DNA of 64,000 bases from Bacteroidales bacterium (lineage in GTDB: Bacteria > Bacteroidota > Bacteroidia > Bacteroidales > VadinHA17). The notes under the pieces are model-generated. The model was not told the DNA's origin. It worked only from the letters and a program-made list of their open reading frames with translations, and made no database searches. Shown here in pieces: positions 1-64,000 of this stretch. The stretch lies in contig DATGYZ010000031.1 of NCBI GenBank assembly GCA_035297425.1, positions 130,776-194,775 on the forward strand, given 5' to 3'. Numbering within the stretch: position 1 is the stretch's first letter; each line of letters opens with the position of its first letter. The position numbers and the translations under genes are program-made.

Positions 1-608
1 AATTTTCCATACTTGGTGTGTGGAAAATAGAGGAAGATATTGACACTCTTCAGAGCCTGGTGGTGCTCGATAATGATGAGAAGAAGAAGTTGAAAGGGTT
101 TAGCAGCAATTCACGCAAACTTGAGTTTCTTAGTGTGAGAGCACTTCTTGCAGAGCTTATCGGGAAGGATGCAAAAATCGTTTACAATAAGAATAATAAA
201 CCATTTCTTAAGGATGGTTCCAGGTTTATCAGCATAACTCATTCACACAAGCTCACTGCATTATTACTCAGTACCAATGAAAAGGTGGGAATAGATCTTG
301 AATATATGAGCACCAATATTGCTGCACTGGCTCTTAAATTCCTGAACCGTAAAGAAAAGGTGGCAAAAGAGCAGGAAGAAAAAAAGTACCATCTTTATAT
401 ACACTGGTGTGCGAAAGAAGCACTGTACAAGATCTGTGACAAAGAAGGAATAAGCATCAGGAAGAATCTTACCATTGAACCTTTTAAACTGGAAGAATCA
501 GGCCAGATTAAAGGCCGGGTTCATACAAAAAAATTGAATGAGACCTTTGACCTGCACTATTCCCGTTATGATAACTATGCAATTGTATGGACAAAAAAGA
601 AACTCTAA
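1..608 (+). CDS. 4'-phosphopantetheinyl transferase superfamily protein (5' end runs off the window)
   Basis: ORF 18..608. The frame stays open back to base 3 (FSILGVWKIEE). GIDLE metal-binding motif and HWCAKEALYK (W-x-x-KEA-x-x-K) motif of Sfp/AcpS-type PPTases. Confidence 0.7.
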   Translation, partial: FSILGVWKIEEDIDTLQSLVVLDNDEKKKLKGFSSNSRKLEFLSVRALLAELIGKDAKIVYNKNNKPFLKDGSRFISITHSHKLTALLLSTNEKVGIDLEYMSTNIAALALKFLNRKEKVAKEQEEKKYHLYIHWCAKEALYKICDKEGISIRKNLTIEPFKLEESGQIKGRVHTKKLNETFDLHYSRYDNYAIVWTKKKL

Positions 609-1336
609 AGCCACGACTTGTAAGAGGTGTGGGGGTTTTACTCGATCCTGATAAATTCACCGACAGCTCTCTTAAAACAATTCTACAGTCGGCCCATGAA
701 AGCAAAACAGACTACATACTCGTCGGTGGCAGTCTCTCCTCTGTTGGCATTGATATACTTATAGACAGGATAAAAGAGCAAAGCCAGATTCCTGTAATAC
801 TTTTCCCTGGCAACCTGTTGCAAATCAATGTTAAGGCAGATATTATTTTATTCCTGTCGCTCATATCCGGAAGAAATCCTGAATTCCTTATTGGCAACCA
901 TGTAATAGCAGCGCCATTCCTTAAAGATCATCGCCGCAAGATAGTACCGGTCGGTTATATACTGGTGAACTGCGGAACAAAAACGTCTGTTGAATACATG
1001 AGCCATACCGATGCAATTCCCTGCGATAAAACCGAAATAGTAGTTGCCACAGCCCTGGCAGGTGAAATGCTGGGTCTTAAGATGATATACCTCGAGGCGG
1101 GAAGCGGGTCAACGCATCATATTCCCCTGGATGTCATCAGTGCTGTCAGGCAGAATGTATCAATACCCATAATCGCCGGCGGAGGTATCAGGAATGAAGA
1201 AGAGGCTGAAGCCATCTTCAAAGCCGGAGCTGATATGATTGTGCTTGGTAACGGCTGCGAAAAAGACCCTGGATTACTGGCAAGGGTTTGTGCTGTAAGG
1301 GATAAGCTTGCAACAAAGAATGATCCGCTTACCTGA
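587..1336 (+). CDS. PcrB / geranylgeranylglyceryl-phosphate synthase family prenyltransferase
   Basis: LLDPDK N-terminal motif and the phosphate-binding C-terminus IIAGGGIRNEEEAEAIFKAGADMIVLGN, as in the GGGPS/PcrB TIM-barrel family. The start overlaps the upstream PPTase by 22 nt. Confidence 0.75.
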   Translation: MDKKETLKPRLVRGVGVLLDPDKFTDSSLKTILQSAHESKTDYILVGGSLSSVGIDILIDRIKEQSQIPVILFPGNLLQINVKADIILFLSLISGRNPEFLIGNHVIAAPFLKDHRRKIVPVGYILVNCGTKTSVEYMSHTDAIPCDKTEIVVATALAGEMLGLKMIYLEAGSGSTHHIPLDVISAVRQNVSIPIIAGGGIRNEEEAEAIFKAGADMIVLGNGCEKDPGLLARVCAVRDKLATKNDPLT

Positions 1337-1342
1337 ATCTTT

Positions 1343-3010
1343 CTACCTGAACAACTCCGTCATTGGTTCACCCGTACATGCATTCGGAAAAGGTATCCTG
1401 CATAATGATGAAAGGGTTGCAGCTATATCAGTCATGTTTACACCACGGGTCACAGTTGCCCTGTTAACGGTCCATCCATACCAGATCAGAGGAACATGTG
1501 AATCATACTCATATGGGGAGTTATGATTGGTGACAAAATCACCATCCTTCTCAACCCACCCAGGATTAAGAACCACTATAATATCACCAGAACGCTGGGG
1601 ACTGAAGTTGTTGATTATCCGTTTAAGATTCCCGTTATTAAAATCGTTTGCTTCAAAGGCTGAATAAGGATATGCTGCTGCCACTCCATTGAACTGCACC
1701 AGAAACCTTGCCACTTTCTTCTGAACTTCATCAAGAGAAAGCCTTGCATCTTCGATAAGAGTCCTGTTCAGAAAAATCTGTTTTTCAGAATACCCCTTTA
1801 CCCAGTCGCCTTCACCGTAAACAGCATTCAGATAGCTTCTCAGGAGCTGAAGGGCCTGATTCTGGAGGAAGTATCCTGACGGAATCCTGCTTGCTTTTAA
1901 AAGATCAGGTATCTCAGAAATGCCATGAGAAGAAGTAAAATAGACAAGTATGTTCTTCTTGCCAATACTGTCATTGAGGTATTTCAGCAACTTGCTAATA
2001 TCATCATCGAGCCTGAAAAAAGCATCTGCCATCTCTACAGAAGAGGGTCCGAACCTGTGACCAATATTATCAGTTGACGAGTAGCATATGGAAATAAAAT
2101 CAGTAATATCATCCTTCCCGAGCTTTTCATGTTTTATAAGCTCAAGCGCAAATTCAGAAGTAAGTGTATTGGAATAAGGTGTTTCACGGATCAGCGAAAA
2201 ATCCTTTTTGGTACCGGCACCCCACCTGGCTCTGATCTTCTTCAGATCGTAAGGAAAATAATTCTGCCCGTCTATTCCATACTCGAACTTGTTTGAATCA
2301 GGCAGACAGTCGGAATAGTTTGATACCGGACGAACCCTGTCCCACGAGCCACCAAGGTATGTCTCAGCATACTTCATTGAGTTAAAACTCTCCACCCAGG
2401 AAGGAAGAGCGCTGATGTAGTATGTTGATGTCATCCAGGTTCCTGTAGTATTGTCAAACCAGTAAGCAGCATTGGCTGAATGCCCGGCTGTGAGTATTGC
2501 TGAGTGCTGGTTCATTCCAACAGAAAAAACTTTTGATCGGCTTTTTGAAGCCATTACAAGTTCATCTGAAAATGTAGATGCCTGGAGATTTGCAGGTGAA
2601 TGAAGCCCCGATTCAAAGCTTCCGCCCACAGGGTTAACGCTCATATCGCGAGTGCTGTTTATGAGCTCATTCCGCAATGGAACATACCATGAATCTGAAG
2701 TTATACCGTGCGAAGCCGGTTCTGCACCTGTCGAAATTGTAGCATGACCAGGGGAAGATTGGGTAAGCATATAATCGAAGGAAGCATTCTTGAAGTATGT
2801 TCCCTCATTTATTAGCGTCCTGATGCCTCCCTCACCCAGCTTATCTCTTAATGTCTCAAGCTGATCATATTTGAGTTGCTCAACGACAATACCCACAACA
2901 AGCCTTGGCCTGTCAGGAGGTATGTATGCACCCTGAGAAAAAGCCTTTACAAAACCTGATAATATGCCAACTGTCAGCAGAACAATCCCTGATTTAATAA
3001 TTCTCTCCAT
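1343..3010 (-). CDS. alkaline phosphatase / nucleotide pyrophosphatase superfamily enzyme (PafA-like), secreted
   Basis: Signal peptide. The motif TQSSPGHATISTGAEPASHGI (Thr nucleophile plus metal ligands) is typical of the AlkP/NPP superfamily. Size is ~555 aa, as in Bacteroidota PafA-type phosphatases. Confidence 0.65.
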   Translation of the reverse strand: MERIIKSGIVLLTVGILSGFVKAFSQGAYIPPDRPRLVVGIVVEQLKYDQLETLRDKLGEGGIRTLINEGTYFKNASFDYMLTQSSPGHATISTGAEPASHGITSDSWYVPLRNELINSTRDMSVNPVGGSFESGLHSPANLQASTFSDELVMASKSRSKVFSVGMNQHSAILTAGHSANAAYWFDNTTGTWMTSTYYISALPSWVESFNSMKYAETYLGGSWDRVRPVSNYSDCLPDSNKFEYGIDGQNYFPYDLKKIRARWGAGTKKDFSLIRETPYSNTLTSEFALELIKHEKLGKDDITDFISICYSSTDNIGHRFGPSSVEMADAFFRLDDDISKLLKYLNDSIGKKNILVYFTSSHGISEIPDLLKASRIPSGYFLQNQALQLLRSYLNAVYGEGDWVKGYSEKQIFLNRTLIEDARLSLDEVQKKVARFLVQFNGVAAAYPYSAFEANDFNNGNLKRIINNFSPQRSGDIIVVLNPGWVEKDGDFVTNHNSPYEYDSHVPLIWYGWTVNRATVTRGVNMTDIAATLSSLCRIPFPNACTGEPMTELFR

Positions 3011-3089
3011 AACTTATTTTCAACCCCTGAATATTAATATAACGATACTTCCGCTGCAGAATTGCAGCGGCTAAAAATAACATTTTTAC

Positions 3090-4838
3090 TCATCTCATTA
3101 CAGGCCTTGCAATAACAAATTTACCTGAGTCTGAAATTCCCGTAAGATTTCTAAAAACTATGGTGTACATGCCGCCTGCAAGTCCAGAAACATTTATATA
3201 CAGAGGATTGTTCTCGCCGGAAACAACATCATCATAATTAACAACAAGAGTTCCGGAAGTATTATAAATTTTAATATTTACCTTACCTGTCATTTCTCTT
3301 TTGAGTATTGCCCTGAGAGTAACAGTCACAGGGTTTGGAAAGAGAAGGGGAAATTCAATATTCCGGACCTCCCTCTTCATTGCAATATTCAACATTGTTT
3401 TTTCGTAATCAGTAACAGCAACATCCGAAACAATTGTATCGCGGTAACCCATGGCAGAAAATTTCAGATTATACATTCCATTTTCAATTAGCCTTGTATA
3501 AGCACCATAGATTGTATCTGAATATACATGTGAGCTGTCATGATCATGGCCGGGGATGAATATCCTGGCTTCAACTGGCATTGATGTTGCGGCATCTGTA
3601 ATGTTTCCTTTAATGCCATACATTGCTCCTTCAAGATAACCCAGAAGCGATCTGTAATTATACTCCCAGATTAACGGCAGCTCTACAGGCGGCGTTACAT
3701 ATGGAGGATTCCGGAGATCATCAAGCTCAATTGTTATTTCCCGTCCCTGCAGCTCCCAGGTAACATAATCCTGGCGACCTCCACGCACAGGATACCAGTC
3801 CACACCTCTTGTAATACCATTGTCAAAACCGTATTCAGCACCGTTCATATAACCTTGGGGGCTGTACCTGTGAACCATGTCTGCATAATTTCTGCTTACT
3901 TCATAGAACCAGTTATCATCTGCATGGAGACTGCCCCGGAATTTAAATGACCTGTACTGGTAAATATCCCATGGATAATTCACTACCTCCCTTCCTGAAT
4001 GGAAATTTGCAGAAAGTACAAACCTGTGCTTCCTGAGAAATTTGACCATTTCAACTGTTTCTTTCTGCATTATGTTATCCTGGCCATATGGTTGTGAGGG
4101 ATCAGGAAAATTCCTGTTCAGATCATAACCTGTACTATTGAACCGAACGGGGTTTGTAATAATACTGCCAGACCTGTAAGCGCCATCAGGATTTGCAAGG
4201 GGGTTTATCCATATCTCCAGCTCATTGGCAAGCTGCCTGATATTCTGGTTCGTTCCATAATTGGATAGGATATAATCAGCCAGCCTAAGCATTAAAATAA
4301 ACCCGGCAGTTTCATCACCATGCATTGTCGATGAATAAAAAACCTCGGGCTCATCTTCATCGGCCGAAACATTATCGGATATTTTAATTGCAAGAATTAA
4401 TTTACCATTTATACTGGTGCCGATCGTATCTATTTGGCAAATAGCCGGATAATCTGATTTAAGTTTTTCAAGCATTGCAAGATACTGGTCGTATGAAGGG
4501 TATGAATCCCATGCATTGACCCCTGAAATGGATTTAGCAGTTATATCCTGACTTAAAATCCTTCTCTCTATAATCCTGTAGTTGAATTTCTGTTTGATGA
4601 ACCAGCCTGATGTCACGGGAGAAAGCCTTATGAAGATTGAGTCTCTTCTGACTTTCGATATAGATACATTTTCAGCGATCCGTGAAAAAATAAGATCATT
4701 AGTATATGGAACTGCAACCTCGGCCTCACCGTCCCGGGCTATTGACTTAATAAGAACTTCATCGGAACTTACATCCTGTGCCTGGCAACTTAATGCCACT
4801 ATGACTGAGAACATCAATATCAGCACAGTATGTTTCAT
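3090..4838 (-). CDS. M14-family zinc carboxypeptidase with T9SS type A C-terminal sorting domain
   Basis: Signal peptide. HGDETAG, NPDG and NRNF motifs of M14 peptidases. The last ~80 aa (FPNPVT...IKIYNTSG...GGMYTIVF) fit the Por/T9SS type A sorting domain. Confidence 0.8.
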   Translation of the reverse strand: MKHTVLILMFSVIVALSCQAQDVSSDEVLIKSIARDGEAEVAVPYTNDLIFSRIAENVSISKVRRDSIFIRLSPVTSGWFIKQKFNYRIIERRILSQDITAKSISGVNAWDSYPSYDQYLAMLEKLKSDYPAICQIDTIGTSINGKLILAIKISDNVSADEDEPEVFYSSTMHGDETAGFILMLRLADYILSNYGTNQNIRQLANELEIWINPLANPDGAYRSGSIITNPVRFNSTGYDLNRNFPDPSQPYGQDNIMQKETVEMVKFLRKHRFVLSANFHSGREVVNYPWDIYQYRSFKFRGSLHADDNWFYEVSRNYADMVHRYSPQGYMNGAEYGFDNGITRGVDWYPVRGGRQDYVTWELQGREITIELDDLRNPPYVTPPVELPLIWEYNYRSLLGYLEGAMYGIKGNITDAATSMPVEARIFIPGHDHDSSHVYSDTIYGAYTRLIENGMYNLKFSAMGYRDTIVSDVAVTDYEKTMLNIAMKREVRNIEFPLLFPNPVTVTLRAILKREMTGKVNIKIYNTSGTLVVNYDDVVSGENNPLYINVSGLAGGMYTIVFRNLTGISDSGKFVIARPVMR

Positions 4839-4844
4839 GTGGCA

Positions 4845-5939
4845 TCACACATTAAACCTGATGTGCAGTATATCCCCATCCTCAACTATATAATTCTTCC
4901 CTTCAATAAAAAACTTACCGGCCTCCTTACACGCATGTTCAGAGCCATATTTAACAAAATCAGGATATTTCATTACCTCGGCCCTGATAAAACCTCGTTC
5001 AAGATCAGAATGGATAACACCTGCCGCTTTGGGGGCATTCATTCCTTTCTTGATGGTCCAGGCTCTTATTTCCATAGGTCCGACAGTAAAGAAGGTCTGC
5101 AGGTTGAGCATCTTGTAAGCTGCACGTACCAGCTTGTCCACGCCTGGTTCTTCAAGACCGGCATCTTTCAGGAAGGCTGGCCTGTCATCGGGATCAAGCT
5201 CGGCTATCTCAGCCTCAACAGCGCCGGCAATGACAAGTATTACAGCATCTTTATCCTTCAGGAATTCTTTAACTCTCTCAACGTGCCTGTTACCTTTAAC
5301 TGCAGATTCTGTATCTACGTTGCATACGAACATAACAGGTTTCATTGTAAGCAGGAACAGGTCATCGATATATCTCCTGTCATCTTCCTTAACTTCGAGA
5401 GTTCTTGCATTACCAAAATTTTCCAGGTGCTCACGGTAAAGATTAAGTACTTCAATCCCGTGTTTAGCATCCTTATCGCCTGCCTTCACTGCTCTTCCGA
5501 GACGCTCAATCTTCTTTTCAACAGATTCAAGATCCTTAACCTGAAGCTCAAGATCAACAGTTTCAAGATCCCTTACCGGATCAACGGAACCATCTATATG
5601 AGGAAGATTCTCATCATCAAAGCATCTGAGAACATGAATTAGTGCGTCAGTATTACGGATGTCTGCAAGGAACTTGTTTCCAACGCCTTCGCCTTTGTTT
5701 GAACCTTTTGCGAGTCCCGGTATATCGACAATTTCAACTGTTGTATGAACTATCCTGTCAGTTGTCTGGTACTTCTCCATCTCATAAAGCCTGGGATCAG
5801 GAACCTGTACAACCCCTATGTTAGACTTGGTGGCGCTGAAAGCGAATGCATTTGTTTCGCCCTTTGTATTTGAAATACAGTTGAAAATTGTTGTCTTTCC
5901 GACGTTGGTAATACCTATAATACCGCATTGAAGTGCCAT
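4845..5939 (-). CDS. ychF: ribosome-binding / redox-regulated ATPase YchF
   Basis: P-loop GIIGITNVGKTTIFN. Full-length YchF/OLA1 architecture with a conserved C-terminal TGS-like end (DGDILHIRFNV). Confidence 0.9.
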   Translation of the reverse strand: MALQCGIIGITNVGKTTIFNCISNTKGETNAFAFSATKSNIGVVQVPDPRLYEMEKYQTTDRIVHTTVEIVDIPGLAKGSNKGEGVGNKFLADIRNTDALIHVLRCFDDENLPHIDGSVDPVRDLETVDLELQVKDLESVEKKIERLGRAVKAGDKDAKHGIEVLNLYREHLENFGNARTLEVKEDDRRYIDDLFLLTMKPVMFVCNVDTESAVKGNRHVERVKEFLKDKDAVILVIAGAVEAEIAELDPDDRPAFLKDAGLEEPGVDKLVRAAYKMLNLQTFFTVGPMEIRAWTIKKGMNAPKAAGVIHSDLERGFIRAEVMKYPDFVKYGSEHACKEAGKFFIEGKNYIVEDGDILHIRFNV

Positions 5940-6103
5940 CTGTAAGGAATATTTTAAGGTGCAAAAATACCATAATTAGGGAGATATTCCAATTTGGACT
6001 TTCCGGTAAAAGCAGCAGCAACAAATTAGCCGTTCTTAAATATTCATTTTTATCTTTAAACCTTTGCTTTTAAGTTTCATCAAAAAGAAAATCCAGAAAA
6101 CGT

Positions 6104-6643
6104 TTGGTATTACCAGCAAACGATATAAATGCATTACTCAAATATGATCCTGAAAAAGGTTTCAGAATGCTTGTTGAGAGCTACAGTCAAAAGCTGTACT
6201 GGCACATCAGGAGGATAGTCATTATCCATGAGGATGCTGACGATGCACTTCAGAATACTTTTATAAATGCATGGAAAGGTCTTTCTGAGTTCAGGAAAGA
6301 GAGCTCGGTTTATACCTGGCTTTATACAATTGCAACTAACGAAGCTCTGGCAATAATAAACAAAAGAAAGCGAAATCCTGTACTTGCTGTTGATGACCTC
6401 GGGTCTTTATTTGCAAACACACGCGAGGGCAGCACCTGGTTTGACGGTGATGAAGCACAGACAAAGCTCCAGAATGCCCTGCTGCAATTGCCCGAAAAGC
6501 AAAGGATCGTATTTAACCTGCGGTATTTTGATGAGATGCCATATGAAGATATGAGCAGGGTACTGGGCACTTCAGAAGGAGCTTTGAAAGCTTCATATCA
6601 TCATGCTGTAAAAAAAATAGAAAAAATACTCGGTTGTGATTAA
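6104..6643 (+). CDS. ECF-type RNA polymerase sigma-70 factor
   Basis: Region 2 (DDALQNTFINAWK, VYTWLYTIATNEAL) and region 4 HTH (MPYEDMSRVLGTSEGALKASYHHAVKKI). The ORF-track start is non-ATG, so the 5' end is uncertain. Confidence 0.85.
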   Translation: MVLPANDINALLKYDPEKGFRMLVESYSQKLYWHIRRIVIIHEDADDALQNTFINAWKGLSEFRKESSVYTWLYTIATNEALAIINKRKRNPVLAVDDLGSLFANTREGSTWFDGDEAQTKLQNALLQLPEKQRIVFNLRYFDEMPYEDMSRVLGTSEGALKASYHHAVKKIEKILGCD

Positions 6644-6672
6644 ACTTTTAACCGTAATCCTTATCTCAGAAT

Positions 6673-7089
6673 TTGATGGAAAACAATTCTAACATACCAA
6701 AGAATAATCCCTTCAGAGTACCCGACGACTACTTTGAAAATTTTAATGATAAAATAATTCAACTGACTGCCGGGAAAAGAGAAATTTCATCTTTCCGCAA
6801 CAAAAGATACACTTTTTTCTTATCAGCCGCTGCTTCCCTGGCTGTGCTTGTAATAGCAGCATATTTTGCCACAAGGATCTTTCCGCCCAAAGATCCTGCT
6901 GAAAAATTTGCCAGTCAGGCTATTCCTGTCAATGAATTTATATTAGACGAACTCGATATTCTTACAATTGAGGAAAGTACATCTGTAAGCGGAATTATGG
7001 ATGAATTACCTGATATCGAAAGCAGTGAAATAATTGATTACCTCATCCGGGAAGATGTTGATATAGCTTTGATCTATGAACAATTATAA
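6673..7089 (+). CDS. putative anti-sigma factor (single-pass membrane protein)
   Basis: Lies directly downstream of the ECF sigma gene and has one central TM helix (FFLSAAASLAVLVIAAYFA). The assignment rests on position and topology only. Confidence 0.4.
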   Translation: MMENNSNIPKNNPFRVPDDYFENFNDKIIQLTAGKREISSFRNKRYTFFLSAAASLAVLVIAAYFATRIFPPKDPAEKFASQAIPVNEFILDELDILTIEESTSVSGIMDELPDIESSEIIDYLIREDVDIALIYEQL

Positions 7090-7098
7090 CTTTATGTA

Positions 7099-7566
7099 AT
7101 GAAAAAATTACTATTAGCACTAGCGATCACAATAGTGACATCATTAAGCCTCTTTGCTCAAAATCCGAACCAGGAGAGGCTGAATGCATACAAGATCGGA
7201 TTCTTTACAAAAAGACTCGAACTGACTTCATCCGAAGCTGAAAAGTTCTGGCCGCTTTATAACGATTACCAGGCACAGAAAATCCAGGTACAAACAGAAA
7301 GACTTGGTCTTATGAGGACTTTTAACCAGGCTGGCAGCACAATGTCTGATGAAGAGCTGGCAACTCTGGGGGATAAGCTTGTTGGGACTGCTGTAAAGGA
7401 GACTGAACTTGCAGTTGCCTATCACGCGAAGCTCAAAAAGCTTCTTCCTCCTGAGAAAGTCATCAGGTATTACCAGGCCGAAAACCAGTATAAGACGCAA
7501 TTGTTGAATGAGTTACAGAACAGACCAGGAAACAGGCCTGCCAGGGAGATTGTTGATCCTTTTTAA
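7099..7566 (+). CDS. periplasmic Spy/CpxP-like helical protein
   Basis: Signal peptide. Helical repeats with the LTSSEAEKFWPLYNDY motif. Third gene of the ECF module. Confidence 0.4.
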   Translation: MKKLLLALAITIVTSLSLFAQNPNQERLNAYKIGFFTKRLELTSSEAEKFWPLYNDYQAQKIQVQTERLGLMRTFNQAGSTMSDEELATLGDKLVGTAVKETELAVAYHAKLKKLLPPEKVIRYYQAENQYKTQLLNELQNRPGNRPAREIVDPF

Positions 7567-7606
7567 TAATATCTTTGTTTTAAATTGCCTGCAGGAATGG
7601 CTTGGT

Positions 7607-9112
7607 TCATCCTGCACCAAATAACCTTCTGAAGTTCCGCACAAAGGATGTGGCTTTTGCTATCTCGCCATACATTACTTTATCATCTGTAATAAAAGGC
7701 ACTTCCTTGCGGAATTCAGAAACAACATTCTCAATAAAATCAGAAGATCTGAGCGGCCTCCTGAACTCAAGAGCCTGTATTGCAGTGAACAGTTCAATAG
7801 CAATGATCCTCTCAACATTTTCTGCCACCCTGAGCAGCCTTGTTGCCCCGTTTGCACCCATACTTACATGATCTTCCTGTTCATTTGATGAAGGAATCGA
7901 ATCGACCGAAGTGGGTGTACAAAGCTGCTTATTCTGGCTTACAATGGAAGCAGAAGTGTATTGTGGTATCATGAAACCGCTGTTAAGCCCCGGGTTGGCA
8001 ACAAGGAACTCAGGCAAACCTCTCTGCCCTGCAATAAGCCTGTAAACCCTTCTTTCAGAAATTGATCCCAATTCCGCCAGTGCAATCGAAAGGTAGTCGA
8101 ATACAAGGGCAAGCGGCTGACCATGAAAATTTCCCCCTGAGACAATTAGATCCTCATCGGGGAATATTGTTGGATTATCGGTAACAGCATTTATTTCTGT
8201 CCTTATTACCGTGCCTGAATAACTTATAACATCCTTGCTTGCGCCATGTACCTGGGGAATGCACCTGAATGAATAAGGATCCTGGACATGAGCCTTTGTT
8301 CTTGAGATGATCTGGCTTCCTTCGAGCATCTTACGGAAAATCCTGGCAGTTATAATCTGACCATTGTGCTTTCTTATTGCATGAATACTTTCAAAGAAAG
8401 AATCAGGCCTGCCGTCATAAGCTTCAAGGGAGATCGCAGCAGCAACATCAGATACAGGTGAGAGATTCTCGGCAATATCCATTGCATAAACACCATATGC
8501 TCCCATAAACTGTGTCCCGTTCAGCAGTGCCAGTCCTTCTTTCGATTTCAACAGCAACGGTTTCCATCCGAATTTTTGGAGAATTTCAGCAGAGCCGTAT
8601 CTCTTTCCTTTCCAGAACACTTCTCCCATTCCTATCAGCGGCAATACAAGGTGCGCGAGAGGTGCGAGGTCTCCCGAAGCTCCAAGTGATCCCTGCTCAT
8701 AAATGACCGGCGTTACTCCTTCATTAAAAAAATCAATCAGCCTCTGAACAGTATCCACCTGAACACCCGACATGCCAAGGCTTAATGCATGTATCTTAAG
8801 AAGCAGCATTATCCTCACAATTTCTTCCCTGACAATGTCACCGGTACCACATGCATGCGACATTACAAGGTTCTCCTGGAGCTTGTTAAGCTGATCGCTG
8901 CTAATAATGCGGTTGTGAAGTGAACCAAACCCTGTCGTTATACCATACAGCGGAGTGGTTGTATTTTCGAGCTTCTGGTCAAGATAGTCTCTGCACTTTT
9001 TAATCAGTGAAACTGATTCGTCAGATAAAGACAACTTCCCGCCATCACGTATAATGGAGATTACTGTTTCGAGAGACATGTCTCCCGGTGTGATTTTATA
9101 GTTCATTTGCAA
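7607..9112 (-). CDS. hutH: histidine ammonia-lyase
   Basis: MIO-forming Ala-Ser-Gly in GSLGASGDLAPLAHL. Ser-His selectivity pair (VMSHACG) as in HAL rather than PAL/TAL. Length 501 aa. Confidence 0.9.
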   Translation of the reverse strand: MQMNYKITPGDMSLETVISIIRDGGKLSLSDESVSLIKKCRDYLDQKLENTTTPLYGITTGFGSLHNRIISSDQLNKLQENLVMSHACGTGDIVREEIVRIMLLLKIHALSLGMSGVQVDTVQRLIDFFNEGVTPVIYEQGSLGASGDLAPLAHLVLPLIGMGEVFWKGKRYGSAEILQKFGWKPLLLKSKEGLALLNGTQFMGAYGVYAMDIAENLSPVSDVAAAISLEAYDGRPDSFFESIHAIRKHNGQIITARIFRKMLEGSQIISRTKAHVQDPYSFRCIPQVHGASKDVISYSGTVIRTEINAVTDNPTIFPDEDLIVSGGNFHGQPLALVFDYLSIALAELGSISERRVYRLIAGQRGLPEFLVANPGLNSGFMIPQYTSASIVSQNKQLCTPTSVDSIPSSNEQEDHVSMGANGATRLLRVAENVERIIAIELFTAIQALEFRRPLRSSDFIENVVSEFRKEVPFITDDKVMYGEIAKATSFVRNFRRLFGAG

Positions 9113-9119
9113 CAGGATT

Positions 9120-10514
9120 CTAATGAATACCGCCGGTCTCGTAGTTCTTCCTTATCACAGTACTGACAAAAGTTTCCAGGTCATTAATCGACACTTTCCT
9201 TTGTTCCCCGGTTTCCATTATTTTGATTGTCAGTAAATTCTCCTTTATCTCGTCAGCACCGGCCATGAAAATGTATGGTATGCTTTTATTATCGGCATAA
9301 GAAAGCTGCTTCTTCACCTTAGCCGGATCAGGGTAGAATTCCGACCTTACACCAAGCTTCCTCAGGGTATCTGCAACATTTAAAGCATATTTAGTTTCGC
9401 CGGGTCCAAAATTAACAATAAGAACTTCGCTCGAGCCCAGTCCTTTCTGGCCGAAAAGGTTTAGCTGTGTCATGACATCATAAATACGGTCTGCCCCGAA
9501 AGATATTCCCACTCCCGATACTCCCGGCATCCCGAATACCCCGGTAAGATTATCATACCTGCCACCACCGCAGATGCTGCCGATACTGACATCCTTCGCT
9601 TTCACTTCTATAATTGCACCGGTATAATAATTCAATCCCCTGGCAAGTGTAAGATCAAGCTCTATGTTTTCACTTTTATAACCGATATAGCTGAACAGGG
9701 TGCTCAGTTCTTCAATTCCTTTCTGCCCGGTTTCAGAAGCTGAAAGAAGTTCGCCAAGCATGGCAAGCTTTTCATGTGTGCTGCCCTGCAACTTCAGGAA
9801 TGGATGGATCCTCATGAGGCACTCCTCAGAAAGACCTTTGTCTCTTAGCTCAGCATCCACGGCTTCCAACCCTATCTTTTCGATTTTGTCAATTGCAACA
9901 GTAATATCAGTTATTTTTTCAGGTATACCGGCATACTCTGCCATCCCGGCAAGAATTTTCCTGTTATTCAGTTTAATAACTATATTAACATGCAGCCTTT
10001 CAAAAATTTCTGATACTATCCTGATCAGCTCATATTCATTCAGCAGCGAGTCGCTGCCTATAACATCGGCATCACACTGGAAGAACTCCCGGTACCTTCC
10101 TTTCTGGGGTCTGTCAGCCCTCCACACAGGTTGAATCTGGTATCTTTTAAAAGGAAATGTTATTTCATCCCTGTGCTGCACCACATACCTGGCAAAAGGA
10201 ACCGTAAGATCGTATCTCAGACCTTTCTCAGCAATTGCTGAAGAGATACTTCCAATATGCCTTTCCGAAAGATCTTCATCTTTAACATCCGAAAGAAAAT
10301 CACCGGAGTTAAGGATCCTGAATAAAAGCTTGTCACCTTCATCACCATATTTTCCAAGCAAAGTTGAAAGATTCTCCATTGCAGGAGTTTCAATCGGCTG
10401 ATACCCATATAACCTGAAAACACTTTTGATTGTATCAAAAATATAATCACGTTTCATCATCTCGCTGCTTGAAAAATCCCTGGTTCCTTTGGGAATAGAA
10501 GGTTTTGTTGCCAT
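9120..10514 (-). CDS. hisS: histidine--tRNA ligase
   Basis: Class II aaRS motifs, HisRS signatures [12 protein letters not shown] and CGGGRYDNL, and a C-terminal anticodon-binding domain. Confidence 0.95.
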
Positions 10515-10615
10515 ACCTGAATTAAGTAAAAAGCAAAAATAAGACTATTATGCCGAAAGGAAAAGCAAAACCGCAGAAGTTACGGCCAATTATGAACGTT
10601 CTTTCAGTGTAATTA

Positions 10616-11515
10616 TCAATAAATCTCAGGCACGAATGTCTGGTCAGTCACAGGCGGCCTTACATAAGCTACATCATGCTTCAGAGGAGGAAGCTTGAAA
10701 GGTTTAGGGGTAAGGTCCTCGTAAGGAATTATGCTTAAAAGATGGTTGATGCAATTGAGTCTTGCTCTTTTTTTGTCATCTGCATGAACGACATACCATG
10801 GAGCCTGTTTTGTATCGGTAAATGAAAACATTTTATCCTTAGCCATTGAGTATTCGACCCATTTGTCCCGGGACTCGATATCCATCGGGCTGATCTTCCA
10901 TCTTTTTGTAGGATCCTTGATCCTTTCCTGGAATCGTTTCTCCTGCTCGTGATCGCTAACAGAAAACCAGTATTTTATTAGTATCGTACCTGACCTGATC
11001 AGCATTCTTTCGAATTCAGGGCATGAGCGAAGGAATTCCTCATACTCTTCGCTTGTGCAGTATCCCATTACTTTCTCAACTCCTGCCCTGTTGTACCAGC
11101 TGCGGTCAAAAAGGACGATCTCACCACCGGCAGGCAGTTGTGATGCATATCTCTGGAAGTACCATTGGCTTTTCTCTTTTTCTGTAGGAATACCAAGAGC
11201 AACTATCCTGCAGATCCTGGGATTGAGACATCCTGCAATAGTTTTAATCACCCCACCTTTACCTGCAGCATCCCTGCCTTCAAACACTACAACAACTTTA
11301 AGCTTTTTTGCTTTAACCCATTCCTGGAGTTTTACAAGTTCAATCTCCTGTTTCAGCAACATCTTTTCGTAAGTCTTCCCTTTTATCTTCTTCTTTTTTT
11401 CGGGTTCGATGTCATAATAAAGATCTGCTTTGACAGCAGCTTTAACCTTGTTATTGTTTCCGGAATCTTTCTTCTTTGATTCCTTTTTACTGTTTTTTGC
11501 AATTCCATTTGCCAT
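10616..11515 (-). CDS. ppk2: polyphosphate kinase 2 (single-domain PPK2)
   Basis: Walker A-like FEGRDAAGKGG, FDRSWYNR and the rest of the PPK2 fold. It has a Lys-rich N-terminal tail. Confidence 0.85.
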   Translation of the reverse strand: MANGIAKNSKKESKKKDSGNNNKVKAAVKADLYYDIEPEKKKKIKGKTYEKMLLKQEIELVKLQEWVKAKKLKVVVVFEGRDAAGKGGVIKTIAGCLNPRICRIVALGIPTEKEKSQWYFQRYASQLPAGGEIVLFDRSWYNRAGVEKVMGYCTSEEYEEFLRSCPEFERMLIRSGTILIKYWFSVSDHEQEKRFQERIKDPTKRWKISPMDIESRDKWVEYSMAKDKMFSFTDTKQAPWYVVHADDKKRARLNCINHLLSIIPYEDLTPKPFKLPPLKHDVAYVRPPVTDQTFVPEIY

Positions 11516-11591
11516 AGGTCAGGGTATTAAGAAGTTGAAATATAGCAAATTTTTTTAAATAACCTTAAATTCATCAACCCCTGTTATACAT

Positions 11592-11628
11592 AAAAAAAAG
11601 CCTTTAAAGTTCAAATGCTTTAAAGGCT
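11592..11628 (-). terminator. intrinsic terminator downstream of the DUF4870-like gene
   Basis: 11-bp perfect stem (AGCCTTTAAAG / CTTTAAAGGCT) followed on the minus strand by an 8-U run. Confidence 0.7.
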
Positions 11629-11656
11629 GTCTTTGTACTTAATATTTTAACTTCTG

Positions 11657-12013
11657 CTATTGGATGAACGGTATTGAAAGAGGGTATTTGAAATATTCTC
11701 CCCTGGCGGCTTTAACACTTGCAATCGTTATGCAAACGATCTTGAGTATCCCAAGGGCTACAATTAAAGGTATGCCGATAACTATGAAGACGAGTGGCAG
11801 CACAAGTATTGAATAGAGCAGTATTGAAAGATTAAAGTTCAGCGCAGCCTTGCCATTAAGGTTTACCCAGGCTGATTCATCTTTTTTTGATAGCCAGAAA
11901 ATAAGTGGCCCTATGATTCCTCCGAATGGAAAGAAGAAGCCCGCAAAGGAAGAAATATGGCACAGCATTGCCCAGTTTCTTTCGGATTCTGATATTATTT
12001 TGTTCTCTTCCAT
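11657..12013 (-). CDS. small multi-pass membrane protein (DUF4870-like)
   Basis: Three predicted TM helices. N-terminal ERNWAMLCHISSF...GPLIFWL pattern as in DUF4870 proteins. Confidence 0.55.
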   Translation of the reverse strand: MEENKIISESERNWAMLCHISSFAGFFFPFGGIIGPLIFWLSKKDESAWVNLNGKAALNFNLSILLYSILVLPLVFIVIGIPLIVALGILKIVCITIASVKAARGEYFKYPLSIPFIQ

Positions 12014-12059
12014 AGTTCTTTATTTTACTAAAAGACGATGATCGCTGAATAATGCTGCA

Positions 12060-12914
12060 TCAGTCAGCCAGTCTTTTCAGATCAGCTGCAAGAAATCCGT
12101 TTGGAGCTGTTTTACTAATAACATGCTGGTTGTAATAGTACATGTTAGCATCGTCGGTTCCAATAAGCATCTTAAAACAAAGTCCGCCATTCTGATCTCC
12201 TGCAGGACCAACCTTATGCAGAATAACTGTTGATGGTAATTTCTTCTCAATAGCTTCCATGATCTTCTCTTCGGGAACTATTTCAATCCTGCCCTTATAA
12301 ATTGCCGATATCTTTTTCATATCAGAAATTTCAGGAGCAAGATCTTCCTGCTTCACCAGGATAGTTTTGTTTTTTACATCAGGTATAAACCTGTTATAAT
12401 ACCGGAGATACCTCCTCCCGGTAAGTGACGGGTCTGCAAGGATCATCTGTGCATGCTTCTGCATAAAGGCAAGAACTGCCCCAAGCTTATAGCTGTAATC
12501 ATCTTCTTCTTCACCAGCAAATGACAACGGGATGGCACATATCTCGGGCATTTCGCCAAGCACATTTACATCCTTACCCTGCAGGAGATTGATGTAGTTG
12601 AAAAGTCCGTTCGACTTATCCTTTTCGTAATTTGTTTGTGTAAGTACAATGAATGAATATTTCGGATCTGTCCTCCTTACATTGAACTCTTTAACATCGA
12701 TAAACTCATAAGGAGTTATCTTCCAGAATGCCTCAACACCATCTTTTATATATTGATTATAAAAAGAAAATGCATTGTCTTCGAGCACAACGCATGTTTT
12801 TGATGCTTCGAACTGTTTAATCTCATCCTTACTGGGAAAAGGAGCCTGGCCGGATAGCTGGATTGCTGTAAAAAGCAACAGCCCCGTAATTAATCTTGAT
12901 TTCATGGATATCAT
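12060..12914 (-). CDS. secreted hypothetical protein
   Basis: ORF 12060..13007 trimmed to Met32. Its ATG overlaps the upstream stop (TAATG) and precedes a signal peptide (MISMKSRLITGLLLFTAIQLSG). No domain recognised. Confidence 0.45.
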   Translation of the reverse strand: MISMKSRLITGLLLFTAIQLSGQAPFPSKDEIKQFEASKTCVVLEDNAFSFYNQYIKDGVEAFWKITPYEFIDVKEFNVRRTDPKYSFIVLTQTNYEKDKSNGLFNYINLLQGKDVNVLGEMPEICAIPLSFAGEEEDDYSYKLGAVLAFMQKHAQMILADPSLTGRRYLRYYNRFIPDVKNKTILVKQEDLAPEISDMKKISAIYKGRIEIVPEEKIMEAIEKKLPSTVILHKVGPAGDQNGGLCFKMLIGTDDANMYYYNQHVISKTAPNGFLAADLKRLAD

Positions 12915-13669
12915 TACTGGGGAAGATATAAAGGATTTTTTTCGTTGTATTTCCTGATATAAACAAACATCATCTCCTTCCTTTTTCTCCTGGGAAGTGA
13001 AACCCATTCCTCATACAGTTGTGCATCTTTCATCAGAAGAAGCTCGGTATTCTGCATATCAAATTCCATCACTTTCCCGTTCTCAAAATCTATAATGTAC
13101 TGTTTAAGCTCCTCACGCGAGGTATTTGAATGCCTGTAAGGCGAATAATAAGAACCATAAGGATTATAGTAGTTATATGGTGAATAGTAATAATACGGAT
13201 CATAATATCCACCATAACCGTAAGGATCATAATACCTTGAATCATAAGTCACGATATCGGCAACAAAGTGACTTATATTACCTACAAATGTGATCCTGTT
13301 GAAGTTCTCCTGTATCTGGACATACAGTACCCCGTTCCTGGAATAACCCCAGAGATCAGCTTTGGTAACCTCCTGCCTGATACCCATGTTATCATAAAAG
13401 TATATCTTTTCATTCTCCAGAACCTTCTTATAAAACTCCCTGTCATTATAATCAACTGATGTCAACAGCTTGGCTTTGGGTATTGGATTGTTCTCTTTTA
13501 CCTGGTCGAAATTGAGGTAAATTCCATCCTTAAAACGAAAATCTGGAGTGTATTTAACGATGGTTTTGCTTTCTTCCTCTCCGGAAGGTATTACCTGACC
13601 GGTTAATACCATGGGAAGCAATGATACGATAAGACCAACTAAAATCAGAATCCGCTTCATATTCAACAT
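12914..13669 (-). CDS. secreted hypothetical protein with Tyr/Pro-rich low-complexity core
   Basis: Signal peptide. No domain recognised. Residues ~142-178 are about half tyrosine. Confidence 0.45.
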   Translation of the reverse strand: MLNMKRILILVGLIVSLLPMVLTGQVIPSGEEESKTIVKYTPDFRFKDGIYLNFDQVKENNPIPKAKLLTSVDYNDREFYKKVLENEKIYFYDNMGIRQEVTKADLWGYSRNGVLYVQIQENFNRITFVGNISHFVADIVTYDSRYYDPYGYGGYYDPYYYYSPYNYYNPYGSYYSPYRHSNTSREELKQYIIDFENGKVMEFDMQNTELLLMKDAQLYEEWVSLPRRKRKEMMFVYIRKYNEKNPLYLPQ

Positions 13670-13804
13670 AGTCTACCGAAATATAATCTAATCCGATCAA
13701 ATATTGTACCACCAGAGACAAAATTAACGTTTTCCTTTGAAGGTTGTTAAATTCTCTTGATGTATATTTACTTTCGAAATTAAAAATTAAAGAACAACAA
13801 GGCC

Positions 13805-15136
13805 ATGGCTCCGGAAACAGCAAATAACGATAGCAGGCATTCTTCAGGTTCAGTCATTGAAACTCTGAGGAAAAACACCGGGCTGTTACTGATTTCTGCA
13901 GGTTTACTTGTAGTGGCCATCTTAACACTCACACTTGACCTGAAGCTCATAACCGGTATTTTGATAATAGCTTCAGCATCGTTCTTATTACTTGCTTACA
14001 AAAAGACAGCTGAAACGGGCAGGAAGTTCACAGAATCCTTAAATGAAATCAAGGATCTCAGCGATACCCAGAATGAACTGATAACAAGCTTCTCCCATAA
14101 AATCAGGGAGCCTCTGAATAATGTTGTTATCATTTCTGAAATGCTGATGGAATCTGGTTTGCATAAAAAGCAGCAGGACCTTCTCGAGACTTTCATTGCC
14201 TCTACAAATAACATGGTCACCACTGTAAACGAGCTCTCGATGCACACGGCAGGAAGTGTCAGCAGCGAAGTCCGTAAAGCAATCCGCTTCAACCTGGTTT
14301 CAACGATCGAAAATACTTTTGATCTTTACAGTCTTAAGGATGAAGTTAATCTCGAATTCATTCTCAACAGGAAAGAGCTTAAGGAAACAGAGTTCATTGG
14401 TGATCCGATTGCCCTGAAGCAAATTTTTCTCGATCTTTTTAACAAAATTGAGACTGAAGCTCTTGAAAAAGCCATCACTGTAACTATAAACCTGAAAAAG
14501 ATAAGGGAAACTAGCTCTGAAAGCACAATTGCTTTCAGGATACAAGTTGACAGGAATATAATGCTGATCGAAGAATCAGGAAATTATATGAGTCTTGCAT
14601 CAAGGCTTATTTCTGCAGGAAAAGGTAATTATGACCAGGAATCGGGTGCTAACCATACAATCCTTAACATCTATCTTCCTTTTACAAAATCTACACCGGA
14701 AGCCAGGCAGACACCTGTTTCCACCATAATGGAAGAGCTTTCACACGGACGCGCAAAAAAAGAGCTTAAAGAACTGAAAGTCCTTCTTGTTGAGGATAAT
14801 CTTATTAACCAGAAGATTACAATGCTCACACTAAGCCCTTTTGTTGCAAGTATTGATACTGCATCGAATGGCAAAGAGGCTCTTGATAAGTTCGGGACAT
14901 CAAACTACGACCTGATACTGATGGATATTCAGATGCCGGTGATGAGCGGCCTTACTGCAGCAGAAAAAATACGAGCTCTTGAATCCACGACAAACACTCA
15001 TGTTCCCATTATTGCAATAACGGCAAATGCTATGATAGGTGATAAGGAAAAATGTCTTGCAGTGGGAATAGACGATTATATAAGCAAACCATTCCAGCCT
15101 TCAGCGCTTGTTGAAAAGATAAAGAAAGTCATCTGA
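13805..15136 (+). CDS. hybrid sensor histidine kinase / response regulator with degenerate ATP-binding domain
   Basis: Two TM helices, HisKA H-box (FSHKIREPLNNV), N-box-like GDPIALKQIFLDLFNKIE, and a complete receiver domain (VLLVEDN...LILMDIQMP...DDYISKPF). No DxGxG or GxGLG boxes. Confidence 0.8.
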   Translation: MAPETANNDSRHSSGSVIETLRKNTGLLLISAGLLVVAILTLTLDLKLITGILIIASASFLLLAYKKTAETGRKFTESLNEIKDLSDTQNELITSFSHKIREPLNNVVIISEMLMESGLHKKQQDLLETFIASTNNMVTTVNELSMHTAGSVSSEVRKAIRFNLVSTIENTFDLYSLKDEVNLEFILNRKELKETEFIGDPIALKQIFLDLFNKIETEALEKAITVTINLKKIRETSSESTIAFRIQVDRNIMLIEESGNYMSLASRLISAGKGNYDQESGANHTILNIYLPFTKSTPEARQTPVSTIMEELSHGRAKKELKELKVLLVEDNLINQKITMLTLSPFVASIDTASNGKEALDKFGTSNYDLILMDIQMPVMSGLTAAEKIRALESTTNTHVPIIAITANAMIGDKEKCLAVGIDDYISKPFQPSALVEKIKKVI

Positions 15137-16169
15137 TATCTTTGCTCAGTGGCTTAAACCCTATTACAAGAATATCATCAACCTGGACATTCCTTCCCAT
15201 CCAGTTTTTAATATTTTCCTCGAGAATGGCTTTCTGATCATTGAAGGGAAACTGGTGTATGTTCAATAACATATACCTGAACCTCCTGTACATGAATTTT
15301 TTATTTTCATTTCCTCCGAACTGATCGACATAACCATCAGAGAATATGTAAATTATGTCATCATCCCTGAGATCAAATTCATGATCCTTATATTTCAAAC
15401 CTTCAGGGTTCATGCCGATAATTATCTTGTCACCCTTGATCTCAGTAAGGCTCTCATCCCTGATGACATAAAGAGGGAAGAATGCCCCTGCATAAGTAAG
15501 TTTCTTTTTCCTCTTTTCTATCACACAGAGGCCTACATCCATGCCATCGCGAATAATCGTTCCAAGATTTTTTTCACGGCTGAAGGTTTTTTCAAGGCCT
15601 TTGTTAAGAACTGCAAGAATCTCAGAAGGCTTTTCAAGTCCATCTTCAGTGATAGTTTTTTCTATTATCTCATGACCGATGATTGACATCAGGGCACCAG
15701 GTACACCATGACCGGTACAATCGGCGGCAACAACAAATTTTTTATCACCTTTCTCTCCTATCCAGTAGAAATCTCCGCTTACAATATCCTTAGGCTTAAA
15801 GAAGATGAAGGCATCTGCAAAGTGCTGCCTGAAATAATCTTCTGATGGAAGAAGAGCCTCCTGTATTCGCTGCGCATAAATCAGGCTGTCTGTAATGTTC
15901 TTGTCCTTCGCTTCAAGCTCCAGCCTCTGTTGATCTACAATCTCAAGAGCCTGTTCCTTATCTTTCAGCAGCTTCCTCTGCCTGATGAGTATGCGGGTTT
16001 GAAGACGAAGTATAAGTAAAACAACAGTTAATGCAAGAACAGCATAAAGTATATACCTGTAGAGAGCATCACCCGGAGACAAAATGTTCAAGTCGACATC
16101 ATCATGCAACCATCGCATGAAAAAGGAATAAGAGAATATATAAAGATTCACCCCCATCAGATATCTCAA
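15129..16169 (-). CDS. membrane-anchored PP2C/SpoIIE-family serine phosphatase
   Basis: N-terminal TM helix and coiled coil, then SGDFYW, DCTGHGVPGALMS and SDGYVDQFG motifs of SpoIIE-type phosphatases. Confidence 0.8.
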   Translation of the reverse strand: MRYLMGVNLYIFSYSFFMRWLHDDVDLNILSPGDALYRYILYAVLALTVVLLILRLQTRILIRQRKLLKDKEQALEIVDQQRLELEAKDKNITDSLIYAQRIQEALLPSEDYFRQHFADAFIFFKPKDIVSGDFYWIGEKGDKKFVVAADCTGHGVPGALMSIIGHEIIEKTITEDGLEKPSEILAVLNKGLEKTFSREKNLGTIIRDGMDVGLCVIEKRKKKLTYAGAFFPLYVIRDESLTEIKGDKIIIGMNPEGLKYKDHEFDLRDDDIIYIFSDGYVDQFGGNENKKFMYRRFRYMLLNIHQFPFNDQKAILEENIKNWMGRNVQVDDILVIGFKPLSKDIR

Positions 16170-16212
16170 AAATAATCTTTAAAACCAATCCGCCAATCAA
16201 CATTGCAAATAA

Positions 16213-18093
16213 TCAGGATGCATCTTCAATTTTATCCCTGCCTGGCATTAAAAGCTTCATGTATTTTTCAGAAGGTGACTGAATAATGTCGCCCGTAAAC
16301 ATATCCTTCCATTTAGTATTTACGATATCAATTGTTCCCTGGTCAGAACAGACAACATTGGGCCATTCCCTGGGAAATCCCCCTTTCCTGTAAGCTTTGA
16401 TCGTAGCATCTATAAAAAGGGAGTCCCCGGTAAACATGTGATCTCTCAATGGATCAGTGTTTGAGAGCGCCTGCCATGCAACAACAAAAAGGTCGTTCAC
16501 ATCAACAGTATCATCCACTGTGATGATAAGGGCTTTGCCATCAAGATTAATTTTCAGATACTCCCGTAAATCAGATACCCTGTTATGATTTACCGATTGA
16601 TCGGTTGCAACTATCAGAAGAGGTATGTCTTCATCCGACAGGCTGTTAAACTTTGTTATCAATCCTTTTTTCTTCATTTTTTCTGCGAGCGGTACCAGGT
16701 TCTCTCTGCTTTTGTTTTTCCCCCATTGCCCTTCTTCCTTCATCTTTACTGTAGCATCAATGCCGGCTTTGCCCCCGAACGAAAAAGCATCGGATGAGTG
16801 ATCAAGGACATCAAGCGGCCCCTTGCTGAATAAAATGTCTGACCTGAAGTCAGTATTGGAAAAAATATGCCTCAGTATAGATTTGTAATCTCTTATATCT
16901 ACATCACCGCTTACAACGGCAATATATTTTGAAAACATCATCTGGCCTGCTCCTGCAAGTGAACTGATAACTTTCATTCCCTGTCCGGGATAGCTCTTGT
17001 CGATCTTCACAACCATTAGATTATGTGCTGTTCCAGCAACCGGCATATGAAAGTCCCTGACTTCCGGTGCAAGTGCAAGCCTGACAGGTGATAAAAATAT
17101 CTTTTCAGATGCATAAGCCAGCCATGCATCTTCCTGTGGTGGTATACCGACAATAGTGGCCGGGTATACAGCATTCCTTGCATGAGTGATACACGTTATA
17201 TGAAATTTTGGATACCAGTCGGCAAGTGAGTAAAAGCCTGTATGATCGCCGAAAGGACCCTCAAAAACAAGTTCCTCCGAGGGATCAACATAACCTTCAA
17301 TTACAATATCTGCATCAGCTGGCACATAAAGATCGTTTGTAATACACTTTACAAGATTTACCTTTTTCTTCCGCAGGAATCCTGCAAGAATATATTCATT
17401 AATGTTTTCGGGAAGAGGAGCTGTTGCTGAATAAGTATAAACAGGATCGCCTCCAAGCGTAACAGAGACAGGCATAAGGGCACCTTTTGCCTTCCATGCT
17501 TCAAAATGATTTGCTCCTGTTTTGTGACGCTGCCAGTGCATGGCGGTTGTATTCCTGTCGAGCACCTGCATCCTGTACATTCCCAAATTTACCTGACCTG
17601 TAACAGGATGCTTTGTATGAACCATTGGAAGGGTAATGAACCTTCCTCCATCGTGGGGCCAGCATTTTAGGACAGGAAGTATTCCGATATCAGGATCATT
17701 GTGTATCACCTGCTGGCATATTCCTTTCCTGTCGGAATATGCAGGCATCATTCCTGAAATTTTTGATAATAAGGGTAGTGATGATAATTTTTCAAGGATG
17801 CCCTTCCGTGGTGAGCTGAGATCATTCAAAAGTGTTTCAATATCTTCACCCGCAGAATCCGGATCAGTGATGCCCAGCGCCATTAACATCCTCTTTTCTG
17901 AACCATAGGCATTAATAAGAACAGGAAAGCCTGTCCCGTTATTCTCAAAAAGCAATGCTTTACCATTGCCTCCCTTGATCACCCTGTCAGTTATTTCCGG
18001 GATCTCAAGAACAGGATCAGCAAATACTTTGATCCGCTGCAGCTCTTCTTTTTTTTCAAGGTCACCGATAAATGAAAAAAGCCCCTGGTACAT
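16213..18093 (-). CDS. UbiD-family (prenyl-FMN dependent) decarboxylase, menaquinone-pathway type
   Basis: WQRHKTGANHF, FGDHTGFYS and FIDATIK motifs of the UbiD family. 626 aa long form. Confidence 0.85.
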   Translation of the reverse strand: MYQGLFSFIGDLEKKEELQRIKVFADPVLEIPEITDRVIKGGNGKALLFENNGTGFPVLINAYGSEKRMLMALGITDPDSAGEDIETLLNDLSSPRKGILEKLSSLPLLSKISGMMPAYSDRKGICQQVIHNDPDIGILPVLKCWPHDGGRFITLPMVHTKHPVTGQVNLGMYRMQVLDRNTTAMHWQRHKTGANHFEAWKAKGALMPVSVTLGGDPVYTYSATAPLPENINEYILAGFLRKKKVNLVKCITNDLYVPADADIVIEGYVDPSEELVFEGPFGDHTGFYSLADWYPKFHITCITHARNAVYPATIVGIPPQEDAWLAYASEKIFLSPVRLALAPEVRDFHMPVAGTAHNLMVVKIDKSYPGQGMKVISSLAGAGQMMFSKYIAVVSGDVDIRDYKSILRHIFSNTDFRSDILFSKGPLDVLDHSSDAFSFGGKAGIDATVKMKEEGQWGKNKSRENLVPLAEKMKKKGLITKFNSLSDEDIPLLIVATDQSVNHNRVSDLREYLKINLDGKALIITVDDTVDVNDLFVVAWQALSNTDPLRDHMFTGDSLFIDATIKAYRKGGFPREWPNVVCSDQGTIDIVNTKWKDMFTGDIIQSPSEKYMKLLMPGRDKIEDAS

Positions 18094-18180
18094 CAGTTTA
18101 GGTATAATTCAGGTATAAAGATAATCACAATGACATGATCTAGAGAACAACTGCGAATTTTAAAGGTGATCTTAAGAATG

Positions 18181-18224
18181 AGCATAAAACAAAAATGGGA
18201 ACTAATCTTTTGGAGTAGTTCCCA
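18181..18224 (-). terminator. intrinsic terminator ending the candidate ncRNA
   Basis: 9-bp perfect stem (18196-18204 / 18216-18224, UGGGAACUA...UAGUUCCCA) followed on the minus strand by UUUUUGUUUU. Confidence 0.7.
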
Positions 18225-18680
18225 TTCACCGTTTACAACCGTGGTTGACAACGGTATCAGATTACTGTTATTATGACCGGCTGCCGATACTATGAATAAT
18301 AAAACTCAAATCAGCAACCCTGAGCTTTCAGGCTGTACTTTTTACGGCACTGCCTTCCGGCCGTCCTTTCACACACCTGCGTGTGGTACACGGGACGAAG
18401 TGTCATTCCGGCTTCACTGTTACCTCTCCCGAAGGAGCTGCAGCAATTCAGATTAATTACCAGGCCGAAACCTTTTGTCAATCTGGCCCTGTGACCCAAT
18501 CATTGAAAGAACGTTTCCGGTTTTCATCGATTTGCTGAACACCAGGATTTTCATCCCTTATTCAGACTTCGGCTCTTCTGATGCGCAGACCCGGAGGTCT
18601 GTAAGAAACGGATCCTGTTTCATTTAAGTAACCCTTTCCGTCTCCACATCATCTGAGCGGTCTTTTATCGCTCACCTGAC
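18186..18680 (-). ncRNA. candidate ~495-nt structured non-coding RNA of unassigned family
   Basis: No credible ORF. Bracketed by a consensus promoter and a terminator. Many local helices have minus-strand-specific features: UUCG, UCCG and GAAA tetraloops, plus a helix needing a G-U pair that would be C-A on the other strand. Confidence 0.45.
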
Positions 18681-18684
18681 ATAA

Positions 18685-18715
18685 CAAAGATACAACCTAT
18701 TTCTCCAAAAACAAA
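18685..18715 (-). promoter_or_regulatory. Bacteroidota sigma-A type promoter (TTTG-N19-TAtcTTTG)
   Basis: The minus strand reads gaacaTTTGtttttggagaaataggttgTAtcTTTGttat. Both consensus elements are perfect, with 19-nt spacing. Confidence 0.55.
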
Positions 18716-19013
18716 TGTTCCGGGTCGCTTTTTTGCACACCGTTTCAACAGCATTATGAGGCACCTGTTGATAACCTCGCAAATGCCCATCAAATGGACA
18801 TATGAATTTATTCAAAATAAGACAGAAATATGTTGTTTTTTACCTTTCCTTAAGGATTCAGTCAGTTGGTCATAATAAAAGATAAGTTTATCTTATTTTA
18901 TACCTGTTTGGGCAAAATTTTTCAGAAGGGGATTAAACAAACCTCGTTTTCATGGACATTCCTGTGAAAAGATGTAATTGAAGGAAATTATGACGTAGTA
19001 ACTATCTGGAAAA

Positions 19014-19091
19014 AAGGATTGAAGCGGCGTGTTTTGAAGAGAGTATACTGAAATAAGTATATACATTGCAAAACACGCCGCTTCAATCCTT
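19014..19091. repeat. perfect 23-bp inverted repeat with a 32-nt loop
   Basis: AAGGATTGAAGCGGCGTGTTTTG (19014-19036) is the exact reverse complement of 19069-19091. Confidence 0.9.
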
Positions 19092-19142
19092 CCCTTACCC
19101 TGTTTTGCCCGTCATTCCGAAGGAGACATCCGAGCCTGCAAG

Positions 19143-19530
19143 GATGACGACTGAGGAATCCCCTGCTGATTAACACGATTAGCTTTTGTCGTTTTAAGGG
19201 TTATCAAGGCTCTTCTGATGACGACTGAGGAATCCCTGCTGATTAACACGATTAGCTTTTGTCATTTTAAGGGTTATCAAGGCTGTTATGCTGACGACTG
19301 AGGAATCCCTGCTGATTAACACGATTAGCTTTTGTCGTTTTAAGGGTTATCAAGGCTGTTATGATGACGACTGAGGAATCCCCTGCTGATTAACATGATT
19401 AGCTTTTGTCGTTATAAGGGTTATCAAGGCTGTTATGATGACGACTGAGGAAACCCCTGCTGATTAACACGATTAGCTTTTGTCGCTTTAAGGGTTATCA
19501 AGGCTGTTATGATGACGATAGCAGGAATCT
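19143..19530. repeat. tandem repeat, ~5.3 copies of a 73/74-bp unit
   Basis: Unit GATGACGACTGAGGAATCCCCTGCTGATTAACACGATTAGCTTTTGTCGTTTTAAGGGTTATCAAGGCTGTTAT starts at 19143, 19217, 19290, 19363, 19437 and 19511 (last copy partial). There are only a few substitutions or indels per copy. Confidence 0.9.
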
Positions 19531-19684
19531 TCTTATTTAATCCTTCTGGAACTTTGTTTTTGAGAGAATGATTAAAGAATCGAACCCACCCAAATCCCTC
19601 AGCGGGAGGGGATTACATCAGGATAATCGCTAAGGATCAGAAATGATTTTACTGCTTATTCGCTTCCTCCAAAGGTGCAAGACA

Positions 19685-19778
19685 GCTGAATTTTAATATA
19701 TATATTAATATAGTTAATAATATATATTATAATATATAATTCAGCCCTTTCCCATAACTAGAGGGAAAGGGCTGAATA
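19685..19778. repeat. AT-rich palindromic tract plus 13-bp perfect hairpin sharing GCTGAAT arms
   Basis: GCTGAATT (19685-19692), then 45 nt that are 44/45 A/T, then AATTCAGC (19738-19745). TCAGCCCTTTCCC (19741-19753) pairs perfectly with GGGAAAGGGCTGA (19763-19775). Confidence 0.8.
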
Positions 19779-19785
19779 AAGTTTA

Positions 19786-19809
19786 AGAAGGCACTTTGTA
19801 ATGCCTTCT
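19786..19809 (-). terminator. putative intrinsic terminator of eno
   Basis: 8-bp stem AGAAGGCA/TGCCTTCT starting 9 nt after the eno stop, followed on the minus strand by a U/A-rich tail (UUAAACUUUAUU). The U-run is weak. Confidence 0.45.
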
Positions 19810-19817
19810 GCTAGCAA

Positions 19818-21101
<1,284 letters not shown>

Positions 21102-21228
21102 TTATATTTAATTTAACAACTTAGTATGTTTAAAGATAAAAGATAAAAGTATAAAGACAAAAGTCAATTTATAAACACTTTTTGACAAATTCCTCTTACT
21201 GGATGCCTTTTACAGTACAATTTTGTTT

Positions 21229-21266
21229 ATGAAAAAAGGGATTGTGCCTTTCCGGCAAATCCCTTT
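21229..21266 (-). terminator. intrinsic terminator after rplQ (end of the ribosomal cluster)
   Basis: 9-bp stem AAAGGGATT/AATCCCTTT (21235-21243 / 21258-21266) followed on the minus strand by UUUUUUCAU. Confidence 0.7.
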
Positions 21267-21294
21267 CTCCTATAGTAACTCAGTAAGCATTACT

Positions 21295-21819
21295 TTATTC
21301 TTCGGAAACTTTATCCTCCTTTGCTTCGGAAGCAGGTTTCTCTTCAGAAGGTGTTTCTTTTGCGGCTTTAGGAGCTTTTGCCTCAGCTGCAGGTTCAGAT
21401 TTCTTTGATCTCCTTCTTCTGCCAGTCTTGGTTTTACCTGTTTCGGTTCCAAGCATGGCTTCGTTATAGTCAACAAGCTCAAGTATGCACATATCTGCAT
21501 TGTCGCCAATCCTATGGCCTGTCTTTAATATCCTGGTATATCCTCCGGGACGGTCGGCTATCTTTGGAGAAACTTCCCTGAACAGTTCTGAAACAGCAGT
21601 TTTGTCTTTCAGGTAGCTGAACACAACCCTTCTTGAATGGGTTGAGTCTTCCTTCGACTTTGTTATAAGGGGCTCAACATATGTCCTGAGCGCTTTTGCT
21701 TTGGCTGTTGTTGTAGTTATCCTTTTATGCAGGATAAGTGATGAAGCCATATTGGAAAGCATTGACTTCCTGTGTGAACTTGTCCTTCCCAAATGGTTAA
21801 TTACTCTTGAATGTCGCAT
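21295..21819 (-). CDS. rplQ: 50S ribosomal protein L17 (with Lys/Glu/Ala-rich C-terminal extension)
   Basis: [21 protein letters not shown]... matches L17. About 50 extra low-complexity C-terminal residues. Confidence 0.95.
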
Positions 21820-21842
21820 TTCTTTATATCCTTAACTTCTAA

Positions 21843-22835
21843 TTAATCTTTCTCTAGTTTATACTTGCTCACATCCATTCCAAAAGAAAGGCTCATGGAT
21901 TCAAGCAGCTCATCAAGTTCTGTAAGAGACTTTTTGCCAAAATTCCTGAATTTAAGCAGATCGTTCTTATTGAATTTGACAAGATCTCCAAGTGTTTCAA
22001 CTTCTGCGGCTTTCAGACAGTTCAGAGCCCTGACAGAGAGGTCGAGATCGACCAGTTTAGTCTTAAGCAGCTGTCTCATGTGAAGTACTTCCTCATCGAA
22101 CTCTTCATTTGCAAGCTTATCGTCAGAATCGAGTGTAATTTTCTCATCTGAGAAGAGCATGAAATGATATATCAGAATTTTGGCAGCTTCCTTGAGGGCA
22201 TCCTTCGGGTGTATTGAACCATCGGTTTCAATTTCGATAAGTAGTTTTTCATAGTCAGTCTTCTGTTCAACACGATAGTTCTCAACAGAATATCTGACAT
22301 TTCTGATCGGAGTGAAGATAGCATCTATTGCTACAAGTCCGAATTCACTGTCGGCAGGTTCATTTTCTTCAGCTGGAATATATCCGCGTCCCTTATTTAT
22401 TGTGAGGTCTATCTGGAGCTTAACATCGGATTCCATTCTAAACAGCACAAGGTCAGGATTGAGCACCTCAAAATTGCTAAGTGAGGCATTAAGATCACCT
22501 GCCTTGAAAACGTCCTGACCATTAATTTTAACTGTTACCTTCTCATGGTCTGCATCCTCGACAATCCTCTTAAAGCGAACCTGCTTAAGATTCAGGATTA
22601 TTTCAGTGACGTCTTCCATAACACCTGTTATGGTAGAGAATTCATGGTCGATCCCTTCGATCTTGACGGTTGTTATTGCATAACCTTCAAGTGAGGAGAG
22701 AAGAATTCTCCTAAGGGCATTACCTACAGTGATACCATAGCCAGGTTCAAGCGGTCTGAATTCGAACTTTCCTGTCCGGTCGTCCGCTTCAAGCATTATA
22801 ACTTTGTCAGGCTTCTGGAATGATAAAATGGCCAT
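21843..22835 (-). CDS. rpoA: DNA-directed RNA polymerase subunit alpha
   Basis: N-terminal domain motif [14 protein letters not shown] and a C-terminal domain (CTD). Canonical position after rpsD. Confidence 0.95.
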
Positions 22836-22856
22836 AGAATAATTTCTTAATTATTA

Positions 22857-23465
22857 TTACTTGGAATACAATTCAACAATAAGCTGTTCCTTAATATTTT
22901 CAGGAATATCAGAACGTTCAGGCATATTCATGAATTTACCTGCCATTTGGGTATCATCCCACTCCAGCCAGGAGAGTTTTGAATAATTTCTTGAAGAAAG
23001 TGCATCGGCAATCGTTTCAAGAGATTTTGATTTTTCACGTACCCCGATGATATCGCCTGGCTTAAGCGAATATGAAGGAATGTTGATAACTGACCCGTTC
23101 ACAGTAATGTGCCTGTGAGAAACGAGCTGGCGTGCAGCTGCTCTTGTAGGTGCAATACCCAGACGGTAAACAACATTATCGAGACGTGCTTCGAGCATCT
23201 GAAGAAGAACTTCACCTGTAACACCTTTGCTCCTTGAAGCTTTTTCGAAGGTATTACGGAACTGACGCTCAAGAATTCCGTATGTATATTTTGCTTTTTG
23301 TTTTTCCCTGAGCTGAACCCCGTATTCTGAGGTTTTCTTTCTTTTCTTGTTAACACCATGTTGTCCTGGAGGGAAATTTTTCCTTTCAAGGTGTTTATCA
23401 GCGCCAAAGATTGGTTCACCGAATTTTCTTGCGATTCTTGATTTTGGGCCGGTATATCTTGCCAT
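22857..23465 (-). CDS. rpsD: 30S ribosomal protein S4
   Basis: [20 protein letters not shown]... plus an S4 RNA-binding domain. Confidence 0.95.
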
Positions 23466-23541
23466 TGTCGTTTATGAAATTTGTACTTACTAACTATCTT
23501 TTTAAGACCGTCCCGGGTGACCGGGGGCCGGTAAATAAATG

Positions 23542-23931
23542 TTATACTCTTCTTCTGCCGGGAGCCCTGCAACCGTTGTGAGGCATAGGGGTCACATCAA
23601 CTATTTCTGTTACTTCAATTCCGACATTTGAAATTGACCTGATAGCTGATTCACGTCCTGAACCGGGTCCTTTAACATATACCTTCACTTTTCTGAGCCC
23701 GAGGTCATAAGCTACCTTCCCGCATTCTTCTGATGCCATCTGTGCAGCATAAGGGGTGTTCTTTTTTGAACCTTTGAAACCCATTTTACCTGCCGATGCC
23801 CATGAAATGACCTGACCTGAATTGTTTGTCAGGGTAACAATGATGTTATTAAAAGATGAATGCACATGAGCCTGGCCTGTAGGTTCAACCTTTACGACCC
23901 TCTTTTTCAATGCTCCAGTCTTCTTTGCCAT
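23542..23931 (-). CDS. rpsK: 30S ribosomal protein S11
   Basis: Conserved S11 core ([16 protein letters not shown]...). Confidence 0.95.
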
Positions 23932-23941
23932 ATAATCCTAT

Positions 23942-24319
23942 TTATTTAGTAGCTTTTTTCTTGTTTGCAACAGTCTTCTTACGCCCTTTACGTGTCCTGG
24001 CGTTATTTTTCGTACTCTGACCGCGGACCGGCAGACCAAGTCTGTGACGAACACCGCGATAGCATCCGATATCCATAAGTCTTTTTATGTTCATCTGTGT
24101 TTCAGAACGCAGCTCGCCTTCAAGCTTGAAATTGTCATTCAGGATGCGGCGGATGTTATTAATCTGCTCGTCGGTCCATTCCTGAACCTTTGCATTCCTG
24201 TCCACCCCGGCTTCGTCGAGCACCTTCTGAGCGGTACTTCTTCCAACGCCGTAGATGTAAGTCAGGCCAACTTCGCCTCTTTTATTTCTTGGTAAATCAA
24301 CACCAACAATACGTGCCAT
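23942..24319 (-). CDS. rpsM: 30S ribosomal protein S13
   Basis: [26 protein letters not shown]... Confidence 0.95.
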
Positions 24320-24354
24320 ATACTTTTGTTAAATAGTTTGCAAAATTAATAAAA

Positions 24355-24471
24355 TTATCCCTGTCTCTGCTTGAACTTCGGGTTTTTCTTGTTAATTACG
24401 TAAATGCGACCTTTCCTCCTGACTATCTTGCAGTCAGCGCTGCGCTTTTTAACAGATGCTCTTACTTTCAT
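24355..24471 (-). CDS. rpmJ: 50S ribosomal protein L36 (zinc-ligand-less form)
   Basis: Not in the ORF track. My hand translation of the minus strand gives [38 protein letters not shown], then a stop. Canonical position between infA and rpsM. Confidence 0.9.
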
Positions 24472-24483
24472 TATCTTAAATTT

Positions 24484-24702
24484 CTATTTATACCTGAATG
24501 TTATTCTTCCTTTTGTAAGATCGTATGGCGACATTTCAACTTTTACCTTATCACCCGGCAGGATTTTGATATAGTGCATTCTCATCTTGCCTGAGATATG
24601 AGCAGTGATAACATGGCCATTTTCAAGCTCCACCCTGAACATTGCATTTGAAAGAGCTTCGATTATAGTCCCGTCCTGCTCAATGGATGATTGTTTCGAC
24701 AT
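24484..24702 (-). CDS. infA: translation initiation factor IF-1
   Basis: 72-aa S1-like OB-fold sequence ([20 protein letters not shown]...). Confidence 0.95.
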
Positions 24703-24706
24703 ACAG

Positions 24707-25486
24707 TTATATATTATTTAACACTTTCTCTATTAAGTCAAAAGTTGTCAGCACATCTGCTTTATCCCTGTCAATTGCAACAGCATATTCGAAATGTGCC
24801 GAAGGTTTTCCGTCGGCTGTTCTTATAGTCCAGCCATCTCTAAGTTGCACTGTTTCCTTTGTACCAGCATTTATCATTGGTTCGATGCATATAACAAGTC
24901 CTTTTTGCATCTTCGGACCTGTTCCTGCCTTGCCGTAGTTAGGTACTTCCGGTTGTTCATGCAGCTTCGTTCCAAGACCATGGCCCACCAGCTCCCTCAC
25001 CACGGAGAAACCACCGCTTTCAGCTTTTGTCTGGACTGCATTTGAGATATCTCCCACCCTGTTTCCTGCAACAGCCTTTTTTACACCTTCTTCCAGGGAC
25101 ATCCTGGTATAATGAAGAAGCTTTTTTAAATCTTCGCTTATTGTTCCAACAGGAAAAGTATAAGCGCTGTCTCCATACCATCCATTCAGTATCACACCGC
25201 AATCGACCGATATAATGTCTCCGTCCTGCAGCTCATATTCTGAAGGTATGCCATGAACAACCTCTTCATTGACAGATGTGCAGAGTGTATTGGGGAAGCC
25301 TCCATATCCCTTGAATGCCGGCACAGCACCATTATCACGAATGAACTGTTCAGCAATTTTATCGAGATAGAGAGTAGTTACCCCGGGTTTTATAAGTGAA
25401 GCCATTTCAGCAAGTGTCCTCGACACCAGCATATTGCTTTCTCTTAACAACCCAACCTCTTCATCAGTCTTTAAATACAACATCAA
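24707..25486 (-). CDS. map: type I methionine aminopeptidase
   Basis: MetAP metal-ligand motifs ([16 protein letters not shown]). Located between secY and infA. Confidence 0.9.
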
Positions 25487-25501
25487 AGAACGTTAGCAAT
25501 A

Positions 25502-26830
25502 TTATATTGATGTAACCGCTGCGGATCTGCCTTTGACCCTGCCCGATTTCATCAGACCGTCATAATGCCTCATAAGAAGGTGGCTTTCAATCTGCTGAAG
25601 TGTATCAAGTATAACACCAACAAGAATGAGAAGCGTGGTACCTCCGTAAAATTGTGCGAATTGTGGTGATACGGAAGCCTGCACTGCCAGTGACGGCATG
25701 ACGGCCACTATTGCCAGGAAAAACGAACCAGGCAAAGTGATCCTTGACATTATCGTATCAAGAAATTCAACTGTTTTCCTCCCGGGTTTGATGCCCGGTA
25801 TGAAACCACCATTCTTTTTCATATCCTCGGCCATCTGGACGGGATTGATTGTAATGGCAGTATAAAAATATGTAAACAGAATGATAAGGAATGCTGTTAC
25901 AAGGTTATACCAGAATCCATACATATCTGAAAATGCAACCATGAAACCAGAACCTGTTTGTGAGTAACCTGCAATAATAACAGGAAGCATCATTATGGCC
26001 TGGGCAAAGATAATTGGCATAACACCTGCGGCGTTAACCTTAAGAGGTATATACTGACGGACACCGCCATACTGTTTGTTCCCAACAATTCTTCTTGCAT
26101 ACTGCACAGGCACTCTCCTTGTACCCTGTACCAGCAATATTGTTCCAAGGATAACTACGAAAAGGAATACTATTTCAACAATAAGGCCTACAAGTCCGCC
26201 TGCACCATTCATTCTTATTCCTACTTCAAACAGGAAGTTACTCGGGAGCCTTGCTATAATACCAATCATTATGAGCAGTGAGATTCCGTTACCGATACCC
26301 TTGTCTGTTATTTTTTCTCCAAGCCACATTACGAAAATTGTACCAGCCGTGAGTATGATAACAGAAGATATTGTGAAGAAAGTTCCTGAGATTACGAATG
26401 CCGAAGCCGGAAGCTGGGAATGAAGGTTAAGAAGGTATGTCGGAGCCTGAAGTATCAGGATCGCAACAGTAAGATACCTTGTGTACTGGTTCATTTTGCG
26501 GCGACCGCTTTCACCTTCTTTCTGAAGTTTCTGGAAATACGGGAAAACAATACCCAGAAGCTGTACAACGATTGAGGCTGAAATATATGGCATAATGCCA
26601 AGCGCGAATATTGATGCCTGTGAGAATGCGCCTCCGGAGAACATATCGAGAAGACCCATAATTCCGGAAGATGTCTGACCACGCAGGTTCTGAAGCTGTG
26701 AAGGATCAACACCCGGTAACGACACATACTTACCCAGCCTGTACAATACAATTATTGTGAAGGTGTAAATCAGCCTTGCACGCAGATCTTCAATCTTGAA
26801 GATGTTTTTTATAGTCTGGATGAATCTCAT
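25502..26830 (-). CDS. secY: preprotein translocase subunit SecY
   Basis: 10-TM SecY sequence. Canonical position after rplO. Confidence 0.95.
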   Translation of the reverse strand: MRFIQTIKNIFKIEDLRARLIYTFTIIVLYRLGKYVSLPGVDPSQLQNLRGQTSSGIMGLLDMFSGGAFSQASIFALGIMPYISASIVVQLLGIVFPYFQKLQKEGESGRRKMNQYTRYLTVAILILQAPTYLLNLHSQLPASAFVISGTFFTISSVIILTAGTIFVMWLGEKITDKGIGNGISLLIMIGIIARLPSNFLFEVGIRMNGAGGLVGLIVEIVFLFVVILGTILLVQGTRRVPVQYARRIVGNKQYGGVRQYIPLKVNAAGVMPIIFAQAIMMLPVIIAGYSQTGSGFMVAFSDMYGFWYNLVTAFLIILFTYFYTAITINPVQMAEDMKKNGGFIPGIKPGRKTVEFLDTIMSRITLPGSFFLAIVAVMPSLAVQASVSPQFAQFYGGTTLLILVGVILDTLQQIESHLLMRHYDGLMKSGRVKGRSAAVTSI

Positions 26831-26834
26831 GAAA

Positions 26835-27281
26835 TTACAGTTTTACAGCGGTACCCGCCTTTGCTTCAATTGCTGCAACAGCTGATTTGCTGAATGCATG
26901 TGCATGTACTTCAAGTTTCCTTTCAAGGTTTCCGTTCCCAAGTATTTTAACAAGGGCATTTTTGGAAATAAATCCTGCTTCGAGCAGAACTGCAAGATCA
27001 ATTTTCTCCAGGTTATTCTTCTCTGCCAGGTCCTGGAGGGTACTCAGGTTGATTGCCTTGTATTCGACCCGGTTGATGTTCTTGAAACCGAATTTCGGAA
27101 GACGTCTCTGCAGAGGCATCTGACCTCCTTCAAAACCGATTTTTTTGCTATAACCGGAACGCTGCTTTGCACCTTTATGTCCCCTGGTGGAAGTTCCTCC
27201 TTTTCCTGATCCCTGGCCACGTCCGAGGCGCTTGCTGTTCTTAACCGATCCCTTCGCAGGTTTTAAGTTACTCAAATCCAT
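26835..27281 (-). CDS. rplO: 50S ribosomal protein L15
   Basis: Gly/Lys-rich N-terminus KRLGRGQGSGKGGTSTRGHKG. Confidence 0.95.
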   Translation of the reverse strand: MDLSNLKPAKGSVKNSKRLGRGQGSGKGGTSTRGHKGAKQRSGYSKKIGFEGGQMPLQRRLPKFGFKNINRVEYKAINLSTLQDLAEKNNLEKIDLAVLLEAGFISKNALVKILGNGNLERKLEVHAHAFSKSAVAAIEAKAGTAVKL

Positions 27282-27308
27282 GATAATATCTTATAAAATG
27301 TTATTGTC

Positions 27309-27488
27309 TTAAATATTTTCAACCCTGACAAGGTGACTTATCTTAGTTACCATACCGAGAATCTGCGGAGTGGCTTCATGTTCAACGCTGTGGTTGAGTT
27401 TACGGATACCAAGAGCATCCAGTGTCCTTTTCTGTCTTTCAGGCTTGCCGTTTCTGCTTTTTACCTGAGTTATACGAATTCTTGCCAT
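27309..27488 (-). CDS. rpmD: 50S ribosomal protein L30
   Basis: Not in the ORF track. My hand translation gives MARIRITQVKSRNGKPERQKRTLDALGIRKLNHSVEHEATPQILGMVTKISHLVRVENI, then a stop. Located between rpsE and rplO. Confidence 0.9.
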   Translation of the reverse strand: MARIRITQVKSRNGKPERQKRTLDALGIRKLNHSVEHEATPQILGMVTKISHLVRVENI

Positions 27489-27500
27489 CTTTCTGATCTC

Positions 27501-28016
27501 TTAACCGTTAAATACTTTTTCCATAGAAATACTCCTCTGTTCTGCAATAGAGAATGCATCCCTCATTTCAAGAAGGGCTGCAAATGTTGCCTTAACGAGG
27601 TTATGAGGGTTGGAAGAACCTTTTGATTTTGCAAGCACGTTATGTACTCCAACACTTTCGAGAACAGCGCGCATAGCACCACCAGCCTTTACTCCGGTAC
27701 CCTGTGAAGCAGGCTTGATGAATACTTTTGCACCACCAAACTTTGCAACCTGCTCATGAGGAACAGTGCCATTTATAACAGGAACCTTGATAAGGTTCTT
27801 TTTGGCATCCTCAATACCTTTTGCGATAGCTGTTGTAACTTCACTGGCTTTTCCGAGACCATGTCCCACTATTCCATCTTCATTGCCTACAACAACGATG
27901 GCTGAAAAACTGAATGTACGTCCGCCTTTTGTAACCTTAGTAACTCTCTGGATACTTACGAGCCTGTCTTTAAGTTCGAGGTCGCTGGTTTTAACTTTTC
28001 TTATACCTTCTGCCAT
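27501..28016 (-). CDS. rpsE: 30S ribosomal protein S5
   Basis: S5 dsRBD and C-terminal domain sequence. Confidence 0.95.
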
Positions 28017-28023
28017 GATTCAA

Positions 28024-28383
28024 TTAAAATTTTAAACCGCCTTCGCGTGCTGCATCAGCCAATGATTTAACTCTCCCATGATATTTATAACCACTTCTGT
28101 CGAAAACAACCTGCTCGATGCCTTTTTCCTTGCATTTTGATGCGAGAAGCTTGCCTACGAGCTTGGCCTGTTCTATTTTCTTTATTCCTGACTGTGCGGC
28201 AACATCTTTCTCCTTGGAGCTTGCTGACAGCAGGGTAACGCCATTCAGGTCGTCTACAACCTGAACATATATCTGTTTATTGCTGCGGTATACAGCCAGT
28301 CTTGGTGCTTCAGCTGTACCCTTTATTTTTTTCCGGATCCTCATTCTGATCCTGGATCTTCTTTCCAACTTGGTTAAGGCCAT
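28024..28383 (-). CDS. rplR: 50S ribosomal protein L18
   Basis: L18 sequence ([18 protein letters not shown]...). Confidence 0.95.
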
Positions 28384-28402
28384 GATTTTAAACTTTTACC
28401 TG

Positions 28403-28957
28403 TTAAACACTTGCAGATTTTCCAGCCTTCCTTCTAAGCTGTTCTCCGACAAACTTGATTCCTTTTCCCTTATAAGGCTCAGGTGGACGGAGTGACCTGA
28501 TCTTCGCTGCAACATGACCGATAAGCTGTTTGTCGATACATGTGAGTGTTATGATGGGGTTTGCCCTTCTTTCAGTTTTCGTCTCTACCTTAACTTCAGC
28601 GGGTAGCTGAATTATTATTTCATGGGAATATCCGAGACTCATCTCAAGATTCTGCCCTTTTGCTTCTGCCCTGTAACCTACTCCTACGAGTTCAAGCTCT
28701 TTTTTGTAACCCTCTGAAACACCAGTGACCATATTCTGGATCAGCGCGCGGCTGAGTCCGTGAAGGGATTTATGTGACTTGGAATCGTCAGGTCTTGAAA
28801 TATGAATCTCATTTCCCACCACTTCCACCTTCAGGTCTTTGTCTACAGCCTGGGTTAGCTGACCCAGGGGGCCTTTCACACTGACCACGTTGTCGCTGCT
28901 GACATTCACAGTGACATTCTTTGGCAGGTTTACAGGTAATTTTCCTATTCGTGACAT
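28403..28957 (-). CDS. rplF: 50S ribosomal protein L6
   Basis: MSRIGKLPVNLPKNVTV... Confidence 0.95.
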   Translation of the reverse strand: MSRIGKLPVNLPKNVTVNVSSDNVVSVKGPLGQLTQAVDKDLKVEVVGNEIHISRPDDSKSHKSLHGLSRALIQNMVTGVSEGYKKELELVGVGYRAEAKGQNLEMSLGYSHEIIIQLPAEVKVETKTERRANPIITLTCIDKQLIGHVAAKIRSLRPPEPYKGKGIKFVGEQLRRKAGKSASV

Positions 28958-28971
28958 TGAGTTATCTTATT

Positions 28972-29370
28972 TTAATATACGTAACATAATACTTCACCAC
29001 CAATCTTCTCTTTCTTTGCCTCTTTATCGGTCATAAGACCTTTTGAAGTTGAGATGATTGCAATACCCAGACCGTTCAGCACTCTTGGCATATCTTCGAA
29101 ACCGGTATACTGACGAAGACCTGGTCTGCTAATTCTCTGGATCTCCTTGATAGCAGGCCTTTTTGTTTTTGCGTTATACTTAAGAGCGATTTTGAGAACA
29201 CCCTGCGGAGTCTCTCCCTCAACAACCTTATAGCTGAGGATATATCCTTTTTCAAACAGAATCCTGGCTACCTCTTTCTTCAGATTGGAAGCCGGTGCCT
29301 CTACAACCTTATGGCCGGCCATGATAGCGTTCCTTATTCTGGTCAGTAAATCTGCAATTGGATCAGTCAT
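28972..29370 (-). CDS. rpsH: 30S ribosomal protein S8
   Basis: MTDPIADLLTRIRNA... Confidence 0.95.
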   Translation of the reverse strand: MTDPIADLLTRIRNAIMAGHKVVEAPASNLKKEVARILFEKGYILSYKVVEGETPQGVLKIALKYNAKTKRPAIKEIQRISRPGLRQYTGFEDMPRVLNGLGIAIISTSKGLMTDKEAKKEKIGGEVLCYVY

Positions 29371-29406
29371 CTTGATTTTTTTATTGTTTTTTATTATAAT
29401 ATACGA

Positions 29407-29676
29407 TTACCAGCTTGCTTTTTTAACACCGGGGAGAAGACCTTTGGAAGCCATTTCCCTGAAGGTAATCCTGCTTATCCCGAATTGTCTCATATAACCC
29501 CGCGGGCGTCCGGTAAGCTTGCAGCGGTTATGCATCCTGTTAGGATTGGAGTTCCTGGGCAGGCGGCTTAAGCCAACATAGTCACCTTCAGCCTTGAGCC
29601 TGGCTCTCTTTTCTGCATACTTCTGAGCAAGTTTTGCGCGCTTGACTTCGCGGGCTACCATGGAAATTTTAGCCAT
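29407..29676 (-). CDS. rpsN: 30S ribosomal protein S14 (long, non-zinc form)
   Basis: 89 aa with no CxxC pairs. Ends in ...LPGVKKASW. Confidence 0.95.
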
Positions 29677-29680
29677 ATAA

Positions 29681-30232
29681 TTAGTTTTTAGAATTTTTAA
29701 ATGGTAAACCGAATTGTTTCAGGAGCGATAATGCTTCCTCATCAGAATTTGCAGTTGTTACAAATGTTATCTGCAGACCCATAATCTTGGCAACCTTATC
29801 AAGATCAATTTCAGGGAAAATGATCTGTTCGGTAATACCCAGGGTATAGTTTCCACGTCCATCAAGCTTCGAGTTGATCCCTTTGAAGTCACGGATACGA
29901 GGCAGAGCAACGGAGATGAGTCTTTCAAGGAATTCGAACATCCTGTCTTTGCGGAGTGTAACCATTATACCAATAGGCATGTTTCTTCTCAGCTTGAAGT
30001 TAGAAATATCCTTTGTAGAATATGTCTGCACAGCCTTCTGTCCGGCGATCTCAGACATCTCTTTAACGCCGAATTCGAGAAGTTTTTTATCAGCAATTGC
30101 CTGGCCAACACCCTGGTTGATTACAATTTTCTCGAGTTTTGGTACCTGCATTACAGTGGAATAGCTGAATTCCTTCATTAGAGCAGGGACAATCTCGTCC
30201 TTATACTTTGTTTTTAGTGCCGGTGTATACAT
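29681..30232 (-). CDS. rplE: 50S ribosomal protein L5
   Basis: L5 sequence. Canonical spc-operon position. Confidence 0.95.
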
Positions 30233-30555
30233 TACTTGATCTCCTCTCCTGATTTTTTAGAATATCGCACCAATTTATTTTTATCATTAAGTTTTCTACC
30301 GATACGGGTTGGTTTTCCTGAAGCCGGATCGATAAGCATGAGGTTTGAAACATGAACCGCTGCCTCCTTCTTAAGGATACCTCCCTGGGGAGCTTTGGCA
30401 TTTGGTTTTGTATGTTTTGAAACCATGTTCACTCCTTCAACAATAGCTCTTTCTTTCTGTCTGTTAACTTCCAGAACCCGGCCTTTCTGACCTTTTGACT
30501 CGCCGGTTATAACCATAACCGTATCACCTTTTTTAATATGCGTCTTCTTCTGCAT
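30232..30555 (-). CDS. rplX: 50S ribosomal protein L24
   Basis: KOW motif [20 protein letters not shown]. Confidence 0.95.
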
Positions 30556-30573
30556 CGTTGTGTATTTAATATG

Positions 30574-30939
30574 TTACAACACTTCAGGTGCCAGTGAAAC
30601 AATCTTCATGTATTTATCACGCAGCTCCCTGGCAACCGGGCCGAAAATACGTGTACCACGTACTTCGTTCACATTGTTCAGAAGTACTACTGCATTATCA
30701 TCGAACCTTATATATGAACCATCTGCGCGACGGATCTCTTTTGTGGTCCTTACAACTACTGCCTTGCTGACAGTACCTTTTTTTGCTTCACCTGAAGGAA
30801 GTGCGGATTTCACACTTACGACAATTTTATCACCTACCGTAGCATATCTTTTTTTGCTACCACCAAGAACCCTGATGCAGAGTACTTCCTTTGCACCTGA
30901 GTTATCGGCTACTGACAATCTGCTTTCCTGCTGTATCAT
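30574..30939 (-). CDS. rplN: 50S ribosomal protein L14
   Basis: [27 protein letters not shown]... Confidence 0.95.
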
Positions 30940-30941
30940 GA

Positions 30942-31196
30942 TTACTTAGCTCTTTCAATAATTTCAACTAGTCTCCAGGATTTATTTTTGCTCAGAGGCC
31001 TGGTTTCTGATATGCGGACAGTATCGCCGACATTACATGAATTTTCTTCATCGTGCGCCATCAGCTTTTTTGTCTTATTTATGAATTTGCCATATATGGG
31101 ATGTTCCACTTTTCTTTTTATGGCAACAACGATCGACTTGTTCATGCCTGCGCTGACAACAACCCCGATACGTTCTTTTCTAAGATTTCTTTCCAT
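30942..31196 (-). CDS. rpsQ: 30S ribosomal protein S17
   Basis: S17 OB-fold sequence. Confidence 0.95.
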
Positions 31197-31209
31197 TTTG
31201 CTTTCCGGC

Positions 31210-31413
31210 TTATTTTGATTTCTCGTTCATTTCTCTTTTACGCAGTTCTGTCAGCAGTCGTGCAATCGTTGTTTTTGTCTGTTTAATCTTTAATGGATTA
31301 TCCAGTGGTGTGATTGCATGATTTAGCTTCATGCGGACCAGCATAGTCTTTTCCGTGTCGATCCTTTCAATAAGATCTGATGTGCTTAGTTCCCTTATTT
31401 CTGAAGTTTTCAT
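31210..31413 (-). CDS. rpmC: 50S ribosomal protein L29
   Basis: L29 sequence ([14 protein letters not shown]...). Confidence 0.95.
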
Positions 31414-31425
31414 CTCTCTCTGATA

Positions 31426-31848
31426 TTATTCCTGTACGTAATCGCGTCTTACAACAAATTTGGTTGTAACCGGCAGTTTTTGTGCTCCCAGACGAAGGGC
31501 TTCTTTTGCTACTTCATAAGGTACTCCTTCAGCCTCAAGAATTATTCTTCCCGGTGTTACTGGTACAACAAATCCTTCAGGTGCTCCTTTACCTTTACCC
31601 ATACGGACTTCAGCCGGTTTCTTTGTTATGGGTTTATCGGGGAATACCCTGATCCACAGCTGACCTTCACGTTTCATATGACGTGTAACCGCCTGACGGG
31701 CTGCTTCGATCTGCCTTCCGGTGATCCACTGTTCCTCCAGTACTTTGATTCCAAATGACCCGAATGCCAGCTGGTTGCCTCTCTGAGCATTGCCCTTCAT
31801 TCTTCCCTTCTGGGCTCTCCTGAATTTGGTCCTTTTCGGTTGTAACAT
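31426..31848 (-). CDS. rplP: 50S ribosomal protein L16
   Basis: [19 protein letters not shown]... Confidence 0.95.
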
Positions 31849-31870
31849 TGCTGTATCTTTATATAATTAA

Positions 31871-32569
31871 TTACTTCTTTGCTTTTCTCTTAAGACTCTT
31901 GTTCTTGGCATTCCTTGCACCGATGTTCGGGCTCAGATCCCTCTTACCAAAAACCTCACCGTTGCATATCCACACTTTTACACCAAGCAAACCAACTTTT
32001 GTATGAGCTTCAGCAAGTGCATAATCGATATCTGCCCTGAGTGTATGAAGTGGAATTCTTCCTTCTTTGTATGATTCACTCCTTGCCATTTCAGCTCCCC
32101 CGAGACGGCCTGATATCATTATTTTGATACCTTCTGCACCCATTCTCATTGTTGAAGCGATCGACATCTTGATAGCACGCCTGTAAGAAATTTTACCTTC
32201 AAGCTGACGGGCTATGTTGCTTGCAACTATATTGGCATCAAGCTCAGGGCGTTTTACTTCAAAGATGTTTATCTGAACTTCTTTTTTAGTGATCTTCTTG
32301 AGTTCTTCCTTCAGCTTGTCAACTTCCTGTCCGCCTTTCCCGATAATGATTCCGGGGCGTGCTGTATTGACAGTTACAGTGATAAGTTTGAGTGTTCTCT
32401 CAATAATTATCTTTGAGATGCTTGCTTTGGCAAGCCTTGCATTGAGGTATTCCCTGATTTTTGTATCTTCAACAAGCTTGCCGGAGAAATCTTTTCCACC
32501 GTACCAGTTAGAATCCCAACCTTTAATAATACCTAACCTGTTGCCAATCGGATTAACTTTTTGTCCCAT
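31871..32569 (-). CDS. rpsC: 30S ribosomal protein S3
   Basis: [14 protein letters not shown]... KH domain plus S3 C-terminal domain. Confidence 0.95.
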
Positions 32570-32574
32570 CTATA

Positions 32575-33000
32575 TTAGTTTGATGATGTTGATTCAACTT
32601 CTTCATTATTGATACTGTCAAGCACGAGAGTTACATGATTTGATCTTTTCCTGACCCTGTAAGCTCTTCCCTGAGGTGCAGTCTGCAATCTTTTCAATGC
32701 ACGTCCGCTATCAACATGGACCAGTTTTACATAAAGGTTGCTGTCTTCTATTCTTACCCCTTCATTCTTTGCCTGCCAGTTTGATATTGCAGACAGAAGA
32801 AGTTTCTCAAGCCTTCTCGAAGCATCCTGTGAGCTGTATTTAAGGACATCAAGAGCCCTGTTTACGTCCATTCCGCTTATCAGGTCTGTGAGAAGCCTCA
32901 TTTTTCGTGGCGATGTCGGACAGTTTCTCAGGATAGCCTGGTATCTTCCTTTGGCGGCTTCCTTTCTCTGCTCAGCTGTATTTCTTTTTCTTGCACCCAT
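32575..33000 (-). CDS. rplV: 50S ribosomal protein L22
   Basis: L22 core sequence. Located between rpsS and rpsC. Confidence 0.95.
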
Positions 33001-33115
33001 TGTTCTTTGTCTTTGTATCTTGGTGTCGTGTGTCTTTGCGTCTGTGTGTCCTTGTGTCTTTTGTCCTGGTCATTCAAACCCTCCGGACTCCTGACTCCGG
33101 GCACCCGGACATTAA
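33001..33115. repeat. 115-bp low-complexity spacer with ~8-nt periodic GTC/GAC motifs between rpsS and rplV
   Basis: GTC (one ATC) recurs at offsets 9,17,25,32,40,48,56,63,69 of the spacer. These are followed by GGACTCC / TGACTCC / GCACCC / GGAC units on the same strand, giving an inverted arrangement. Confidence 0.8.
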
Positions 33116-33379
33116 TTATTTATTACCTGAGTGACCCCTGAATGTGCGGGTTGGTGAAAACTCTCCCAGCTTATGGCCTACCATATTTTCAGTAATGTAA
33201 ACAGGTATGAATTTATTGCCGTTATGAACTGCTATAGTATGACCTACAAAATCAGGAGAAATAACCGATCTCCTTGACCAGGTCTTGATAACTGATTTCT
33301 TCTGTCCTTCATTCATCCCAAGAACTCTCTTCTCAAGTTTAAAATCAATGAAAGGGCCTTTTTTAATGGATCTGCTCAT
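33116..33379 (-). CDS. rpsS: 30S ribosomal protein S19
   Basis: [19 protein letters not shown]... Confidence 0.95.
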
Positions 33380-33386
33380 AGTTCAG

Positions 33387-34211
33387 TTATTTTTTCCTTC
33401 TTTCGATTATATGTTTTGCAGAATATTTCTTCTTGTCTCTTGTCTTGAAACCTTTGGCAGGAATGCCTTTGCGTGATCTTGGGTGACCACCGGAAGCTCT
33501 ACCTTCGCCACCACCCATAGGATGATCGACGGGGTTCATAACAACACCACGAACGCGTGGTCTGCGGCCCTGCCAGCGTGAACGGCCTGCCTTACCTGAT
33601 CTCTCGAGGTTATGGTCTGCATTTGAGACCGTACCGATTGTTGCGCGGCAGGTTGTAAGTACCAGCCTTGTTTCCCCTGAAGGAAGTTTAATTGTAGCAT
33701 ACTTACCATCGCGAGCAGAAAGCTGCGCGTATGTACCTGCACTGCGTGCAAGTGCCGCACCTTTACCAGGTTTGAGCTCTATACAATGAATAATGGTACC
33801 GAGTGGAATATCGCTGAGGAAAAGAGTGTTCCCGATTTCAGGAGCAGTATCTTTTCCGGAAGATATTACATGACCAACCTCCAGTCCTGCAGGTGCAACG
33901 ATGTATCTTTTTTCTCCATCCTGGTATGTTACCAGTGCAATCCTCGAGGAACGGTTTGGATCGTATTCAATCGACTTTACAGTCGCGGTGATACCATCCT
34001 TATTCCTGAGGAAATCAACAACTCTGTACATCTTCTTATGTCCGCCGCCGATGTACCTCATAGTCCTGTGGCCGTTAACATTCCTTCCTCCGGTTTTTCT
34101 CAGCGGGCGAAGCAAGGATTTCTCCGGCGTGTCACTTGTGATATTATCAAAAGTGCTAGCGATCTTGTGTCGCTGACCTGGTGTTACAGGTTTGATCTTT
34201 CTGACTGCCAT
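33387..34211 (-). CDS. rplB: 50S ribosomal protein L2
   Basis: L2 sequence including the GGGEGR and [11 protein letters not shown] motifs. Confidence 0.95.
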
Positions 34212-34218
34212 TTGTTAT

Positions 34219-34509
34219 TTAAATATTGCTATAGAAATCAATTTTATTCCCTTCAGCCAGTGTTACCACAGCTTTCTTTGTTGCAGCAGTTCTGCCAATA
34301 AGAAGCCCCGATTTTGTATTGCGGGCTTTTACTTTTCCACCGTAACGCAATGTATTTACCGAATCAACTGTAACGCTGTACAGCTCTTCCACTGCTTTCT
34401 TAATCTGCAGTTTGTTTGCGTTCCTGTCGACAATGAAACCATAGCGGTTATGCTTGTCGCCCTGGGCTGTCATTTTTTCCGTTACAATCGGTCTGAGCAA
34501 AATATTCAT
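34219..34509 (-). CDS. rplW: 50S ribosomal protein L23
   Basis: L23 sequence (LRPIVTEKMT...). Confidence 0.95.
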   Translation of the reverse strand: MNILLRPIVTEKMTAQGDKHNRYGFIVDRNANKLQIKKAVEELYSVTVDSVNTLRYGGKVKARNTKSGLLIGRTAATKKAVVTLAEGNKIDFYSNI

Positions 34510-34615
34510 GTGTAATGTTTTTTATTTTTTTTTGTCCACATGGAACATCCATGAATTTATATTCTTCAATATCAGTTTCTTCATCATGAATGTTACATTC
34601 CAGTTTTTCAGTTTT

Positions 34616-35254
34616 TCAGTCTTCTACTTTTTCAAACGTTGCCTGTAAAACGTCAACTGCGCTCTCCACAAGTATCAGTTTTGAAGCCTTCATAATCTTG
34701 TAAGTGTTTAGCTCTGCGGCAGTTACGACTTCAACCCCTGGTACATTTCGGGATGACAAATATATGTTATTATTTTGTTCCGGTAAAACAAATAAAGAAT
34801 TTTTCTTACCAAAATTAAGGTTATTGCCTATTTTGATGATCTCCTTTGTTTTCGGTGATTCAAGAGAAAAGTCTTCAAGAACAATTATACTGTTTGCAGA
34901 AGCCTTATAAGACAAGGCTGATTTCCTTGCAAGCTGTTTAACTTTCTTATTCAGCTTGAAGCCATAGAATCTGGGTTTCGGGCCGAATATACGGCCACCA
35001 CCCCTGTACAGAGGGTTCCTGATGTTACCTGCACGTGCTGTACCTGTACCTTTCTGCTTTTTGATCTTCCGTGTACTGCCGGCTACTTCACCACGTTCCT
35101 TGGCTTTATGTGTACCCTGTCTCTGGTTGGCCAGAAACTGTTTGGTATCAAGGTAAATTGCGTGGTCGTTTGGTTCTATACCGAAAACAGAATCATTGAG
35201 ATTCACTTTTCTTCCGGTCTCCTTGCCATCTATATTAAGTATCGTTACTTCCAT
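34616..35254 (-). CDS. rplD: 50S ribosomal protein L4
   Basis: L4 sequence ([11 protein letters not shown]...). Confidence 0.95.
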
Positions 35255-35874
35255 TATTTTGAAATTATTACGTAACCACCTTTGGGACCCGGGACAGATC
35301 CTTTAACTATTAATAAATTATTCTCGGGCAAAAGCCTTACAATTTTCATATCCATCGACATGGCAAGTGTTCCGCCCATGCGGCCTGCCATTCTCATACC
35401 AGGCAATACCCTTGAAGGGAATGAAGAAGCTCCGAGTGAACCAGGATGTCTTCCCCTGTTATGCTGGCCGTGTGTCTGGCCACCAACACCACCGAAGCCA
35501 TGACGTTTTACAACACCCTGAAAGCCTCTTCCCTTGGTCCATCCCCTGACGTCAACCATTGTCTCATTGCTGAAAAGGTCTGCAGTAATAATTTCACCTT
35601 CCTTAACCTGGCCGGGCTCAAAGCCTGTAAATTCAACAACTTTCTTTTTAGGAGCTGTATTTACTTTCTTGAAATGGCCGGTTTCTGCCTTGTTCGAGTG
35701 TTTTTCCTTTTTATCTTCAAAACCAAGCTGAACAGCATCATATCCATCTTTCTCAACTGTCTTGATCTGTGTAACTACACATGGACCTGCTTGCAGTACT
35801 GTGCATGGAACATACTTGCCGTTTTCATCAAAAACGGATGTCATTCCTACCTTTTTACCAATTATACCCTGCAT
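35254..35874 (-). CDS. rplC: 50S ribosomal protein L3
   Basis: [19 protein letters not shown]... Confidence 0.95.
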
Positions 35875-35895
35875 TTCACTATATCTTTACTGGTT

Positions 35896-36201
35896 TCACA
35901 CTTTAATTTCTACTTCAACCCCGCTTGGCAGCTCGAGCTTCATCAGAGCATCGATAGTCTTTGGTGTTGAGCTGTAAATGTCGAGCAACCTCTTGTAAGA
36001 AGAGAGCTGGAACTGTTCCCTTGCTTTCTTGTTCACAAAGGGTGAACGGAGCACTGTGTAAATCTTTTTGTGTGTCGGAAGCGGAATTGGACCACTGACA
36101 ACCGCACCAGTAGATTTCACTGTTTTTACGATCTTCTCGGCAGACTTATCCACCAGATTATGATCATAAGATTTCAGCTTAATGCGAATTTTCTGACTCA
36201 T
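35896..36201 (-). CDS. rpsJ: 30S ribosomal protein S10
   Basis: [20 protein letters not shown]... Confidence 0.95.
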
Positions 36202-36203
36202 CT

Positions 36204-38306
36204 TTAAAGAATTTTTCCTTTTGTTACTTCTACAATCCTGTTTTGAATTTCTGCAGGTACCTTTTCATAATGCGAGAACTCCATTGTTGATGTTGCCCTG
36301 CCTGAGGTAAGAGTACGAAGTACTGTAACATAGCCGAATTTTTCTGCCAGAGGTACTTTAGCCTTGATTACCCTTGCGCCTGCTTTCGATTCCATACCTT
36401 CGACCTTCCCCCTTCTTCTGTTGAAATCACCAATAACATCGCCAACATACTCTTCAGGTGTGACAACTTCAGTTGACATTATCGGCTCAAGAATTACAGG
36501 ATTGCATTTGCCTGCATACTTTCTGAAGGCCTGTTTGGCTGCAATTTCAAATGAAAGAGCATCGGAGTCGACCGGATGGTACGAACCGTCTTTAACTATA
36601 ACTTTTAAACTATCGAGCGGGAACCCTGCCATAGGGCCGTTATCCATAGCTTCTTTAAATCCTTTTTCAATTGCAGGTATATATTCTTTGGGAATATGCC
36701 CGCCTTTAACATCATTTATGAACTGGAGACCACGTGTGCCATTATCGGCAGGTCCCATTTCAAAAACTATATCAGCAAATTTACCACGGCCTCCCGACTG
36801 TTTCTTAAACAGTTCACGGAACTCGCCCGTACCTGTAATTGCTTCCTTGTAGGCCACCTGGGGAGCACCCTGGTTGCACTCAACCCTGAACTCACGTTTG
36901 AGACGGTCTACAAGTATCTCGAGATGAAGTTCACCCATCCCATGAATAACAGTCTGACCACTGTCAGGATCTGTACGCACCTGGAATGTAGGATCTTCTT
37001 CTGCCAGCTTGCTGAGTGCCAGTGAAAGCTTATCAACATCAGCCTGTGTCTTTGGCTCAACTGCGATACCAATTACAGGTTCAGGAAAATCCATTGTTTC
37101 AAGAACAATAGGCTTGTTAATTGCGCAGATAGTATCGCCTGTTTTGAGATCTTTAAATCCCACACCAGCACAGATATCGCCCGCAGCAATCATATCTTTC
37201 GGATTCTGCTTGTTGGCATGCATCTGGAACAGCCTGTTGATCCTTTCCCTTTTACCGGTCCTGGTATTGAGAACTGTATCGCCTGCATTAAGTTTACCTG
37301 AGTATACTCTAATGAATACCAGCCTTCCGACAAACGGGTCGGTTGCAATTTTGAATGCAAGTCCTGCGAAAGGAGCTTCATCATCCGGGTCGCGGATAAC
37401 CTCTTCATTTGTCCGTGGATCGACACCTTTTACAGAACCTTTGTCGACAGGTGAAGGAAGATAATCAATAATGGCATCGAGTAGCCTCTGAACACCTTTA
37501 TTCTTGAATGCCGAACCGCACAGTACCGGAATAGCCAGCCCGTTAACGGCTGTCTTTCTCAATGCGGTGCGGATCTCTTCTGCTGTAAGTGATTCATGAT
37601 CCTCGAGATATCTTTCGAGGAGAGTATCATCAACACCAGCAACAGTCTCTATAAGCTTATGCCTCCATTCTTCTGCCTCATCCCGGTAGTCTTCAGGAAT
37701 TTCAACAACGTTGATCTTAACAACATTTTCCTGGTCTGCCTCATAGTAAACTGCTTTCATTTCAACAAGGTCGATTATACCTGCGAAATTTTCCTCAGCT
37801 CCTATTGGTATCTGTACAGGAACAGGGTTTGCCCCAAGTTTTTCCTGAATCTGCTGAACAACTGTTAAGAAGTCAGCGCCTGCCCTGTCCATCTTATTGA
37901 TGAAGGCAATCCTCGGCACATTATATTTATTTGCCTGTCTCCATACTGTTTCAGACTGTGGTTCAACACCGCCTACAGCACAGAATACAGCAACTGCTCC
38001 ATCAAGAACTCTCAACGATCTTTCAACCTCAACTGTAAAATCAACATGACCCGGAGTGTCGATAATATTTATCTTATAATCCTCATCACGGTGTTTCCAG
38101 TATGTTGTTGTTGCGGCAGAAGTAATAGTTATACCCCTCTCCTGCTCCTGAACCATCCAGTCCATCTGGGCATTTCCTTCATGCACTTCACCCATCCTGT
38201 GGGTACGACCGGTGAAATACAGAATACGTTCTGTAGTCGTGGTCTTACCGGCATCGATGTGAGCCATGATCCCTATGTTTCTGGTATATTTCAGGTTTTT
38301 ATCCAT
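36204..38306 (-). CDS. fusA: translation elongation factor G
   Basis: Canonical G motifs [16 protein letters not shown] and NKMD, and the domain IV tip YHPVDS. Lies between rpsG and rpsJ. Confidence 0.95.
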
Positions 38307-38338
38307 CAGTCACTTTCCCTTCTGCTCTTTATCACTAA

Positions 38339-38815
38339 TTAAAATCGGAAATGTGCGAAAGCCTTGTTGGCTTCAGCCATCCTGTGTGTATCTTCTTTTT
38401 TCTTATAAGCACCGCCTTCAAGCTTATATGCTGCCATAACTTCAGCTGCAAGTTTTTCAGACATTGAATGACCTGTTCTTTTTCTTGCAAAAAGAATAAG
38501 GTTTTTCATGCTGATACTTACTTTCCTGTCAGATCTGATTTCCATCGGAACCTGGAAAGTTGCACCACCAACCCTGCGGGCCTTAACCTCAACCTGTGGA
38601 GTAACATTGTCGAGAGCCTGCTTAAAGATTTCGAGCGGTGTTTTTCCTTCGCTTTTAAATTTGTCTCCTACAATATCAAGTGAATCATAGAGAATCTTAA
38701 AGGCCAGGTTTTTCTTACCACTATACATAAGATTGTTAACAAACCTTGTTACATAAGGATCCTTGTATTTTGGATCCGGTAACAGAATCCTCTTCTTTGG
38801 TTTTGCTTTTCTCAT
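38339..38815 (-). CDS. rpsG: 30S ribosomal protein S7
   Basis: S7 sequence. Canonical str-operon position. Confidence 0.95.
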
Positions 38816-38834
38816 TCTGTTATTCCTTTAAATG

Positions 38835-39209
38835 TTACTTCTTAGGCCTTTTAGCACCATATTTTGAACGTCTTTGTGTACGGCCATCAACACCTGATGT
38901 ATCGAGGGCACCGCGAACGAGGTGGTAACGAACTCCCGGAAGGTCTTTAACCCTGCCGCCTCTAATAAGAACAATAGAGTGCTCCTGGAGATTATGACCC
39001 TCACCCGGTATATAAGCGTTTACCTCTTTCTGATTGGTAAGCCTAACCCTGGCTACCTTCCTCATTGCTGAGTTTGGTTTCTTAGGCGTGGTCGTATAAA
39101 CACGAACACAAACTCCCCTTCTCTGAGGACATGCATCCAGAGCAGGAGCTTTACTTTTATCTACCAGTTTTTTCCTGCCTTTTCTAACTAACTGCTGAAT
39201 TGTGGGCAT
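38835..39209 (-). CDS. rpsL: 30S ribosomal protein S12
   Basis: [15 protein letters not shown]...PKKPNSA... Confidence 0.95.
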
Positions 39210-39255
39210 AAATTCTATTAATTTTAAGCTTAAATTTTTCTCAAAAAATGGTTTG

Positions 39256-39287
39256 CAAAGGTATTCTTTTAAAAATCAATTCCAAAT
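39256..39287 (-). promoter_or_regulatory. Bacteroidota-type promoter of the rpsL-led ribosomal cluster (TTTG-N19-TAccTTTG)
   Basis: The minus strand reads cataTTTGgaattgatttttaaaagaaTAccTTTGcaaacc. Both elements are perfect with 19-nt spacing, ~45 nt upstream of the rpsL ATG. Confidence 0.6.
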
Positions 39288-39624
39288 ATGTCTTATTAAA
39301 TTTTTTGAAACTGCATACCTGACCTGTCAATCACCCGTAAATAGCCAATGCCACCGGGTGGAAACAGTTTTTTAAAATATGTAATGCTTAAAAATGTAAG
39401 CCTTTCACAGGTTAACTTCCCGACCTTTCCAGTTGAAAAACGTTTTATACACTTACTCCGATGGAAAAACCGGTACTCCTGCTTTTCAAAAAACTGATGC
39501 AAAGAAAATAAAAAAAATGTAAATATCAGCGGTTTAATAAGGTGTTTTTAAAAAATTATTAATTTTGTCCGCGCAAAATGAGATTTCATAAATATATTAA
39601 GTACTTAAAATAATATCAGAAAAT

Positions 39625-41781
39625 ATGAAAACATACCAGACTGACCAGATTAAAAACATTGCTGTTCTGGGGAATTCAGGCTCAGGGAAGACGATCCTTG
39701 CTGAAGCAATGCTTTTTAATGGTGGTGTTATTGAAAGAAGGGGTACGATAGAGGCCAGGAATACCGTTTCAGACTACAGACCTATAGAGCATGAAAACGG
39801 AAACTCGATCTTCTCAACAGTACTATATACAGAGTTTCAGAATACAAAAATAAATATTCTCGATACCCCGGGTCTGGATGATTTCAGTGGCAATGTTATT
39901 TCATCTTTGTTTGTATCCGACGCTGCAGTTCTCCTTATAAATGTTCAGAACGGTGTTGAAGTTGGAACTGAAATACATTTCAGGCATACCGAAAAAAATC
40001 ACAAGCCTGTAATCTTTGTTATCAATGGTCTCGATCATGAAAAGTCAAATTTCGACAAAGCAATCGAGATGATGAGGGAGCGCCTGAGTACCGATATAGT
40101 AATTCTGCAGTATCCTGTAAATGAAGGATCGGGTTTCAATTCAATAATCGATGTTCTGAAAATGAAGATGCTCCGCTATGGCAAGGATGGCGGTAAAGCT
40201 GAAGTTGTCGATATTCCGGCAGACCAGGCAGACAGAGCTGCCGAGCTTCATTCAGCACTTGTTGAAAAGGCAGCAGAAAGCGATGAGGCACTTATGGAAC
40301 TATTTTTCTCAAATGATTCACTTTCGGAGGATGAGATCAAAAAGGGTATTGCAAAAGGAATTGCAACCAGAGGCCTTTTTCCTGTTCTCTGCACCTCCGC
40401 AAAGAATAATATAGGTGTCGACAGGCTTCTTGAATTTATTGCAGGATCAGCTCCCACGATAAAAGATATGCCGGCTATTAAGAATAATAAAGGTGCCGAA
40501 GTAAAGCCTGATGCAAATGGTCCTGCTTCTGTTTATGTATTTAAAACAGCTATTGAAGAACATATCGGTGAAGTAAACTTCTTCAGGGTATTCTCAGGCA
40601 AGATTACAGAAAACCTCGACGTTATAAACGCAAATAACGGAACCAAGGAAAGACTGTCGCAGCTTAATGTCACAGCAGGCAAGAACAGGGTAAGGGTTCC
40701 TGAAATGCATGTTGGTGATATTGGCGCATTCGTGAAGCTGAAAAACACAAGAATGGGCCATACGCTCAATGGTCCGGGTGCTGACTGGAAATTTGAAGGG
40801 ATAAACTTCCCTGAGCCTAAATACCGCACAGCTATCAAGGCACAGAGTGAAAGTGATGATGAGAAGCTTGGTGAAGCTCTCGGCAAAATACACATGGAAG
40901 ATCCAACCATTATAATAGAATATTCCAAAGAGCTTAAACAGATCATCATTCATGGCCAGGGTGAATACCACCTTAATATAATGAAATGGCATCTTGATAA
41001 TATTTACAGGATCCCTACAAACTTCTTTGCTCCCAAGATCCCATACAGGGAAACAATTACAAAAATCGCACAGGCAGATTATCGTCACAGGAAGCAATCG
41101 GGTGGTGCAGGACAATTCGGAGAGGTTCACCTTGTTATAGAGCCTTATGAAGACGGTTCAAAAGAGCTTGCAATGATAAAGATCGGCGGCAAGGAGCAGA
41201 AAATTTCGGTTCGTGATAAGGAGGAAGTTGCGCTTCCATGGGGAGGCAAGCTTATCTATTGCAACTGTATTGTCGGCGGATCAATAGATGCAAGGTTTAT
41301 GCCTGCAATCCTTAAAGGTATTATGGAGAAAATGGAAATAGGACCACTTACTGGCTCTTATGCCCGCGACATCAGGGTTTATGTTTATGACGGCAAAATG
41401 CACCCGGTCGATTCAAACGAAATATCCTTCCGTCTTGCCGGGCGTAATGCATTCAGCACTGCTTTCAAGAATGCTGGTCCCAAGATCATGGAACCTGTTT
41501 ATGATGTTGAGATTTATGTTCCTTCAGACAGGATGGGTGATGTGATCAGCGATCTTCAGGGTCGTCGTGGTATGGTTCTGGGTATGGCAAGCGAAAAACG
41601 CTTTGAAATAATCAAAGCTAAAGTTCCCCTTGCTGAAATGAACAAATATTCCACTGCTCTCAGCTCTATTACAGGAGGTCGTGCTTTCTATACAATGAAG
41701 TTCGCCGAATATAACCAGGTTCCGGGTGATGTCCAGGAATCAGTTATCAAGGCTTATTCTGAGGAGTCAGAAGAAGAATAG
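39625..41781 (+). CDS. EF-G2-like elongation factor G paralog
   Basis: Five-domain EF-G layout with divergent G motifs (GNSGSGKT, DTPGLDDF, NGLD). Domain IV tip retained (YDGKMHPVDS). Confidence 0.85.
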   Translation: MKTYQTDQIKNIAVLGNSGSGKTILAEAMLFNGGVIERRGTIEARNTVSDYRPIEHENGNSIFSTVLYTEFQNTKINILDTPGLDDFSGNVISSLFVSDAAVLLINVQNGVEVGTEIHFRHTEKNHKPVIFVINGLDHEKSNFDKAIEMMRERLSTDIVILQYPVNEGSGFNSIIDVLKMKMLRYGKDGGKAEVVDIPADQADRAAELHSALVEKAAESDEALMELFFSNDSLSEDEIKKGIAKGIATRGLFPVLCTSAKNNIGVDRLLEFIAGSAPTIKDMPAIKNNKGAEVKPDANGPASVYVFKTAIEEHIGEVNFFRVFSGKITENLDVINANNGTKERLSQLNVTAGKNRVRVPEMHVGDIGAFVKLKNTRMGHTLNGPGADWKFEGINFPEPKYRTAIKAQSESDDEKLGEALGKIHMEDPTIIIEYSKELKQIIIHGQGEYHLNIMKWHLDNIYRIPTNFFAPKIPYRETITKIAQADYRHRKQSGGAGQFGEVHLVIEPYEDGSKELAMIKIGGKEQKISVRDKEEVALPWGGKLIYCNCIVGGSIDARFMPAILKGIMEKMEIGPLTGSYARDIRVYVYDGKMHPVDSNEISFRLAGRNAFSTAFKNAGPKIMEPVYDVEIYVPSDRMGDVISDLQGRRGMVLGMASEKRFEIIKAKVPLAEMNKYSTALSSITGGRAFYTMKFAEYNQVPGDVQESVIKAYSEESEEE

Positions 41782-41808
41782 ATTACCCTACATTATATAT
41801 ATTGTGAA

Positions 41809-41833
41809 GGGATCCGTGAGGATCCCTTTTTTT
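41809..41833 (+). terminator. intrinsic terminator of the EF-G paralog gene
   Basis: GGGATCC-GTGA-GGATCCC stem-loop followed by TTTTTTT. Confidence 0.8.
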
Positions 41834-41837
41834 ATGG

Positions 41838-41969
41838 TCTTGCAGATCTTGCAGATGATAAAGTATAGCAGGTTGGCAGGTCGTGCAGGTAATGTGACCG
41901 GCCCCATGGTCCCTAGACACCAGGACTCCAGGACGCCAGGACACCTAGACCCAAGACTCCCAGACACAA
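41838..41969. repeat. short-period low-complexity repeats (2x TCTTGCAGA, 3x GCAGGT, 7x 8-nt WRGACNCC units)
   Basis: 41914-41969 reads TAGACACC AGGACTCC AGGACGCC AGGACACC TAGACCCA AGACTCCC AGACACAA. Confidence 0.85.
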
Positions 41970-42005
41970 AAAAACAAAAGAATCAGGAAGAAACCTGATC
42001 TTTTG
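41968..42005 (-). terminator. intrinsic terminator of the RND efflux operon
   Basis: Stem CAAAAGATCAGG / CCTGAT(T)CTTTTG followed on the minus strand by a 7-U run. Confidence 0.65.
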
Positions 42006-42031
42006 TCTTTTTATCTTTTACATTAACTGGG

Positions 42032-42325
42032 TTAAACTGTTTTCAGGACATCCCAGACAAAGGCTCTGATTCCAACTTCTTCATTGATTACATCTATCCT
42101 CTTTACCTTGTCAAGGATTGTATCAACAAGGCTGTCATCTACTATTGCAAGGAGCGATTTGTTGATCTCCGGCCAGGTGTGAGTTCCAAGGTGAGGCACA
42201 CCACTGCTGGTACCTCTTCCCTGGACATTTTCCCAAAGTGAATAACCTTTTATCCCGAGCTTATCCATCATGTAGTCGATCTTCTCGGTGTGCGCCTGAT
42301 TGTATATTATCATTACTGCTTTCAT
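42032..42325 (-). CDS. small P-II-like, RND-transporter-associated protein
   Basis: 97 aa with a beta-alpha-beta pattern. Last gene of the efflux operon. It resembles the small proteins annotated as PG0541-family transporter-associated in Bacteroidota, though that name is from memory. Confidence 0.5.
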   Translation of the reverse strand: MKAVMIIYNQAHTEKIDYMMDKLGIKGYSLWENVQGRGTSSGVPHLGTHTWPEINKSLLAIVDDSLVDTILDKVKRIDVINEEVGIRAFVWDVLKTV

Positions 42326-42415
42326 CTGTAAAATATTTTGTTTTTAATGTCTGCCCGGAACCCGCATGTTTATAAACTTTTATTCCTGTGTGCTTGAAAC
42401 ATGCGGGTCCATGAG

Positions 42416-45400
42416 TTACTGATTCAAAGGTTTTGCACTGCCATTTTCATCCATGAAGTTGAAATCTGAATAATCTGCGAGGTTCCTGTTCCTCTTTACA
42501 TTCTTAGCGAACACGGCATAAATTGTAGGTACCAGAACAAGTGTAACAAGTGTGGAGAATATTAGTCCACCGATAACAGCCACACCCATTGGTTTCCAAA
42601 GCTCTGAACCTGAACCGGTACTGAGTGCAAGTGGCAACATTCCAAGAATTGTAGTTGCAGTAGTCATAATAACCGGACGCAACCTCGACCTTCCTGCAAG
42701 TGTAATGGCTTCATAGAGGCTGTAACCTCTGTCTCTCATAAGGTTGATAAAGTCAACAAGCACAATGGCATTCTTGACAACAATACCGATAAGCATTACT
42801 GCACCAATACCAGAAATTGCGCTAAGACTGATACCGGTAAGCGCCAGTGCGACTGCCACTCCTGAAAAAGCAAATGGTATGGAGAACATTATTATGAACG
42901 GCATTCTCAGGGATTCGAACTGCGAAGCCATAATAAGGTAAACAAGGATAAGACTCACAGCCATAAGCATTGCAAGGTCTTTGAAAGCATCCATCTGATC
43001 CTGAATTGCTCCTGATATCTGAACCATAACACCTGCCGGCATCTGGATCTCTGAAATATTCTTATTTACATCATCCTGGAGGTCAAGAAGAGACCTCTTA
43101 TAAGGAGTGAATGAAACCCTAACGATCCTTTCCTTACGTTTACGCTCAATATTTGGTGGTGACCAGTATTCCTTGATTGTGGCTATCTCACCAAGACGGA
43201 GTGTTTGTCCCATTGGTGTTGTAAGACTGATATTCTGTATGTCTGAAATAGTATTTGTTGACTCCCTGTTAAGACGGACAACCACATCATACTCATCACC
43301 AAATTGCCTAAGCTGGGTTGCAATCAAACCGTCTACCCTGTTTTTCACAGCCATCGATACAGTTGCAGTGTTAAGGCCACTTGCACTCATCTTATTCTGG
43401 TCGAAAATGATCTGCAGCTCGGGCTTAGATTTGTCACGGCTTATTGTAACATCCTTTGCACCCTCGATTTTCTTAATACGTTCGGCAAGATCTTCAGCCA
43501 CAGCGTTCGTTGCCGGAATGTCATAACCATATACTTCAACATCAACAGTGTTACCGCCAAAACTTCCCATATTATCGCTTGTGCTCAGCGTAAAGTTGAT
43601 CACCTCAGGCATTGCATTGAAATCAGCCCTCATTTCCTCAACAATATCAAACACAGATTTGTCCCTGTCTTCAATAGGTACAAGACTCAGTCCATAGCTA
43701 ATTGAATGGGTACCACCGGCACTGAAGATCGAAGCAAATCCTCCCTGGTCGTCAACACCTGCTGAAGATTCGATGATTTTTACTTCAGGATATTTTGACT
43801 GGATCATTTCTGTGATCCTTCCTGCAATTTTGACTGTTTCATCAACCCTTGTTCCTGTCTGGAGCTCAACTGTTGCCGAGATCCTCGATTCATCAGCCTG
43901 TGGGAAAAATTCAGTGTTGATAATTGTAAACAAGGCCATAGAGCCTGCAAAAACAATTGTAGCAGCAATTACAATGAATGATTTATGATGTAAGGACCAT
44001 CTTAATGTTCTTTCGTAGAAATGATCGAACTTGTCAAGTCCTTTACGAATGCTTCCGTCGTACGACCAGAATGGTGCGTCCTTCCTGATCGGATACCATT
44101 TCAGCATCAGAGCGCTTAATGTTGGTGTAAGGGTGATTGCTGCAAATACGGATGTGACGATTGTAATTGTAACAATCATACCAAGCTGTTTGAAGAGCAC
44201 GCCGGTAAGACCTTTAACAAAGGTAAGAGGGAAGAAGACCGCAACTACTGTTAATGTTGTAACAATAACTGCCAGCCAGACCTCATTGGTAGCATAAATT
44301 GCAGCTTCCCTGGGTCGGCTTCCCCGTTCAATATGTTTTGTAATGTTTTCGAGGACAACAATGGCATCATCCACAACCATACCAATAGCAATGGAAAGTG
44401 ATGTAAGAGATATAATATTGATTGATGCTCCTGTAACGAACAGATAAATGAAAGCTACAATGAGCGATATGGGTATTGTTAATATGATTATGAATGTCGC
44501 CCTCCATCTGCCAAGGAAGAATAAAACAACAAGTATTACGAAGATTCCGGCATACATCAGGGTCTCTGAAAGGTTATTAATTGAGTCTTTGATGAATGTG
44601 GCACTGTCGAAAAGCTTCTGGATCTTTACATCCTGTGGGAGGTCATTGACAAGACTTGCAAGGCTCTTCTCCACCTCTTCGGTTACCTTTACAGTGTTTC
44701 CTCCAGATTGCTTCTGAACGTACATTACCATTCCCTTCTCGCCATTTACTCTTGTATCGAGCTTTGTTTCACGTATTGTGTCCTTTACAACTGCAATATC
44801 TTTCAGGTAAACAGCATTCCCGTTATAGTTGCTTATAACAAGGTTCTGAAGAACATCACTCTCGGGGAACTCACCCTGGATTCTCAAGGGGTAATCGGTT
44901 TTACCCATTTCTATATAACCCGCAGGCATGTTCATATTCTCAGCCCTTATGACATTGCCAATCTGTTCAATGCTCAGGTTATAAGCTTCCATTCTCCTGG
45001 GATCAACATCGATATATATCTTCCTCCCCGGAACACCTGCAAGAGAAACAGAGCCTACACCCTCGATCCTGTTGAGCGGGTTGACAATCTTCTCATCAAG
45101 TATCTTCTCAAGACCGGAATAACTTTCCTTTGCAGTGATGGTATAGAAAATCACAGGCATCATGTTTGTGCTGAACTTCATGATAGTAGGTCTTTCACTG
45201 CCTTCCGGAAGAAAACGTTCAATAAAGTTCAGGTTACTTCGTATATCGTTAGAAGCCTCATCAAGGTTGGTTCCATAATCAAACTGCATAAAAACTACTG
45301 ACGAACCATCACTCGATGTTGATGTCATTTCCTTCAGCTTACTTACTGAATTGAGGGCATCCTCCAGTGGTCTTGTGATATTTGATTCAATATCAGCAGC

Positions 45401-45565
45401 ACTCGCCCCGGGATAAGTGGTGTATACAACTACGAAAGGCAATTCCATCTCAGGATAAAGATCCACAGGCAATTGCACTAATGAATAAATTCCCATAACC
45501 ATCAGGCCCACAAAGATCAGGATTGTGGTTATAGGCCTTTTAACTGATGAACTATATATGCTCAT
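42416..45565 (-). CDS. RND efflux transporter permease (AcrB/HAE1-like)
   Basis: 1049 aa, 12-TM with two large periplasmic loops. Typical AcrB-family N-terminus (RPITTILIFVGLMVMGIYSL). Confidence 0.9.
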   Translation of the reverse strand: MSIYSSSVKRPITTILIFVGLMVMGIYSLVQLPVDLYPEMELPFVVVYTTYPGASAADIESNITRPLEDALNSVSKLKEMTSTSSDGSSVVFMQFDYGTNLDEASNDIRSNLNFIERFLPEGSERPTIMKFSTNMMPVIFYTITAKESYSGLEKILDEKIVNPLNRIEGVGSVSLAGVPGRKIYIDVDPRRMEAYNLSIEQIGNVIRAENMNMPAGYIEMGKTDYPLRIQGEFPESDVLQNLVISNYNGNAVYLKDIAVVKDTIRETKLDTRVNGEKGMVMYVQKQSGGNTVKVTEEVEKSLASLVNDLPQDVKIQKLFDSATFIKDSINNLSETLMYAGIFVILVVLFFLGRWRATFIIILTIPISLIVAFIYLFVTGASINIISLTSLSIAIGMVVDDAIVVLENITKHIERGSRPREAAIYATNEVWLAVIVTTLTVVAVFFPLTFVKGLTGVLFKQLGMIVTITIVTSVFAAITLTPTLSALMLKWYPIRKDAPFWSYDGSIRKGLDKFDHFYERTLRWSLHHKSFIVIAATIVFAGSMALFTIINTEFFPQADESRISATVELQTGTRVDETVKIAGRITEMIQSKYPEVKIIESSAGVDDQGGFASIFSAGGTHSISYGLSLVPIEDRDKSVFDIVEEMRADFNAMPEVINFTLSTSDNMGSFGGNTVDVEVYGYDIPATNAVAEDLAERIKKIEGAKDVTISRDKSKPELQIIFDQNKMSASGLNTATVSMAVKNRVDGLIATQLRQFGDEYDVVVRLNRESTNTISDIQNISLTTPMGQTLRLGEIATIKEYWSPPNIERKRKERIVRVSFTPYKRSLLDLQDDVNKNISEIQMPAGVMVQISGAIQDQMDAFKDLAMLMAVSLILVYLIMASQFESLRMPFIIMFSIPFAFSGVAVALALTGISLSAISGIGAVMLIGIVVKNAIVLVDFINLMRDRGYSLYEAITLAGRSRLRPVIMTTATTILGMLPLALSTGSGSELWKPMGVAVIGGLIFSTLVTLVLVPTIYAVFAKNVKRNRNLADYSDFNFMDENGSAKPLNQ

Positions 45566-45576
45566 AAAAATGTTTT

Positions 45577-46731
45577 TTACTGTTTAATTTCAATCCTGTC
45601 ACCGTTTATCAGCCTGGCCTGACCTTCTGTGACAAGGCTGTCACCTTCCTTAAGATTATCTGAGATAATCTCGATCATCTCATCAAATCTTTTCCCGGGC
45701 ACTACCTGAACTCTTTCTGCTTTTCCGTTCCTGGCAACAAAGACAAACCTTGTATTGGTACCTTCCTGGGTGAGCACATTATTTGCTGGGACAACAAAAG
45801 CATCAACTTCTCCGAGGTCCATTGATACCCTTACAAACATACCTGGCTTGAGCATCTCATTCCTGTTAGGTACCTGGAGCTCAACATCGAAAGTTCTTGT
45901 TGCAGGATTAACAACAGGAGCAATCCTTGAAACTGTGCCGGTAAACTCTTCACCGGGGTATACATCGGCAGTAATCTGTGCTTTCATACCGCGTTTGATT
46001 GAAGGGTAGAACTGCTCAGAAATGCTGACATCAACTTTCAACGGTGATATCTGCATTACTGTAACGATTGCCGATTTTCCTGTCTGGGTTGTAGGGGCTC
46101 CTGAATACATTTCGCCGTCTTCAAAATATTTTCCTGTGACAATACCATTGAATGGAGCCTTTATGAGTGTATTTTCCTCCATGAATTCCACATTTGATTT
46201 TGTAACGTCGTACTGGGTCTTCATCTGGTCGTACTGTTGCTGTCTTGCACTTCCGGTTTTAAGAAGAGTATCAAGTCTTGAAATGTCTTTTTCGAGACTG
46301 CTCATCTGTAGCTTAAGCTGAAGAAGCTGGGTCCTGTCCATCAGGAATAATTCCTGTCCTTTTGAAACCCTGTCTCCTATCTCAACATTGATCTTCTGGA
46401 TCCGGCCGGGTGTTGATGGGACAAGGTTAATTTCCTCAAAAGGTTTTATTGTTGCAGAATAGTCAATTGTCTTGTTTATCCTTGTCCTGGATATTGATTC
46501 AACCTTTACAGGTATGATGCCTCTCCCGGAAACAGATAAAGAATCATTGCCTGTATCGGCTGTAGTGTTCGTTTTAGCAGCGCATCCTGCGAGCAGGACT
46601 ATACTGATAAGAATTACCGGGAAAAATTTCAAAGATTTCATCATAGTACTTTTATAATTATAGGAATTAAGGAAACCGCGGGATTCAGATTTTGCGGATT
46701 TCATCAGTGAGTTTTTGAAGGTGTTTGACAT
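45577..46731 (-). CDS. RND efflux periplasmic adaptor (membrane fusion protein)
   Basis: HlyD-like lipoyl, hairpin and beta-barrel pattern. A lipoprotein signal (LLAGC) suggests the true start may be Met30 at 46644. Confidence 0.85.
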   Translation of the reverse strand: MSNTFKNSLMKSAKSESRGFLNSYNYKSTMMKSLKFFPVILISIVLLAGCAAKTNTTADTGNDSLSVSGRGIIPVKVESISRTRINKTIDYSATIKPFEEINLVPSTPGRIQKINVEIGDRVSKGQELFLMDRTQLLQLKLQMSSLEKDISRLDTLLKTGSARQQQYDQMKTQYDVTKSNVEFMEENTLIKAPFNGIVTGKYFEDGEMYSGAPTTQTGKSAIVTVMQISPLKVDVSISEQFYPSIKRGMKAQITADVYPGEEFTGTVSRIAPVVNPATRTFDVELQVPNRNEMLKPGMFVRVSMDLGEVDAFVVPANNVLTQEGTNTRFVFVARNGKAERVQVVPGKRFDEMIEIISDNLKEGDSLVTEGQARLINGDRIEIKQ

Positions 46732-46733
46732 AA

Positions 46734-48089
46734 TTACATATTATTAAGAAGCTTATCAAGAGCAAGTTTAGTTTGCAGAAGGTTCATAAGAGATGATATA
46801 TAGTTGTTCTCGGCCTGCAGGTAAAGAGAATTGGCCTGTGTCAGATCAAGACTTGAAGCCATACCCTGACTGAACTTGTTTTCGGTGCTCTCATAAACTC
46901 TTCGTGAGACTTCGACATTCTCTTTCTGGCTAAGATATTGCTGGTTTGCATTTACAAGATTGTACCTGAGCTGTTTTTCCTGTATCAGCAACTGCTCAGC
47001 CACCATCTCTCTTGTGTTTGTTGCTTTGTCAAGGTTAATTTTGGCTCTTTTTATCTGCGAATATCTTTGGCCTGAAGCAAGAATAGGAACCGAAAGCTGC
47101 AGACCTACCATTGAATTTGGGAACCAGCGCTGATCACTTACCTTTTGACCCATTCCATTGGTGCCATAGTTGTAAAATCCTGCAAGTGAGGGCAACACCG
47201 ATGCCTGGGAAGATTTAACTGAAAGAGCGGATATCTTTTGCTGATCTGTAACAAGAGCATAGTCTATATTCCTGTTAAGATCAAACTCCTGTGATAGAAG
47301 TGCCTGTACATTTACTTCATTGAGAAGACTTTCAAGGTCCTGGCTCAGTGTTATTGAAGTTTCGGGGGGAACTCCAAGCTGGAATCTCAAAAGATTGTAA
47401 TTGACTTCTATTGTTCTTTCGAGAGAGCTTTTTGAGTTTACAACCATTGTGAGGTTTGACGCCATCTGATCAACATCTGTCTGCTCGGCCATACCTGCAG
47501 CAAGCATTGACTTTGTTGATTTCAACGTGCCCTGAAGATTTGTTATATTCTGATCAATAATTCCCAGGGATCTTTCAGAAACAAGAATGAGATAATAAGT
47601 TGTTGCAACACCTTCCCTTGTATCCAGTTCTGTTTTGAGGCTGCTCTTTTCACTCAGGCTGTTAGCCAGTTTGGTTGTCTGAATACCAATGTACAGGGGA
47701 GCATTGAAAAGCAACATAGAGGCCTGAACTGAAGCAGAGGTATTGAATTTCTGACCGAATGTAACAGGTATGTATTCACCAGGCCTCCCAAAGAACTCAC
47801 CTGGGAGTAGTGTGGTCATAAGCTTCAGATTGTCAGTGAATGAGCCACTTAAAGACACCTGCGGCAATGCAGTGGAGATCGTTTCCCATATTGCAGCCCT
47901 GGAAGCTTCAATGTCATATTTCGACGAGATCATCATTTTATTATTCTGAACAGCATATTCCTGGGCTTCCTTAAGTGTGAACTTAAGCCTTACGGCTGTA
48001 TGCTGGCCTCTAAGAATGCTGCCTGTCACTACCACAGTCAGAATTACTGACAGGACTTTCTTCAACTTTTTGTTAATTATGGATTTCAT
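46734..48089 (-). CDS. TolC-family outer membrane efflux protein
   Basis: Signal peptide and two tandem OEP repeats. Confidence 0.85.
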   Translation of the reverse strand: MKSIINKKLKKVLSVILTVVVTGSILRGQHTAVRLKFTLKEAQEYAVQNNKMMISSKYDIEASRAAIWETISTALPQVSLSGSFTDNLKLMTTLLPGEFFGRPGEYIPVTFGQKFNTSASVQASMLLFNAPLYIGIQTTKLANSLSEKSSLKTELDTREGVATTYYLILVSERSLGIIDQNITNLQGTLKSTKSMLAAGMAEQTDVDQMASNLTMVVNSKSSLERTIEVNYNLLRFQLGVPPETSITLSQDLESLLNEVNVQALLSQEFDLNRNIDYALVTDQQKISALSVKSSQASVLPSLAGFYNYGTNGMGQKVSDQRWFPNSMVGLQLSVPILASGQRYSQIKRAKINLDKATNTREMVAEQLLIQEKQLRYNLVNANQQYLSQKENVEVSRRVYESTENKFSQGMASSLDLTQANSLYLQAENNYISSLMNLLQTKLALDKLLNNM

Positions 48090-48097
48090 CTTCTGTT

Positions 48098-48739
48098 TTA
48101 TAAAATTCTTATAAAGTTTGCTTCAAGCTTGTCGATTAGTTCAAGACCCTTAACACTGGAAATACCTCTCAGGAAGTTGATAAATGTGTTTCTTATTACA
48201 TCGTTCCTGCTGAACAGCTCATATGGATATAATTCATAATCCATAATTGACGTCCCCAGGTAATACAGGCACCTGTTTGCCAGGTCAGGGTTTACATCTT
48301 TCCTGAAGTAGCCATCTTTAATGCCTTTCTCTATTATTTCCTGATGGTTCCGGTAGTCAGGGAGATCACACTTATATTTCTTGCTGCTAAGTCCAAGTAT
48401 AAACTTTTTAACATCTGCCTGGAAGGCAGGGCTCATTGATTCAAAATGGTTCCTGTTAAATTCAAGAACCCTGAAAATAGCTTCTATAGGATTTTCTGAC
48501 TCCTTGAGGATCCGTTTAAGAAATTCCCTCTGCCGGATAGTCATCCAGTTGAGAACACCCGCAAGAAGTTCGTCTTTATCAGAGAAGATCTCATAGATAG
48601 TTCTTTTAGAAATACCAAGTTCTCCAGCAATGGAGTCCATAGTAACTGACCTGATCCCGAATTTTCGGAACAGTTCTGCCGCACCCTCAATTATCCTGTC
48701 TTTATTGTCCACGTTGCCTGTTTTGGAAAACGGTGGCAA
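48098..48739 (-). CDS. TetR/AcrR-family transcriptional regulator
   Basis: N-terminal HTH (FGIRSVTMDSIAGELGISKRTIYEIFSDKDELL). First gene of the efflux operon. The ORF-track start is TTG. Confidence 0.85.
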   Translation of the reverse strand: MPPFSKTGNVDNKDRIIEGAAELFRKFGIRSVTMDSIAGELGISKRTIYEIFSDKDELLAGVLNWMTIRQREFLKRILKESENPIEAIFRVLEFNRNHFESMSPAFQADVKKFILGLSSKKYKCDLPDYRNHQEIIEKGIKDGYFRKDVNPDLANRCLYYLGTSIMDYELYPYELFSRNDVIRNTFINFLRGISSVKGLELIDKLEANFIRIL

Positions 48740-48883
48740 AAATGAGAAAACTTTTTGAGTTTACAAAGTTTTATAGACTATAATCCCAGGGAATACGGCA
48801 AATGAGGAAAATTTACCGGTGAATGGATCCTGTATTACTTTTAATTAGGCCAACAAATCTATTAAGATTAGTCCTCAGGATTA

Positions 48884-50182
48884 TCACCTGTAGAGGTAAA
48901 CGAAACCTTTCTGAAGTTTTGTATTATAATCAACATCATCCCACCCCCGTGCACGGATAACATAGTAGTAAACACCCGGAGTAGCCTCAATTGCAGTGTC
49001 GTTTATACGTCCGTCCCATCCCTTCCATGAAGCAAGGCTTTCGCCTTCTGCTATATACCTGTAGACCAGCATGCCGCTGCGGCTATAGATTTCGATAAAA
49101 AGGTACCTGAGGGATTTTGCCTCGACAGCAAAATAGTCATTTTGTGAGTCACCATTCGGTGTAAAGACATTAGGTATCTCCAGAGATGATTTCTCAACAA
49201 TAATCTTTGTTTCAAGCATCAATGAATCAATGCAATAATTTTTGCTTTTAACTTTCAGCCTGACAGTATATTCACCTGGCCTGTAATAGGTATGAACAAA
49301 AGGATTTTCAAAGATCCACAGTGAATCCCTTGTTACGGTCCAGGTGACTTTTTCTCCTTTTTTATTCTTCTCACCGAAATCCCAGTTGTATTCGCTGTCA
49401 GCCCTGACAGATTTATCAGTAAAAGCAACTTTAAGAGGTGCTTCACCTGTTATCGGATCTGCTGAGAAATCAGCTTTTACATGGATAGGCACATAAGAAA
49501 AGGAGGCTTCGCTTTTGCATCCCAGGCTATTAGCCTTTAAACTGAAGGTAGTATTCTCAACGGGCAGCCTGTAAGTCCGGTTTGGCTGGTTTTCTAAATT
49601 CAGGATGACGGGATCAATAAAAAGATCAGGAGCAGGAATATATGTTGAAGGTTGTGATGACCACATGAACGACATCTCATTCTTAAGCGAAAGTACCTGG
49701 CCGCTTGTTATATCCCTGTAGCTGAACTGCTGCATGGCGGCAGCTGTGTCGCCATTAAGAGCCAGTCTGTCGCAAAGCTGCTGCTGCAAACTGGCTGATA
49801 CTGAAGGCGGTCTGTCAAATACTATCCACCCTGTATATGTCGCATTAACCCCTCCGGTAATTACCACCCTGTAACCACCTTCCCCAAGGTTGCTGACAGA
49901 AGAGGATACACCGGTACTGGAATTAATATTCTGGCTGAAACTTTTTGTAACATCACTCCATTTGTACCATGAAAATTGGGATGAGGAAGATCCTGGCGGT
50001 AAAGTAATGTTTAATGTTCCGGCCTGTGTTCCGGATGAGTTACAATAAACAAATATAGGATCCTTAATTGCAGGGGCAGATAAATAGGAAGTCAACCTGA
50101 CAGCATTCACTCCCGATGCAGTTAGCTGTGCCGCACATAAGATCGGCTTTAGCAGTAACAGGATGAGAATCAGGTTGCGCAC
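48884..50182 (-). CDS. secreted protein with PKD-like region and T9SS type B (gliding-motility-associated) C-terminal domain
   Basis: Signal peptide. C-terminal motif IPNVFTPNGDSQNDYF and the following ~90 aa. Confidence 0.75.
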   Translation of the reverse strand: MRNLILILLLLKPILCAAQLTASGVNAVRLTSYLSAPAIKDPIFVYCNSSGTQAGTLNITLPPGSSSSQFSWYKWSDVTKSFSQNINSSTGVSSSVSNLGEGGYRVVITGGVNATYTGWIVFDRPPSVSASLQQQLCDRLALNGDTAAAMQQFSYRDITSGQVLSLKNEMSFMWSSQPSTYIPAPDLFIDPVILNLENQPNRTYRLPVENTTFSLKANSLGCKSEASFSYVPIHVKADFSADPITGEAPLKVAFTDKSVRADSEYNWDFGEKNKKGEKVTWTVTRDSLWIFENPFVHTYYRPGEYTVRLKVKSKNYCIDSLMLETKIIVEKSSLEIPNVFTPNGDSQNDYFAVEAKSLRYLFIEIYSRSGMLVYRYIAEGESLASWKGWDGRINDTAIEATPGVYYYVIRARGWDDVDYNTKLQKGFVYLYR

Positions 50183-50368
50183 AAATTATATTTGATTGAA
50201 GAAGAAATAAAAATTCTTCTGCAATTATAATGATTAAAGAGGAAAAACGTCGAGGGAACATAGATTATTGCAGCATGAATGAAACCTGTTCAAGCTATAC
50301 AAATAAAAATCCCGTAAACAAATTGGCATATTTGATATGGGATTTTCTTGTGTAGATTATTTATACCA

Positions 50369-50647
50369 TTACTTCTTTTTTGACTTTTGCATTGAAGTTG
50401 TCGAACGATTCTGTCCAAAATCCTTGCCCGATGCTGATCCTTTTTCCTTACCATAAGCATTTCCCTTTGAATCCGCTTCATGATTTTCATTTTCTTCTTT
50501 TACCTTTTCTTCCTTAACTTTCTTTTCTTTGGCGGTTGCTTCTTTTTTAGGTTTCTCTGCTTTTTGAGTTTGTGGATCCTGTGCAAATGCGTTGTTTGTC
50601 ATTGAAATGATGGCCAGGGCAAATATTAACGATACAAATTTTTTCAT
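50369..50647 (-). CDS. small secreted Lys/Glu-rich protein
   Basis: Clear signal peptide (MKKFVSLIFALAIISMTNNAFA), then a charged low-complexity sequence. Confidence 0.5.
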   Translation of the reverse strand: MKKFVSLIFALAIISMTNNAFAQDPQTQKAEKPKKEATAKEKKVKEEKVKEENENHEADSKGNAYGKEKGSASGKDFGQNRSTTSMQKSKKK

Positions 50648-50803
50648 AGCTTTTAGTTTTAATAAACTTATAATCAGATATTTTTAAAATAAGGATCATG
50701 ACAAGTGCTTTCCATGATGAATGTTAAATATTTGCTATGATAAGAATGTTTCTATTGAAACCATATTTGCTAAATTTGCCCGCCTTCTGAGAAGCAAGAA
50801 ATA

Positions 50804-53080
50804 ATGATAATAGATTACCTGAACGATCTGAACGAGACACAAAGGCAGGCGGTGGTAAATACCGACGGACCAACTCTCGTAATTGCTGGTGCCGGCGCCG
50901 GAAAAACCAGAGTACTTACATACAGGATCGTTCATCTTCTGCAGAATGGAATTCCGGCTGGTCAGATACTTGCTCTGACCTTTACGAACAAGGCAGCAAG
51001 GGAAATGAAAGAAAGGATTGTTAAAATAACCGATCCCCAGACAGCCAGGCACCTCTGGATGGGTACATTTCACTCCATCTTCGCACGCATCCTCCGGAAA
51101 GAAGGAGAAAAGCTGGGATTCAGGCCTAATTTCACGATTTATGATACTGCCGATTCAAAAAGCCTCATCAGAACAATAATCAAGGAGCACAACCTTGATG
51201 ATAATGTCTATAAACCCGGGACTATTGCATCCAGGATATCAGCTGCAAAAAATAATCTTATAACTGCAGGAATGTATGCCGGGGACAGCTCGATACAGGA
51301 GTATGACCGGGCCGGAAGGATGCCACTTATCTCAGAGATCTATAAAGCATATTCATCAAGGTGCTTCAAGGCAAATGCAATGGATTTTGATGACCTCCTG
51401 CTTTATACGAATATACTGCTGAGAGACTTCCCTGCGGTACTTGCTGAATACCAGGAAAAATTCAGGTATATACTTGTTGATGAGTACCAGGATACAAACT
51501 ATTCACAATATCTTATAGTAAGAAAGCTGGCAGCCTTGCATCACAACATCTGTGTAGTGGGTGATGATGCACAAAGCATATATTCGTTCAGGGGTGCAAG
51601 AATTGAGAACATACTGAACTTCGAGAAAGATTATCCCGATTACAGGCTTTTCAAGCTGGAACAGAATTACAGGTCGACAACAACAATAGTTGACGCTGCA
51701 AATACTATAATTGAGAATAATGAAGGCCAGATAAGGAAGAAGGTGTACTCGAAGAATGAAACCGGTGAAAAGATCAGGGTTTTCCAGTCGATGACCGACA
51801 CCGAAGAGGGCTTCAATGTTGCGTCAGATATTTTTGATACAAAGTTTTCGTTGCAACGCAACTGGTCTGATTTTGCCATTCTTTACAGGACTAATGCACA
51901 ATCGAGGATTTTTGAAGAGACACTGAGGAGAAAAAACATACCTTATAAAATTTATGGGGGTTTATCGTTTTATGACAGGAAAGAGATCAAGGACGTACTC
52001 GCATATTTCAGGATGGTAATAAATCCTGATGACGAAGAAGCATTGAAGCGAACAATAAACTATCCCAAAAGGGGTATCGGTGATACTACGATTGAGAAAA
52101 TATTCAGCCTTGCTGGTTCAATGAATATGACCTCATGGAGTATAGTTTCAGAAGCAGGCAGGTACAGGGATCATTTCAACCAGGGCTCGGCAGGCAAGCT
52201 ACTGTCTTATGCCGGGATCATAAACACACTAAGGCAGGATGCCGATACAGTCGATGCTTATACCAAGGCAAGGGAGATTGCATTTGCCTCAGGAATAATG
52301 AAAGAGCTGAGAGAAGGCAAAGGACCTGAGGAAGTAAGCAGGTATGAAAACATGGAAGAATTGCTCAATGGCATAAAAATCTTCACCGAATATTCTGAGA
52401 CAAACGGGGAGCCATCGAACCTTGCTGCATATCTTTCAACTGTGTCTCTTCTAACCGACAAGGATGATGAGAAAGAAGAAGACCGTAACAAGGTAACCCT
52501 TATGACCATGCACTCGGCCAAGGGTCTTGAATTCAAGCATGTTTATATTGTAGGTATGGAGGATACTCTGTTCCCCTCCCCTATGTCGTCAGGCAGTGCA
52601 CGGGAGCTTGAAGAGGAAAGACGTCTTTTCTACGTGGCAGTTACAAGAGCTGAAAAGCAGGTAACCCTGAGTTATGCGTTAAACAGGTATAAATGGGGGA
52701 ATCTTGAGAGATGCAGCCCGAGCAGGTTTTTAAATGAAATAGACCGTAAGTACCTTTATTACCCTCAGACAGGTGATAAACCATTCAGGAAGCAGGCGGC
52801 GAATGGCCACATTGACCCGGGTTCAATAAGGGAGGAAAAAACAAATTACCCTGCCTCCCCCCGGATGAAGCCGTTGAAGCCCGTAAGCACAGCATCAGAT
52901 TTTACACCTACAGACCCTTCAGCTTTTTCGATAGGCGACAGGGTGGCTCATGAGAGATTCGGAACAGGGATCATTTCAGCAATTGAAGGTAATGCTCCCA
53001 ATACGACAGCAACTGTTGAATTCCAAAGCGAAGGGAAAAAGAAACTGCTGCTCAGGTTTGCCAGGCTCAGGAAATTATAA
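50804..53080 (+). CDS. UvrD/PcrA/Rep-family SF1 DNA helicase
   Basis: Walker A AGAGAGKTRV, motif II VDEYQDTN, and later helicase motifs (TMHSAKGLEF, YVAVTRAE). Confidence 0.9.
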   Translation: MIIDYLNDLNETQRQAVVNTDGPTLVIAGAGAGKTRVLTYRIVHLLQNGIPAGQILALTFTNKAAREMKERIVKITDPQTARHLWMGTFHSIFARILRKEGEKLGFRPNFTIYDTADSKSLIRTIIKEHNLDDNVYKPGTIASRISAAKNNLITAGMYAGDSSIQEYDRAGRMPLISEIYKAYSSRCFKANAMDFDDLLLYTNILLRDFPAVLAEYQEKFRYILVDEYQDTNYSQYLIVRKLAALHHNICVVGDDAQSIYSFRGARIENILNFEKDYPDYRLFKLEQNYRSTTTIVDAANTIIENNEGQIRKKVYSKNETGEKIRVFQSMTDTEEGFNVASDIFDTKFSLQRNWSDFAILYRTNAQSRIFEETLRRKNIPYKIYGGLSFYDRKEIKDVLAYFRMVINPDDEEALKRTINYPKRGIGDTTIEKIFSLAGSMNMTSWSIVSEAGRYRDHFNQGSAGKLLSYAGIINTLRQDADTVDAYTKAREIAFASGIMKELREGKGPEEVSRYENMEELLNGIKIFTEYSETNGEPSNLAAYLSTVSLLTDKDDEKEEDRNKVTLMTMHSAKGLEFKHVYIVGMEDTLFPSPMSSGSARELEEERRLFYVAVTRAEKQVTLSYALNRYKWGNLERCSPSRFLNEIDRKYLYYPQTGDKPFRKQAANGHIDPGSIREEKTNYPASPRMKPLKPVSTASDFTPTDPSAFSIGDRVAHERFGTGIISAIEGNAPNTTATVEFQSEGKKKLLLRFARLRKL

Positions 53081-53118
53081 AATAAAAATGTCCCTTCCCT
53101 GCTACCGGGAAAGGACAT
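53081..53118 (-). terminator. hairpin terminator between convergent helicase and DUF4412-like genes
   Basis: 12-bp stem with one mismatch (ATGTCCCTTCCC / GGGAAAGGACAT) followed on the minus strand by UUUUUAUUUU. Confidence 0.5.
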
Positions 53119-53137
53119 GTAAGTTGAAATCTTTAAA

Positions 53138-54145
53138 TTATTTCTTTTGATTCACATTCATCTGGCGCAGTGTATAGCCGGCTGTGGAGATTGAATGCGG
53201 GAAGTTTTTATTGATCTCTTTTGTTTCAGATTTTGTCTGCAGCTTACCTTTCTCGTCATACGATTCAGTTGCAAGTATCACACCATCGTTGAACTGGTTA
53301 CTGCCATAGTAATACGACATGTTCGAGTTGTTCCATCCTCTTTTGTCAATCTGAAGATCTGCTTCTTTTGTGAACCATACTTTTCCTGAGGTTTTATCTT
53401 CTGACTTGTATGAATATTCATCACACTTGTACCCTGCAATAACTTTCGTATTTCCTGTTTTTGTGAAAGTCGGGGGAGTGTATTTCTTTACGGGCTTACC
53501 ATCAGGACCAATCACATTGGTGTTCTGATCTGTTACTTCTGAGATCATGCCCATTTTCATACCATTCACATCTGTCAGCATTATAAATACCTTGTTATCC
53601 CCATCCATTACCATCTTTGCCTGAACAGATGTAGTATTTTCCTCATCTGTTATTGTTTGTGTTTCCATACCGATTGATGGACTGTTATTACTATAGAACA
53701 TGTACATATCTATCTTCATCACATCATCCTTGTCATATGTTTCAGAGACCATGTAGAGTCTGGATGTGAACTGGTAATCATCCTTGTATTTGAGGGTCAC
53801 CTTATTGCCAAACAAACCGCTGAAATCCATTCCGGCACCCTGGTTACTACTGGATGACTGTGATCCGGCATTGTTATCATTGTCATCGTCGTCGCTTGCA
53901 TCTGCCACTTCAGCCTGGGCAGGAGCTTCCTTTTCTGCTGCTGCAGCCCTTGCTCTTTCTGCTTCTGCTTTTTCAGCCCTGTTCTTATCCTGTTCTTCCT
54001 GAACTTTTTTGTCAAGAAGGGAATCAACCTCCCTGTTTACCTGTCTGTTTACTGCTCTCCGTACTACGCCTCCAAGCTGAGCGCTTGCATTTGTGTATGA
54101 AATGATCATAATGGTGAATACCAGAAATAATGCTCTCGTTTTCAT
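53138..54145 (-). CDS. secreted protein, DUF4412-like C-terminal domain, acidic/Ala-rich low-complexity N-terminal half
   Basis: Signal peptide. EAERARAAAAEKE and DDDDNDNN tracts. The C-terminal beta-rich part with GKVWFTKEADL resembles DUF4412. Confidence 0.45.
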   Translation of the reverse strand: MKTRALFLVFTIMIISYTNASAQLGGVVRRAVNRQVNREVDSLLDKKVQEEQDKNRAEKAEAERARAAAAEKEAPAQAEVADASDDDDNDNNAGSQSSSSNQGAGMDFSGLFGNKVTLKYKDDYQFTSRLYMVSETYDKDDVMKIDMYMFYSNNSPSIGMETQTITDEENTTSVQAKMVMDGDNKVFIMLTDVNGMKMGMISEVTDQNTNVIGPDGKPVKKYTPPTFTKTGNTKVIAGYKCDEYSYKSEDKTSGKVWFTKEADLQIDKRGWNNSNMSYYYGSNQFNDGVILATESYDEKGKLQTKSETKEINKNFPHSISTAGYTLRQMNVNQKK

Positions 54146-54204
54146 AATTTGAATTTATTTACCGAGGCTAAAGTTAAATATTTTTTCTGTTCAATTACAA
54201 TGGG

Positions 54205-54957
54205 TCAGGCTGCAGAACTGACAACGACTGGTTCTTTCTGCCTCAGAACAGATTCATACATAGATGCAAAAGAACTTCCAATCCAGATCACGGCAGGGAA
54301 TACACCTACAATAAGAAGTAATAATCCGAATATGACAATAAAGAATGAAGCAATGCCCATGAGAAAGATCCTCCAGCCATGTCCTCTTGTAAGCCGCCAG
54401 CTCATTTCAACAGCCTCAATAGGATCAATTTTCTTGTCCATTACAATATATGATACAAATACAAGTCTGCATGCAATTATAATCCCCGGGATTATGAGCA
54501 TGAAAAATCCCATTACAACAAGAGCTGTAACAAGCAGATGCGCAAGTACTATGGTGAAATAGTTCTCCATAAATCCTTTTACAAGATATTCAAAGTCGGG
54601 TTTAATCCTTCTGACGGCTTGCACGAATATAAAGTCGCTTCCATAAATAAAGACAGGAGCAACTAGAAATGAGTATAGTAAAGCCAGCAAGCCTAAAAAT
54701 ACAGCAAGCATTCCCATTGCGCCTATTGTAAAAAGCCTTGAAAGGTTTTCGCCTAACTCATGTCCTAACCCATATGGAATGTTATTAAAGTCGCTAAGGT
54801 CAAATTTGAAGTCAAACATTTTCAGTGGAGCAGTGAGTATTGCAATTATAATAACAACCAGGAACAACCTTAGAAAATTGTCCTGCATTACTTCCCACCC
54901 GGTTCCGAAACTGTTTCTGAAACCCGGAACAAGCCTGTAATCATTATTTGTTTCCAT
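54205..54957 (-). CDS. integral membrane protein (DUF975-like topology)
   Basis: Five to six predicted TM helices. The family call is tentative. Confidence 0.4.
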   Translation of the reverse strand: METNNDYRLVPGFRNSFGTGWEVMQDNFLRLFLVVIIIAILTAPLKMFDFKFDLSDFNNIPYGLGHELGENLSRLFTIGAMGMLAVFLGLLALLYSFLVAPVFIYGSDFIFVQAVRRIKPDFEYLVKGFMENYFTIVLAHLLVTALVVMGFFMLIIPGIIIACRLVFVSYIVMDKKIDPIEAVEMSWRLTRGHGWRIFLMGIASFFIVIFGLLLLIVGVFPAVIWIGSSFASMYESVLRQKEPVVVSSAA

Positions 54958-55112
54958 AATAAATACTTTAAAAATTATGGATCAAAATTATTGATCATTA
55001 CTGAGCATGACGTCATACTATGGTAGTGTTTTTGAAAAACAATACTTAAGTATGTATCATTCAAAGTGAGTTGGCTATCAGGGTAAATTGTCTTTTTATA
55101 TCTTTATCGAAG

Positions 55113-56048
55113 ATGATACGTCTGGTGGCATTATTGATTTTCATAATTTCTGTGGCAAGCACCGCAGGAAGCATTATACTTTCCTCGAAACTGAGAAACA
55201 AATACAATCATGAAGTTTTTTCATCACTCTTTTATTACCTCGTCTTCATTTTTACTTTCGGGTTCTATAGTATCTGGGGGCAGGTTGTAATCAAAGCCTA
55301 TCTTGAAAATATCAGCCCTGAACTTCTCTCAAGGATAACTGACATCACAACACTTTTTGGATTTCCTTTTCTTGTCATTGCCTGGCTTATGCTTATCCGG
55401 CTCGCATGTTCACTTGCCGGCATGAAATTCAGTAACCTGTTCATAACAATTTATCTTGTTATAAATTTATCTGCCATTACAATCCCGGGATTCCTTCTCT
55501 CTGACACACAAAGGTACATGCCAACCTTCATGTTAAAGATTTATTATATAGTTATGAATATAATATACTCATTTACTGTTTGCTATATAATAATGAGAGG
55601 AAAAGGTAAAGGAGTTGCAAGCATAGATTCGCATGACAGGAAAATGATCTCATCCCTGGTTGCTGCTATACTTGTAATACAATCTGTCCCGTTGCTGTTA
55701 TATGAAGGGCAGGTTCTATTGGGACTTATATTCATTCTGCTTTTTTTCACCGGAAATTCTTTTTTCCCGGTTTATCTGACCTATGGTGCAGGTATGCCGG
55801 AACGTTTTGAAGCTAAACAGATCATACCCGGCCAGTCTTTAGAAAGTTTTTGCCACAGATATGAGATATCGCCCAGGGAAAAAGATATAATAAGGGAAAT
55901 ATGCAATGGACTTAGTAATAAAGAAATTTCCGAGAAGCTATTTATAAGCCTTCAGACAGTGAAAGATCATACCCACAGGATTTATTTAAAGGTTAACGTA
56001 AAAAGCAGGATGCAGCTTATGAATCTTGTAAAAGGAATAGACAGCTGA
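55113..56048 (+). CDS. membrane-embedded LuxR-family transcriptional regulator
   Basis: About 7 TM helices, then a C-terminal LuxR HTH (REKDIIREICNGLSNKEISEKLFISLQTVKDHTHRIYLKV). Start moved to the first ATG (Met15 of ORF 55071..56048). Confidence 0.7.
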   Translation: MIRLVALLIFIISVASTAGSIILSSKLRNKYNHEVFSSLFYYLVFIFTFGFYSIWGQVVIKAYLENISPELLSRITDITTLFGFPFLVIAWLMLIRLACSLAGMKFSNLFITIYLVINLSAITIPGFLLSDTQRYMPTFMLKIYYIVMNIIYSFTVCYIIMRGKGKGVASIDSHDRKMISSLVAAILVIQSVPLLLYEGQVLLGLIFILLFFTGNSFFPVYLTYGAGMPERFEAKQIIPGQSLESFCHRYEISPREKDIIREICNGLSNKEISEKLFISLQTVKDHTHRIYLKVNVKSRMQLMNLVKGIDS

Positions 56049-56678
56049 TCATCTGAATTTAAGATATACTATCAACCTGCCACTATTGAAATCGAGCCTG
56101 AAGCTCCGGCCAAGCGATTCATTTAATGTTGCCTGCCACCAGTTGTGTATTTTGGTCCTGCTCAGGGGGTACTTCAGACCAACTGAAGTAATTTCGGTAT
56201 TGATGTCAATCGAAAAAACAGAAACCTGTTGACCTTCAAATGAAGGAATTACCGAGGACTCTTTTAATGGAATGAAAAATCCTGTATCTGTAACCATTAT
56301 CACATTGGTTCTCAGCATATATTCAGCCAGCAGGGATATATTTCCAATGGTATGGTCTTCCCGCTTCCCGGTTGCTCCTACAATCACAAGGTTGTCAAAA
56401 CCTTCAGCCAGGCACCAGTTCACTGCCTTTGTGAGATCATTGGTTTCCTGGTCTGAATCTTTATAGATCCTGTCTGCAAACTTTGTTTCCAGTTCGCGGG
56501 GAAGTGAATCCATATCACCCACAATAGCATCTGGTATAAAACCTGAGCAGGCGAGAGTCTCGGTGCTGCCATCGCAACAGATTATTTTTTTTGCATTTCG
56601 AATATAGCTTAAAGGAATACTGTTCACAGGGAAATTTCCATCAGCTACTATAACAATCCGTGAATGGGGATTAAACAT
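56049..56678 (-). CDS. thiamine diphosphokinase (thiamine pyrophosphokinase)
   Basis: GDMDS, TNDLTKA and GATGKREDH motifs of the TPK family. Last gene of a TPP-riboswitch-controlled operon. Confidence 0.8.
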   Translation of the reverse strand: MFNPHSRIVIVADGNFPVNSIPLSYIRNAKKIICCDGSTETLACSGFIPDAIVGDMDSLPRELETKFADRIYKDSDQETNDLTKAVNWCLAEGFDNLVIVGATGKREDHTIGNISLLAEYMLRTNVIMVTDTGFFIPLKESSVIPSFEGQQVSVFSIDINTEITSVGLKYPLSRTKIHNWWQATLNESLGRSFRLDFNSGRLIVYLKFR

Positions 56679-56708
56679 AATACAAAGTTAAGCACTTACC
56701 ATTGATTA

Positions 56709-57311
56709 TTACTGCACCTTTCTGTTAATAAGGCTCTTCTTCCATTCAATTATTCCGGCAAACGACATTATACAGTATACGGTATACAGAACCAGGGTTG
56801 GAATCAATCCCCTGCTGAGAAAAACGATGGCAGATACTCCGTTCACGATAATCCACAGGTACCAGTGTTCAAATATTTTCCTTGCCAGCATCCAGGTTGC
56901 AACTATCGATAAGGATGTTATAAATGAATCATATATCGGCACCGGTGAATCTGTAAATTTCTCCAGCACAAACCAGAGTCCTGCAAACATCAGTATAAAA
57001 GCAATAGCAATATATGCTCCTGTTCTGAATTTCAACCTTGTTACCACAAGCTCATGACGGTCTTCGTCACCCTCCCTGTGCCTGGTCCACCAGTACCATC
57101 CGAGAATGCTTATTGCAAGGTAATAACCCTGCAGGCTCATATCGGCATAGAACTTATTTGTAAAGAAGACCCAGATGTATGTTCCTGACGTTAGTATTCC
57201 CAGTGGCCAGAGCCAGATGTTCTGCCTTATTTCGAGCAAAACAAAGATTATACCCGTTACAGCGCCGAATACTTCTAAATAATTATTTGTGAGCCAAAGA
57301 GGAAATTCCAT
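56709..57311 (-). CDS. PnuC-family transporter, probable thiamine transporter PnuT
   Basis: 7-TM PnuC-like sequence (ILGWYWW motif). The thiamine assignment comes from its context between a riboswitch-controlled TonB receptor and the TPK gene. Confidence 0.75.
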   Translation of the reverse strand: MEFPLWLTNNYLEVFGAVTGIIFVLLEIRQNIWLWPLGILTSGTYIWVFFTNKFYADMSLQGYYLAISILGWYWWTRHREGDEDRHELVVTRLKFRTGAYIAIAFILMFAGLWFVLEKFTDSPVPIYDSFITSLSIVATWMLARKIFEHWYLWIIVNGVSAIVFLSRGLIPTLVLYTVYCIMSFAGIIEWKKSLINRKVQ

Positions 57312-57328
57312 AACGACGGTGATCGAAT

Positions 57329-59749
57329 TTAAAATTTTAAACCAAGCCTGAACATGAAATTAATTCCAGCCTGCGGGAAGAAATAGGACCATGTTTTCTC
57401 TGCGCCATCTTCATACCAGTTTCCGCCATAAGCATTGCTCTCATAAGCTTCGTTGAAGAGATTGTTTACAAGAAGCTGTAACTCCATTCCTTTCATATGA
57501 CTGATCGCAGGAGTGACATCTACCCTCAGGCTATTTACAAAATACGGTTTAATCGATCTCTCCTGGTGCATAGTATTATCAAAATATTGTTTGCCAACAA
57601 ATTTGGAAATGAGGTGAACTCCAAACCAGTTTTTTGAAACAGCAAGATCACTCGTCCATACCTGTGAGGGAGAATAGGCTATATCAACTTTACCAAGATC
57701 CTTACTGAGGTATTGTGATGACCAGTCAGATGTGTTATAATCAGTATAAAATTCAGTAAAGTTCATGATCTTATTCCGACTAAATGTAAAGTTCGAATTC
57801 CAGGTCAGCCATCTGGTCAGGTTAAGAGCTGATGATAACTCGATTCCGATCCTGTGGCTCCTGTCAACATTAGTCATTATTGAATAGCCAACGTCGCTCA
57901 GCTCTCCGGTAGGAACAAGCTGATCTTCGTAAAACATTCCATAAAGATTAACTGACAGTGATAATTTTTCCTTCCTCAGCTTATAACCTGCTTCAGCATC
58001 GTACAGCCTCTCGGGACCGGGTGTTGCACCTGGATCACCTGATGCTTCCTTATAATCATTTCGTGTAGGTTCCCTGTTCGCCACAGACAAGGAGACCCAG
58101 GCATCCTGGTTCTGATTGATCTCATAAAACAGACCTGCTTTGGGATTCAGGAAGTTGAATTTATGCTTCTGAGTCAGATCCTTCAGATCATCATCTGCTC
58201 CATCCATAGAGTAATTAATGAAACGATACTGGATATCGCCGAATATTTTCAGATGGGAGGAAAGATCGTACAATACTTTTGCATATATATTAAAATCTGA
58301 TTTATCAGACTGATTGAAATACCATCTGAAATCCTTGGGATAATTCCCGGCATTCTGCATCCAGATAATAGTTCCATAATGATCGCCCAGGTACCTGTTC
58401 ATCCCGCCGCCGGCAGTGATGGCTGCTCTTGCAGCTGTATAGTTAAGTGAATAAACAGCCCCGAAAAAGTTGTTATCAAGCCACTTTCTTCTGATGAGAT
58501 CACTTGACTCAATAAGGTCACCACCAATAACAAATGGAGAGATACCGTACTCTGAGAAATGCTGGTCCTCCCTGTACTCTTCATAATAGCCCACTCCGCG
58601 GGTATAATGCAGTGCTGCATTCATATTAAGGCTGTTTGACGGCGAGAAGCTGTAAATCAGCTGGTAATGATCCTGGTTATAATTGTCGCTTTCATTATCA
58701 TAATATTTTATTTTACCAGTCTCATCAGTATATTGTCCTGCCGGATTGTACCTCCTGTTGGTGTTCAGGGAGTCGGCCGGTACACCCCACCATCCTATTC
58801 CGGTGTGCTCTTCACCCAGGATAATGTTTGCCTTCAGGCTTGATCTTCCTGACCTGTAAAGTCCTGTCATGAATGCAGACCTGTGCTTTGAACCTGTCCT
58901 GTCAATAAAGCCGTTGCTTCTGATATCTGAATATCGCATGTTGAAGCCGAATTTTCCTCCCAGCATTCCCGTACCAGCAGATATAACATTCTTGAAAGTA
59001 TTGAACGATCCCGCGGATGAATTGATCTCAGCGAAAGGGGTTGTTTCCGGTACAACTGTCTGAATGCTCACAGTAGCCCCAAAAGCGCCGGCACCGTTTG
59101 TGGATGTCCCGACACCCCTTTGCACCTGGATATTTTCGACAGATGATGCAAGATCGGGGAGGTCGACCCAGAAGACCTGGTGGGATTCGGGATCATTCAG
59201 CGGGATACCATCGATGGTAACATTTATCCTGTTTGCATCGGTGCCCCTGATACGAAGGCTTGTGTAGCCAACACCATTGCCGGCCTCTGACGTCTCAACC
59301 ATTGATGGTGTAAGACTGAGCATATATGGTATATCCTGTGCTGTATTTATCTTCTTAAGGTTTTCCCTGTTAATTGTCGAATACGCCAGTGGAGTTCTCT
59401 CTGATGCCCTTGTTGCCCGGACAAATACTTCTCCAGTTCGTATAATTGCAGGTTGAAGGCTGAAGTCGAGTATTGTTAATTTATTAACAGTAACTTCTCC
59501 GGATGATGACTCGAAACCGATAAACGATACTGATACCTTATAAATGCCTTCATCCAGAGACGGGAAGACATAATCGCCATTGCTGTCGGAAATTACTCCC
59601 ATGAGAGTCCCATCTATTGTAATACTGGCTCCGGATAACGGACTACCATGTTCATCAGTTATTTTTCCTTTAAGAGCATATTGGTTTGCCTGTCCTGAAC
59701 ATATGGCAGGAATAAGAATTAAAATCAGGAATATATACAAGTTCTTCAT
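57329..59749 (-). CDS. TonB-dependent outer membrane receptor (probable thiamine/precursor uptake)
   Basis: Signal peptide, carboxypeptidase-regulatory-like N-terminal domain, plug, and a 22-strand barrel ending in an aromatic residue (...RLGLKF). Confidence 0.85.
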   Translation of the reverse strand: MKNLYIFLILILIPAICSGQANQYALKGKITDEHGSPLSGASITIDGTLMGVISDSNGDYVFPSLDEGIYKVSVSFIGFESSSGEVTVNKLTILDFSLQPAIIRTGEVFVRATRASERTPLAYSTINRENLKKINTAQDIPYMLSLTPSMVETSEAGNGVGYTSLRIRGTDANRINVTIDGIPLNDPESHQVFWVDLPDLASSVENIQVQRGVGTSTNGAGAFGATVSIQTVVPETTPFAEINSSAGSFNTFKNVISAGTGMLGGKFGFNMRYSDIRSNGFIDRTGSKHRSAFMTGLYRSGRSSLKANIILGEEHTGIGWWGVPADSLNTNRRYNPAGQYTDETGKIKYYDNESDNYNQDHYQLIYSFSPSNSLNMNAALHYTRGVGYYEEYREDQHFSEYGISPFVIGGDLIESSDLIRRKWLDNNFFGAVYSLNYTAARAAITAGGGMNRYLGDHYGTIIWMQNAGNYPKDFRWYFNQSDKSDFNIYAKVLYDLSSHLKIFGDIQYRFINYSMDGADDDLKDLTQKHKFNFLNPKAGLFYEINQNQDAWVSLSVANREPTRNDYKEASGDPGATPGPERLYDAEAGYKLRKEKLSLSVNLYGMFYEDQLVPTGELSDVGYSIMTNVDRSHRIGIELSSALNLTRWLTWNSNFTFSRNKIMNFTEFYTDYNTSDWSSQYLSKDLGKVDIAYSPSQVWTSDLAVSKNWFGVHLISKFVGKQYFDNTMHQERSIKPYFVNSLRVDVTPAISHMKGMELQLLVNNLFNEAYESNAYGGNWYEDGAEKTWSYFFPQAGINFMFRLGLKF

Positions 59750-59814
59750 AAGTATAAATCTTTATGGTATTTATTCTCTCCCCTTGTGGAGCCTTATGAA
59801 GTTGCTGAATGAAG

Positions 59815-59905
59815 TGATACTCTGTCTCCCTCCGCCGGCATTACCCGGATCAGGTTATAAGGGTATGATCTCAGCCTGTAATCTATAAGGCACCCCAATT
59901 GAATA
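59815..59905 (-). promoter_or_regulatory. TPP (THI-box) riboswitch
   Basis: The minus strand reads GGGGUGCCUUAUAGAUUACAGGCUGAGAUCAUACCCUUAUAACCUGAUCCGGGUAAUGCCGGCGGAGGGA. This carries the conserved GGGGUGC, CUGAGA, ACCUGAUC-GG-UAAUGCC-GCG-AGGGA elements. It lies ~70 nt upstream of the TonB-receptor ATG. Confidence 0.9.
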
Positions 59906-59971
59906 AGTGCAAAGGTATAACTTTTCATGGATATCGCAATTTTTATTAACTTAGCTTTAAAATGTACGGCT

Positions 59972-60394
59972 ATGTCTGACATGTTGAAGAAGCTGAACTA
60001 TAAAGGACAGGATAGGATTGCCGTCATCAGTGCTGAAGATGATTTCATGGATTCTCTGGCTGCCGATCTTCCTGATGTTAAAATAGATACCGTGATCGAT
60101 CCTCGTTTCCCATATAGTTTTATAATCATCTTTGTCAGGAGATCATCTGAAGTTGTCCAGATATCCCAGCTTGCAATTCATAATCTCGTTGCAGATGGAG
60201 TATTGTGGTTTTGCTACCCGAAGAAAACTTCAAAGCTTGCCAAACCTGAGCTTAACAGGGATAACGGATGGAAGCCTTTGCACGATCTTGGATTCTACGG
60301 CATCAGGCTGATTTCTATTGATGATGACTGGTCAGCACTAAGATTCAGGAACAGTAAATTTATTAAATCAACACCCGGGAAATACCCTGTTTAA
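59972..60394 (+). CDS. hypothetical protein
   Basis: ORF 59927..60394 trimmed to Met16 (MSDMLKKLNYKG...). No domain confidently recognised. Confidence 0.4.
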   Translation: MSDMLKKLNYKGQDRIAVISAEDDFMDSLAADLPDVKIDTVIDPRFPYSFIIIFVRRSSEVVQISQLAIHNLVADGVLWFCYPKKTSKLAKPELNRDNGWKPLHDLGFYGIRLISIDDDWSALRFRNSKFIKSTPGKYPV

Positions 60395-60418
60395 GGTTCT
60401 TAACAGGTATTTGGAAAT

Positions 60419-60931
60419 ATGATAACTGAAGAGCTGGATACTCCTATAGGCAGGATGGTCACTGCCGCCACATCTGCCGGAATTTGTTTCCTTAACTTCT
60501 CCGATAAAGTAACTGACTTCCCCATTCCTGATGAGGATAAGAATGATGTTGCACAAAGACATATCTTAACTTTAAAACAAGAACTGAAAGAATATTTTGA
60601 GAGTGGAAGGAAAGAGTTTTCAGTTGCTCTTGATATTTTCGGTACCGGTTTTTGTACAATGGTATGGAAGGAGCTGCTTAAGGTGCCGTATGGAACTACA
60701 ACAACTTACATTCAACAGGCAAACTCATTAAAAATACCAAAGTCGGTAAGAGCAGTTGCAAAAGCGAATGCATTAAACAGGATAGTCATTCTTATCCCAT
60801 GCCACAGGATTATAGGCAGCAATGGAAAACTGACAGGGTACTCAGGCGGGATAGACAGGAAACGGTGGCTCCTCCTGCATGAAAAAAAATATTCTTTACC
60901 AATCGATAACGAATTATTTGATATAACATGA
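60419..60931 (+). CDS. ogt: methylated-DNA--protein-cysteine methyltransferase
   Basis: Active-site motif IPCHRIIGSNGKLTGYSGG and a helix-turn-wing region. Confidence 0.9.
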   Translation: MITEELDTPIGRMVTAATSAGICFLNFSDKVTDFPIPDEDKNDVAQRHILTLKQELKEYFESGRKEFSVALDIFGTGFCTMVWKELLKVPYGTTTTYIQQANSLKIPKSVRAVAKANALNRIVILIPCHRIIGSNGKLTGYSGGIDRKRWLLLHEKKYSLPIDNELFDIT

Positions 60932-61281
60932 AAAAAAATTTGTTCAAACCGGCTTATCTCCTTTTTATCATGACCGCAATTCTCCTCTTATCTGGTTGTG
61001 CGGCAAATGAAGATGTAAATTCATGCCTTACGGGTCATACTTATGGATTTTTCGGAGGACTCTGGCATGGCTTCATTGCACCTTTTGATTTCATAGGTAT
61101 GCTTTTTAATGATGAAATAACAATGTATGCACAGAATAATAATGGCGGACTTTATGCACTTGGATTCCTCATCGGAAGCGGCGGATGGGGATTCTTTGGT
61201 GGCAGAGGTGCAAAAACCTATAAAAGGAAGGTGGTATATACAGATAATAACAGGTTTGATAAAGCGGAGATTATTGACTGA
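60928..61281 (+). CDS. small lipoprotein with Gly-rich membrane-like segment
   Basis: Lipobox LLLSGC. The start overlaps the ogt stop (ATGA). Confidence 0.5.
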   Translation: MKKNLFKPAYLLFIMTAILLLSGCAANEDVNSCLTGHTYGFFGGLWHGFIAPFDFIGMLFNDEITMYAQNNNGGLYALGFLIGSGGWGFFGGRGAKTYKRKVVYTDNNRFDKAEIID

Positions 61282-61393
61282 AAGCAAACATCCCGGCGAT
61301 CTTAGCCGCTCTGGCTACCACTTTGAAGCCTGTTACCGAAGCGAACTTATAAGTACATGATTTGTTATAGATAAAACCTGCCGAAACCAGCAT

Positions 61394-62440
61394 ATGCTAT
61401 ATCAACTGTATAATCCCCCTGTATTCCAGGGGAACCTGAAAAAGAAAAACTATTTTGAGGGCTGGTATTTCAAGCATGTTTCATATGATCTTAAAAATGT
61501 AATCTCTTTCATACCGGGCATTTCACTGAATGACAATTTTTCACATGCCTTCATACAGGTTCTGGACGGAGTAACAGGAAATTCTGAATATTTCACATAT
61601 CCTCTCTCAGAATTTAAGTGGGATAAAAGAAAAATGTTTGTGAAAGTTGGTAATTCTGTGTTCACAGACAGGTTTATAAGTCTTGATATTCACGAGGGCA
61701 GAAGAAAGATAATAGGCAGGATAGATTACTCCAATATTGTAAAATACCCAAAATCTCTTCTTTCACCCGGCATTATGGGATGGTATTCATTTGTGCCATT
61801 CATGGAATGCAAACATGGGATTGTCTCTGTAAATCATGACCTTTCCGGAATTATTTACCTGAATGACAGTCCAGCTGTTTTTGACAAAGGTAAGGGTTAT
61901 ATTGAAAAAGACTGGGGAACATCATTTCCTGAATGCTGGGCCTGGCTTCAGGCAAATAATTTCAATGATCATAATACATCCTTAAGCTTTTCAGTGGCCA
62001 AGATACCATGGAGAGGAAGGTTCTTTATCGGTTTCATCTGCTTCCTGTACTTTGATGGAAAGTTCATCGTTTTCAGCACATATAAAAATTCGAAAATAAC
62101 AGAGATCAGAAACACGAGGAAATCAATAGTCTTAACCTTAATAAACCAGGATTACACACTTAAGATAAACTGCATTAAAGGTTCTCCTGGAGATCTCAGG
62201 GCACCTGTTTCAGGTAACATGTCAAGGGGAATAAAAGAGAGCATCGATGCAACCGTCAGGGTTGTCCTGTATAATAAGGAGAATAAAATTATTTATACTG
62301 ATTCAAGCAGAAGAGGCGGAGTTGAAGTGATAGAGAAGATCTTTGATTATTTCAGCCAGTATGAAAAAGAAAACTGCAGTGAAGGTAAAAAAGAGGAACC
62401 TGTTCCTGCTGCTTATAAAATCCGTATTCCAGAACTATAA
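61394..62440 (+). CDS. tocopherol-cyclase-family protein
   Basis: N-terminal YFEGWYFKHV motif, characteristic of the tocopherol cyclase (VTE1-like) family. About 350 aa, beta-rich. Confidence 0.55.
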   Translation: MLYQLYNPPVFQGNLKKKNYFEGWYFKHVSYDLKNVISFIPGISLNDNFSHAFIQVLDGVTGNSEYFTYPLSEFKWDKRKMFVKVGNSVFTDRFISLDIHEGRRKIIGRIDYSNIVKYPKSLLSPGIMGWYSFVPFMECKHGIVSVNHDLSGIIYLNDSPAVFDKGKGYIEKDWGTSFPECWAWLQANNFNDHNTSLSFSVAKIPWRGRFFIGFICFLYFDGKFIVFSTYKNSKITEIRNTRKSIVLTLINQDYTLKINCIKGSPGDLRAPVSGNMSRGIKESIDATVRVVLYNKENKIIYTDSSRRGGVEVIEKIFDYFSQYEKENCSEGKKEEPVPAAYKIRIPEL

Positions 62441-62451
62441 AACTTAATATT

Positions 62452-62820
62452 ATGGCTACACTGATAGAAGGACCAGCAATAATAAGGGCGCCCGGTACGA
62501 TTGAAAAAGTCATAAGCGAATTCTTCGGAAAGGTGAACAGCAATACTGATGAAGTAAGTATAGCACATATGATCAGTCCTGCAGGATGGTCGGAACCCGG
62601 TCAGAGACCCGAATTCAATGAATACACTGTTGTCCTTAAGGGTAAGCTGAAGGTTGAAACATTGAAAACAGAATTTATTGTGATTGAAGGACAGGCTATT
62701 CTTTCACCTGCAAATGAATGGGTCAGATACAGTTCGCCCGAAGGGGCAGAATATATTGCTGTCTGTGTGCCGGCATTCTCACCTGAAACTGTACACAGGG
62801 ATAAAGAAAAGATTGATTAA
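62452..62820 (+). CDS. cupin-domain protein
   Basis: 122-aa small beta-barrel pattern (EYTVVLKGKLKVE...GQAILSPANEWVRYS). Confidence 0.55.
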   Translation: MATLIEGPAIIRAPGTIEKVISEFFGKVNSNTDEVSIAHMISPAGWSEPGQRPEFNEYTVVLKGKLKVETLKTEFIVIEGQAILSPANEWVRYSSPEGAEYIAVCVPAFSPETVHRDKEKID

Positions 62821-63437
62821 TCGCTTTCGACAGATTTTTTCTTCCGCGATTTATAGATCAGGTAAATTATAAATAATGCACCCAGTACCAGCATTATATG
62901 TCCAACATAAGGGAATATCTGTTCCCTTATCCCATAAAGAAAATATCCTATTACGGCAAGAATGATATTCCAGATTCCTGCACCTGTGAAGGTAAAAACG
63001 ATAAAATCCCTAAGATTCATTTTTGCCAGACCTGCAGGTATTGAAATCAGGTGACGGACACCCGGAACAAGTCGCCCTATAAAAGTTGATGTTCTTCCAT
63101 TCTGTATAAAATAATTTTCAGCATGCTTAACCTTTTCCTTTGAAAGAAGGAAAAACCTGCCCAGACGGGATTCTGCAAAAGCATACACAATCGGTCTGCC
63201 AAGATAGTAGGCAAGTGTATAGTTTATGAGCGATCCGCATAAAGCGCCAATAGTTCCGAACAGGACAACGAGGAAAACGTTCAGTTCTCCCTGCGCTGCC
63301 TTAAAGGCTGCAAAAGGTATTACAATTTCCGATGGAAGCGGTAAAAAGGTGCTCTCGATTGCCATCAGCAATGCAACAGTAAAATAATTGAGATTGGTCA
63401 TGTACCAATCAAAAAGTGTCTGGAAAAAATCTGTCAT
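62817..63437 (-). CDS. DedA-family membrane protein
   Basis: DedA/SNARE-associated motifs (LPSEIVIPFAAF..., GRLVPGVRHLISIPAG). Confidence 0.8.
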   Translation of the reverse strand: MTDFFQTLFDWYMTNLNYFTVALLMAIESTFLPLPSEIVIPFAAFKAAQGELNVFLVVLFGTIGALCGSLINYTLAYYLGRPIVYAFAESRLGRFFLLSKEKVKHAENYFIQNGRTSTFIGRLVPGVRHLISIPAGLAKMNLRDFIVFTFTGAGIWNIILAVIGYFLYGIREQIFPYVGHIMLVLGALFIIYLIYKSRKKKSVESD

Positions 63438-63485
63438 CTGGTATATTGAGTAAATGCAAATGTAATAAATAACAGGGTATTCCCA

Positions 63486-64000
63486 TCAGGCCGATTCCTT
63501 TGATTCAGTATAGCTTTTAGGTCTCAGGATCAACCTGGTTGACTGGTCATAGGTAATATAGTTCCATGCCCAGTTCAGGAAAATAATAAGTTTGTTCTTC
63601 ACACCAACAATACTCATCAGGTGTATGAACATCCACACAAACCATGCAAATACCCCCTGGAATTTATAGAAAGGCAGCTCAACGACTGCAAGATTACGAC
63701 CAATTGTTGCCATAGTACCTTTGTCCTTGTACCTGAATTGCTGAAACGCTTTTCCTGAGGCCATTCTTTTAAAATGATCCCCAAGGAATATGGCCTGCTG
63801 TATAGCAACAGGAGCTACCTGCGGATGACCTGAGGGATAATTTTCTTCCTGCATATATGCTATATCACCTATTGCAAATATATTTTTATATCCTTTGACC
63901 CTGCACTGCCTGTCAATGATGATCCTGTTGCTTTTGGTAAAGCATTCCTCTGCCAGGCCATTTGTCACATTACCACGAATTCCTGCAGTCCATATGATCA
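63486..64000 (-). CDS. type II NADH dehydrogenase (NDH-2) family FAD oxidoreductase, C-terminal part (5' end beyond the window)
   Basis: Second dinucleotide-fold end motif NIFAIGDIAYM, and a C-terminal membrane-anchoring region. The frame is open to the window edge. Confidence 0.7.
   Translation of the reverse strand, partial: IIWTAGIRGNVTNGLAEECFTKSNRIIIDRQCRVKGYKNIFAIGDIAYMQEENYPSGHPQVAPVAIQQAIFLGDHFKRMASGKAFQQFRYKDKGTMATIGRNLAVVELPFYKFQGVFAWFVWMFIHLMSIVGVKNKLIIFLNWAWNYITYDQSTRLILRPKSYTESKESA

Follow-up and report, generated by a model that had tools for sequence, protein, structure and literature searches.

The minus strand of the gap between an enolase gene and a ubiD gene very probably carries a stand-alone gene for a large structured noncoding RNA, belonging to a previously uncatalogued family of environmental, mostly anaerobic Bacteroidales/Bacteroidia. 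The window, that is, the whole 64,000-nt stretch of DNA that was analysed, contains the gap of 1.72 kb that the original prediction had described, which runs from 18094 to 19817 (1724 nt) and holds only open reading frames of 62 aa or less, most of them with non-ATG starts. The RNA is present in one copy in the window. Its 5′ end was inferred from the promoter geometry (±2 nt) and its 3′ end from the U-tract, both from sequence signals alone. When homologous loci were compared with nhmmer, the conservation of the RNA region began at the promoter, ended at the U-tract and was confined to this interval. Although evidence from transcripts, probing or genetics is lacking, we conclude with high confidence that this stretch of the minus strand is a genuine, independent gene for a structured noncoding RNA.

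The conserved block is bracketed by transcription signals. The Bacteroidota promoter that had been read from the sequence as TTTG-N19-TATCTTTG was found on the minus strand exactly in that form (18715-18685), with 19 nt between the two elements. Among the matches listed, a TAnnTTT[GA] box ended 12-13 nt before the invariant AGCGAUAAAAG in 114/114 homologues with enough upstream sequence. Across the homologues a TTG was located 19 nt upstream of the -7 box, and the first T of TTTG was 89% conserved. This spacing fits the -33/-7 consensus for Bacteroides promoters, which Bayley et al. in 2000 are said to have given as TTTG at -33 and TAnnTTTG at -7. The predicted terminator was real and conserved, and it was stronger than proposed, with a stem of 11 bp instead of 9 bp. 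The stem, AAUGGGAACUA/UAGUUCCCAUU (18226-18194), encloses a loop of 11 nt and is followed by the U-tract UUUGUUUU (18193-18186); a simple terminator scan missed it only because of the length of the loop. The terminator helix was 99.7% paired, and 6 of its 11 pairs were without any variation in an alignment of 30 sequences. With a -33/-7 promoter and an intrinsic terminator on either side of the conserved block, the sequence signals expected of an independent transcription unit were present.

The UbiD protein encoded in the window was 62-68% identical to its nearest relatives, and in the syntenic contigs of these relatives the RNA was matched by nhmmer with E-values of 1e-72 to 1e-88, again between enolase and ubiD. 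Sequence collections were scanned with the invariant 3′ motif CAGCCGGNCANAATAACAGTA. The scan of GTDB species genomes, with one genome per species, returned at least 119 loci, and 119/119 of those listed held one copy of the whole RNA. The metagenome scan returned at least 120 contigs, the matched contigs being all 1 kb or longer, and an HMM search of 121 metagenome and viral loci among the matches listed located the RNA, in one copy each, in 119. The carriers among the matches listed were Bacteroidales MAGs from peat, soil, sediment and sludge, plus Prolixibacteraceae, and all named carriers among them were Bacteroidota except one MAG labelled Chloroflexota, which was probably misbinned. Sunxiuqinia dokdonensis DH1, an isolate in culture, is also among the carriers, and the RNA was present on one 2-kb contig with a viral label.

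The minus strand of the RNA region was predicted to fold with a free energy of -180.3 kcal/mol (z = -6.6 against dinucleotide shuffles), compared to -141.2 kcal/mol (z = -3.5) for the plus strand. The features of a structured RNA of about 495 nt, as originally predicted, were thus present on the minus strand and went beyond chance. The helices came from 87 full-length sequences, in which pairing frequency and compensatory change were assessed, and gave a model of 23 helices and 115 pairs (22 helices as grouped by the counting tool). To test the model, an independent alignment was made with MAFFT from 30 sequences that were as diverse as possible, with a median pairwise identity of 72%. Standard pairs were formed by 90.2% of the model cells, compared to 30-46% when the 3′ partners were slid by 1-3 columns, and the number of pairs that changed on both sides was 62 in the model and 24-31 in the slid controls. 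The covariation score was 0.244 for the model and at most 0.098 for the slid controls, and the observed values for pairing and covariation were reached by 0/500 shuffles. Both homologues and compensatory changes were abundant. In the model helices, 323 G·U cells were counted versus 111 A·C cells, showing that the folded strand is the minus strand of the window. Two variable hairpins, P4e and P5a, were only 43-45% paired in the MAFFT alignment; these low scores probably came from mis-registration in the alignment, which was not shown. Raw mutual information between loops, calculated in a search for pseudoknots, was dominated by one subclade of 15 sequences.

Seven helices had been proposed from the window alone, and five of these were conserved and covaried, namely CAGACC/GGUCUG, CUCC-UUCG-GGAG, GUCC/GGAC around CACAC/GUGUG, ACCGU/ACGGU, and GAGACGGA/UCCGUUUC. 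GGAU-GAAA-AUCC was the form that a variable, lineage-specific hairpin tip takes in the window. The CCUGA-AAGC-UCAGG hairpin had to be given up, as it was not conserved, its U-A pair was replaced by C·U in one homologue, and it clashed with the covarying helices P6 and P7. Further candidate pairings were rejected (RNA position i corresponds to window coordinate 18691-i). A local 5′ hairpin, GAGCG/CGCUC (17-22/32-37), was discarded since GCUC covaries with GAGC at 116-119 instead. When GGGUUGC was paired with the CAGCC copy that lies upstream (328-332), the changes were uncompensated, with A·G in 13-15 sequences, while the downstream copy, which forms P7, covaried. For GUUCUUUC paired with GAAAGGAC (179-186/321-328), the change of C328 to A was compensated in P5 (G295 to U) but not at G179, and a segment of this pairing was missing from the short variants. 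Pairs from RNAalifold that joined 20-25 to 421-427 were dropped, as no support was seen. A seeming insertion of ~267 nt in one homologous copy was merely a run of N.

Table 1. Features of the RNA gene and its neighbours, ordered along the minus strand (window coordinates)
Feature	Position	Strand	Basis or remark
Enolase gene	19818-21095	minus	
-33 promoter element TTTG	18712..18715	minus	read directly
-7 promoter element TATCTTTG (Bacteroidota consensus TAnnTTTG)	18685..18692	minus	homologue conservation
Predicted mature RNA, ~495 nt	18186..18680	minus	promoter-to-U-tract conservation, fold, covariation
P1, 5′ strand UCAGGU	18674..18679	minus	pairs with 18257-18262; closes the whole fold
J1/2, near-invariant strand GAGCGAUAAAA between P1 and P2	18663..18673	minus	30-sequence alignment
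P2, 5′ strand GACC	18659..18662	minus	pairs with 18275-18278 (P2 = 29-32/413-416)
5′ domain: P3 closing the three-way junction P3a/P3b/P3c	18572..18658	minus	helices 3-7
P4 peripheral domain: stem GAAGU/ACUUC with branched ~165-nt insert	18397..18570	minus	helices 8-15
3′ core: P5, J5/6 AGCCGGAAGG, P6 hairpin, J6/7 GAAAGC, P7	18279..18396	minus	helices 16-19
P2, 3′ strand GGUC, then near-invariant A-N-AAUAACAGUA (J7/1)	18263..18278	minus	invariant columns
P1, 3′ strand AUCUGA	18257..18262	minus	helix 1 (P1 = 12-17/429-434)
P8 hairpin outside P1: UACCGU...ACGGUG with inner CAAC/GUUG	18227..18256	minus	helices 20, 21
Intrinsic terminator: nearly invariant 11-bp stem, then UUUGUUUU	18186..18226	minus	helix 22 of the model
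Separate ubiD -7 box TATCTTTA	18116..18123	minus	22 nt before the ATG; outside the RNA
ubiD CDS (UbiD-family menaquinone decarboxylase)	16213-18093	minus	downstream of the RNA

The fold is organized around P1, which links the 5′ end of the RNA to position ~430. Its cells were 99.4% paired, and double changes were found at three of the six pairs (AU/GC; GC/GU/AU). Inside P1, the GAGCGAUAAAA strand was invariant in the 30-sequence alignment except for one A, conserved at 90% or more. This strand does not fold into a hairpin locally; GCUC, with which it would have to pair, covaries instead with GAGC at 18572-18575. The strand lies opposite A-N-AAUAACAGUA, and together they form a large, near-invariant internal loop that leads via P2 to a six-helix junction, where P2, P3, P4, P5, P6 and P7 meet in the model. 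P2 was 99.2% paired, with AU as the second pair in 19 sequences and GC in 9. In P3 (33-36/116-119), GCUC/GAGC was changed to GCCU/AGGC in two homologues, and the loop of P3b, CUUAAnUGA, was conserved. The P4 stem comprises 121-125/290-294, and the P4 segment CCGGAAACGUUCUUUCA did not vary among the first four sequences that were aligned and was near-invariant across the set of 30. On the 3′ side, P5 (GUCC/GGAC, 295-298/325-328) showed GC/UA covariation and P7 (GGUUGC/GCAGCC, 372-377/407-412) showed CG/UA/AU covariation; these helices and the P6 hairpin (337-344/353-360) are connected by the conserved strands AGCCGGAAGG and GAAAGC. P8 (435-464) and the terminator hairpin (465-497) are located outside P1, and P8 had double changes at 8 of its 10 pairs. 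By analogy, the AGUA/GAG arrangement beside P1 may be a motif of the loop-E or sarcin-ricin type.

The extracted gene regions, which carried ~20-30 nt of flank, ranged from 362 to 684 nt in length. Most of them, 87/117, were ~516-545 nt long, and another 15 sequences of ~433-441 nt were without one branch of the P4 domain, which was thus trimmed. In the class of ~362-398 nt, P4 was only a short hairpin at loci L007, L067 and L044, while L079 and L118 had a trimmed P4 of which a small remnant was kept. P4 was enlarged in the class of ~552-684 nt, which was found in Prolixibacteraceae and others. While the core is invariant, the ~170-nt peripheral P4 domain has accordingly disappeared, become smaller or grown in some lineages. 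Since CCGGAAACGUUCUUUCA lies within the dispensable P4 domain, the universal core consists of the 5′ domain, P5-P7 and the P1/P2 loop, and the natural deletion variants define a minimal core of ~335 nt. Structured RNAs with a function typically have a core that does not vary and peripheral elements that do; RNase P RNA and group I introns are examples.

The position of the RNA raises the question of whether it could be a very long cis-regulatory leader (riboswitch or attenuator) of ubiD, with the RNA terminator as the expression platform. In ~90% of the loci among the matches listed, the gene order was L17, enolase, RNA, ubiD and SpoIIE-type phosphatase, and the RNA was on the same strand as ubiD, 8-600 nt upstream, with its terminator immediately before the gene. 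However, the entire block from S13 to HisRS was syntenic in the loci examined, and the adjacency of the RNA and ubiD within the clade therefore carries little information. At 9 GTDB and 13 metagenome loci among the matches listed, the RNA was found in other contexts of at least four types, and the downstream gene in these 22 loci was unrelated or on the opposite strand. The RNA was located 3′ of citrate synthase and 5′ of either an acetyl-CoA hydrolase or a divergent Crp-family gene; at other loci it was flanked by a sigma-54 activator and a TetR gene, adjoined an opposite-strand PHP-domain gene, or lay between T9SS-tail proteins. It was also found upstream of an outer-membrane-like protein or an aminotransferase-like gene, these two being judged from the protein sequences without a Pfam scan. 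The -7-like box that had been proposed for ubiD past the RNA terminator was present in the window (18123-18116), and such a box was found between the terminator and the ubiD ATG in 145/146 distinct loci, compared to 26% of shuffled spacers, at a median distance of 22 nt from the ATG (interquartile range 20-24). Furthermore, the terminator stem appeared constitutive, no covarying anti-terminator was found, and the alternative pairings were uncompensated, with two candidates examined in a search that was not exhaustive. The size of 360-680 nt and the six-helix junction are unlike known riboswitches, and no riboswitch family in Rfam 15 matched. A leader is thus very unlikely. The other contexts and the separate ubiD box support an independent gene, and together with the promoter and the conserved terminator they bear out, in the absence of transcript data, the independent transcript that the original prediction had favoured. 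Read-through of the terminator, or a local role in the lineages where ubiD is adjacent, cannot be formally excluded.

A single-copy, strongly conserved, P1-closed RNA with a strong promoter in a housekeeping neighbourhood may also suggest a divergent version of a known RNA that escapes the covariance models, such as RNase P RNA, tmRNA, 6S, SRP RNA, OLE, ROOL, GOLLD, HEARO or raiA. When all 4227 Rfam 15 families were searched with cmscan, neither the RNA of the window nor that of 16 diverse homologous loci gave a match at gathering thresholds, so that the RNA remains as unassigned as it was at the outset. Nothing credible was found on the RNA region at E ≤ 10, where Plant_U3 (20.5 bits versus a gathering score of 80) and an HCV stem-loop were chance matches, and nothing was found on the RNA in eight homologous loci at E ≤ 0.5. 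No Rfam model for OLE, ROOL, GOLLD, HEARO or raiA matched the RNA, the window or the homologues. For RNase P RNA (RF00010) there was no match to the covariance model, and GAGGAAAGUCC (CR-I), the CR-IV/V strands and the ACAGAA..GGCUUA motifs were missing. For tmRNA (RF00023) there were no tRNA-like ends and no tag reading frame, the 3′ end being a terminator hairpin and not a T-arm with CCA, and ARAGORN found neither a tRNA nor a tmRNA in the window. For 6S RNA there was no Rfam match and no long bubble hairpin, the covarying fold being a branched multi-junction. SRP RNA, too, gave no signal with its covariance models, and its defining motifs were missing. Bacteroidota have an ordinary type-A RNase P RNA and tmRNA, which the Rfam models would easily detect, and a known RNA in disguise is accordingly a remote prospect. 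It is harder still to maintain that the conservation reflects something other than RNA structure, be it a regulatory region of the DNA or a gene for a small protein on one strand or the other. Gene callers put ORFs of 50-141 aa on or beside the stretch in some assemblies, and the longest ATG ORFs reached 117-120 aa in a few homologues, but the called ORFs had no Pfam match, the longest ORF had a median length of only 43 aa on the RNA strand (55 aa on the other), and no conserved ORF or frame was found on either strand of the homologues. The helices showed compensatory substitutions with G·U tolerated on one strand only, and the hairpins contained indels. Many large orphan RNAs, among them HEARO, GOLLD and ROOL, are associated with mobile elements, and the viral-labelled contig would also fit an RNA from a mobile or defence element (a group II intron remnant, an IscB/TnpB omega RNA, a retron ncRNA or a phage-borne ornate RNA). 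In contrast, each locus had a single copy, set in a stable neighbourhood of housekeeping genes, no RT, IscB, TnpB or integrase adjoined the RNA in the loci examined, no match was found in 50,697 phage or 72,556 plasmid records, and no Rfam model for an intron or omega RNA matched, which leaves this origin scarcely credible. The only match in the window at Rfam gathering thresholds was a TPP riboswitch located elsewhere.

A search of the open-access literature by topic and with exact 13-17-nt strings of the invariant motifs gave nothing relevant, and the RNA was not found in the open-access text of the GC-IGR survey papers; an earlier description could be missed. The class is likely to be undescribed, as far as Rfam 15 and the open-access literature can tell. 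To our knowledge, bacterial RNAs of ~500 nt this rich in covarying helices and invariant joining strands are rare, with fewer than about fifteen classes. Those large RNA classes that have known roles are ribozymes or RNP machines.

The likeness to OLE, ROOL, GOLLD and raiA holds only in the loose sense that all are large and intricately folded, with a role that is unknown. OLE RNA (RF01071, Bacillota) is similarly ~500-600 nt, single-copy and chromosomal, with covarying helices and near-invariant single strands, and it is restricted to certain lineages of mostly anaerobic bacteria and had no known function at its discovery. However, OLE shares an operon with the genes of its partner proteins (oapA and others), and none that is conserved was seen for the Bacteroidales RNA; the two also differ in phylum and have no sequence or structure match. 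ROOL (RF03087) and GOLLD (RF01998-type) are also large, multi-domain orphans without an ORF, in which peripheral domains vary around a core, but they are often phage- or prophage-borne near tRNAs, in contrast to the housekeeping locus of the Bacteroidales RNA and its absence from phages and plasmids, and there was no match between the covariance models and this RNA. Cryo-EM of ROOL, GOLLD and OLE revealed RNA-only homo-oligomeric assemblies (PMC12286853). Type A RNase P RNA shares with the Bacteroidales RNA a stand-alone gene with its own promoter and terminator, closure by P1, a multi-helix core with invariant joining strands, and peripheral helices that are gained or lost between lineages. 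It is universal, whereas the Bacteroidales RNA is restricted to part of one order, lacks CR-I to CR-V, and had no match to the covariance model at E ≤ 10. The raiA motif and the orphan ncRNAs of Breaker and Weinberg resemble it as long, relatively GC-rich intergenic RNAs with covariation and their own terminator, and it is detectable by the same approach; the Bacteroidales RNA is roughly twice as large, however, and is found in other taxa.

The function can only be inferred. The RNA would act in trans and not on the neighbouring ubiD, and the invariant loop and junction nucleotides may form a binding or active site, with P4 as a putative stabilising peripheral element. The terminator hairpin might be part of the mature RNA and be recognised sequence-specifically, an inference that rests on the six of its 11 pairs that never vary. 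A subunit or scaffold of a ribonucleoprotein is a tentative proposal that falls somewhat short of an even chance, while a catalytic RNA is unlikely and a trans-acting sensor of a ligand or RNA is equally doubtful; the ribonucleoprotein role, by analogy, most probably ranks above a catalytic or ligand-binding RNA. The search brought up neither a partner protein nor a target that is conserved, and the scaffold idea thus rests only on the analogy with large, sequence-invariant RNAs. There is good reason to think that the RNA represents an undescribed class of large ornate RNAs, single-copy and housekeeping-like across a major anaerobic wetland, sediment and sludge clade of Bacteroidales that includes Prolixibacteraceae, and that the invariant P1-P2 loop and the six-helix junction would serve as the active centre of a novel ribonucleoprotein or ribozyme. 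Large bacterial RNAs with unknown function, of which few are listed, would thereby gain a member. Gene callers sometimes annotate the stretch as hypothetical ORFs, and hundreds of genomes would be annotated correctly with a covariance model based on the alignment. With a cultured carrier, S. dokdonensis DH1, and a natural core of ~335 nt, the RNA is tractable for Northern blots, pull-downs, genetics and cryo-EM.

The GGGUUGC strand of the RNA (RNA positions 371-377) was complementary to both copies of CAGCCGG found within the molecule. Compensated changes with GGGUUGC were seen only for the downstream copy, which forms helix P7 of the covariation-tested model, and no compensated changes were found when the upstream copy was considered as the partner. 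The alternative pairing with the upstream copy appears to be either coincidental or vestigial.

In public assemblies, hypothetical ORFs of 50-141 aa were called on or overlapping the RNA gene at L004 and L005, two homologous loci that carry the RNA. None of these ORFs had a Pfam match, and the RNA is therefore mis-annotated as protein-coding. A comparable call was present at a third such locus, L008.

Coordinates of the features (RNA position i corresponds to window coordinate 18691-i)
Feature	Locus	Coordinates	Strand	Remarks
Hypothetical ORF	L004	5367-5519	+	on/overlapping RNA gene
Hypothetical ORF	L004	5509-5934	-	on/overlapping RNA gene
Hypothetical ORF	L005	5129-5281	+	on/overlapping RNA gene
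Hypothetical ORF	L005	5565-5819	-	on/overlapping RNA gene
62-aa ORF	L008	4597-4785	-	immediately upstream of RNA gene
CAGCCGG, upstream copy	window	18363-18357		RNA 328-334
CAGCCGG, downstream copy (P7)	window	18283-18277		RNA 408-414
27-bp inverted repeat, near-perfect	window	18990-19115	-	followed by UUUUUU; -54.4 kcal/mol, z = -8.9
Tandem repeat, 74-nt unit	window	19143-19518	-	5.1 copies, 95% matches; between enolase and RNA promoter
TPP riboswitch (RF00059), canonical	window	59809-59907	-	67.5 bits vs gathering score 54.3

The tandem repeat between enolase and the RNA promoter did not occur elsewhere in the window, and one unit of it folded only weakly. In other species the enolase gene and the RNA are only ~50-1,060 nt apart, usually 60-400 nt, and the whole ~1.1-kb stretch that separates them in the window would not fit into the spacer of nearly all of these species. 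For this reason, the stretch with its repeat looks like a lineage-specific insertion, an inference drawn from spacer lengths and not from a search for the repeat in other species. Downstream of both enolase and the tandem repeat, the inverted repeat with its run of uridines resembles either a palindromic element or a terminator of very high strength, and it gave rise to spurious microRNA-precursor matches in the relaxed Rfam search.

A contig from a MAG labelled Chloroflexota (L093, JBLNAO010000386.1) carried the RNA together with enolase and UbiD in the Bacteroidales gene order, with proteins 96% and 64% identical, respectively, to those of the window, and was probably misbinned. The sole match in the viral collection was a partial copy of the RNA on a 2-kb contig (L128, IMGVR_UViG_3300037613_000250, 2071 nt). 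Because the RNA was not found in 50,697 phage records, the viral label is probably a false positive.

Away from the RNA, the Rfam search identified the TPP riboswitch listed in the table. A sub-threshold match to V_AS7, a Vibrio antisense RNA family, was located far from the RNA in an uncultured Sunxiuqinia locus (L075, 1923-2091, plus strand; 58 bits vs gathering score 90, E = 2.4e-8).
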